A stretch of 29,859 nt of DNA from Haloferacaceae archaeon PL-Br10_E2g29 (GCA_001563965.1 LKMS01000001.1:1-29859); one strand, 5' to 3'. Shown: positions 1-29,859, numbered from the stretch's first letter. Notes: a model not told the origin generated them from the sequence alone. Translations and numbers: made by a program.

Positions 1-1038
1 TCGGGCAAAACCGTCACCCAACACCAACTGGCCAAATGGGCCGACGCCGACATCGTCGTCTACGTCGGCTGTGGCGAGCGCGGTAACGAGATGACCGAGG
101 TCATCGAGGATTTCCCCGAACTGGACGACCCGAAAACGGGGAACCCGCTGATGGCTCGAACCTGCCTGATCGCCAACACCTCGAACATGCCGGTCGCCGC
201 GCGTGAGTCCTGTATCTACACGGGAATCACCATCGCGGAGTTCTTCCGCGACATGGGCTACGACGTGGCACTGATGGCCGACTCCACCTCGCGGTGGGCC
301 GAGGCGATGCGCGAGATTTCCTCGCGACTCGAAGAGATGCCCGGCGAGGAAGGGTATCCAGCGTATCTGTCTGCACGACTCAGCCAGTTCTACGAGCGTG
401 CGGGCTACTTCGAGAACACCAACGGCACCGAGGGATCGGTGTCGGTGATTGGCGCGGTGTCGCCACCCGGCGGCGACTTCTCCGAGCCAGTGACCCAGAA
501 CACGCTGCGTATTGTCAAGACGTTCTGGGCGCTCGATGCGGACCTCGCCGAGAGACGGCACTTCCCGGCGATCAACTGGAACGAGTCGTACTCGCTGTAC
601 CGCGAGCAGCTCGATCCATGGTTCGAAGACAACGTCACCGAACACTGGTCGGAGATCCGCCAGTGGGCCGTCGACGTGCTTGACGAGGAAGCGGAACTCA
701 AAGAGATTGTCCAGCTCGTTGGCAAGGACGCACTTCCTGAAGACCAGCAGCTAACGCTCGAAGTCGCGCGCTATCTGCGCGAGGCGTATCTCCAGCAGAA
801 CGCCTTCCACCCGACCGACACGTTCTGTCCACCCGAAAAAACGTATCTCATCTTGACGGCGATCAAGACGCTCAACGACGAGGCGTTCAAGGCGCTCGAT
901 GCCGGGGTGCCCGTCGAAGAGATCACCGCCATCGAGTCCGCGCCACAGATCAACCGGATCGGTGTCCAAGAGGAGTACGAGGCGTACATTGACGAGCTGA
1001 CAGACGAGATCACCGCGGAGCTACGGGGGCTGTACTAA
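1..1038 (+). CDS. atpA: A-type (V-type-like) ATP synthase subunit A, 5'-truncated by the window edge
   Basis: Frame is open from base 1: [31 protein letters not shown] (end of Walker A), then [31 protein letters not shown] and HFPAINW. Stop TAA 1036-1038 overlaps the next ATG (TAATG). Confidence 0.97.
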
Positions 1039-2468
1039 TGAAAGAATACAAAACGATAACCGAGATCAGCGGCCCACTCGTCTTCGCCGAGGTCGACGAG
1101 CCGATCGGCTACGATGAGATCGTCGAGATCGAGACCGACGACGGCCGGACGCTGCGCGGACAGATTCTCGAATCCAGCGACGGCCTCGTCGCGATTCAGG
1201 TGTTCGAGGGAACCAGCGGTATCGACCGAAAGGCGTCGGTTCGCTTCCTCGGCGAGACGCTGAAAATGCCCGTCACCGAAGATTTGCTCGGTCGCGTCAT
1301 GGACGGAACGGGCCAGCCGATCGACGGCGGCCCAGAGATCGTCCCCGAGGATCGACTCGACATCATCGGCTCGGCGATCAATCCGTACTCGCGGGAGTAC
1401 CCCGAAGAGTTCATTCAGACCGGCGTGAGCGCCATCGACGGCATGAACACGCTGGTTCGCGGCCAGAAACTGCCGATCTTTTCGGCGTCCGGTCTGCCGC
1501 ATAACAACCTGGCGCTCCAGATTGCCCGGCAGGCGACCGTGCCTGAAGAGGAAGCCGCCGGCGACGACGCGGACGGAAGCGAGTTCGCGGTTGTTTTCGG
1601 CGCAATGGGAATCACCCAGGAGGAGGCCAACGAGTTCATGAACGACTTCGAGCGCACCGGTGCGCTGGAGCGCTCGGTGGTCTTTGCCAACCTCGCCGAC
1701 GACCCGGCTGTCGAGCGAACCGTTACACCGCGACTTGCGCTGACGACCGCGGAGTATCTGGCGTTCGAGAAGGATTACCACGTGCTGGTGATTCTCACGG
1801 ACATGACCAACTACTGTGAGGCGCTTCGCGAGATCGGTGCGGCCCGCGAAGAGGTGCCCGGCCGGCGTGGCTATCCCGGCTACATGTACACCGACCTGGC
1901 GACGCTGTATGAGCGTGCGGGTCGGATTCAGGGGCGTGAGGGCTCGGTCACACAGATTCCGATTCTCACGATGCCCGGTGACGACGACACCCACCCGATT
2001 CCCGACCTGACGGGCTACATTACGGAGGGCCAGATCTACATCGACCGCGGCCTCAACAGCCAAGGCGTCCGGCCGCCGATCAACGTGCTTCCTAGCCTGT
2101 CTCGGCTGATGGACGATGGGATTGGCGAGGGCCTCACACGGGAGGATCACGCCGACGTCTCCGACCAGATGTACGCCGCCTACGCCGAGGGTGAAGACCT
2201 GCGCGACCTCGTCAACATCGTTGGTCGCGAGGCACTCAGCGAACGGGACAACAAGTATCTCGACTTCGCCGAGGCGTTCGAAAGCGAGTTCGTCCAACAG
2301 GGCTACGACACCAACCGATCGATCGAGGACACCCTCGAAATCGGCTGGGAACTCCTGAGCGAGTTGCCGAAAGCCGAACTCAACCGGATCGGCGAGGAGC
2401 TCATCGAGAAGTACTACCACGAAGAAGACGAACGCGACAGCGAAACAGTCGAAGCAACAGCAGACTGA
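1038..2468 (+). CDS. atpB: A-type ATP synthase subunit B
   Basis: 476 aa with [50 protein letters not shown] and [16 protein letters not shown]; start overlaps the atpA stop. Confidence 0.98.
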
Positions 2469-2490
2469 TCGTAGCGTCGACAGCGGCCCG

Positions 2491-2495
2491 TTTTT
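2491..2495 (+). terminator. T-tract, probable archaeal terminator of the atp operon
   Basis: TTTTT 22 nt after the atpB stop, facing a convergent gene. Confidence 0.4.
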
Positions 2496-2679
2496 ACGCG
2501 TCAGCAGCGTTTGAATCGAGAGAGTGGTTGATCGCCAGCGGTGCGACAACACCGACCGCGATAACGACGACGATCAGTTGGAAATCCGTGAGCGAAAACC
2601 ATGGCCCCTGTGCAGTGACGAAGAGCGCGGTTGCGAGGAGGACACAGATCACGGTGACAGCGGTGTTGCGAGAGACCAT
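2494..2679 (-). CDS. Small two-helix membrane protein (61 aa), function unknown
   Basis: MVSRNTAVTVICVLLATALFVTAQGPWFSLTDFQLIVVVIAVGVVAPLAINHSLDSNAADA has two hydrophobic stretches. The ATG at 2679 is preferred over the longer track start; it is co-oriented with the Hsp20 pair. Confidence 0.6.
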   Translation of the reverse strand: MVSRNTAVTVICVLLATALFVTAQGPWFSLTDFQLIVVVIAVGVVAPLAINHSLDSNAADA

Positions 2680-2745
2680 ACGAGAGCAGTTGCGCACGGC
2701 AGCACAAAACTGTTGGGCAGCGATCACGACACGAGGATCGCGAAA

Positions 2746-3162
2746 TCAGTCGATATCGATTCGGTGGCCGTCGGTGTCGTCGGAGACCAGCTTGGGGAGC
2801 GTGACGGTCAGCACGCCGTTGTGGTAGCTCGCGTGTGTCGCTTCGCGGTCAACTACATTGGGGAGTGTGATTCGGCGTTGGATCGAGGCGCTGCGGCGTT
2901 CGCGGTGGAGATACGCCCCATCGTCGTGTTCGTCGGTCGCGTGGTGGCGCTCGGCGGTGAGCGTCAGCACGGCATCGTCGAGTGTCAGGTCGATATCGTC
3001 GCGCTCGAAGCCCGGCAGGTCGGCGGTGACGACGAATCCGTCGTCAGAGACGGCCACGTCGACGGCGATTTCGGTGCGAGCCGTCGCTGGTCGGTCGAAG
3101 CCGCGGCTCATGCGGTCAAAAAACCGATCGAACTCGTCGAATGGGGAGTAACGTTGCATCAT
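2746..3162 (-). CDS. Hsp20/alpha-crystallin small heat-shock protein (copy 1)
   Basis: Motifs SPFDEFD, VTADLPGFERDDIDL, QRRITLP and YHNGVLTVTLPK. GGTGA SD-like motif at 3175-3171 supports ATG 3162. Confidence 0.92.
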   Translation of the reverse strand: MMQRYSPFDEFDRFFDRMSRGFDRPATARTEIAVDVAVSDDGFVVTADLPGFERDDIDLTLDDAVLTLTAERHHATDEHDDGAYLHRERRSASIQRRITLPNVVDREATHASYHNGVLTVTLPKLVSDDTDGHRIDID

Positions 3163-3303
3163 TGTGTGTTTCACCAAACAACAGAAAGGTGTTCTGCGAT
3201 ATTAAAGACTGACTGAGCCGAGATAACACAGGTCGACGTGGCGGTTCGGCGGTGTGCGGGACGGTCAAAAACCGATTCTGACGGTTAGTACGCCGCGCCA
3301 CGC

Positions 3304-3738
3304 TTACTCCACGTCGATCTGATAGCCCGACGCACCCGCGTCGAGTTTGGGAAGCGTGACGGTGAGCACGCCGTGTTCGGCGGTCGCACTCGCGTTGCTG
3401 GCGTCGACAGCAGTCGGCAGCGTGACGCGGCGCTGAACCGACGTCTGCGTGCGTTCGTGGCGGTGGTACTGGTCGTCATCGAAGCGATCTTCTTCGGTTG
3501 CCGCCGCACTGATTGTGAGTGTGTCGCGGTCGACACGGAGGTCGATCTCGTCGCGCGCATAGCCCGGCAGGTCGGCGGTGACGAGGATCGACTCGCCGTC
3601 GTCGACAACGTCGACTGGCACCTCGGCGAGGACGCCCAGCGGCTCGGGTTCGAACGTCTGGCTGAGCTCGCTGAACTGGCGGTTCATCCGCTCGATCAGG
3701 GTATCGAGCTCCTCGAAGGGATTGCGTTTGTCGGTCAT
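3304..3738 (-). CDS. Hsp20/alpha-crystallin small heat-shock protein (copy 2)
   Basis: Motifs NPFEELD, VTADLPGYARDEIDL, QRRVTLP and EHGVLTVTLPKL. Start is ATG 3738 (alternative GTG 3741). Confidence 0.92.
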   Translation of the reverse strand: MTDKRNPFEELDTLIERMNRQFSELSQTFEPEPLGVLAEVPVDVVDDGESILVTADLPGYARDEIDLRVDRDTLTISAAATEEDRFDDDQYHRHERTQTSVQRRVTLPTAVDASNASATAEHGVLTVTLPKLDAGASGYQIDVE

Positions 3739-3872
3739 CACCGGCTATTGGATCGACAGCGGCTTGAATTTTGTCCATCCACAAACGACAGTATTGGCGT
3801 TGCAACGGGATGGGACGACAGACAAGCGGCAGGCCACGAAGTATATATTCGCGACGACCAACAGTCGGGATA

Positions 3873-3953
3873 ATGGCTGTGGCGAGTCGAAACGCGCTGT
3901 CGACAACGGCGCCACACGCGACCTCGGCCCAGCGTTCCCTCCCCGTACAATGA
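3873..3953 (+). other. Possible 26-codon upstream ORF coupled to the DedA gene
   Basis: ATG 3873 lies about 28 nt after a TATATA box (3842-3847). MAVASRNALSTTAPHATSAQRSLPVQ ends in TGA overlapping the DedA ATG (ATGA 3950-3953). Confidence 0.3.
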
Positions 3954-4477
3954 CTGTTCGAACCTTCCTCGCCGACCTGCTGACGCAGCTCGTCTTGTTC
4001 GCCGAACTGTTCGGCCTGCCGGTGTTGTTCGTCGTGTTCGTTCTCAAGGGAATGTTGATCGGCAAGCCGCTGTCGACGACGCTGTTTCTGCCGGGGTACA
4101 TTATCGCCACCCGCGCAGACATGACCGAGACGGTTCTCACCGTCCTCGTCGTCACGCTCGGCTACATTATCGGCCAACTCGTCATCTATGTCGGTGTCGA
4201 CCGCTACGGACTGCGGTTCATCGAGCGGCTGCCGTACGTGAACTTCGATCCGACGAGCGAGCGAACCCAACAGGTACTCCGATGGTTCGACACGTATGGC
4301 GGCCTCGCCGTGTTCGTTTCGAACTGTGTGCCGTTTTTCCGGGGACTCCTGACGATTCCCGCGGCAACGAGCGACTATCCGCTGGGCTGGTATGTCGGCT
4401 ACATGGGATCGTCGAGTCTGCTGTATTTTTCTGCCTACGTGGCGCTCGCGCTCGCGGGCGTCCAGCTCGTGCTGTAA
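3950..4477 (+). CDS. DedA/VTT (SNARE-associated) family membrane protein
   Basis: 175 aa, hydrophobic. LGYIIGQLVIY..GLRF, RWFDTYGGLAVFVSNCVPFFRGLLTIPAA follows the DedA pattern WF.(K/R)YG...VF..RF.P..R...S.PAG. Confidence 0.8.
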   Translation: MTVRTFLADLLTQLVLFAELFGLPVLFVVFVLKGMLIGKPLSTTLFLPGYIIATRADMTETVLTVLVVTLGYIIGQLVIYVGVDRYGLRFIERLPYVNFDPTSERTQQVLRWFDTYGGLAVFVSNCVPFFRGLLTIPAATSDYPLGWYVGYMGSSSLLYFSAYVALALAGVQLVL

Positions 4478-4503
4478 TGCTCGAAAACAGACGCGGGTGC
4501 GAC

Positions 4504-5316
4504 TCAGTACAACACGTGTTTGGTGTCATACGAACCGAGATTGCGAACCCACCCCTCCTCGGCGAGCATCTCAATTGCTGCAAACGCTTCCTGGACGCGC
4601 TGTTCGTAGACACCGGCCTCGATGTCGAAATGAAAGAGGTAGTCACCGAGACGGTTGCCGCTGGGCCGTGATTCGACCCGCGAGAGGTTGATGTCGCGGT
4701 CGGCGAACGCTTCAAGCAGTTCGAGCAACAGTCCGGGGTAGTTGACGTTCGGATAGACGATGAGCGAGGTCTTGCCGCCGGCGTCCGAGCGTGCCGACAG
4801 CGGCGCGATCACGAAAAACCGGGTCGCATTCGAGTCTTGATCCTGAATGTCCTCGGCGAGCACGGCCAGTTCGCTGCCGTTGGTCGCGTTGTCAGGGTGG
4901 CCGATGCCGGCGACCGTGTTGTCCTCGCGGGCGTACTGGACGCCGCGGGCGGTACTGGCAACGGCCTCCTGTGTCACATCGGGATAATGTGTTTCGAGAT
5001 AGGTTCGACACTGTGCAAGCGCTTGGGAGTGACTCGCGACGGTGTCGAACGAGTCGTCTTGGGCGAGCAACGCGTGGCGAATCGGAGTGACGATTTCGCT
5101 AACGACGGCGACATCGTGGCTTGCGAGCGCGTCGAGCGTTTCGGTGACGCTCCCCTCGATGCTGTTTTCGATAGGAACCACGCCGCGTTGAAAGTCCCCG
5201 TCGGCAACGGCGTCGACGATGGCGGTCACCGACTCGCGAAAGGAGACCCCTTCGGCGACGGCGCGTGCAGCACGATGCGAGTAGGTTCCCGACGGGCCCA
5301 GCGTAACGGCATTCAT
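4504..5316 (-). CDS. pheA: Prephenate dehydratase (PDT + ACT domain)
   Basis: LGPSGTYSH, VVPIENSIEGSV, SHSQALAQC, DQDSNATRFF and INLSRVESRPS; ATG at 5316. Confidence 0.95.
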   Translation of the reverse strand: MNAVTLGPSGTYSHRAARAVAEGVSFRESVTAIVDAVADGDFQRGVVPIENSIEGSVTETLDALASHDVAVVSEIVTPIRHALLAQDDSFDTVASHSQALAQCRTYLETHYPDVTQEAVASTARGVQYAREDNTVAGIGHPDNATNGSELAVLAEDIQDQDSNATRFFVIAPLSARSDAGGKTSLIVYPNVNYPGLLLELLEAFADRDINLSRVESRPSGNRLGDYLFHFDIEAGVYEQRVQEAFAAIEMLAEEGWVRNLGSYDTKHVLY

Positions 5317-5478
5317 ATGTCCTGTGTTTGTCAAGGCCGCCCAAAAGCGCGTCGCAAACGACACCACGGTGAGTCCACACAACCGACGACCAGTTGAAAA
5401 ATCTCCCGACCGGTAGCAGGTACCGACAATTTCAGGAGCGGTATACAGATTTAACCGAGGCTAGTTACATGTACAGTT

Positions 5479-6378
5479 GTGACATCAACAGCAACGGTGT
5501 TGCAAGGAGTTCCGACGACGGCGGATGGAATACTTGCAACGTATGGCCCAGCACTGATTTCGACCGCGGTAACGGTCGTCATATTCATTGTCGCGTTTGT
5601 CGTGCTTTACAAGATCGGGAAGTCGGTTCTCGTTCGGGTAACCAAACGCGGTCTCAACGAACGCGAGTTCTCGTCGGCAGTCGTCAGCCTCGGATCGTCG
5701 ATTGCTGGCGTGGTCGCACTACTCGGGGCGGTCGCCATCGCCGCGACGGTAGCGGGCTTCCCGGCGATTCTCACTGCGTTCGCGACGATCTTCGCAGCGC
5801 TCGCGTTGGGACTGGCCTTCGCCGCCAGCGACATCATCGAGAACTTCATCGCCGGCATCTTCATTCTCCGCGACAAACCGTTCGTCGTCGGCGACTACAT
5901 CGAATGGGGCGGCAACAACGGAATCGTCCGCGACATCAACCTGCGCGTGACCAAACTCGATACGTTCGACAACGAGATGGTCACCGTGCCAAACGGCGAA
6001 CTCGCCAATGGCGTCGTCGTCAACCCGGTCGCCAACGAGACGCGCCGAGTCACGTTCGACTTCGGCATTGAGTACGAAGCAAGCATTCGAAAAGCCCGCG
6101 AGATCATTCTCGACGAGGCGCAAAAAATCGAGGGTGTCCTCGAAGATCCGGCCCCGAAAGCGCCGGTCACCGGCCTCGAAGATTCGGCGGTCGTGCTCAA
6201 CGGTCGCGTCTGGGTCGACCCGAGCGTAACGGGTGCCGGTCCTGTGAAGTTCGAGCTGGTCGAAAACGTCAAGCGGCGCTTTGACGCCGAGGGCGTGGGC
6301 ATGCCGTACCCGCACACGGAACTCACCGGTGGCATCGAAGTCGAAAACATCGACCCTGCGGCGGTCGCAGACGACTAA
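5479..6378 (+). CDS. mscS: Small-conductance mechanosensitive channel (MscS family)
   Basis: Three N-terminal hydrophobic helices, then LAFAASDIIENFIAGIFILRDKPFVVGDYI, GIVRDINLRVT and VTVPNGEL. GTG start; TTTAA box at 5450-5454. Confidence 0.9.
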   Translation: MTSTATVLQGVPTTADGILATYGPALISTAVTVVIFIVAFVVLYKIGKSVLVRVTKRGLNEREFSSAVVSLGSSIAGVVALLGAVAIAATVAGFPAILTAFATIFAALALGLAFAASDIIENFIAGIFILRDKPFVVGDYIEWGGNNGIVRDINLRVTKLDTFDNEMVTVPNGELANGVVVNPVANETRRVTFDFGIEYEASIRKAREIILDEAQKIEGVLEDPAPKAPVTGLEDSAVVLNGRVWVDPSVTGAGPVKFELVENVKRRFDAEGVGMPYPHTELTGGIEVENIDPAAVADD

Positions 6379-6476
6379 TCGATACACCACCTCGGTTCGC
6401 TACTGCGGTTTTTTCACGCCCGTAAACCAGTGAGTCGCGACTAAACGAACGAGTAGCTGCTGAACAAACCGTCACG

Positions 6477-6540
6477 ACTGAAACCGTAAGTAGTGAAACG
6501 GTGATGCGAGTGACTGAAGCCGTAGCCTACTGAAACCGCG
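6477..6540. repeat. Four degenerate copies of a 12-mer (ACTGAAACCGTA consensus)
   Basis: ACTGAAACCGTA 6477-6488, AGTGAAACGGTG 6492-6503, ACTGAAGCCGTA 6513-6524, ACTGAAACCGCG 6529-6540. Confidence 0.6.
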
Positions 6541-6895
6541 ATTCGAGTTCATCACGAAGGTCGTCGACAGTGAGCCCCTTCATCGAAAACAACACCAACA
6601 GGTGGTAGATGAAGTCCGCCGATTCGTACTGCAGTTCCGCGAGGTCGTTGTCTTTGGCCGCCAAAATCAGCTCGGTCGACTCCTCGCCCAACTTTTCGAG
6701 AACCGCGTTTTCGCCCTTCTCGTGGGTGAACAACGAGGTCGTATACGACTCGTCGGGCAGCTCAGTTTTTCGTTGTTCGATCGTTGCAAACAACGAATCA
6801 AACACAGCTGACGGGTCGTCGCCAGCGGCTGCGGTAGAGTGGTCGGGAGAGACGTCTGCTTCGTCGTCACTGCCGGCGGTAGGCTGGTCGCTCAT
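6527..6895 (-). CDS. hisE: Phosphoribosyl-ATP pyrophosphohydrolase
   Basis: LFATIEQRK..LPDESYTTSLF, KLGEESTELILAAK and ESADFIYHLLV. ATG 6895 overlaps the pdxT stop (ATGA); there is an acidic N-terminal extension. Confidence 0.93.
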   Translation of the reverse strand: MSDQPTAGSDDEADVSPDHSTAAAGDDPSAVFDSLFATIEQRKTELPDESYTTSLFTHEKGENAVLEKLGEESTELILAAKDNDLAELQYESADFIYHLLVLFSMKGLTVDDLRDELESRFQ

Positions 6896-7500
6896 TGGGC
6901 GTGCTCCGTTGTGACCAGCGGCTGACCGGCAAAAAACGCCAGCTCGTGCAGTCGGCTGTCGAGGGTGAGTTCGGGGTGGAACGCGGTGGCGACGACCGAT
7001 CCCTGCCGAACGGCAACCGGATTGTCGTCCCACTCGGCGAGCACGGTCACGTCGTCGCCGACGGCGTCGATCGCGGGCGCGCGGATGAACACCGCCGGAA
7101 ACGGCTCGTCGAGGCCCGTAATGTCGAGTGGGGCCTCGAAGCTGTCCTTCTGGCGGCCGAAGGCGTTGCGGTCGACGCTCACGTCAAGCAGATCGAGCGT
7201 CCGAACGCGGTCGTCTTTGGCGTCGCACGAAACCACGATGAGCCCCGCACAGGTCGCCAACACGGGTTTACCGCGCTCGACGTGGTCGCGAATTTCCGCG
7301 TCAATTCCCTCGTCGGCAAGCAGCCGCGAGATCGTGGTCGACTCACCGCCGGGCAGGAGCAACACGTCGCAGTTGGGCACGACGCCGGCCGTCCGAATCG
7401 TCGTGACCGTGCAGTCGACGCCGTGGGCCGAGGCGGCGCGCTCGATTGCGTCGGCGTGTTCGCTCACGTCGCCCTGGACAGCAATAACGCCAGCGTGCAT
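6892..7500 (-). CDS. pdxT: PLP synthase glutaminase subunit
   Basis: GVIAVQGDVSEH, LPGGESTT, TCAGLI, RNAFGRQ, FIRAP and FHPEL (glutaminase Cys, His, Glu). Confidence 0.95.
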   Translation of the reverse strand: MHAGVIAVQGDVSEHADAIERAASAHGVDCTVTTIRTAGVVPNCDVLLLPGGESTTISRLLADEGIDAEIRDHVERGKPVLATCAGLIVVSCDAKDDRVRTLDLLDVSVDRNAFGRQKDSFEAPLDITGLDEPFPAVFIRAPAIDAVGDDVTVLAEWDDNPVAVRQGSVVATAFHPELTLDSRLHELAFFAGQPLVTTEHAQ

Positions 7501-7552
7501 ACAGATCGAAACGCGGGCGGCGAGTAAAAAGAACCCGTTCGGCCGGCGAGGC

Positions 7553-7717
7553 CTACGAGACCGTGAGCGAAAGCAGTTGGATGAAGACGCCGAACAACAG
7601 ACAGAACGCCATCACGGTTTTCGGATTGATACGGATCGCGTTGCGGTCTTCGGCGTCGAAGTACCGGACAAGCCCGGCACTCGACATCAAACCGCCGGAG
7701 TTCCCACTTGAAGCCAT
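7553..7717 (-). CDS. secG: Preprotein translocase subunit Sec61beta (54 aa; absent from the ORF track)
   Basis: Translated by hand: [54 protein letters not shown], with the [12 protein letters not shown] signature and a single C-terminal TM helix. Confidence 0.9.
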
Positions 7718-7865
7718 TGTCGATTAACGTTCCTTCGTCGACCTAAGGGTTTCGGCTTTCGGTGAACCAGCAGGGAGAATGCGACTACATGAGCCGCCGC
7801 GACCCGGGGAAACCGACAGGGTGGAAACGCTTATCAGCGCGCCTCGGCAATCCACAGAGCGTACT

Positions 7866-8132
7866 ATGACGGTTCGACTCACAGACTTTTACGCCGACTG
7901 GTGTGGCCCCTGTAAAACCCAAGACCCGATTCTTGAGGACCTCGAAGCCGACTACGCGGACGTCGAGTTCGCGAAAGTCGACGTCGATCAAGAACAAGAG
8001 ATTGCCAACGAGTATCAGGTTCGCTCGCTGCCGACGCTCGTTATTGAGAACGACAACGGCATCGTCGATCGGTTTGTCGGCGTCACCCAGCGTGAGGATC
8101 TCGAAGCCGCGATCAAAGAAGCCAGCGCGTAA
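7866..8132 (+). CDS. trxA: Thioredoxin
   Basis: 88 aa with DFYADWCGPCK, KVDVD and VRSLPTL; promoter-like GAAACGCTTATC about 30 nt upstream. Confidence 0.92.
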   Translation: MTVRLTDFYADWCGPCKTQDPILEDLEADYADVEFAKVDVDQEQEIANEYQVRSLPTLVIENDNGIVDRFVGVTQREDLEAAIKEASA

Positions 8133-8243
8133 GTCGTCAGTCGACACGAAAGCGCATCGACACACAACCAGCAGGCATACTGCCGATTTTCACGATCCGC
8201 CCGTCTCGCAACTGTTAAACAGCGACCCGCACAACGGGCAGGC

Positions 8244-8393
8244 ATGCCGAGCAACGAGACCGCCACCAACCGGACGCTCAACAAGCAGATTTGTATGCGC
8301 TGTAACGCGCGAAACGCCCCGAAAGCGAAGCGTTGCCGCAAATGTGGCTACTCGCGACTCCGCCCGAAAGCCAAAGAACGCCGCGCGGCCTGA
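8244..8393 (+). CDS. rpl40e: 50S ribosomal protein L40e (49 aa; absent from the ORF track)
   Basis: Translated by hand: [49 protein letters not shown], a zinc ribbon C-x2-C...C-x2-C ending in LRPK. GTTAAA box at 8216-8221; T-rich terminator at about 8408-8420. Confidence 0.93.
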
Positions 8394-8493
8394 GTCTGGC
8401 AGCGACTGTTTTGTATTTTTCGTCGTCAGAGCGATCAGCGTCGTCGACGCGAGCGCGTTCAAACCCCCTCAGGTGGCGAGATTGTTCCCCCGC

Positions 8494-9117
8494 CTACTCG
8501 GGATACTTCGGCTGACGACGCTCGGCGCGTTCGAGCGCTCGCTCGATCACCGTGTGCACATCGTCGCCATCGGGTTCGTTTCGGAACACCTGACCGTGGC
8601 CCGGATACATCGCTGAAACCGAGTCGGGAAGCACCGATAGAATCTCGTGGAGACTTTCGATGAGTCGCTCACGGGACTGGCCCGGTCGGTCGGTTCGCCC
8701 GAAACTGCCGTCGTCGAACGCGCCGTCATTGTAGACGACGACATCGCCGCTGAAGAGCGAATCGTCGCCGACGAGCGAGACGTGGTCGTCCGCGTGTCCG
8801 GGCGTGTAGACGATTTCACACGCCTCGTCGCCAATCCGGACTGTCTCACCGGGAACCAGCGCCTCGGTTCGACGTGGATGGTCGCCGTAGGCGTAGAGAT
8901 CCGCGTCGAAGGCGTCCAACACGCTGTCGAGCGCACCGACGTGGTCGCCGTGTTGATGAGTCAACACAACCTGGTCGAGCGAGTCGACGTGCTCGGAAAC
9001 CACGTCGACGACGCCCGCCATTGAGCCGGCATCGACGAGAGTCGGCGTGTCGCCGTCGACGAGAAACGCGTTGCTGGTAAAGCTCGTGGCGTCGGCCGTG
9101 ACGTTGCGTGGTGCCAT
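8494..9117 (-). CDS. MBL-fold metallo-hydrolase (glyoxalase II-like)
   Basis: LVDAG, THQHGDH (HxHxDH), TPGHADDH, FSGD and YPGHG; ATG at 9117. Confidence 0.87.
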   Translation of the reverse strand: MAPRNVTADATSFTSNAFLVDGDTPTLVDAGSMAGVVDVVSEHVDSLDQVVLTHQHGDHVGALDSVLDAFDADLYAYGDHPRRTEALVPGETVRIGDEACEIVYTPGHADDHVSLVGDDSLFSGDVVVYNDGAFDDGSFGRTDRPGQSRERLIESLHEILSVLPDSVSAMYPGHGQVFRNEPDGDDVHTVIERALERAERRQPKYPE

Positions 9118-9210
9118 AGTCGGTGGTTTGCTCGCGATCACCAAAAGCCTCGGCGGTCGCCACCGGTCGCACAGGGGCTTTTTCCGTGCGGAGCCGTTTG
9201 AGACAACCGT

Positions 9211-9402
9211 ATGGGATTCGGAAGCTACGATGAGTCTGAACAGGAGAACCAAGATTTCGACACCGACTTCGACGACGAAGACGGGCTCAACACGAGCGAA
9301 AACAACCACGACGGCACGCTCGATTTCGAACCGGGTGCGTCCAATGACGAACTGCTCGACAGACTCCAGTCGATAAAAGACGACCCCGACGACGAGACGT
9401 AA
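9211..9402 (+). CDS. Small acidic haloarchaeal protein (DUF5786-like)
   Basis: MGFGSYDESEQENQ...GASNDELLDRLQSIK matches my recollection of this haloarchaeal family; GGCTTTTTCC box about 28 nt upstream. Confidence 0.72.
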   Translation: MGFGSYDESEQENQDFDTDFDDEDGLNTSENNHDGTLDFEPGASNDELLDRLQSIKDDPDDET

Positions 9403-9418
9403 ACCGGCTCATCCGGTC

Positions 9419-9511
9419 ATGCCTCCGAACCCCGGCAGTCGGGCGGTCGGCATCGACGACGCGACCGTCACCGACGAGAAACGGGTGAAAATTAAGCCCG
9501 TTGCCGCGTGA
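9419..9511 (+). pseudogene. Possible 30-codon remnant of a DUF99 (endonuclease V-like) gene
   Basis: MPPNPGSRAVGIDDATVTDEKRVKIKPVAA*; PGSRAVGIDD resembles the DUF99 N-terminus. The stop overlaps the udg GTG (GTGA). Confidence 0.25.
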
Positions 9512-9519
9512 GTACCGAC

Positions 9520-10149
9520 ATGAAACAGATGGACGGCGTGTGCGTTCGTGACTGCACGCGCTGTGACGCGCTAGTCGCCTCACGAAGCCAAATCGTCAAC
9601 GGCGTCGGCCCCGCTGACGCCGACCTGTTGTTCGTTGGTGAGGGCCCCGGCGCGACCGAGGACGAGCAGGGTGCGCCGTTTGTCGGCCGCTCGGGATCCG
9701 TGCTGGACGAGGCACTCGCCGAGGCGGGCGTGGGGCGCGACGCGGTTCGGATTACGAACTGCGTACGGTGTCGACCCCCCGACAACCGCGATCCACACGC
9801 CGACGAGCTGGACAACTGCCGGGACTTTCTGGAACACGAGATCGACGTGGTCGATCCCACGATTCTTGTCACGCTCGGTAAAGTGCCGAGCGAACACCTG
9901 CTCGACCGGTCGGTTGCGATTACGAACGAATCGGGAACCGTCGTCGACCACCGACTCGGCGGGCGGTCACGGCGCGTGCTGCTATCGATGCATCCGGCGG
10001 CAACGCTCTATGACCGAAGCCAGCGCGAGGGGTTTTTTGCGACGATCGCCTCCGCGGTCGAACTGGCCGGACTCAACGACGCCGGGCGTGGAGACGGTGG
10101 CGCAGCGAGCGAAAAGAGCGGTGGACAGTCGCGACTCGGTGAGTTCTGA
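9520..10149 (+). CDS. udg: Family-4 uracil-DNA glycosylase ([4Fe-4S] type)
   Basis: CTRC, FVGEGPG, PFVGRSG, NCVRCRPPDNRDP, LDNC and MHPAA; C-terminal QSRLGEF. ATG 9520 is preferred (ATTAAG box at 9491-9496); GTG 9508 is an alternative. Confidence 0.93.
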   Translation: MKQMDGVCVRDCTRCDALVASRSQIVNGVGPADADLLFVGEGPGATEDEQGAPFVGRSGSVLDEALAEAGVGRDAVRITNCVRCRPPDNRDPHADELDNCRDFLEHEIDVVDPTILVTLGKVPSEHLLDRSVAITNESGTVVDHRLGGRSRRVLLSMHPAATLYDRSQREGFFATIASAVELAGLNDAGRGDGGAASEKSGGQSRLGEF

Positions 10150-10208
10150 CCGACAGCGGCCGGCGACCGGCAGAAACAGTCATACGGCTCGACTGGATTG
10201 TCACGAGT

Positions 10209-10583
10209 ATGCCATCCACACGAACCGTCGAATCGCTCATGTCCGCGCCGATTATCACGACGAATCCGCACACCACCGTTCGCGAGGCTGCCGAGCTCAT
10301 GGTCGAACACGGAATCAACGCGGTGTTCGTTCCCGGCGCGGAGGCCGGCATTATCACCAGCACGGATATCGTCGAGGCTGTGGCCACGGCAGCCGACACC
10401 ACCGCCGTGACCGTTGGCGACGTAATGACCTCGCCAGTCGAGCGCGTGCCGCTCTCGTTGCCGCTCGGCGAGGCCGCCGCGATGATGACCAACTTCGGTA
10501 TCAAACATCTGCCCGTCGTCGACGAGGACAACGACTACGTCGGTATTATTTCGTCGACCGACATCACGACCGCGTTGGCCTAA
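10209..10583 (+). CDS. Stand-alone CBS-pair protein
   Basis: VESLMSAP...TVREAAELM, GIITSTDI, VGDVMTSP, IKHLPVVD and GIISSTDI: two CBS motifs, no other domain. Confidence 0.88.
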   Translation: MPSTRTVESLMSAPIITTNPHTTVREAAELMVEHGINAVFVPGAEAGIITSTDIVEAVATAADTTAVTVGDVMTSPVERVPLSLPLGEAAAMMTNFGIKHLPVVDEDNDYVGIISSTDITTALA

Positions 10584-10620
10584 AGCAGCTGGCAACGCCG
10601 ACAGGGATGTCGTCCCCAAC

Positions 10621-11364
10621 TCACACTGGGGGCAACCCGTAGGTGTCGCGAACCGTTTTGGCCAACATTCCTTCCTTGCGAAACACGATATAGAGCAACA
10701 CGAACTCCTCGTCGGCGGGGTTCATGACGAACACGGCGCGTTCCTCGTCGCCCGGTTGGTCGTCCGTCTCCGCTTCGTCGGTCGTCCCCGGTTCGTTGTC
10801 CCGCTCCATTTCGTCGTCCGCGGCGTGTTCGACGTCGACACGCTGAATCAGCGGTTCGATCGGCGTTGCGCCCGTCCGAAACTCCTCGAAGAGATCTCTG
10901 GGTGGCTCCTGTTTAGCGAACACGTAGACGACACCGTTGGGTTCCTTGCCCGTGCTGTAGGTGACCGCCGAGTTCATCGCCGCGCCGGCGACCTGCGCGT
11001 CGTGCCACGTTTCTTGAGCCTTCTCGAAGATGCCCGTTATTGCGTCGGCGTACTGGATCCGGGTTCGGGTCACGATTTCGCAGGCCGAAAACCGCGCCTC
11101 GCTGTCGTCCCACTGGAGGCTCGCCGCGATGACGTAGCCCGGTTCGAGCGACGTGACGCGGTCGGCAAGCGTGTCGCTGTCGTCGCCAGCCGACTCGGCG
11201 TCGGCGACAACAACCGGTTGGACCGCAATCGGCTGGAGGTCACCCGCCGCAGTCGAATGGGGATCGGCGACCGCGGCGGCCGCGGCGTCGAGGTCGACCA
11301 AGAGAATCGTTCCGTCGGGCCGGCGATCGAGCACGCGAAACCGGCCGGTCGTCGTCGGCTCCAT
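10621..11364 (-). CDS. Conserved haloarchaeal hypothetical protein (possibly DUF6663-like)
   Basis: 247 aa acidic ORF with a CTTATT box upstream; N-terminus MEPTTTGRFRVLD. The family name is from memory only. Confidence 0.72.
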   Translation of the reverse strand: MEPTTTGRFRVLDRRPDGTILLVDLDAAAAAVADPHSTAAGDLQPIAVQPVVVADAESAGDDSDTLADRVTSLEPGYVIAASLQWDDSEARFSACEIVTRTRIQYADAITGIFEKAQETWHDAQVAGAAMNSAVTYSTGKEPNGVVYVFAKQEPPRDLFEEFRTGATPIEPLIQRVDVEHAADDEMERDNEPGTTDEAETDDQPGDEERAVFVMNPADEEFVLLYIVFRKEGMLAKTVRDTYGLPPV

Positions 11365-11455
11365 ACGAGCGAGTTGGCTGCCGGCCGAATAAGCGGCCCG
11401 GCTTTGGTCGATGACACGACCCGGCTTCGTCGAAGAGACGGCTCAGCCGACCGAC

Positions 11456-12460
11456 CTACCGAGAAATCCCGTCGGCCGCGCCGTCCAGAACCGCTTCGAT
11501 TTCAGATCGGGTCGCAACCAGCACGTCGCCCGCAACGGTTCGTTTGAGCGCGGCGGCCGCGGCTCCGTAGGCGAGCGCGTCTTCAACGCGGTCGGCGGTG
11601 AGCAGATCGACTGCGTCGTCGGGTTGCAGGCGATTCTGTGATGAGAGCAGTTCGCCGAGCACGCCGCCAACGAAGGCGTCGCCGGTTCCGATGGCGTCGA
11701 CCGTTTCCGCGGAGTGAACCCCTTGTTTGACAACAGTGTCGTCGACGAGCGCGAGCGACCCCGACGAGCCGAGCGTGACGACAACACAGTCGATGTCGTA
11801 GTCGGCCGCCAGCGCGCGGGCGATGCGTTCGCCGGTTCCCTCGTAGCCCAACGTCGCCTTGGCGTCGCGGATCGGCGCGAACAACAGATCGATCTCGGGG
11901 AGAATCGAATCGTAGGCCGCGGCGGCCGCGTCGGTCGACCAGAGTTTCGCGCGGTAGTTGAGGTCGAACGAGCGAACCGTGTCAGCGTCGCCGGCGGCCG
12001 CAAGCAGCGCATCGGTCGTCTCGGCGGTCGACTCGCTCAGCGCAGGCGTAATGCCGGTGGTGTGGAACACGCTGGCGTCGCCAACGCGCCCGACGGCGAG
12101 TTCGTCCGCCGAAACCGTCGTGACCGACGCGTTTGCGCGATCGTAGATGACGCTCGTCGGGCGCGGCGCGGCGCCGTATTCGAGGTAGTAGGTGCCGAGC
12201 CGGGCACGCTGTCGCGCATCCCACACGACCACGGGGTCGACGCCGTGGGCCCGCAACGCGCCGACGACGCGTCGGCCGAGCGGACTGTCCGGGAGTTTCG
12301 AGAGCCACGCGGCCTCGACGCCGAGACAGGTTGCGGCGACTGCGACGTTGCTTTCGGCCCCGCCGACCTGTGCGTCGAGCGAGTCGGCCGTTTCGAGCCG
12401 CGAACCCGCCGGCGGCGAGAGCCGCAACATTGTTTCGCCAAACGTGATGAGATCAGCCAT
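11456..12460 (-). CDS. kdgK: PfkB-family sugar kinase, probable 2-keto-3-deoxygluconate kinase
   Basis: FGETMLRLSP, VGGAESNVA, GTYYLEYG, SFDLNYRAKLW and VDAIGTGDAF (PfkB signature). Confidence 0.85.
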   Translation of the reverse strand: MADLITFGETMLRLSPPAGSRLETADSLDAQVGGAESNVAVAATCLGVEAAWLSKLPDSPLGRRVVGALRAHGVDPVVVWDARQRARLGTYYLEYGAAPRPTSVIYDRANASVTTVSADELAVGRVGDASVFHTTGITPALSESTAETTDALLAAAGDADTVRSFDLNYRAKLWSTDAAAAAYDSILPEIDLLFAPIRDAKATLGYEGTGERIARALAADYDIDCVVVTLGSSGSLALVDDTVVKQGVHSAETVDAIGTGDAFVGGVLGELLSSQNRLQPDDAVDLLTADRVEDALAYGAAAAALKRTVAGDVLVATRSEIEAVLDGAADGISR

Positions 12461-12533
12461 GGTATCGACCGTTCATACTCCCACTCGTCGGCTCTTGGCC
12501 TTAATTCCAGCCGTCGCGACCGCTGGTTTCCTG

Positions 12534-14900
12534 CTACTCCGCACGTCGGCCCGCGTGGCCGGGATAGTCGCGCTCGAAGCGGTCGGCGATCTCCTCGCGA
12601 CTGATCTCGATAATGACCGGGCGGCCGTGCGGGCAGGCGTAGGGGTTTTCGCAGTCATCGAGCGCCGACAACAACTCGACGACCGAGCCCTCGGTCAGCG
12701 AGGTGTTGCCCGTCACCGAGGGGTAACAGGCGAGATCAGCCAGCAGGTCGTCGGCGGCCTCCTCGACGGTTCGGGGTGTGCCCCCGCCGTCGAAAAAGTC
12801 CACGAGCGCCTCGCGAAGCAGCGCCGGATCGAGTGCGGTGTCGAAGACCGCGGGAACCGCGGTGACGACGAGCGATCGGTCGGCGGCAGCGGGGTCAGCG
12901 GATGAATCGGCGTCGTCGGTTTCGGCCACTGAGTCGGCCGTGTCGTCGTCGGCAGCCGAATCGTGTTCGGTTCGGAATCCGAGTTCGGCGAGCACGTCGG
13001 CGGCGGCCTCAAACAGGGCGGCCTCCCGCGCGGTGAGTTCGATCGACACCGACTCGGCGAGCGTCTGTGTCGTCGGCGACGAGGCACGCGTGCGCTTGAG
13101 CCGTTCGTAGTTGATTCGCTCGTCGGCCGCGTGTTGATCGATCAACAGCAGACCGGAGCCGGCTTCGGCCAGCAGATAGGTGTCGTACAGTTGGCCCAGC
13201 ACGCGCAGCGACGGGAGTTGGTCGTACGTCCGGCCGGCGGCGGTTTCGCCGCCCGAAAGCGTCTGCTGCGTTGGCTCGGCTGTCGGGTCGGGTCGAGGCC
13301 ATGACCGCTGGATCGATTCGGGCGGCGTCGACTCACTCGATGGGTGTGACTCGGTCGACGGTGACGACTCGGACGAAAACGATCGCGACTCGGCTGGGCT
13401 CCCAGCCGACGACGACACCGTCGATGACGACGCAGTCGACGACTCGGTTGCCGACGCTTCGGTGTCGCGTTCGGCGACCGGTCGTTCGGTGCCGAGTCCG
13501 TCGACGCGCCAGCTATCGTCGGCCGCGGGATCGACCGGCGACGCCGATTCGTTGGGAGTCGCATGCTCACGTTGGGCAGCCTGGCGATCGTTTCGCGCAG
13601 TTTCGGGGTCGTCGCCGGCAGAACCGTCGACGAGCCAGTCGTCAGCACGGTCTTCGGCGGAATCAAGATCCGCTGTCGGCGACGGGTTTCGGCCCGAACG
13701 GTCCGAGTCGGCTCCGCTGGCGGCTTCGTGGTCGGTTCCCGCACCGCCGACAACCTCGCTGTCGTGGTCGACGCTCGTCGGCGACACCGGCGTTTCGGCC
13801 GGTGCTGACCGGCCGCGCGGCGCGGCCGACCGAATCAATCCTCCCTCGATGAGCGCCCGCTCGACTCTTTCGCGAACCGTACGGACGACGGTCGATTCGT
13901 CGTCGAAACGAACCTCGGTTTTCCGTGGATGAACGTTGACATCGACGGAGTCCGGCGGGACGTCGACAAAAAGCACCACAAACGGGTAGCGGTCGGGCGC
14001 GAGTTGGCCGCCGTAGGCGTCAATGACCGCGCCGCGAAGCGATCCGGCGGTGACGTAGCGACCGTTGACGAACGTCGCCAGATACTCGCGGGTGCTGCGA
14101 GTTGTTTCGGGGTGGCTCACGAGCCCCGAGACCGACTCGACGGCCGCGTGTTCGTCGACCGCGTCGCCTCCACTGTCGGCGTCAACCGCGTCGACAACGC
14201 CGTCGGCGACGTCAATCATCGATTCGGCCACCTCACGACCGTACACCGACAGCACCGCCGACCGGAGCGAGCCGCTCCCCTCGGTGGCGAATCGCTCGCG
14301 GCCGTCGTGTTCGAGCACGATCGCCACGTCGGGATTCGCCAGCGCGTACTGGCTCACGACGGTGTTGACGTGGTCGAACTCGGTCGCCTCGCGCTTGAGG
14401 AACTTCTTGCGCGCCGGCGTGTTGAAAAACAGATCTGCGACCTCGACGGTCGTTCCCTGCGGACAGCCGGCGAGTTGCACCTCGCTCACGTCACCGCCCT
14501 CGACGGTGAGTTCCGCACCCGCCGTGGCGTCGGCGGCCCGCGAGCGAAGCGTCAGTCGTGAGACTGCGCCAATGGTCGACAGCGCCTCGCCGCGAAAACC
14601 GAGGCTCGAAACCCCACGGTCGAGATCAGCGATGTCACGGAGTTTGCTGGTCGCGTGTTCGGCGACCGCCATCGGCAGTTCGTCGCGGGGAATGCCGTGG
14701 CCGTTGTCGCGCACGCGAATACCGTCGATACCGCCGGCCTCGACGGCGACCGAGATACGGGTTGCGCCCGCATCGAGGCTGTTTTCGAGCAGCTCTTTGA
14801 CCACCGAGGCGGGCCGTTCGACGACCTCGCCGGCGGCAATGCGCTGGATGGTGCCGTCATCGAGCGGTTGAATCGAGCGCGACGCGGCGTCCTCAGTCAT
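12534..14900 (-). CDS. mutL: DNA mismatch repair endonuclease MutL
   Basis: IAAGEVVERPASVVKELLENSLDAGA, DNGHGI, GFRGEAL, DVNVHPRK, endonuclease motif DQHAADERINYE and CPHGRP; long acidic/Ser linker. Confidence 0.97.
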   Translation of the reverse strand: MTEDAASRSIQPLDDGTIQRIAAGEVVERPASVVKELLENSLDAGATRISVAVEAGGIDGIRVRDNGHGIPRDELPMAVAEHATSKLRDIADLDRGVSSLGFRGEALSTIGAVSRLTLRSRAADATAGAELTVEGGDVSEVQLAGCPQGTTVEVADLFFNTPARKKFLKREATEFDHVNTVVSQYALANPDVAIVLEHDGRERFATEGSGSLRSAVLSVYGREVAESMIDVADGVVDAVDADSGGDAVDEHAAVESVSGLVSHPETTRSTREYLATFVNGRYVTAGSLRGAVIDAYGGQLAPDRYPFVVLFVDVPPDSVDVNVHPRKTEVRFDDESTVVRTVRERVERALIEGGLIRSAAPRGRSAPAETPVSPTSVDHDSEVVGGAGTDHEAASGADSDRSGRNPSPTADLDSAEDRADDWLVDGSAGDDPETARNDRQAAQREHATPNESASPVDPAADDSWRVDGLGTERPVAERDTEASATESSTASSSTVSSSAGSPAESRSFSSESSPSTESHPSSESTPPESIQRSWPRPDPTAEPTQQTLSGGETAAGRTYDQLPSLRVLGQLYDTYLLAEAGSGLLLIDQHAADERINYERLKRTRASSPTTQTLAESVSIELTAREAALFEAAADVLAELGFRTEHDSAADDDTADSVAETDDADSSADPAAADRSLVVTAVPAVFDTALDPALLREALVDFFDGGGTPRTVEEAADDLLADLACYPSVTGNTSLTEGSVVELLSALDDCENPYACPHGRPVIIEISREEIADRFERDYPGHAGRRAE

Positions 14901-15330
14901 TGCTGACAGCGGTTCGGCCGGCGATGACGAGCGGGCCGGCCAGCAGGCGGTTGATCGCTTCCTGATGAATGCTGACGGTCAGAAACTCGTCGCGGGCGGT
15001 TTCGGGTGAGACCCACTCGTAATCGCAGTGTTCGTGGCTCAGCGTGACGGCGGTTCGGTCGGTTTCGCAGTAGTAGACGACGCTAAACCGGCCGCGGCCG
15101 ACATCGTTGCGCCAGGCGGCGGTGTGGATCGGGTCGTCGACGGCGACCTCGAGGCCGGTTTCCTCGTCGACCTCGCGTTTGAGCGCCTCGACGGGATCCT
15201 CGTAGGCGCCCATGCGGCCGCCGGGGAGTTCCCACGTGTGTTCATCCATCTGCATGACCAGAAGGTCGCCGTCGGGCGAGGCGATCAGTGCCTTCTGGCT
15301 GACCTCGGCGATGAGCGGCTGTTCGGTCAT
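14893..15330 (-). CDS. Nudix hydrolase
   Basis: Complete Nudix box G-x5-E-x7-REUxEExGU (GRMGAYEDPVEALKREVDEETGL) and LSHEH; its stop overlaps the mutL start by 8 nt. Confidence 0.9.
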   Translation of the reverse strand: MTEQPLIAEVSQKALIASPDGDLLVMQMDEHTWELPGGRMGAYEDPVEALKREVDEETGLEVAVDDPIHTAAWRNDVGRGRFSVVYYCETDRTAVTLSHEHCDYEWVSPETARDEFLTVSIHQEAINRLLAGPLVIAGRTAVSND

Positions 15331-15427
15331 CGCGAGTCACCACGCGGGGAACACAAGCGGTCGACAGGTGGGTGCAGCGCGCGTGCTGGGCGGCAGGGCG
15401 GTTCACAGCCGACTGCTGGCTGGGTGG

Positions 15428-15442
15428 CAATGAGACTCATTG
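15428..15442. promoter_or_regulatory. Perfect 7-1-7 palindrome CAATGAG-A-CTCATTG, candidate operator
   Basis: Read directly in the 200-bp spacer between the mutS stop and the Nudix start. Confidence 0.35.
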
Positions 15443-15530
15443 GTAGATACACGCGGGTGGTGCGTATCAATCCATTGTTGCCAGCGGGTTCTGACCGGGT
15501 CGCCAGCGGCTGGTGACGGTCGTTGGGAGG

Positions 15531-18359
15531 TTACGATTCGTCCGCAGCCGACCCAGCATCGCCACCCGAGTCGGCCGAAGCGAGCCGTTGTTGCCACTCG
15601 TGGACTGTTGACAGCAGCTCGACCGGCGGCGTCTCGCCGAGATCGACCGACTGCACGGCGGTGAGCACGGCTTGTGCGTCGGGATCGAGAGCGGGAGCCG
15701 ACCGGGAGTCGGTCGTCGGTGTCGACGGTGCTGTCGCGGGCGACTCGTCCGTCGATGTCGATGATTCCGATGACGACGACTCGGCTGTGGTAAACGAGCC
15801 GGTTCCGAGGTCGAAGACGGCCTGTGTCGGCTCGCTTCCGCCGCTGTTTTTCGCCTCAATCGCCTTCTCGTCGCGGAGTTTGTCGAGGACGGTCCGCGCG
15901 CGGTCGACGACGGGCGACGGAACGCCCGCGAGGTCGGCGACGTGGATGCCGTACGAGCGGTCGGTCGGCCCCTCCTCGACGGTTCGGAGAAACGTAATAT
16001 CCTCGTCCCCAGCTGAATCCTCGCCGGCGACCGCAACGTGGACGTTGCCAACGCGGTCGAGATGGTCGGCGAGCGCCGTTAGCTCGTGGTAGTGGGTCGC
16101 AAACAGGCAGTGACAGCCGATTTCGTTGTGAATGTACTCGGTGGCCGCCCACGCGATCGAGATGCCGTCGTAGGTCGCCGTGCCGCGGCCAACTTCGTCG
16201 AGAATCACGAGTGAGTCGTCGGTCGCCGAGTGTAGAATGTTCGACAGTTCCTGCATCTCGACCATGAACGTCGAGCGACCCTGGGCCAACTCGTCGAGTG
16301 CGCCGACACGCGTATAAATCCCGTCGACGACACCGACGGTGGCCGAGCGCGCGGGGACGAAACAGCCGATTTGGGCGAGCAGCGTAATCAACGCCGCCTG
16401 CCGCATGTACGTCGATTTCCCGCTCATGTTTGGACCCGTGACGAGCAGGAATCCCCGCTCGCGGTCGAGAAAGAGATCGTTCGGAACGAACTCGGTTGTT
16501 TGCTCGACAACGGGGTGGCGACCCGCCTCGATATCGAGCGTGCCCGGTGCGACCAGTTCGGGGCGACACCAGTTCGCGCCGGCGGTGTGGGTTGCTAGCG
16601 CACAGAAAACGTCGATTTCGGCGAGCGCGCGCCCCACGTCTTGGAGCAGCGCCGACTGTTCGGCGACCGTCTCGCGAAGCGCCTCGAACAGCTCGTATTC
16701 GAGGTCACCGCGTTGTTCTTCGAGCCGGAGAATCTCGCGTTCGCGTTCGGCCAGCGCGTCGGTGACGAACCGTTTGGAGTTTTTGAGCGTTTTGACGTGT
16801 GAAAAAAAGTCGGGAACGGCGTCGGCCTGCGAGCGGCCGACCTGGATGTAGTAGCCGTCGGTTTTGTTGCGCGACACGGAAACGTGGCTCAGGCCGTACT
16901 CGGCTTTGATCCGGTCGGCCAGCCCGTCGATCCAGTTCAGCGCCGTCTCGTGTTGGTCGATCAGTTCATCGAGCGTGTCGTCGTAGCCGCGCGAAAACAG
17001 TCCGCCCTGCGTGACCGTTTTCGGCGGATCGGACGCAAGCGCGGAGTCAAGCGTCTCGCACAGCGAGGCCGCGGCCACGCGGTCGACGCCGTCGATAACG
17101 CCAGCCAACGGCGAGCCCGCGAGTTCGCCCGCCTCGATTTCGTCGGCGACCGCCGGGAGCACCGCCAGCGTGTCACGAACCGAGAGCAGTTCGCGAGCGC
17201 CCGCGCTGCCGCTGGCGACCCGGCTGGCGAGCCGTTCGAGGTCGGCCGCGCCGTCGAGCGTTTCGCGGAGCCGTTGGCGGGCGAGCGCGGCCGACGCGAG
17301 CGCCTCGATGCAGTCGAGTCGGCGGTCGAGTTCGGCGCGGTCGCGACGCGGCCGGGTTACCCACTCGCGGAGGAGTCGACCGCCCGGACTGGTTTCGGTG
17401 TGATCAAGCACCGAAACCAGCGAGCCCTCGCGGTCGCCGTGCATCGTCTCGACCAGTTCGAGGTTGCGCTGGGTCGTCGCATCGAGGGTGAGGTGGTCGT
17501 CGGCCGTGTACGGCTGGAGTCGCGTCATCGACTGGCGAACCCCAACGCCGGTGTCGTCGACGAACGCGAGAATTGCGCCCGCCGCGCGAACCGCCAGTTC
17601 GGAGTCGAGCCCGATGCTGTCAAGCGTTTCGGCGCCGAACTGCTCGCCGACCGTATGGCGGGCGCGACCGGGCGCAAACGCCTCGGTTTCGAAGCGCGCC
17701 AGCGAGGCGTCAGTGCGCTCGCGAAGCGTCGACAGGAAGTCGTCGTCGCTGCGAACGGCCGGCCCGGGCAGGATTTCGACGGGGTCGAACCGGTAGAGTT
17801 CGGCGTGTGCGGCCGCCGCGGTGGCGACCTCGCAGACGTGAAACTGGCCGGTGGTGATGTCGGCAAACGCGAGGCCGTAGGGGCCGCCCACGTCGTCGTC
17901 AGCAGCCGCGCCAGCGGCGTTGGTGCGGTCACCAGCGGCGTGGTCTGTGGGGGCGCTGGCGGTCATCGGCCGGCCCGAAAGCGGCAGTGGGCGGACGACC
18001 GCGGCGAGATACTGCGCGTCGCTGTCGCTGGTTTCGAGCAGTGTCCCGGGCGTGACCGTTCGGGTTATTTCCCGAGAAAATTCGCCGTCGTCGTCCTCGA
18101 ACTGGTCGGCGACGGCGACGGTGTAGCCGCGTTCGACGAGCGCCTTCAGATAGGGCGTGAGCTCCGACAGCGGAACGCCCGCCATCGGATACGACGAGCC
18201 GTGTGAGGATTTCGTCGACACCGTCAGCTCGAGTTCCTCGCTCACCAGCTCGGCATCATCGGCAAAAAATTCGTAGAAATCACCGCACTGCATCGCCAGC
18301 AGGTCGGCATCGGTATCGCGTTTGAGCGAGAGAAACTGCTCGACGATTCCCTGAGCCAT
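15531..18359 (-). CDS. mutS: DNA mismatch repair protein MutS (MutS1 type)
   Basis: Mismatch-binding GDFYEFF, MAGVP, TPGT, LDATTQRNLEL, GRHPVVE, Walker A TGPNMSGKSTYMRQ, GRSTFMVEM, DEVGRGT, ATHYHEL and SYGIHVA. Confidence 0.98.
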   Translation of the reverse strand: MAQGIVEQFLSLKRDTDADLLAMQCGDFYEFFADDAELVSEELELTVSTKSSHGSSYPMAGVPLSELTPYLKALVERGYTVAVADQFEDDDGEFSREITRTVTPGTLLETSDSDAQYLAAVVRPLPLSGRPMTASAPTDHAAGDRTNAAGAAADDDVGGPYGLAFADITTGQFHVCEVATAAAAHAELYRFDPVEILPGPAVRSDDDFLSTLRERTDASLARFETEAFAPGRARHTVGEQFGAETLDSIGLDSELAVRAAGAILAFVDDTGVGVRQSMTRLQPYTADDHLTLDATTQRNLELVETMHGDREGSLVSVLDHTETSPGGRLLREWVTRPRRDRAELDRRLDCIEALASAALARQRLRETLDGAADLERLASRVASGSAGARELLSVRDTLAVLPAVADEIEAGELAGSPLAGVIDGVDRVAAASLCETLDSALASDPPKTVTQGGLFSRGYDDTLDELIDQHETALNWIDGLADRIKAEYGLSHVSVSRNKTDGYYIQVGRSQADAVPDFFSHVKTLKNSKRFVTDALAEREREILRLEEQRGDLEYELFEALRETVAEQSALLQDVGRALAEIDVFCALATHTAGANWCRPELVAPGTLDIEAGRHPVVEQTTEFVPNDLFLDRERGFLLVTGPNMSGKSTYMRQAALITLLAQIGCFVPARSATVGVVDGIYTRVGALDELAQGRSTFMVEMQELSNILHSATDDSLVILDEVGRGTATYDGISIAWAATEYIHNEIGCHCLFATHYHELTALADHLDRVGNVHVAVAGEDSAGDEDITFLRTVEEGPTDRSYGIHVADLAGVPSPVVDRARTVLDKLRDEKAIEAKNSGGSEPTQAVFDLGTGSFTTAESSSSESSTSTDESPATAPSTPTTDSRSAPALDPDAQAVLTAVQSVDLGETPPVELLSTVHEWQQRLASADSGGDAGSAADES

Positions 18360-18434
18360 ACGGCCATTCGGACGGTCGACCGGTAAAACGCTACGGTCGC
18401 TGTCGTCGTGAAGGCGAACCAGTCGTCGAGAAAA

Positions 18435-18650
18435 TCAGTCGTCGCTCACGACGTGGCGCTCGCCGTCACTGTCGTATTCGTAGACGACCCCGTCCTCCTC
18501 GTCGGCGGTCGCGTTGTGCGAGCCATCGCAGTACGGTTTGTTGTCCGACAGCCCACACTGGCAGATGTAGATGCCACCGCCCTGGGCTTCGAGTTCGTCT
18601 TCGTCGATTGCATACGGTCCTTGCTCCTCTTGGATGACTTTGCGTGCCAT
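18435..18650 (-). CDS. CDGSH iron-sulfur domain protein (71 aa)
   Basis: CQCGLSDNKPYCDGSH fits C-x-C-x2-S-x3-P-x-CDGSH; strong TTTATA box at 18679-18674. Confidence 0.9.
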   Translation of the reverse strand: MARKVIQEEQGPYAIDEDELEAQGGGIYICQCGLSDNKPYCDGSHNATADEEDGVVYEYDSDGERHVVSDD

Positions 18651-18727
18651 ATGCACACATACAACTAAATGTATATAAACAACCCCGTTACAGCAGGGTT
18701 AGTTCGAGCACTACCCGTCACGAACCG

Positions 18728-20104
18728 TTACGACGAAACCACCACCGACAACGACGCCAGTCGCTCGATTGCGGTGTCGACGTCGGGTGCGGCGAGAACG
18801 ACGCTGACTGACTGCCCCTCCGGTTCACTGCGAGCCAAAAATGGAACGCCATTGTTCCTCGTGTCCGCGGGCGATTGTCCGGTCTCCTCGCCAGCCGCCA
18901 GTAACACCGGTTTTGGCCACGCAAGTGACCCGATAGCGTCGTCAACCGCGTTGTCGAGTCGACAGCGAACCGCGACCCGAAGTGTTGGGTCGTGTTCACG
19001 GAGCGCGAGCAACCCGTCAGCGAGGGTGGAGTCACCACCGACGTCGACGGTGTCAGCGGTATCGGCTGACGTTCGCCCGGAACCGACGAGTTCGGCGGCC
19101 GACTCGCTATACGGCGTCGCGGCGATACAGGCGAAACCGTCGACGGGCGCAATGGCATCGAACTCACCGACAGCGAGCCGGTTCGCAAACTGGTCGGCTG
19201 CTGCACCGGCGTCAACGCGTTCGGCACGCTCGCGAAGCCCGACAAGGTGGTGGACCGATCCCGGTCCGTTGCCGACATCGATGCCGTACCGGACAGCGCG
19301 CTCCATGAACGCAACGCCGGCGGCGACCGCGTCGTGGAGCGATTCGCCGGCAGCCAACCGGGCGGCAATCGCGCTTGAGAGCGTACAGCCCGAGCCGTGG
19401 GTTGCCTCGGTGTCGACGCGGGGGTGGCTGAACCGCTCGGTTTGGATTTTGTCGCCGTCGGCGACAACGAGCGTGTCGACAACGCGGTCGCCCGCGATGT
19501 GGCCCCCTTTGACAAGTGCCGCGTCGGCACCCTGCTCGACAAGGGTCTCGCCGGCAGCGGCGGCCGCCTCTGGGCTGTCGACGGTGCTGCCGGTCAGAAT
19601 TTCGGCCTCATCGACGTTCGGCGTGAGGAGCGTTGCCCGCTCGATGAGTGCGTCGTAGGCGGTTTCGGCGGCTTCGCTTAACAGGCGGTCACCCGTCGCC
19701 GCCACCATGACAGGGTCAACGACGACGCTCCCCTCGAACGCCGCGAGACAGTCGACAACGGTTTCGATCACGTCGGCGGTCGCGAGCATCCCGGTTTTGA
19801 CCGCCGCGGGCGCAAAGTCGTCGATGACGGCGTCGTACTGGGCGGCGATGTGGTCGATCGGCAGCACGTGGACATCGTGGACGCCGACGGTGTTCTGGGC
19901 GGTCGTCGCGGTGACAACGCTGGTGCCGAACGCGCCGTGGGCCTCCATCGTTTTGAGGTCGGCCTGAATCCCCGCGCCGCCGCCTGAGTCGCTGCCGGCG
20001 ATGGTGAGCGCAACCGGTGGCGACACCGGCGCGTACTGGCGACGACCCGGCGGTTCGCGACCACCGGTCGAGCCGCGACGGTCTGTCGGTTCGTGGTGGC
20101 TCAT
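18728..20104 (-). CDS. thiD: HMP/HMP-P kinase ThiD with a C-terminal degenerate ThiN-like domain
   Basis: LTIAGSDSGGGAGIQADLKT, VTATTAQNT, VKTGML, VVDPVMVA, LLTPNVDEA, LVKGGH and THGSGCTLSSAIAA. SD GGAGG lies just upstream of ATG 20104. Confidence 0.92.
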   Translation of the reverse strand: MSHHEPTDRRGSTGGREPPGRRQYAPVSPPVALTIAGSDSGGGAGIQADLKTMEAHGAFGTSVVTATTAQNTVGVHDVHVLPIDHIAAQYDAVIDDFAPAAVKTGMLATADVIETVVDCLAAFEGSVVVDPVMVAATGDRLLSEAAETAYDALIERATLLTPNVDEAEILTGSTVDSPEAAAAAGETLVEQGADAALVKGGHIAGDRVVDTLVVADGDKIQTERFSHPRVDTEATHGSGCTLSSAIAARLAAGESLHDAVAAGVAFMERAVRYGIDVGNGPGSVHHLVGLRERAERVDAGAAADQFANRLAVGEFDAIAPVDGFACIAATPYSESAAELVGSGRTSADTADTVDVGGDSTLADGLLALREHDPTLRVAVRCRLDNAVDDAIGSLAWPKPVLLAAGEETGQSPADTRNNGVPFLARSEPEGQSVSVVLAAPDVDTAIERLASLSVVVSS

Positions 20105-20378
20105 CGATTCCTCCAGGCGGACTCGGTGTGGTGGGTCAATCCGTGCGAGACAGTCGGTTCGACACGGCCGAACCGGGTCGGGAGTAGCAGGCTCACCGTA
20201 TGGAGCATGGGTCATCGTTGGGGCGACGGTGATTAATTTCTCTGGGTCTCGGATCGGATCGCGAGCGCGACGGATCGACGTGAGTGGTGAGAAGCTGAAA
20301 AGCAAACACGGCCCATCCGTTCGGTGTCGACACCGTACAGCAGTCTTATACGGCCCTGCGCCGAACATCCGACAACGA

Positions 20379-22187
20379 ATGACGGACTCGGAGCCATCGC
20401 GAACGGTTTCACGGCGTGCGGCACTGACAGGTGCGGCGGGTGCCCTCGTTGCGAGCGCCGGCTGTGTGCGACGGCTTCGAACCACCGTCGGCGGCGACAG
20501 TACCGGCCAACTCGTCGTCAGAATCACGATTCCCGTTGGCGACTACGATCCGTTCGCCGCCCCCATCGCGCGCCACCTCATCGACGGACTCGAAGCCGCG
20601 GGTATCGACTACCGACTAACGCCGGCTTCACAGGACGAACTGTACCGGCAAGTGCTGTTGGCCGCCGATTTCGACATCTATATCGGACGACTGCCAACTG
20701 ACCGCCAGCCCGACCCGGACGTGCTGTATCCGCTGTTACACTCGAAATTCCGTGGCGAGGTTGGCTGGCAGAACCCGTTCGGCTTTACCAACCCCGACTG
20801 TGACGAACTGCTCGACGACCAGCGTCGCGAGCGGGGAACCGACCGACAGGAAACCGTTGACTCGCTCCAATCGCTGCTGGGTCAGACCCAGCCGTTCGTC
20901 CCGTTGGTTCGACCCGAGATCATCTCAGGCGTCAGACGCGACCGGTTCGACGACTGGGAAGACGCCATGACCGAACCGCCAACCGGCCTTTTGCGACTCA
21001 ACCGGCTGGACGCCGACGACGGCCATCTCACGCTCGGAACGACTGATCCACGCGTGACCGAAAACCGAAATCCAATCTCGGCAACGTACAGTTACGACAC
21101 CTCAATCGTGAGCCTGCTGTACGACCCACTCGTGATCGAAAGCGGTGGGGAGCGCCGGAACTGGCTCGCCAGCGGCATCGAGTGGGAGTCGGCGGCGACC
21201 CCTGAACAGGAGGAAGCAGCCAACGCAACCGTCACGCTCCGCGAGGATCTCCAGTGGCACGACGGCGAGCCGTTGACCGCGGCCGACGTTGCGTTCACCT
21301 TCTCGTTTCTCGACGACACCGCCGCCGGATCAGCCGCCAGTTCGGTTCCCTCACCGAGGTTTCGCCAACAGAGCTCGCTCATCACGGCGGCAACCGCACT
21401 CGACGACAGAACCGTCCGACTCACGTTCGATGAGGCGAGCGAGGAGGTCGCCGAAGGGGCGCTCACGGCACCGATCTTTCCCGAGCACATCTGGAGTGAG
21501 CAAACCGAGATCGCATCGATTGCGGGCGTCGAACTCAGCGAGGCGGCGACCGAGGCGATGGTCTGGGACAACCCCGAACCCGTCGGCAGCGGCCCAATCC
21601 AGTTCGAGGAGGCAACCGATGGCTCGTTCGTGACGGTGTCGCGGTTCAACGACCACTTCCTCGCGCGAGCGTCGAACAACGAGGACAGCACTGACGACGC
21701 CGACGGCGACCTCGCGTTTCCGGTGTTCGAAGAGCTCACCGTTGATCTGTTGTCGTCGTCGCCGGTGCTTGTCGAGTCGCTGTCGGCCGAAGACATCGAC
21801 GCCACCATCTCACCGCTCGATCCGGCCGAGGTCGAACGGATCGAGGACGAACCGCCGCTGTCGCTGGTGACCGCGCTCTCGTATGCGAGCTATCATCTCG
21901 GCTTCAACACGCGAAGCGAACCGTTCGGCGATCCGAGCTTCCGGCGGACGATCGCCCGGCTCTGTGACAAAGCCGCCCTCGCAGCCGAGGTGTTCGGGGG
22001 GTACGGCGAACCGGTTGCCAGCCCGCTTGCGGGCACCGACTGGCTGGCCGATGAGCTGCAGTGGGACGGCACCGATCCGGTCGCACCGTTCCTCGGTGAG
22101 AACGGCGAGGTCGACGACACACGCGCGAAAGACGCGTTCCGTGACATTGGCTACCGGTACAACGCGAACGACGAACTGATTGTATAG
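20379..22187 (+). CDS. Family-5 (DppA/OppA/NikA-like) solute-binding Tat lipoprotein, orphan
   Basis: SRRAAL twin-Arg and ASAGC lipobox; LLYDPL, WHDGEPLTAADVAFTF, PVGSGP, LGFNTRSEPFGD and QNPFGFTNP. CTTATA box at 20345-20350. No permease or ATPase gene in the window. Confidence 0.88.
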   Translation: MTDSEPSRTVSRRAALTGAAGALVASAGCVRRLRTTVGGDSTGQLVVRITIPVGDYDPFAAPIARHLIDGLEAAGIDYRLTPASQDELYRQVLLAADFDIYIGRLPTDRQPDPDVLYPLLHSKFRGEVGWQNPFGFTNPDCDELLDDQRRERGTDRQETVDSLQSLLGQTQPFVPLVRPEIISGVRRDRFDDWEDAMTEPPTGLLRLNRLDADDGHLTLGTTDPRVTENRNPISATYSYDTSIVSLLYDPLVIESGGERRNWLASGIEWESAATPEQEEAANATVTLREDLQWHDGEPLTAADVAFTFSFLDDTAAGSAASSVPSPRFRQQSSLITAATALDDRTVRLTFDEASEEVAEGALTAPIFPEHIWSEQTEIASIAGVELSEAATEAMVWDNPEPVGSGPIQFEEATDGSFVTVSRFNDHFLARASNNEDSTDDADGDLAFPVFEELTVDLLSSSPVLVESLSAEDIDATISPLDPAEVERIEDEPPLSLVTALSYASYHLGFNTRSEPFGDPSFRRTIARLCDKAALAAEVFGGYGEPVASPLAGTDWLADELQWDGTDPVAPFLGENGEVDDTRAKDAFRDIGYRYNANDELIV

Positions 22188-22277
22188 GCGTCGACGCGAG
22201 TTGTACACAGACAAAAACCGCTCGGCCGCAACCCGAGCCAACACCGCTTTATTTGTCGACTGTTAGATATGGACGAT

Positions 22278-23090
22278 ATGAACAGACGAACGGTGTTGGC
22301 GACGGCGGGCGTTGTCGGCGGCGTTGGGCTGTCGGGGTGTCTCGGGTTGGTTGATGGGCTCACGACGTTCGAAGCAAGCGTTGCCGATGTCGACGAATCC
22401 GCGCTGTCGGAAACCGGGTATGACGAAACCGGCGTCGACGAGATTGTCAACGAACGGACGTTCGAGGCCGCTGGAGAGTCCGAAACCGTCGAGGTGACGA
22501 GCTATCTGGCCGAGCACGCAAAACAGATCGATATGGGGCCGATTGGCGAACAGGAGACGGCGACATTCAGCGTACTTTCCTCGCCGAAAGTCGAGGCAGT
22601 GGGGCGATCGTTCAATCCGATCGAGGAGATGAATACCGAGGAGATCGTCGAACTCATCGAGGACAACTACGACGACATCGGCGAACTCAACAGAGAGTCG
22701 GATCACGAGATCACGCTCGTCGACCAAACGGTCGACGAGTCGATCTTCAGCGCGCCCGCCTCGATCGACGGCCAGCCGTTCGATCTCGCGCTGCACGTCA
22801 CGACGGCGGCCGAACGCGGCGACGACTTCGTCCTCGCGATCGGCGCGTATCCACAGGAGGTCGAATCGCAAGAGAAACCCAACATTCGAACGCTCATCGA
22901 GGCAGTCACGCCCGCCGATGACCGCGAAGACAGTGACGAGGCTGAAGACGAAGACGACACCACGAATGGCGAGGCTGAAGACGGAGACGACGGGCTCCTG
23001 GGTGAGGACGATGCAGACGACGAGAACGACGCCGGCGATGACAACGACACCGATGAGCAGAGTGACGACGAGGGGCTGCTCGGACTGTAG
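22278..23090 (+). CDS. Tat lipoprotein (DUF6517-like) with an acidic tail
   Basis: MNRRTVL...LSGCLG (Tat motif plus lipobox), ALSETGY and VLSSPKVEAVGRSFNP. TTTATT box at 22248-22253. ATG 22269 is an alternative start. Family name is from memory. Confidence 0.78.
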   Translation: MNRRTVLATAGVVGGVGLSGCLGLVDGLTTFEASVADVDESALSETGYDETGVDEIVNERTFEAAGESETVEVTSYLAEHAKQIDMGPIGEQETATFSVLSSPKVEAVGRSFNPIEEMNTEEIVELIEDNYDDIGELNRESDHEITLVDQTVDESIFSAPASIDGQPFDLALHVTTAAERGDDFVLAIGAYPQEVESQEKPNIRTLIEAVTPADDREDSDEAEDEDDTTNGEAEDGDDGLLGEDDADDENDAGDDNDTDEQSDDEGLLGL

Positions 23091-23147
23091 CTGATTGCCT
23101 TCGTAACGCCGATACTGTTTTTTACACGAACAAAAAACTCCCATTGA

Positions 23148-24401
23148 ATGAATCGTCGCCGCGGGCTGTTGGTCGTCGCACTCGTTGTGCTCGCAGGAGC
23201 GTACCTGTTGGCCGGCGGCGTCGGCCTGAGCACCGAAGACCCGCCAGCCCAAGAGATCGACAGCGTGGATGATGCCGAACTCATCCAACCAACCGAAAAC
23301 GGCAGCTATCTGTGGCCCTACACCAGTCGATCCCGGTCGGTAGAGCACCGAACGCTCGCGATCAACCTCATTATTCACGCGCCGCCCGATGAGGCACGGA
23401 CCGCGCTGATCGAACGCAGCGATCTTGACTGGGAAGAAACCAACGAGACGATGGAGGATGCGGGCACCGACACCTACGAGATTTCGGTCGACGACGGTGT
23501 CGACTGGGACGATGCGGACGGCTCAACCCGATACTCCTACATCGACCGTTCACCACACGGTGGCGAGGGCGAGTGGGTTGATGAGAGCTACCAGTTACAC
23601 AGCGGGGCGTATCTCGGCTCGCGACACCACATCCGCGCGTACAGTTCGGAAGATGACAACTGGACGGCTATTCAGGTTCACCACGAGTACTTCGATTGGT
23701 TCCGGCTTCGTCACACCGTCACCGACATCGATAATGCGCGCGTCATCATCGAGGACGACTTCATCGAACAACCGTTCGTTACCTCGGTCAGCCGCAACTA
23801 TTACGGTCTCGACGGCGGCTGGAGCGACGGCTGGATCAGCGAGATCGAGCTCGCAACCGCGTTGTTGCTGTTGACGTTCGTCAGTCACCGAACGCGCCGA
23901 ACCACCATCACCATGGGCCGTGATCTCACACAATGGGCCAGTAAAAACCGCTACGGCTTCGTGTTGGCGGCGAGCCTCGCGGCGCTCCTCTTGGGCGTCC
24001 GGTTTGCGGGGATTGCCCTTGAGGCGACGGTGACGAGTCAATCCCCACAGATTCTCGCGGGGGTGTTGTACCCGCTGCTCGTCTTCGGGCCACCGATTCT
24101 CGTGGCGGTGTTGGCCCCGCGGCTTGACGCGTTGCCGGCGTTCGGCTTTACGCTCGCCGGCATGGGGGTGGGCTTCGTCTACGACTTCGCCGCGATCGGC
24201 CTCGGCGTTGTTCCCATCGAGTTGGTGCTCCACCGGCTCGGCCTCGTGATCGCGCTCGGTGCGTTTGCCGCCGCCATCGTCGGCTCGCACAACCGCGAAC
24301 CGGACGAGTGGGAGGTCGCCGACGCCGATCCGCCGTTGACGCTCCTCACGATCGCCGCGTGGTTCCTCGGGCTCGCGCTCCCGCTGTTCGGCTACATCTG
24401 A
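23148..24401 (+). CDS. Membrane protein: N-terminal anchor, about 200-aa extracytoplasmic domain (LssY_C-like by eye), about 6 C-terminal TM helices
   Basis: MNRRRGLLVVALVVLAG signal/anchor; soluble domain with AINL, SRHHIRAY and HTVTDIDNAR; hydrophobic C-terminal segments. Confidence 0.8.
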   Translation: MNRRRGLLVVALVVLAGAYLLAGGVGLSTEDPPAQEIDSVDDAELIQPTENGSYLWPYTSRSRSVEHRTLAINLIIHAPPDEARTALIERSDLDWEETNETMEDAGTDTYEISVDDGVDWDDADGSTRYSYIDRSPHGGEGEWVDESYQLHSGAYLGSRHHIRAYSSEDDNWTAIQVHHEYFDWFRLRHTVTDIDNARVIIEDDFIEQPFVTSVSRNYYGLDGGWSDGWISEIELATALLLLTFVSHRTRRTTITMGRDLTQWASKNRYGFVLAASLAALLLGVRFAGIALEATVTSQSPQILAGVLYPLLVFGPPILVAVLAPRLDALPAFGFTLAGMGVGFVYDFAAIGLGVVPIELVLHRLGLVIALGAFAAAIVGSHNREPDEWEVADADPPLTLLTIAAWFLGLALPLFGYI

Positions 24402-24503
24402 GCCGGAACAGCGAGCACAGGTAGCTAGCCTTTTTATATTCTTGGGACCGAACTGCTCTTACGTTACGCCGGCACCCACCGGGTACACCATCCTCACAGA
24501 ACG

Positions 24504-25454
24504 ATGCTCCTCTCGCTCCTCATCGAAATAACCCTCGTCGTCGGCGCGTGCATTCTGGTCGGCGCGGTCACGATTGTCGGCCGCACGCGACTCAGCGAGT
24601 TGGCCAGCGAGTTCCGGCCGCGGCTCCGTCAGTCGGGCCCGTATCTGATTGCGCTTGCCGTGTTGTTGGCGTTCAACTCGGTGCTCAGAGATGTCACCGA
24701 CGAGTTCTCCTGGTTTGTCGGCTGGGAGATTACCGGCGCAATCGAGGCCATCGAGGGCAACTTCATCGGCTTCGTCCAGTCGTTTCAGACGGAGTTGTTG
24801 ACGACGTACTTTTCGTACATCTACGTCCACGGCTACGTGTTTTTGCTCGTATTTCCGTTGTTCGCCTACATCGCGCTCCAGCGCCAGCAGCGGTTTCGCG
24901 AACTCGTCGTCGCCTACGGGTTGAACTACGTGCTGGGAACCGTGTTGTACGTCATGTTCATTGCCTTCGGGCCCCGAAACGTCGGCATCGGCGAGAGCCT
25001 GTTGTACACGACGTTTCCACAGTTTCAGACGCTCACCACCGAGATCAACAACCCGACAAACGTGTTCCCCTCGTTGCACACGTCGCTGTCGGTGACCGCC
25101 GGCATCTTTGCGTACAAAACCCGCGAGGCGTATCCCGCGTGGCTCCCCATCGCCGCCGTGCTCGCGGGGAGCGTGGTTATCTCGACGATGTATCTCGGCA
25201 TTCACTGGGCAATCGATGTCGTCGCCGGCATTGTGCTCGCGGCGGGGTGTGTCTACGGCGCCGAGCGCTTCGTCGCCGCACAGGATCGCTGGGTGGCGGC
25301 GGCTCCGGAAGGAAAATCGGCACTCCTTGAAGTACCCCATCTCGGCCCGCGAGTCGAGATGCTCTCGGCGGCCGTCGGGGCGACGCGATGGACCGCCCGG
25401 TTCGAACGTGAGAGCGACGCGGACAGCGACTCGAACGAGGTCAGTAGCGACTGA
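24504..25454 (+). CDS. PAP2-superfamily membrane phosphatase/phosphotransferase (Aur1/IPC-synthase-like)
   Basis: Multiple TM helices; FGPRN, FPSLHTS (C2) and STMYLGIHWAIDVVAG (C3). There is no K-x6-RP C1 motif. Confidence 0.88.
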   Translation: MLLSLLIEITLVVGACILVGAVTIVGRTRLSELASEFRPRLRQSGPYLIALAVLLAFNSVLRDVTDEFSWFVGWEITGAIEAIEGNFIGFVQSFQTELLTTYFSYIYVHGYVFLLVFPLFAYIALQRQQRFRELVVAYGLNYVLGTVLYVMFIAFGPRNVGIGESLLYTTFPQFQTLTTEINNPTNVFPSLHTSLSVTAGIFAYKTREAYPAWLPIAAVLAGSVVISTMYLGIHWAIDVVAGIVLAAGCVYGAERFVAAQDRWVAAAPEGKSALLEVPHLGPRVEMLSAAVGATRWTARFERESDADSDSNEVSSD

Positions 25455-25484
25455 GCGGACGGGTCAAAAAACGACGTCTCGCAA

Positions 25485-25913
25485 TCAGTGAAGTTCGGCG
25501 AGCGAGCCGAAGTCGTCGACGGGCATCACGGAGTAATCGACGGTGAGCGTGTCTTGGGTCGCCCGAATCTTGCCGACGAACGTCGAGATCTCGGTGAGTT
25601 CGCCCTCAAGAACAAACAGTTCCATGCAGTAGTGGTTGCCGACGTGGCTGTGGAAGTTCGAGGCGACAAGCGACTCGTGTTCGTGCCGAAGGTGCATCAT
25701 TCGCTCTTCGACACTCGTCGTCTCGTAGTTGAACAACACCGTGACGATGGCGATGAGGTCGCGGTCTTCGAGTCGTTTGTCCTCGAACTCGCCGAGCAGG
25801 TTGCGCGAGGCCTCGCGGACGACTTCGCTGCGCCCCGTGTAGCCGTGTTCCTCGGCGAACGCGTCGATTCGGTTGAGCAGTTCTTCGGGCATGGAGACGC
25901 TGACAACGGTCAT
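25485..25913 (-). CDS. nikR: Nickel-responsive ribbon-helix-helix regulator NikR
   Basis: [13 protein letters not shown]...[15 protein letters not shown] domain; metal ligands H-x10-HSH-x5-C have the E. coli H76/H87/H89/C95 spacing. Confidence 0.9.
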
Positions 25914-25944
25914 ATATTAACTGCGAGCTGAAAGAATATTAACT
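25914..25944 (-). promoter_or_regulatory. nikR promoter with a 9-bp direct repeat (AGTTAATAT x2)
   Basis: ATATTAACT at 25914-25922 and 25936-25944 on the + strand; the distal copy sits at the TATA position, the proximal copy abuts the ATG. Confidence 0.5.
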
Positions 25945-26044
25945 TTTAGCATTGTGGCGACACATGGCCGGATAATATTGCCAACCACACGCGAAGCAAC
26001 ACCACCAGTTCGCACAGTGCAGTGATCCAGGCCGAACGACGCGA

Positions 26045-26857
26045 TTAGTCAGCCCGCACGTGGCAGCCACCGCTGTACTCGACCGACTCGATCGACTCGA
26101 TCGGATCGCTCCCACAAACGGGACAGTCGGGATTCTTGCGGTACGGAACCCGCTCGAACGAGAGCGCCATTGCGTCGTAACACAGCATCGTGCCGACCAA
26201 CGGCTCGCCAGCGCCAAGCAGGAGTTTGACCGCCTCGGTCGCCTGCAGACAGCCGACCGTTCCCGGCAGCACGCCGAGCACGCCGGTCGTCGCACAGTCG
26301 GGGACGGCCCCCGGTTCGGGCGCTTCGGCGAACAGACACCGGTAGCACGGCCCGTCGGGGACGAGCGTCGTCACCTGACCTTCGAACTTGTAGATCGCGC
26401 CGTGGGCGATCGGCACACCCGCCAGCCGGCAGACGTCGTTAACGAGATACCGCGTGGGGAAGTTGTCGCTCGCGTCGACGACGACATCACAGCCCGCGAT
26501 AAGCGGTTCTGCGTTGTCGGCGGTCAGTCGGGTGTGGTGGGTTTCGACGTCCACGTCGGGGTTGAGCCGGTCGACGAACGCGGCGGCGCTGTCGACTTTC
26601 GGCCGTCCCACGTCGTCGTCACCGTGAATCACCTGTCGCTGGAGGTTCGAGCGCTCGACAACATCGTCGTCGACGATGACGAGTTCGCCGACGCCGGCGG
26701 CCGCGAGATACTGGATGACGGGCGCACCGAGCCCGCCCGCGCCAACGACGAGCACGCGCCCGTCGAGCAGCGCCTGTTGGCCCTCGGGCCCGATTTCGTC
26801 CATGATGATGTGCCGCGAGTAGCGATCCAACTGGGTAGCGTCGAGTGCGAGGCTCAT
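26045..26857 (-). CDS. ubaA: SAMP-activating E1 enzyme (MoeB/ThiF family)
   Basis: 270 aa with LDRYSRHI, VGAGGLG, DVVERSNLQRQ, DASDNF, CYRC, PDCATTGVLG and CPVC; ATG 26857. Confidence 0.93.
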   Translation of the reverse strand: MSLALDATQLDRYSRHIIMDEIGPEGQQALLDGRVLVVGAGGLGAPVIQYLAAAGVGELVIVDDDVVERSNLQRQVIHGDDDVGRPKVDSAAAFVDRLNPDVDVETHHTRLTADNAEPLIAGCDVVVDASDNFPTRYLVNDVCRLAGVPIAHGAIYKFEGQVTTLVPDGPCYRCLFAEAPEPGAVPDCATTGVLGVLPGTVGCLQATEAVKLLLGAGEPLVGTMLCYDAMALSFERVPYRKNPDCPVCGSDPIESIESVEYSGGCHVRAD

Positions 26858-27026
26858 GTGGCCGGGTTCGGGCGGCGCGCGAATAAGGATATGGTCGCTC
26901 CCCGCTCGCGCGTAGGTCCAGCGTGTTCGGTTCGCGTTGTGGCGGCGGTAACACCACCGTCCCCTCCTATCACTTCTGTTATCTGCAGTATAAGACGCTG
27001 CAGCACGAACACGAGTGTGAGCTACG

Positions 27027-27941
27027 ATGAGCACAAATCCAACACACGTACTGGTTGTTGGCGCAACGGGCAACCAAGGCGGTGCAGTCGTCGATCACCT
27101 CCTCGAAAGCGCTCACGAGTTCGAGATTTCCGGACTCACTCGTAATTCGTCAAGCGAGACAGCGAATGCGCTCGCCGAGCGAGGCGTCTCCATGGTCGAG
27201 GGCGACCTCAGTAAGCCCGAAACGCTCCGTGAGCCCGTTCGTGCAGCGGACGCGGTCTTCGCCGTGACGAACTTCTGGACACAGGGCTTTGACGCGCAAG
27301 TGCAACAGGGGAAAAATATCGCGACTGTCGCGAGCGAGGAGGGCGTCGAGCAGTTCGTCTTTTCCGGTGTCGGAAGCCACGAAACGGAGACCGGCATTCC
27401 GCACTTCGACTCGGCCAACGAGATCGACAAACACATTCGATCGCTGGATCTTCCGTATACGATCCTCAAGCCGGTGTTCTTTTTCGAGAACCTCGAGGCG
27501 TTCGTCGAGAGCATCATCGAAGAGGGAACGCTCGCACTGCCACTCGAACCGGGCGTGAGTTTGCAGATGATCAGCAGCAACGATGTCGGCCGGGCGGCCG
27601 CGGTCACCTTTGAAAATCCGGCCGAGTTCATCGGCGAATCGATTGACCTCGCGGGCGACGAACGGACGCTCGAAGAGACTGCAGCGGCTCTTTCAGACGT
27701 GACCGGCATTGAGGTGTCGGCCATTCACGTGCCGGTTGAAGACGCGTACGAGAGCTTTGGTGAGGAGTTCACCGTGATGTGTGAGTGGTTCAACGAGGTC
27801 GGCTACTCCGCAGAGATCGATTCACTGCAGTCGCAGTTCGGGTTCGAGTTCACGACCCTTGAGCCCTACCTTCGCGAGCATGGTTGGGAGGACAAGGACG
27901 GAATGGCATCGGTTCCCGGCTGGGTTAAAGCCATGCAGTAA
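27027..27941 (+). CDS. NmrA/HSCARG-family NAD(P)-binding protein
   Basis: LVVGATGNQGGAV, GVEQFVFS, PHFDS, YTILKPVFFFEN and DVGRAAA; TATAAG box near 26988. Confidence 0.88.
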   Translation: MSTNPTHVLVVGATGNQGGAVVDHLLESAHEFEISGLTRNSSSETANALAERGVSMVEGDLSKPETLREPVRAADAVFAVTNFWTQGFDAQVQQGKNIATVASEEGVEQFVFSGVGSHETETGIPHFDSANEIDKHIRSLDLPYTILKPVFFFENLEAFVESIIEEGTLALPLEPGVSLQMISSNDVGRAAAVTFENPAEFIGESIDLAGDERTLEETAAALSDVTGIEVSAIHVPVEDAYESFGEEFTVMCEWFNEVGYSAEIDSLQSQFGFEFTTLEPYLREHGWEDKDGMASVPGWVKAMQ

Positions 27942-28063
27942 GCGATTTTCACACGAGTCGATCCGACCGGCTATTTTTTTGGTGAACGGAAAACCGCACG
28001 ACTCGGAGGCGATCAGTTGGTTATACAAATCGTCGGCCGTGCTGAACGGCCTGCGGCGAACGA

Positions 28064-28654
28064 CTACTTGCCGCGGTTGTCGTTGCTGTTGATGCTCGGA
28101 CGGACGTGCTCGGTTCCCTTGCCGCGAGTTCGCATGCCGCGGCCCTTGTCGCCGGCGCTGGTCAGCCCGCGGAAGGCCCGCTGGTTGTGCTGGCTGTCAC
28201 AGATCCAGTTGAGATCGCCGTCGTTCTCGATGGCCGGGTGGCTGGGATCCACGAGGATCACTTCGTGCCACTTCTGCGAGCCGTCTTCGCCGACCCAGTA
28301 GGAGTTGAGCACGCGAAGGTTGGGGTATTTGCGCGAGGCACGCTCCTCGGCGATACGCTGGATGGATTTGCGGCGACCGATCCGGTTGACACCCTGTCGT
28401 TTGGATCGGCGGCCGGCTTTGTGCCGCTGTTTGCGCGCGCCACCCTTGCGGACGGCGACGCGGGCGACGACGATGCCCTGCTTGGCTTTGTAGCCGAGCG
28501 AGCGCGCCTTGTCGAGTCGCGTTGGGCGGTCGATACGCTCGATTGCGCCCTGTTTGCGCCACTCCTGTTTTCGTTGCCACTGCAGTTCGGCGAGTTTGCC
28601 CTCCTTTGGGCTCTGCCAGGCGTCTCGGATGTATGAGTATGCACTTCGTGCCAT
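28064..28654 (-). CDS. rpl15e: 50S ribosomal protein L15e
   Basis: [51 protein letters not shown] and [10 protein letters not shown]. Confidence 0.98.
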
Positions 28655-28750
28655 AGATTGTCCTCGGGCGCTTGCGATTCAGTCGGTTCATCCGACCACA
28701 TTTCGTCCCGGCGAACCGGGTGCCCACTGAGGCCCGTCACAGTGAGTTGG
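28655..28750 (-). promoter_or_regulatory. Structured 5' leader of rpl15e (candidate ribosomal-protein autoregulatory leader)
   Basis: ATTAAA box at 28777-28772, then three hairpins: 28746-28723, 28720-28707 (UUCG loop) and 28696-28682. Confidence 0.6.
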
Positions 28751-29042
28751 CGACTCTACTGCTGAGAGGTGTTTAATGGCTTCGGGTTTCTGCTGGTGCG
28801 TGGTGGTTTGACATGGCGGGGTGTCGACGGTATATATATATTTTTATACGGAATTGCGATGGCTAACATTGCTATACTGCGAGCCCAAATAGTGTGTTAT
28901 CTCTATATCGAACTACGACGGTGGTGACTAGTCAATATATCTGAATGAGGTAGTGCGAGTCCAATCCATCATCTTCTTGTAAAAAATGTGTGCAACATAG
29001 AAAAAGGATGCAAAAAAACGTCAACAGGGCTCCGTAACACAG

Positions 29043-29840
29043 TTAACCCCAGATATCGGGGAATTCACGAGCGGCGTAGGGCTCGATTGGATCGGACTCG
29101 GCCCACATCGACTCAAAGAGGTCGGTTCCCCACCGGACAGCCGACTCCGTTTCCGAGACCACCGTTGCGTTCGTCGGCTCTCCTGACTGGGTCGGAAGGT
29201 TGAGGACCAAAAAGTCCTCACCGACGGCATACGAACACGTGGACTGTGTGAGTCGGAGTTCGGCGTGATCTAACACCTTTCCTGCGTCGAGTCCGTCTGT
29301 GATACGTTGGGCCCGGGTCTCGACAGCCGAGCGGTTGATCAATAGTCTCGTCTCCGCCGAATCCGGAACGGCGTCCTGGTACTCGGCGGAGAAAAACGGC
29401 GAGATAATCAGGCAGTGGTCGGCGTCTCGCATCCGCCGCAGGGCCACCTGGTGGTGTCTGGTAATCTGTGACTCATCGCTGCGCGCGATCTCGTACGCAC
29501 CGATCTCGGGCAATCGGCGGCGAAACGGTTGCGGGATTCCACTGGCGTCGTGGTTCTTCCAGTACGCCGGATCAGCACTGAGAAACGCGCCAGTGGATTG
29601 CCACTGATCGATGGCGTCCGCGACGAGTTGCCCGTGGGCGCTCAGGTCCCACCCCTCGCTCTTTTCAGTCACAATGCCGCGGTCCGCAAGCGTCGACACC
29701 GCATCGTAGACGGCCGAATCGCTGGCGTCGACTTCGGCCAGTAGCTCGTCGATTGGGGCCGCTCGCTCGGCAAGCTGCGTGACGATTCCGGTCCGTACTG
29801 CCGATGCAATGACGAATTCGTTCGGAGCGTGATCCGACAT
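29043..29840 (-). CDS. Winged-HTH transcriptional regulator (HVO_A0261/DUF1724/FilR1-like)
   Basis: N-terminal HTH (SAVRTGIVTQL...ASDSAVYDAVSTLADRGIV), middle YWKNHDASGIP, C-terminal AVRWGTDLFESMW; T-tracts downstream on the minus strand. Confidence 0.8.
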   Translation of the reverse strand: MSDHAPNEFVIASAVRTGIVTQLAERAAPIDELLAEVDASDSAVYDAVSTLADRGIVTEKSEGWDLSAHGQLVADAIDQWQSTGAFLSADPAYWKNHDASGIPQPFRRRLPEIGAYEIARSDESQITRHHQVALRRMRDADHCLIISPFFSAEYQDAVPDSAETRLLINRSAVETRAQRITDGLDAGKVLDHAELRLTQSTCSYAVGEDFLVLNLPTQSGEPTNATVVSETESAVRWGTDLFESMWAESDPIEPYAAREFPDIWG

Positions 29841-29859
29841 ATATCTATAATATGCAAAA

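Follow-up and report, generated by a model that had tools for sequence, protein, structure and literature searches.

A derived copy of the conserved MP417-SBP-PAP2 gene module of Halobacteria in Haloferacaceae archaeon PL-Br10_E2g29

Introduction

Substrate-binding proteins (SBPs) can dock on membrane partners other than ABC, TRAP, or TTT transporters, including chemoreceptors and sensor kinases (e.g., LuxP with LuxQ), and orphan SBPs exist. Some members of the PAP2 superfamily, among them class A acid phosphatases and glucose-6-phosphatase, are hydrolases of soluble substrates. To our knowledge none of PgpB, YodM, BcrC, LpxE, or AUR1 needs an SBP-fold partner. In bacterial Atlas clusters PAP2 is also found fused to the LssY_C domain, with or without a VTT/DedA domain. 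Fusions of DedA with PAP2 have been taken as evidence for polyprenyl-phosphate recycling, the DedA-PAP2 part being read as dephosphorylation of polyprenyl-pyrophosphate coupled to return of the carrier (PMC10127716, PMC9876793).

The locus considered here lies in a 29,859-nt stretch of DNA from Haloferacaceae archaeon PL-Br10_E2g29 (GCA_001563965.1 LKMS01000001.1:1-29859), hereafter the window. An earlier reading made from the sequence only had proposed that four genes of the window form a cell-envelope lipid module, a split archaeal counterpart of the LssY-type proteins. The unit conserved in Halobacteria is instead of three genes, MP417, SBP, and PAP2, in that order. Literature searches on PAP2 with haloarchaeal SBPs, LssY, LssY_C, PF14067, and DUF6517 returned nothing relevant, and PAP2 goes unmentioned in a paper on archaeal lipoprotein biogenesis (AliA/AliB). 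We found no publication that describes the module, and it appears to be unstudied.

Gene Content and Setting of the Locus

Open reading frames and translations confirm that all four genes are real, consecutive, and on the + strand, as originally described. The features of the locus are as follows:

20379 to 22187, + strand: SBP1, a circularly permuted SBP5-like Tat lipoprotein, 602 aa (Pfam, permuted alignments, AF2)
22269 to 23090, + strand: DUF6517 Tat lipoprotein with an acidic C-terminal tail (Pfam)
23148 to 24401, + strand: MP417, a 417-aa membrane protein with an anchor helix, a predicted LssY_C-like ectodomain, and a five-helix bundle (AF2)
24402 to 24503, no strand: 102-nt spacer, the site of the SBP2 deletion (collinearity break relative to L072)
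24504 to 25454, + strand: predicted PAP2_3-type integral membrane phosphatase/phosphotransferase, 316 aa (Pfam)

The intergenic spacers measure 81, 57, and 102 nt; the last two agree with the sequence-only reading, which had put the first at about 90. Every spacer contains T-runs and a T-rich TATA-like element of its own, the one between MP417 and PAP2 being a stretch at 24430-24442. With such promoter-like elements in every spacer, the four genes may or may not share one transcript. Run X11, labelled metatranscriptomic, was flagged as probably DNA, and its coverage was left out as expression evidence.

The flanking genes lie on the opposite strand and are unrelated, as had been noted: a ThiD-type kinase gene upstream, and genes for a NikR-like regulator, ThiF, and L15e downstream. 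The NikR-like neighbour was considered as a regulator of a NikA-like SBP and set aside; it is convergent and is linked to the locus in the closest relatives only. A DedA-like match at 4091-4435, 16 kb from the module, falls below the Pfam cut-off, and DedA is not a recurrent gene among module neighbourhoods, which bears out the earlier view that it is probably there by coincidence. The absence of an ABC permease likewise stands, with no BPD_transp_1 domain anywhere on the contig.

A Three-Gene Unit Conserved in Halobacteria

PAP2 lies directly downstream of SBP in 28 of 29 sampled genomes. The inferred gap between the two is -4 to +11 nt in 23 of 28 genomes, such that stop and start overlap or nearly abut, and this arrangement is retained across at least nine families; SBP and PAP2 are usually translationally coupled. 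Unusually long open-frame values hinted at fusion of the two genes, a candidate that was discarded as the genes lie in different frames and each has its own stop. Tandem SBP-PAP2-SBP-PAP2 arrays occur at L028 and L070, and paired SBP coordinates about 1 kb apart are found in nine genomes; the SBP-PAP2 pair duplicates as a unit. MP417 is less strictly placed. It is directly upstream of SBP-PAP2 in 11 of 29 genomes and within 10 kb of the pair in 11 of 19 MP417-anchored regions, while in many genomes (e.g., G273, G210, G070, and G320) it lies apart.

Co-occurrence extends the linkage. Among 401 Halobacteria genomes SBP is present in 264, PAP2 in 263, and MP417 in 256, counts that are inflated by the inclusion of related, non-independent genomes. 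Tallies per family and per genus are nearly identical. In g3, g4, g8, and g31, genera that are positive only in part, both occur in the same genomes. The module is thus found in roughly two thirds of the sampled haloarchaeal genomes and was not found in about a third, so that it is not a core housekeeping function.

The fourth gene of the window behaves differently. Its identity as a DUF6517-like lipoprotein is secure, with a Pfam DUF6517 match (1.6e-59, 201.4 bits, cut-off 23.9) spanning profile positions 2-185 of 187, a twin-arginine motif, and a lipobox Cys. Its position between SBP1 and MP417 is peculiar to the window and its closest relatives, L072-L074. In five other genomes the best DUF6517 homologues are either on a different contig or 89 kb to about 1.9 Mb away from the module, and no DUF6517 gene was found in 19 other 20-kb neighbourhoods. 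DUF6517 is a lineage-specific insertion at this locus and was rejected as a general member of the module. Of the proposed four-gene module, therefore, the linkage of SBP, MP417, and PAP2 holds across Halobacteria, whereas membership of DUF6517 does not extend beyond the lineage and the four-gene order of the window is not the conserved form.

Derived Arrangement in the Window

In the closest relatives the gene order is SBP1-DUF6517-MP417-SBP2-PAP2. Collinearity between the window and L072 breaks exactly at the MP417-PAP2 spacer, the site at which the relatives hold a 2.2-kb SBP2 gene overlapping the start of PAP2. Contigs of runs X1 and X10 span the MP417-PAP2 junction, and two overlapping contigs of run X6 tile it. 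With this support from three separate metagenome runs, the gene order of the window is not an assembly artefact. The lineage gained an upstream SBP paralogue together with DUF6517, and the organism then lost the original PAP2-coupled SBP, leaving the derived order SBP1-DUF6517-MP417-PAP2. The window SBP is 58% identical to SBP1 of L072 and 43-47% identical to PAP2-coupled SBPs; by these identities it is the SBP1 paralogue, the sole SBP copy remaining at the locus.

The Permuted Binding Lipoprotein

The window SBP matches Pfam SBP_bac_5 (1.9e-41, 142.9 bits, cut-off 32.4) in two stretches and carries an export signal with a twin-arginine motif and a lipobox Cys; R12, R13, and C29 are invariant in 28 orthologues. 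It departs from the canonical N-to-C domain order of SBP_bac_5. Residues 213-600 align to the N-terminal part (16-410) of canonical SBP5 proteins, and the first 120-180 residues correspond to a stretch at approximately 430-555 in the C-terminal part. The circular permutation that had been proposed is supported by comparison with three canonical references, the N-terminal alignments being weak (E 0.009-0.04), and the permuted topology is kept full length in all homologues. The AF2 model (pLDDT 83.5) matches cluster-C SBPs over about 400 columns, with AppA, NikZ, DppA, and others among its fold neighbours, as well as AccA with agrocinopine and sugar 2-phosphates. AccA matches no better than binders of peptides, nickel, sialic acid, or oligosaccharides.

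In databases the family is labelled "ABC transporter substrate-binding protein." The association with an ABC permease and ATPase expected of SBP_bac_5 proteins was not found, PAP2 being the next gene downstream in 28 of 29. In none of five genomes does a BPD_transp_1 permease occur within the module or right next to it; there are 17-55 BPD_transp_1 matches per genome. Permeases 5 kb from the module in G146 were rejected as part of it; they lie past three opposite-strand genes, in the operon of another, canonical SBP. The conserved three-gene module suggests that the partner served by the binding protein is a membrane enzyme, not a transporter. Complex prediction for SBP (residues 30-602) with PAP2 (1-265), run on purpose-made alignments, scored 0.22 against a mark of 0.32, which lends no support and, by the rule of the tool, counts neither way.

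The PAP2 Enzyme

The earlier identification of the PAP2 gene is confirmed by matches above gathering score to both Pfam PAP2_3 (1.2e-18, 68 bits, cut-off 27) and Pfam PAP2 (6.8e-10, 39.2 bits, cut-off 27.2). The C2 (PSxH) and C3 (Hx3D) motifs align to those of known PAP2 enzymes, and H192, H234, and D238 fall on the PgpB motifs and do not vary among 26-29 orthologues. In place of the canonical C1 motif KxxxxxxRP the orthologues have an invariant GPRN with no upstream Lys, and all 26 have Thr where the C3 Arg would be (ST for SR). Lacking the C1 Lys and C3 Arg, the enzyme may or may not carry out simple phosphatase chemistry. Profile matches include PgpB, YodM, LpxE, and AUR1, those to solved enzymes being weak (E 6.6e-6 to 2.7e-3), with PgpB and YodM stronger than AUR1. 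A second PAP2_3 paralogue is present in the genome on contig C116, where it adjoins a gene for GTP cyclohydrolase III and not an SBP.

MP417 and the LssY_C Domain

MP417 has no Pfam or NCBIfam match. The AF2 model predicts an N-terminal anchor helix, an ectodomain at approximately residues 40-236, and a C-terminal five-helix bundle at approximately 253-413. Invariant residues include R159, H161, R163, H178, E180, D183, R188, and H189. In an Atlas model the ectodomain gives TM 0.60-0.61 over 145-151 residues to six LssY_C clusters, the folds being predicted on both sides; in the AF2 model TM-by-target is 0.52 to an LssY_C cluster and 0.63 to an unnamed bacterial cluster, with rmsd in the range 3.0-4.3 Å. 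The outer domain of MP417 is thus predicted to have an LssY_C-like fold (TM about 0.6). Like LssY_C it is an extracytoplasmic domain associated with PAP2, in this case by linkage and co-occurrence.

Sequence comparisons do not place MP417 in the LssY_C family. The LssY_C model (PF14067) has no match on MP417 at E <= 0.1, none at the module locus in a six-frame genome search at E <= 10, and none in 40 MP417 homologues at E <= 1, and Pfam-level LssY_C is found in none of 201 genomes of the phylum. When 1.84 billion representatives were searched with a profile of the ectodomain alignment, 209 matches resulted; the best 150 look, from their length and from matching the whole ectodomain, to be of the same family, with no named bacterial LssY_C protein among them. 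Foldseek comparison of the model with the PDB gave nothing at E <= 0.001, a wide VIA search of the PDB gave only helical-bundle matches to the membrane part with Z < 8, rated non-specific, and the membrane bundle has no DedA match. Since MP417 fails the LssY_C sequence model, homology between the two rests on predicted folds. The description of MP417 as an LssY_C-like membrane protein accordingly holds for its predicted fold and fails for sequence membership. "Split LssY-like system" is a fair analogy given the ectodomain fold and the bacterial fusions of LssY_C to PAP2 and DedA/VTT, although a DedA counterpart is missing from the module.

Possible Functions of the Module

A model can be outlined in which the SBP-fold lipoprotein, released from feeding a transporter, would capture a ligand and present it to PAP2, or would regulate PAP2. 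The His-His-Asp site of PAP2 would face the outer membrane surface, and MP417 would work with SBP and PAP2 as bacterial LssY_C may do when fused to PAP2 and DedA. The most likely class of substrate would be a phosphate or pyrophosphate linked to a lipid of the outer leaflet, candidates being archaetidyl-glycerophosphate-type head-groups and carriers of the polyprenyl or dolichyl type; hydrolysis and phospho-group transfer are both allowed. Taken as a whole, the account of the locus as a derived copy of a widespread Halobacteria three-gene extracytoplasmic module working in this manner is given an even chance of being correct. A more specific form, with SBP as a dedicated outer-face subunit of PAP2 and MP417 as a lipid-handling stand-in for DedA in an archaeal machine that recycles or remodels dolichyl/polyprenyl (pyro)phosphate or phospholipid head-groups, is tentative and on the whole rather unlikely.

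Several other explanations have to be weighed. The module might serve phosphate scavenging, SBP handing a soluble organophosphate (sugar phosphate, phosphodiester, or phosphopeptide) to a PAP2 ecto-phosphatase with separate Pst uptake. The soluble-substrate enzymes of the PAP2 superfamily provide precedent, AccA with its sugar-phosphate ligands is among the neighbours of the SBP model, and the patchy distribution fits an accessory nutritional trait; yet AccA is no better a match than the other binders, pst and pho genes are not recurrent in module neighbourhoods, and the bacterial LssY_C-PAP2-DedA fusions point to lipid carriers and not to soluble phosphates (PMC10127716), so that scavenging is considered unlikely. 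PAP2_3 might instead take a phospho-head-group off a membrane lipid and pass it to an acceptor that SBP holds, as do enzymes of the Aur1 and sphingomyelin-synthase types; a modified glycan, lipid, or protein of the cell surface would result. PAP2_3 is the strongest Pfam match, AUR1 is among the profile matches, and the active site retains His, His, and Asp while lacking the C1 Lys and the C3 Arg (Thr in 26/26 orthologues). In two genera genes for a PMT_2-type GT-C glycosyltransferase and an arylsulfotransferase-like protein lie between MP417 and SBP-PAP2, but only 2 of 19 regions have this insertion (on the opposite strand), the phosphatases PgpB and YodM match better than AUR1, and no acceptor is known. 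We regard such a transferase as quite unlikely.

That the SBP is an ordinary orphan protein of a distant Dpp/Opp-type ABC importer, adjacent to PAP2 and MP417 through shared regulation or inherited synteny but not acting with them, is suggested by its Pfam family and database names, by the existence of orphan SBPs, by the many permease matches per genome, and perhaps by the sub-threshold complex prediction, which by the rule of the tool weighs on neither side. It sits poorly with a coupling to PAP2 kept in so many families, tandem duplication of the pair as a unit, the near-identical phyletic patterns of SBP and PAP2, full-length retention of the permuted topology in all homologues, and the lack of a permease in or directly beside the module in the five genomes, and is judged very improbable. 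Simple chance, by which four unrelated neighbours happen to share an orientation, would accommodate the unlinked DUF6517 genes of other genomes and the promoter-like element in each spacer. For SBP, MP417, and PAP2 it is ruled out by linkage and co-occurrence across hundreds of genomes, and for the cluster as a whole it has next to no likelihood.

Comparison with Known Systems

Hundreds of haloarchaeal genomes annotate the module SBP as an ABC transporter protein, although its conserved partner is PAP2. The module offers a genetic handle on the role of the widespread LssY_C domain and on archaeal outer-face processing of lipid-linked phosphates (dolichyl carriers and PGP-type head-groups), and the window variant, with one SBP lost and the paralogue kept, provides a natural test of paralogue interchangeability.

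The module resembles the bacterial LssY-type fusions in combining an outward-facing PAP2 with an ectodomain of predicted LssY_C fold, which those proteins carry in one polypeptide and the module in separate linked genes. It differs from them in having no DedA/VTT component, in a domain that fails the LssY_C Pfam model and carries its own five-helix membrane bundle, and in the addition of a tightly coupled SBP-fold lipoprotein. The module SBP shares fold and Pfam family with the cluster C/family 5 SBPs (DppA, OppA, NikA, AppA, and AccA), and a Tat signal with lipobox with other haloarchaeal SBPs. Unlike cluster C SBPs it is circularly permuted, has no adjacent permease or ATPase, and is followed by an often overlapping PAP2 gene. 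The module PAP2 is multi-pass with C2 and C3 motifs and the catalytic His, His, and Asp, as are PgpB, YodM, BcrC, LpxE, and AUR1, and is set apart from them by GPRN in place of the C1 motif and Thr for the C3 Arg. If the pairing is functional, an enzyme would join the short list of SBP membrane partners. LuxP-LuxQ-type partnerships would offer only an analogy, in that the partner here would be an enzyme and not a receptor or kinase; were SBP a dedicated subunit of PAP2, the enzyme would represent a new class of SBP partner.

A Linked Module Without a Transporter

The genes for MP417 (a 417-aa membrane protein), SBP (an SBP_bac_5 Tat lipoprotein), and PAP2 (a PAP2_3 membrane enzyme) constitute a linked module, MP417-SBP-PAP2, with translational coupling of SBP and PAP2, a shared distribution, extracytoplasmic parts, and no transporter. 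In the window four co-oriented genes, separated according to their ORFs and translations by spacers of 81, 57, and 102 nt, are found:

20379-22187 (+), SBP gene; Pfam SBP_bac_5, 1.9e-41, in two stretches
22269-23090 (+), DUF6517 gene; Pfam DUF6517, 1.6e-59
23148-24401 (+), MP417 gene; no Pfam assignment
24504-25454 (+), PAP2 gene; Pfam PAP2_3, 1.2e-18, and PAP2, 6.8e-10

NCBIfam searches returned Opp, Nik, and PgpB models only, all far below threshold. Both SBP and DUF6517 carry a twin-arginine motif and a lipobox Cys at their start, and RR and Cys29 are invariant among 28 SBP orthologues. The upstream flank is a ThiD-type kinase gene and the downstream flank comprises NikR-like, ThiF, and L15e genes, all on the opposite strand to the module. 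The NikR-like regulator (RHH_1 plus NikR_C; 25485-25913, -) is convergent with PAP2, is 87-91% identical in protein sequence across genera, and holds the same position in genomes G146 and G079 and loci L072-L077, not in more distant genomes.

Among SBP-anchored loci of other genomes PAP2 is the next same-strand gene after SBP in 28 of 29; for 23 of these 28 loci the inferred gap is between -4 and +11 nt, which puts the SBP stop codon over or very close to the PAP2 start. MP417 lies immediately upstream of SBP in 11 of the 29 loci, and SBP-PAP2 is found within 10 kb of MP417 in 11 of 19 MP417-anchored 20-kb regions. Tandem SBP-PAP2-SBP-PAP2 arrays (L028:1844-7184 and L070:2-4130) show the two genes to be duplicated together; nine genomes of family f5 carry paired SBP copies at the same spacing as in these arrays, about 1 kb. 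ORF clustering over 23 regions identified no further recurrent partner of the module, the recurring clusters being an antisense shadow ORF over MP417 and mutS, DsbA-like, and NikR-like genes in a few related genomes each. No BPD_transp_1 permease is encoded across the whole contig, nor any permease within the module or immediately next to it in the five genomes checked, which upholds the transporter-less grouping proposed in the sequence-only reading; the genome itself is metagenome-assembled (134 contigs) and, because it is 57% complete, does not allow a gene to be called absent from it.

That reading had also placed all four families in one module. Linkage and shared distribution bear this out for MP417, SBP, and PAP2 but not for DUF6517, no gene for which was found in the 19 other MP417-anchored 20-kb regions. 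In five relatives, the best homologues of DUF6517 are either far from the module (89 kb to about 1.9 Mb) or located on a different contig, and only the window and its closest relatives (L072-L074) have DUF6517 between an SBP and MP417.

Several other genes were observed nearby. The mutS gene (15531-18359, -, and also in L025, L029, L032, and L036) lies a few kb from the module in seven regions, two of them of another family, a proximity that is probably old synteny. A gene for a DsbA-like thioredoxin lies a few kb from MP417 in six regions of three families (e.g., L022:8056-8685; L023:16312-17052). In two genomes of different genera (G352 and G176) arylsulfotransferase-like and PMT_2-type GT-C glycosyltransferase genes, mutually overlapping and on the opposite strand, are inserted between MP417 and SBP-PAP2 (L035:6439-9398; L038:6364-9401), which may be a weak hint at polyprenyl-linked or sulfated glycans.

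Distribution Across Halobacteria

Searches of 401 Halobacteria genomes with each of the three proteins matched MP417 in 256, SBP in 264, and PAP2 in 263, counts that overstate the number of independent events because related genomes are not independent. Tallies for MP417, SBP, and PAP2 are almost equal within families: 101, 102, and 102 of 154 genomes in f1, 91 each of 98 in f5, 4, 3, and 3 of 22 in f3, and 7 each of 7 in f9. In partly positive genera (g3, 13/22; g4, 4/12; g8, 6/8; g31, 2/12) the SBP-positive genomes are the MP417-positive genomes.

The Window as a Derived Arrangement

The window locus is a derived form that has lost one SBP copy. The closest relatives (MP417 70% identical) carry SBP1-DUF6517-MP417-SBP2-PAP2, in which SBP1 is the upstream paralogue and SBP2 overlaps the PAP2 start; in a lineage somewhat further removed (66% identical), the order is plain MP417-SBP-PAP2. 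The window is collinear with L072 save for the missing 2.2-kb SBP2 gene, and its one remaining SBP, now two genes away from PAP2, is orthologous to SBP1 (58% identity, versus 43-47% to PAP2-coupled copies). The MP417-PAP2 junction is bridged by contigs of sequencing runs X1 (record 5, 23297-25667) and X10 (record 14, 24269-24612) and tiled by X6 records 27 and 28, which overlap at 24412-24441; since separate metagenome runs back the junction, the SBP2 deletion is real. Position 22633 is A in the window and G in contigs of all four runs (in X10, one of two contigs), and may represent an assembly consensus error or a fixed variant.

Every spacer contains a T-rich TATA-like element and T-runs (22230-22268, 23110-23147, and 24425-24445), the TATA-like stretches sitting 20-65 nt ahead of the next start codon. 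Judged from these motifs, the oligo-T runs could serve as archaeal terminators, and each of the four window genes may have its own promoter. In run X11 (labeled metatranscriptomic, flagged 'probably DNA') contig depth peaks over MP417, at about 26. In a comparison of 23393-24421 with 24491-25141, an X11 contig ends at 24421, just ahead of the T-run, and the initial 650 nt of PAP2 are not covered by any contig.

A Permuted SBP and a Divergent PAP2

The domain order of SBP is, by alignment, circularly permuted, as three mutually agreeing alignments indicate, the N-terminal ones being weak. In phmmer searches of PDB chains, SBP residues 213-431 align to 16-204 of canonical family-5 proteins and residues 125-176 to 437-490 of 4pft; the N-terminal 180 residues alone match 5u4o at 430-495 (E 0.009). 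The SBP family profile aligned to a canonical Tat-lipoprotein SBP5 of G146 places hmm 255-590 on target 100-408 (1.9e-14) and hmm 140-175 on 519-555 (0.037). The AF2 model (pLDDT 83.5) matches AppA, NikZ, DppA, AccA, and others, each over only about 400 columns at TM 0.4-0.5, as expected when a sequential aligner meets a permuted protein. Full-length matches in all SBP homologues of the 264 genomes make the permutation a family trait.

PAP2 orthologues keep the C2 (PSLH) and C3 (Hx3D) motifs, and are invariant at H192, H234, and D238; they lack the canonical C1 Lys, an invariant GPRN standing in its place, and have Thr for the C3 Arg. The family profile matches PgpB (6.6e-6), YodM (1.9e-5), LpxE (8.9e-4), and AUR1 (2.2e-3), and the protein is probably active as a hydrolase or transferase. 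The genome's second PAP2_3 paralogue (45% identical; G000:C116:9291-10076; L079:1441-2316, -) begins right behind the gene for GTP cyclohydrolase III, without an adjoining SBP.

MP417 and the LssY_C-Like Fold

Homologues of MP417 are all annotated 'hypothetical' and none has a Pfam domain. The AF2 model (pLDDT 73.7) comprises an N-terminal helix, a mixed beta ectodomain (about 40-236), and five long C-terminal helices. In an Atlas structure search residues 36-236 match six different LssY_C-bearing clusters (TM 0.60-0.61 over 145-151 residues), including LssY_C alone, LssY_C+PAP2, and VTT(DedA)+PAP2+LssY_C; by TM-by-target the AF2 model scores 0.52 against an LssY_C cluster, compared with 0.63 for an unnamed cluster from bacteria (rmsd 3-4 A), and an AFDB entry bearing the name TVP38 (DedA family) aligns to the ectodomain as well. 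PDB searches with the model gave nothing significant, and Pfam LssY_C has no match in MP417, 40 homologues, or the locus, nor in 201 genomes of the phylum. As the sequence model fails and the fold matches, the ectodomain is predicted to have an LssY_C-like fold; the earlier suggestion of an LssY_C-like protein thus stands for the fold and not for family membership by sequence. Invariant residues of the ectodomain (R159, H161, R163, H178, E180, D183, R188, and H189) constitute a putative binding or catalytic site, and those of the membrane part (R285, E292, D346, H362, and R363) are possible charged transport residues.

The DedA-like match at 4091-4435 (+), judged at the outset to be probably coincidental, does appear so: it is sub-threshold (30.7 versus the Pfam cut-off of 33.9 bits) and one of four such matches scattered over the partial genome, none near the module.

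Possible Mechanism and Known Systems

In the reading we prefer, an SBP-fold lipoprotein would partner PAP2 instead of a transporter, MP417 would join them as a third component, much as LssY_C is fused to PAP2 in bacteria, and the substrate would be a lipid-linked phosphate located on the outer side. A single complex prediction of SBP with PAP2 gave no support. Bacterial DedA-PAP2 fusions have been interpreted as coupling polyprenyl-pyrophosphate dephosphorylation to carrier return (PMC10127716, PMC9876793), and Atlas clusters place LssY_C in the same fusions.

The module enzyme could act as an ecto-phosphatase on soluble organophosphates, an unlikely reading though the least unlikely of the alternatives; slightly less probable is a phospho-head-group transferase. 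Database names present SBP as an ABC-transporter component, PAP2 as 'phosphatase PAP2 family protein', and MP417 as 'hypothetical'. An ordinary orphan SBP, to which the first of these names would be suited, has a lower probability again for a gene so regularly abutting PAP2, and chance clustering of the window genes is very improbable beside the recurrence of three of them in other genomes.

Full-text literature searches found no paper on the module, LssY_C, or DUF6517. New here are a split, archaeal, DedA-less PAP2/LssY_C association and a permuted SBP as its tightly coupled partner, the features by which the module differs from the bacterial DedA-PAP2-LssY_C fusions.
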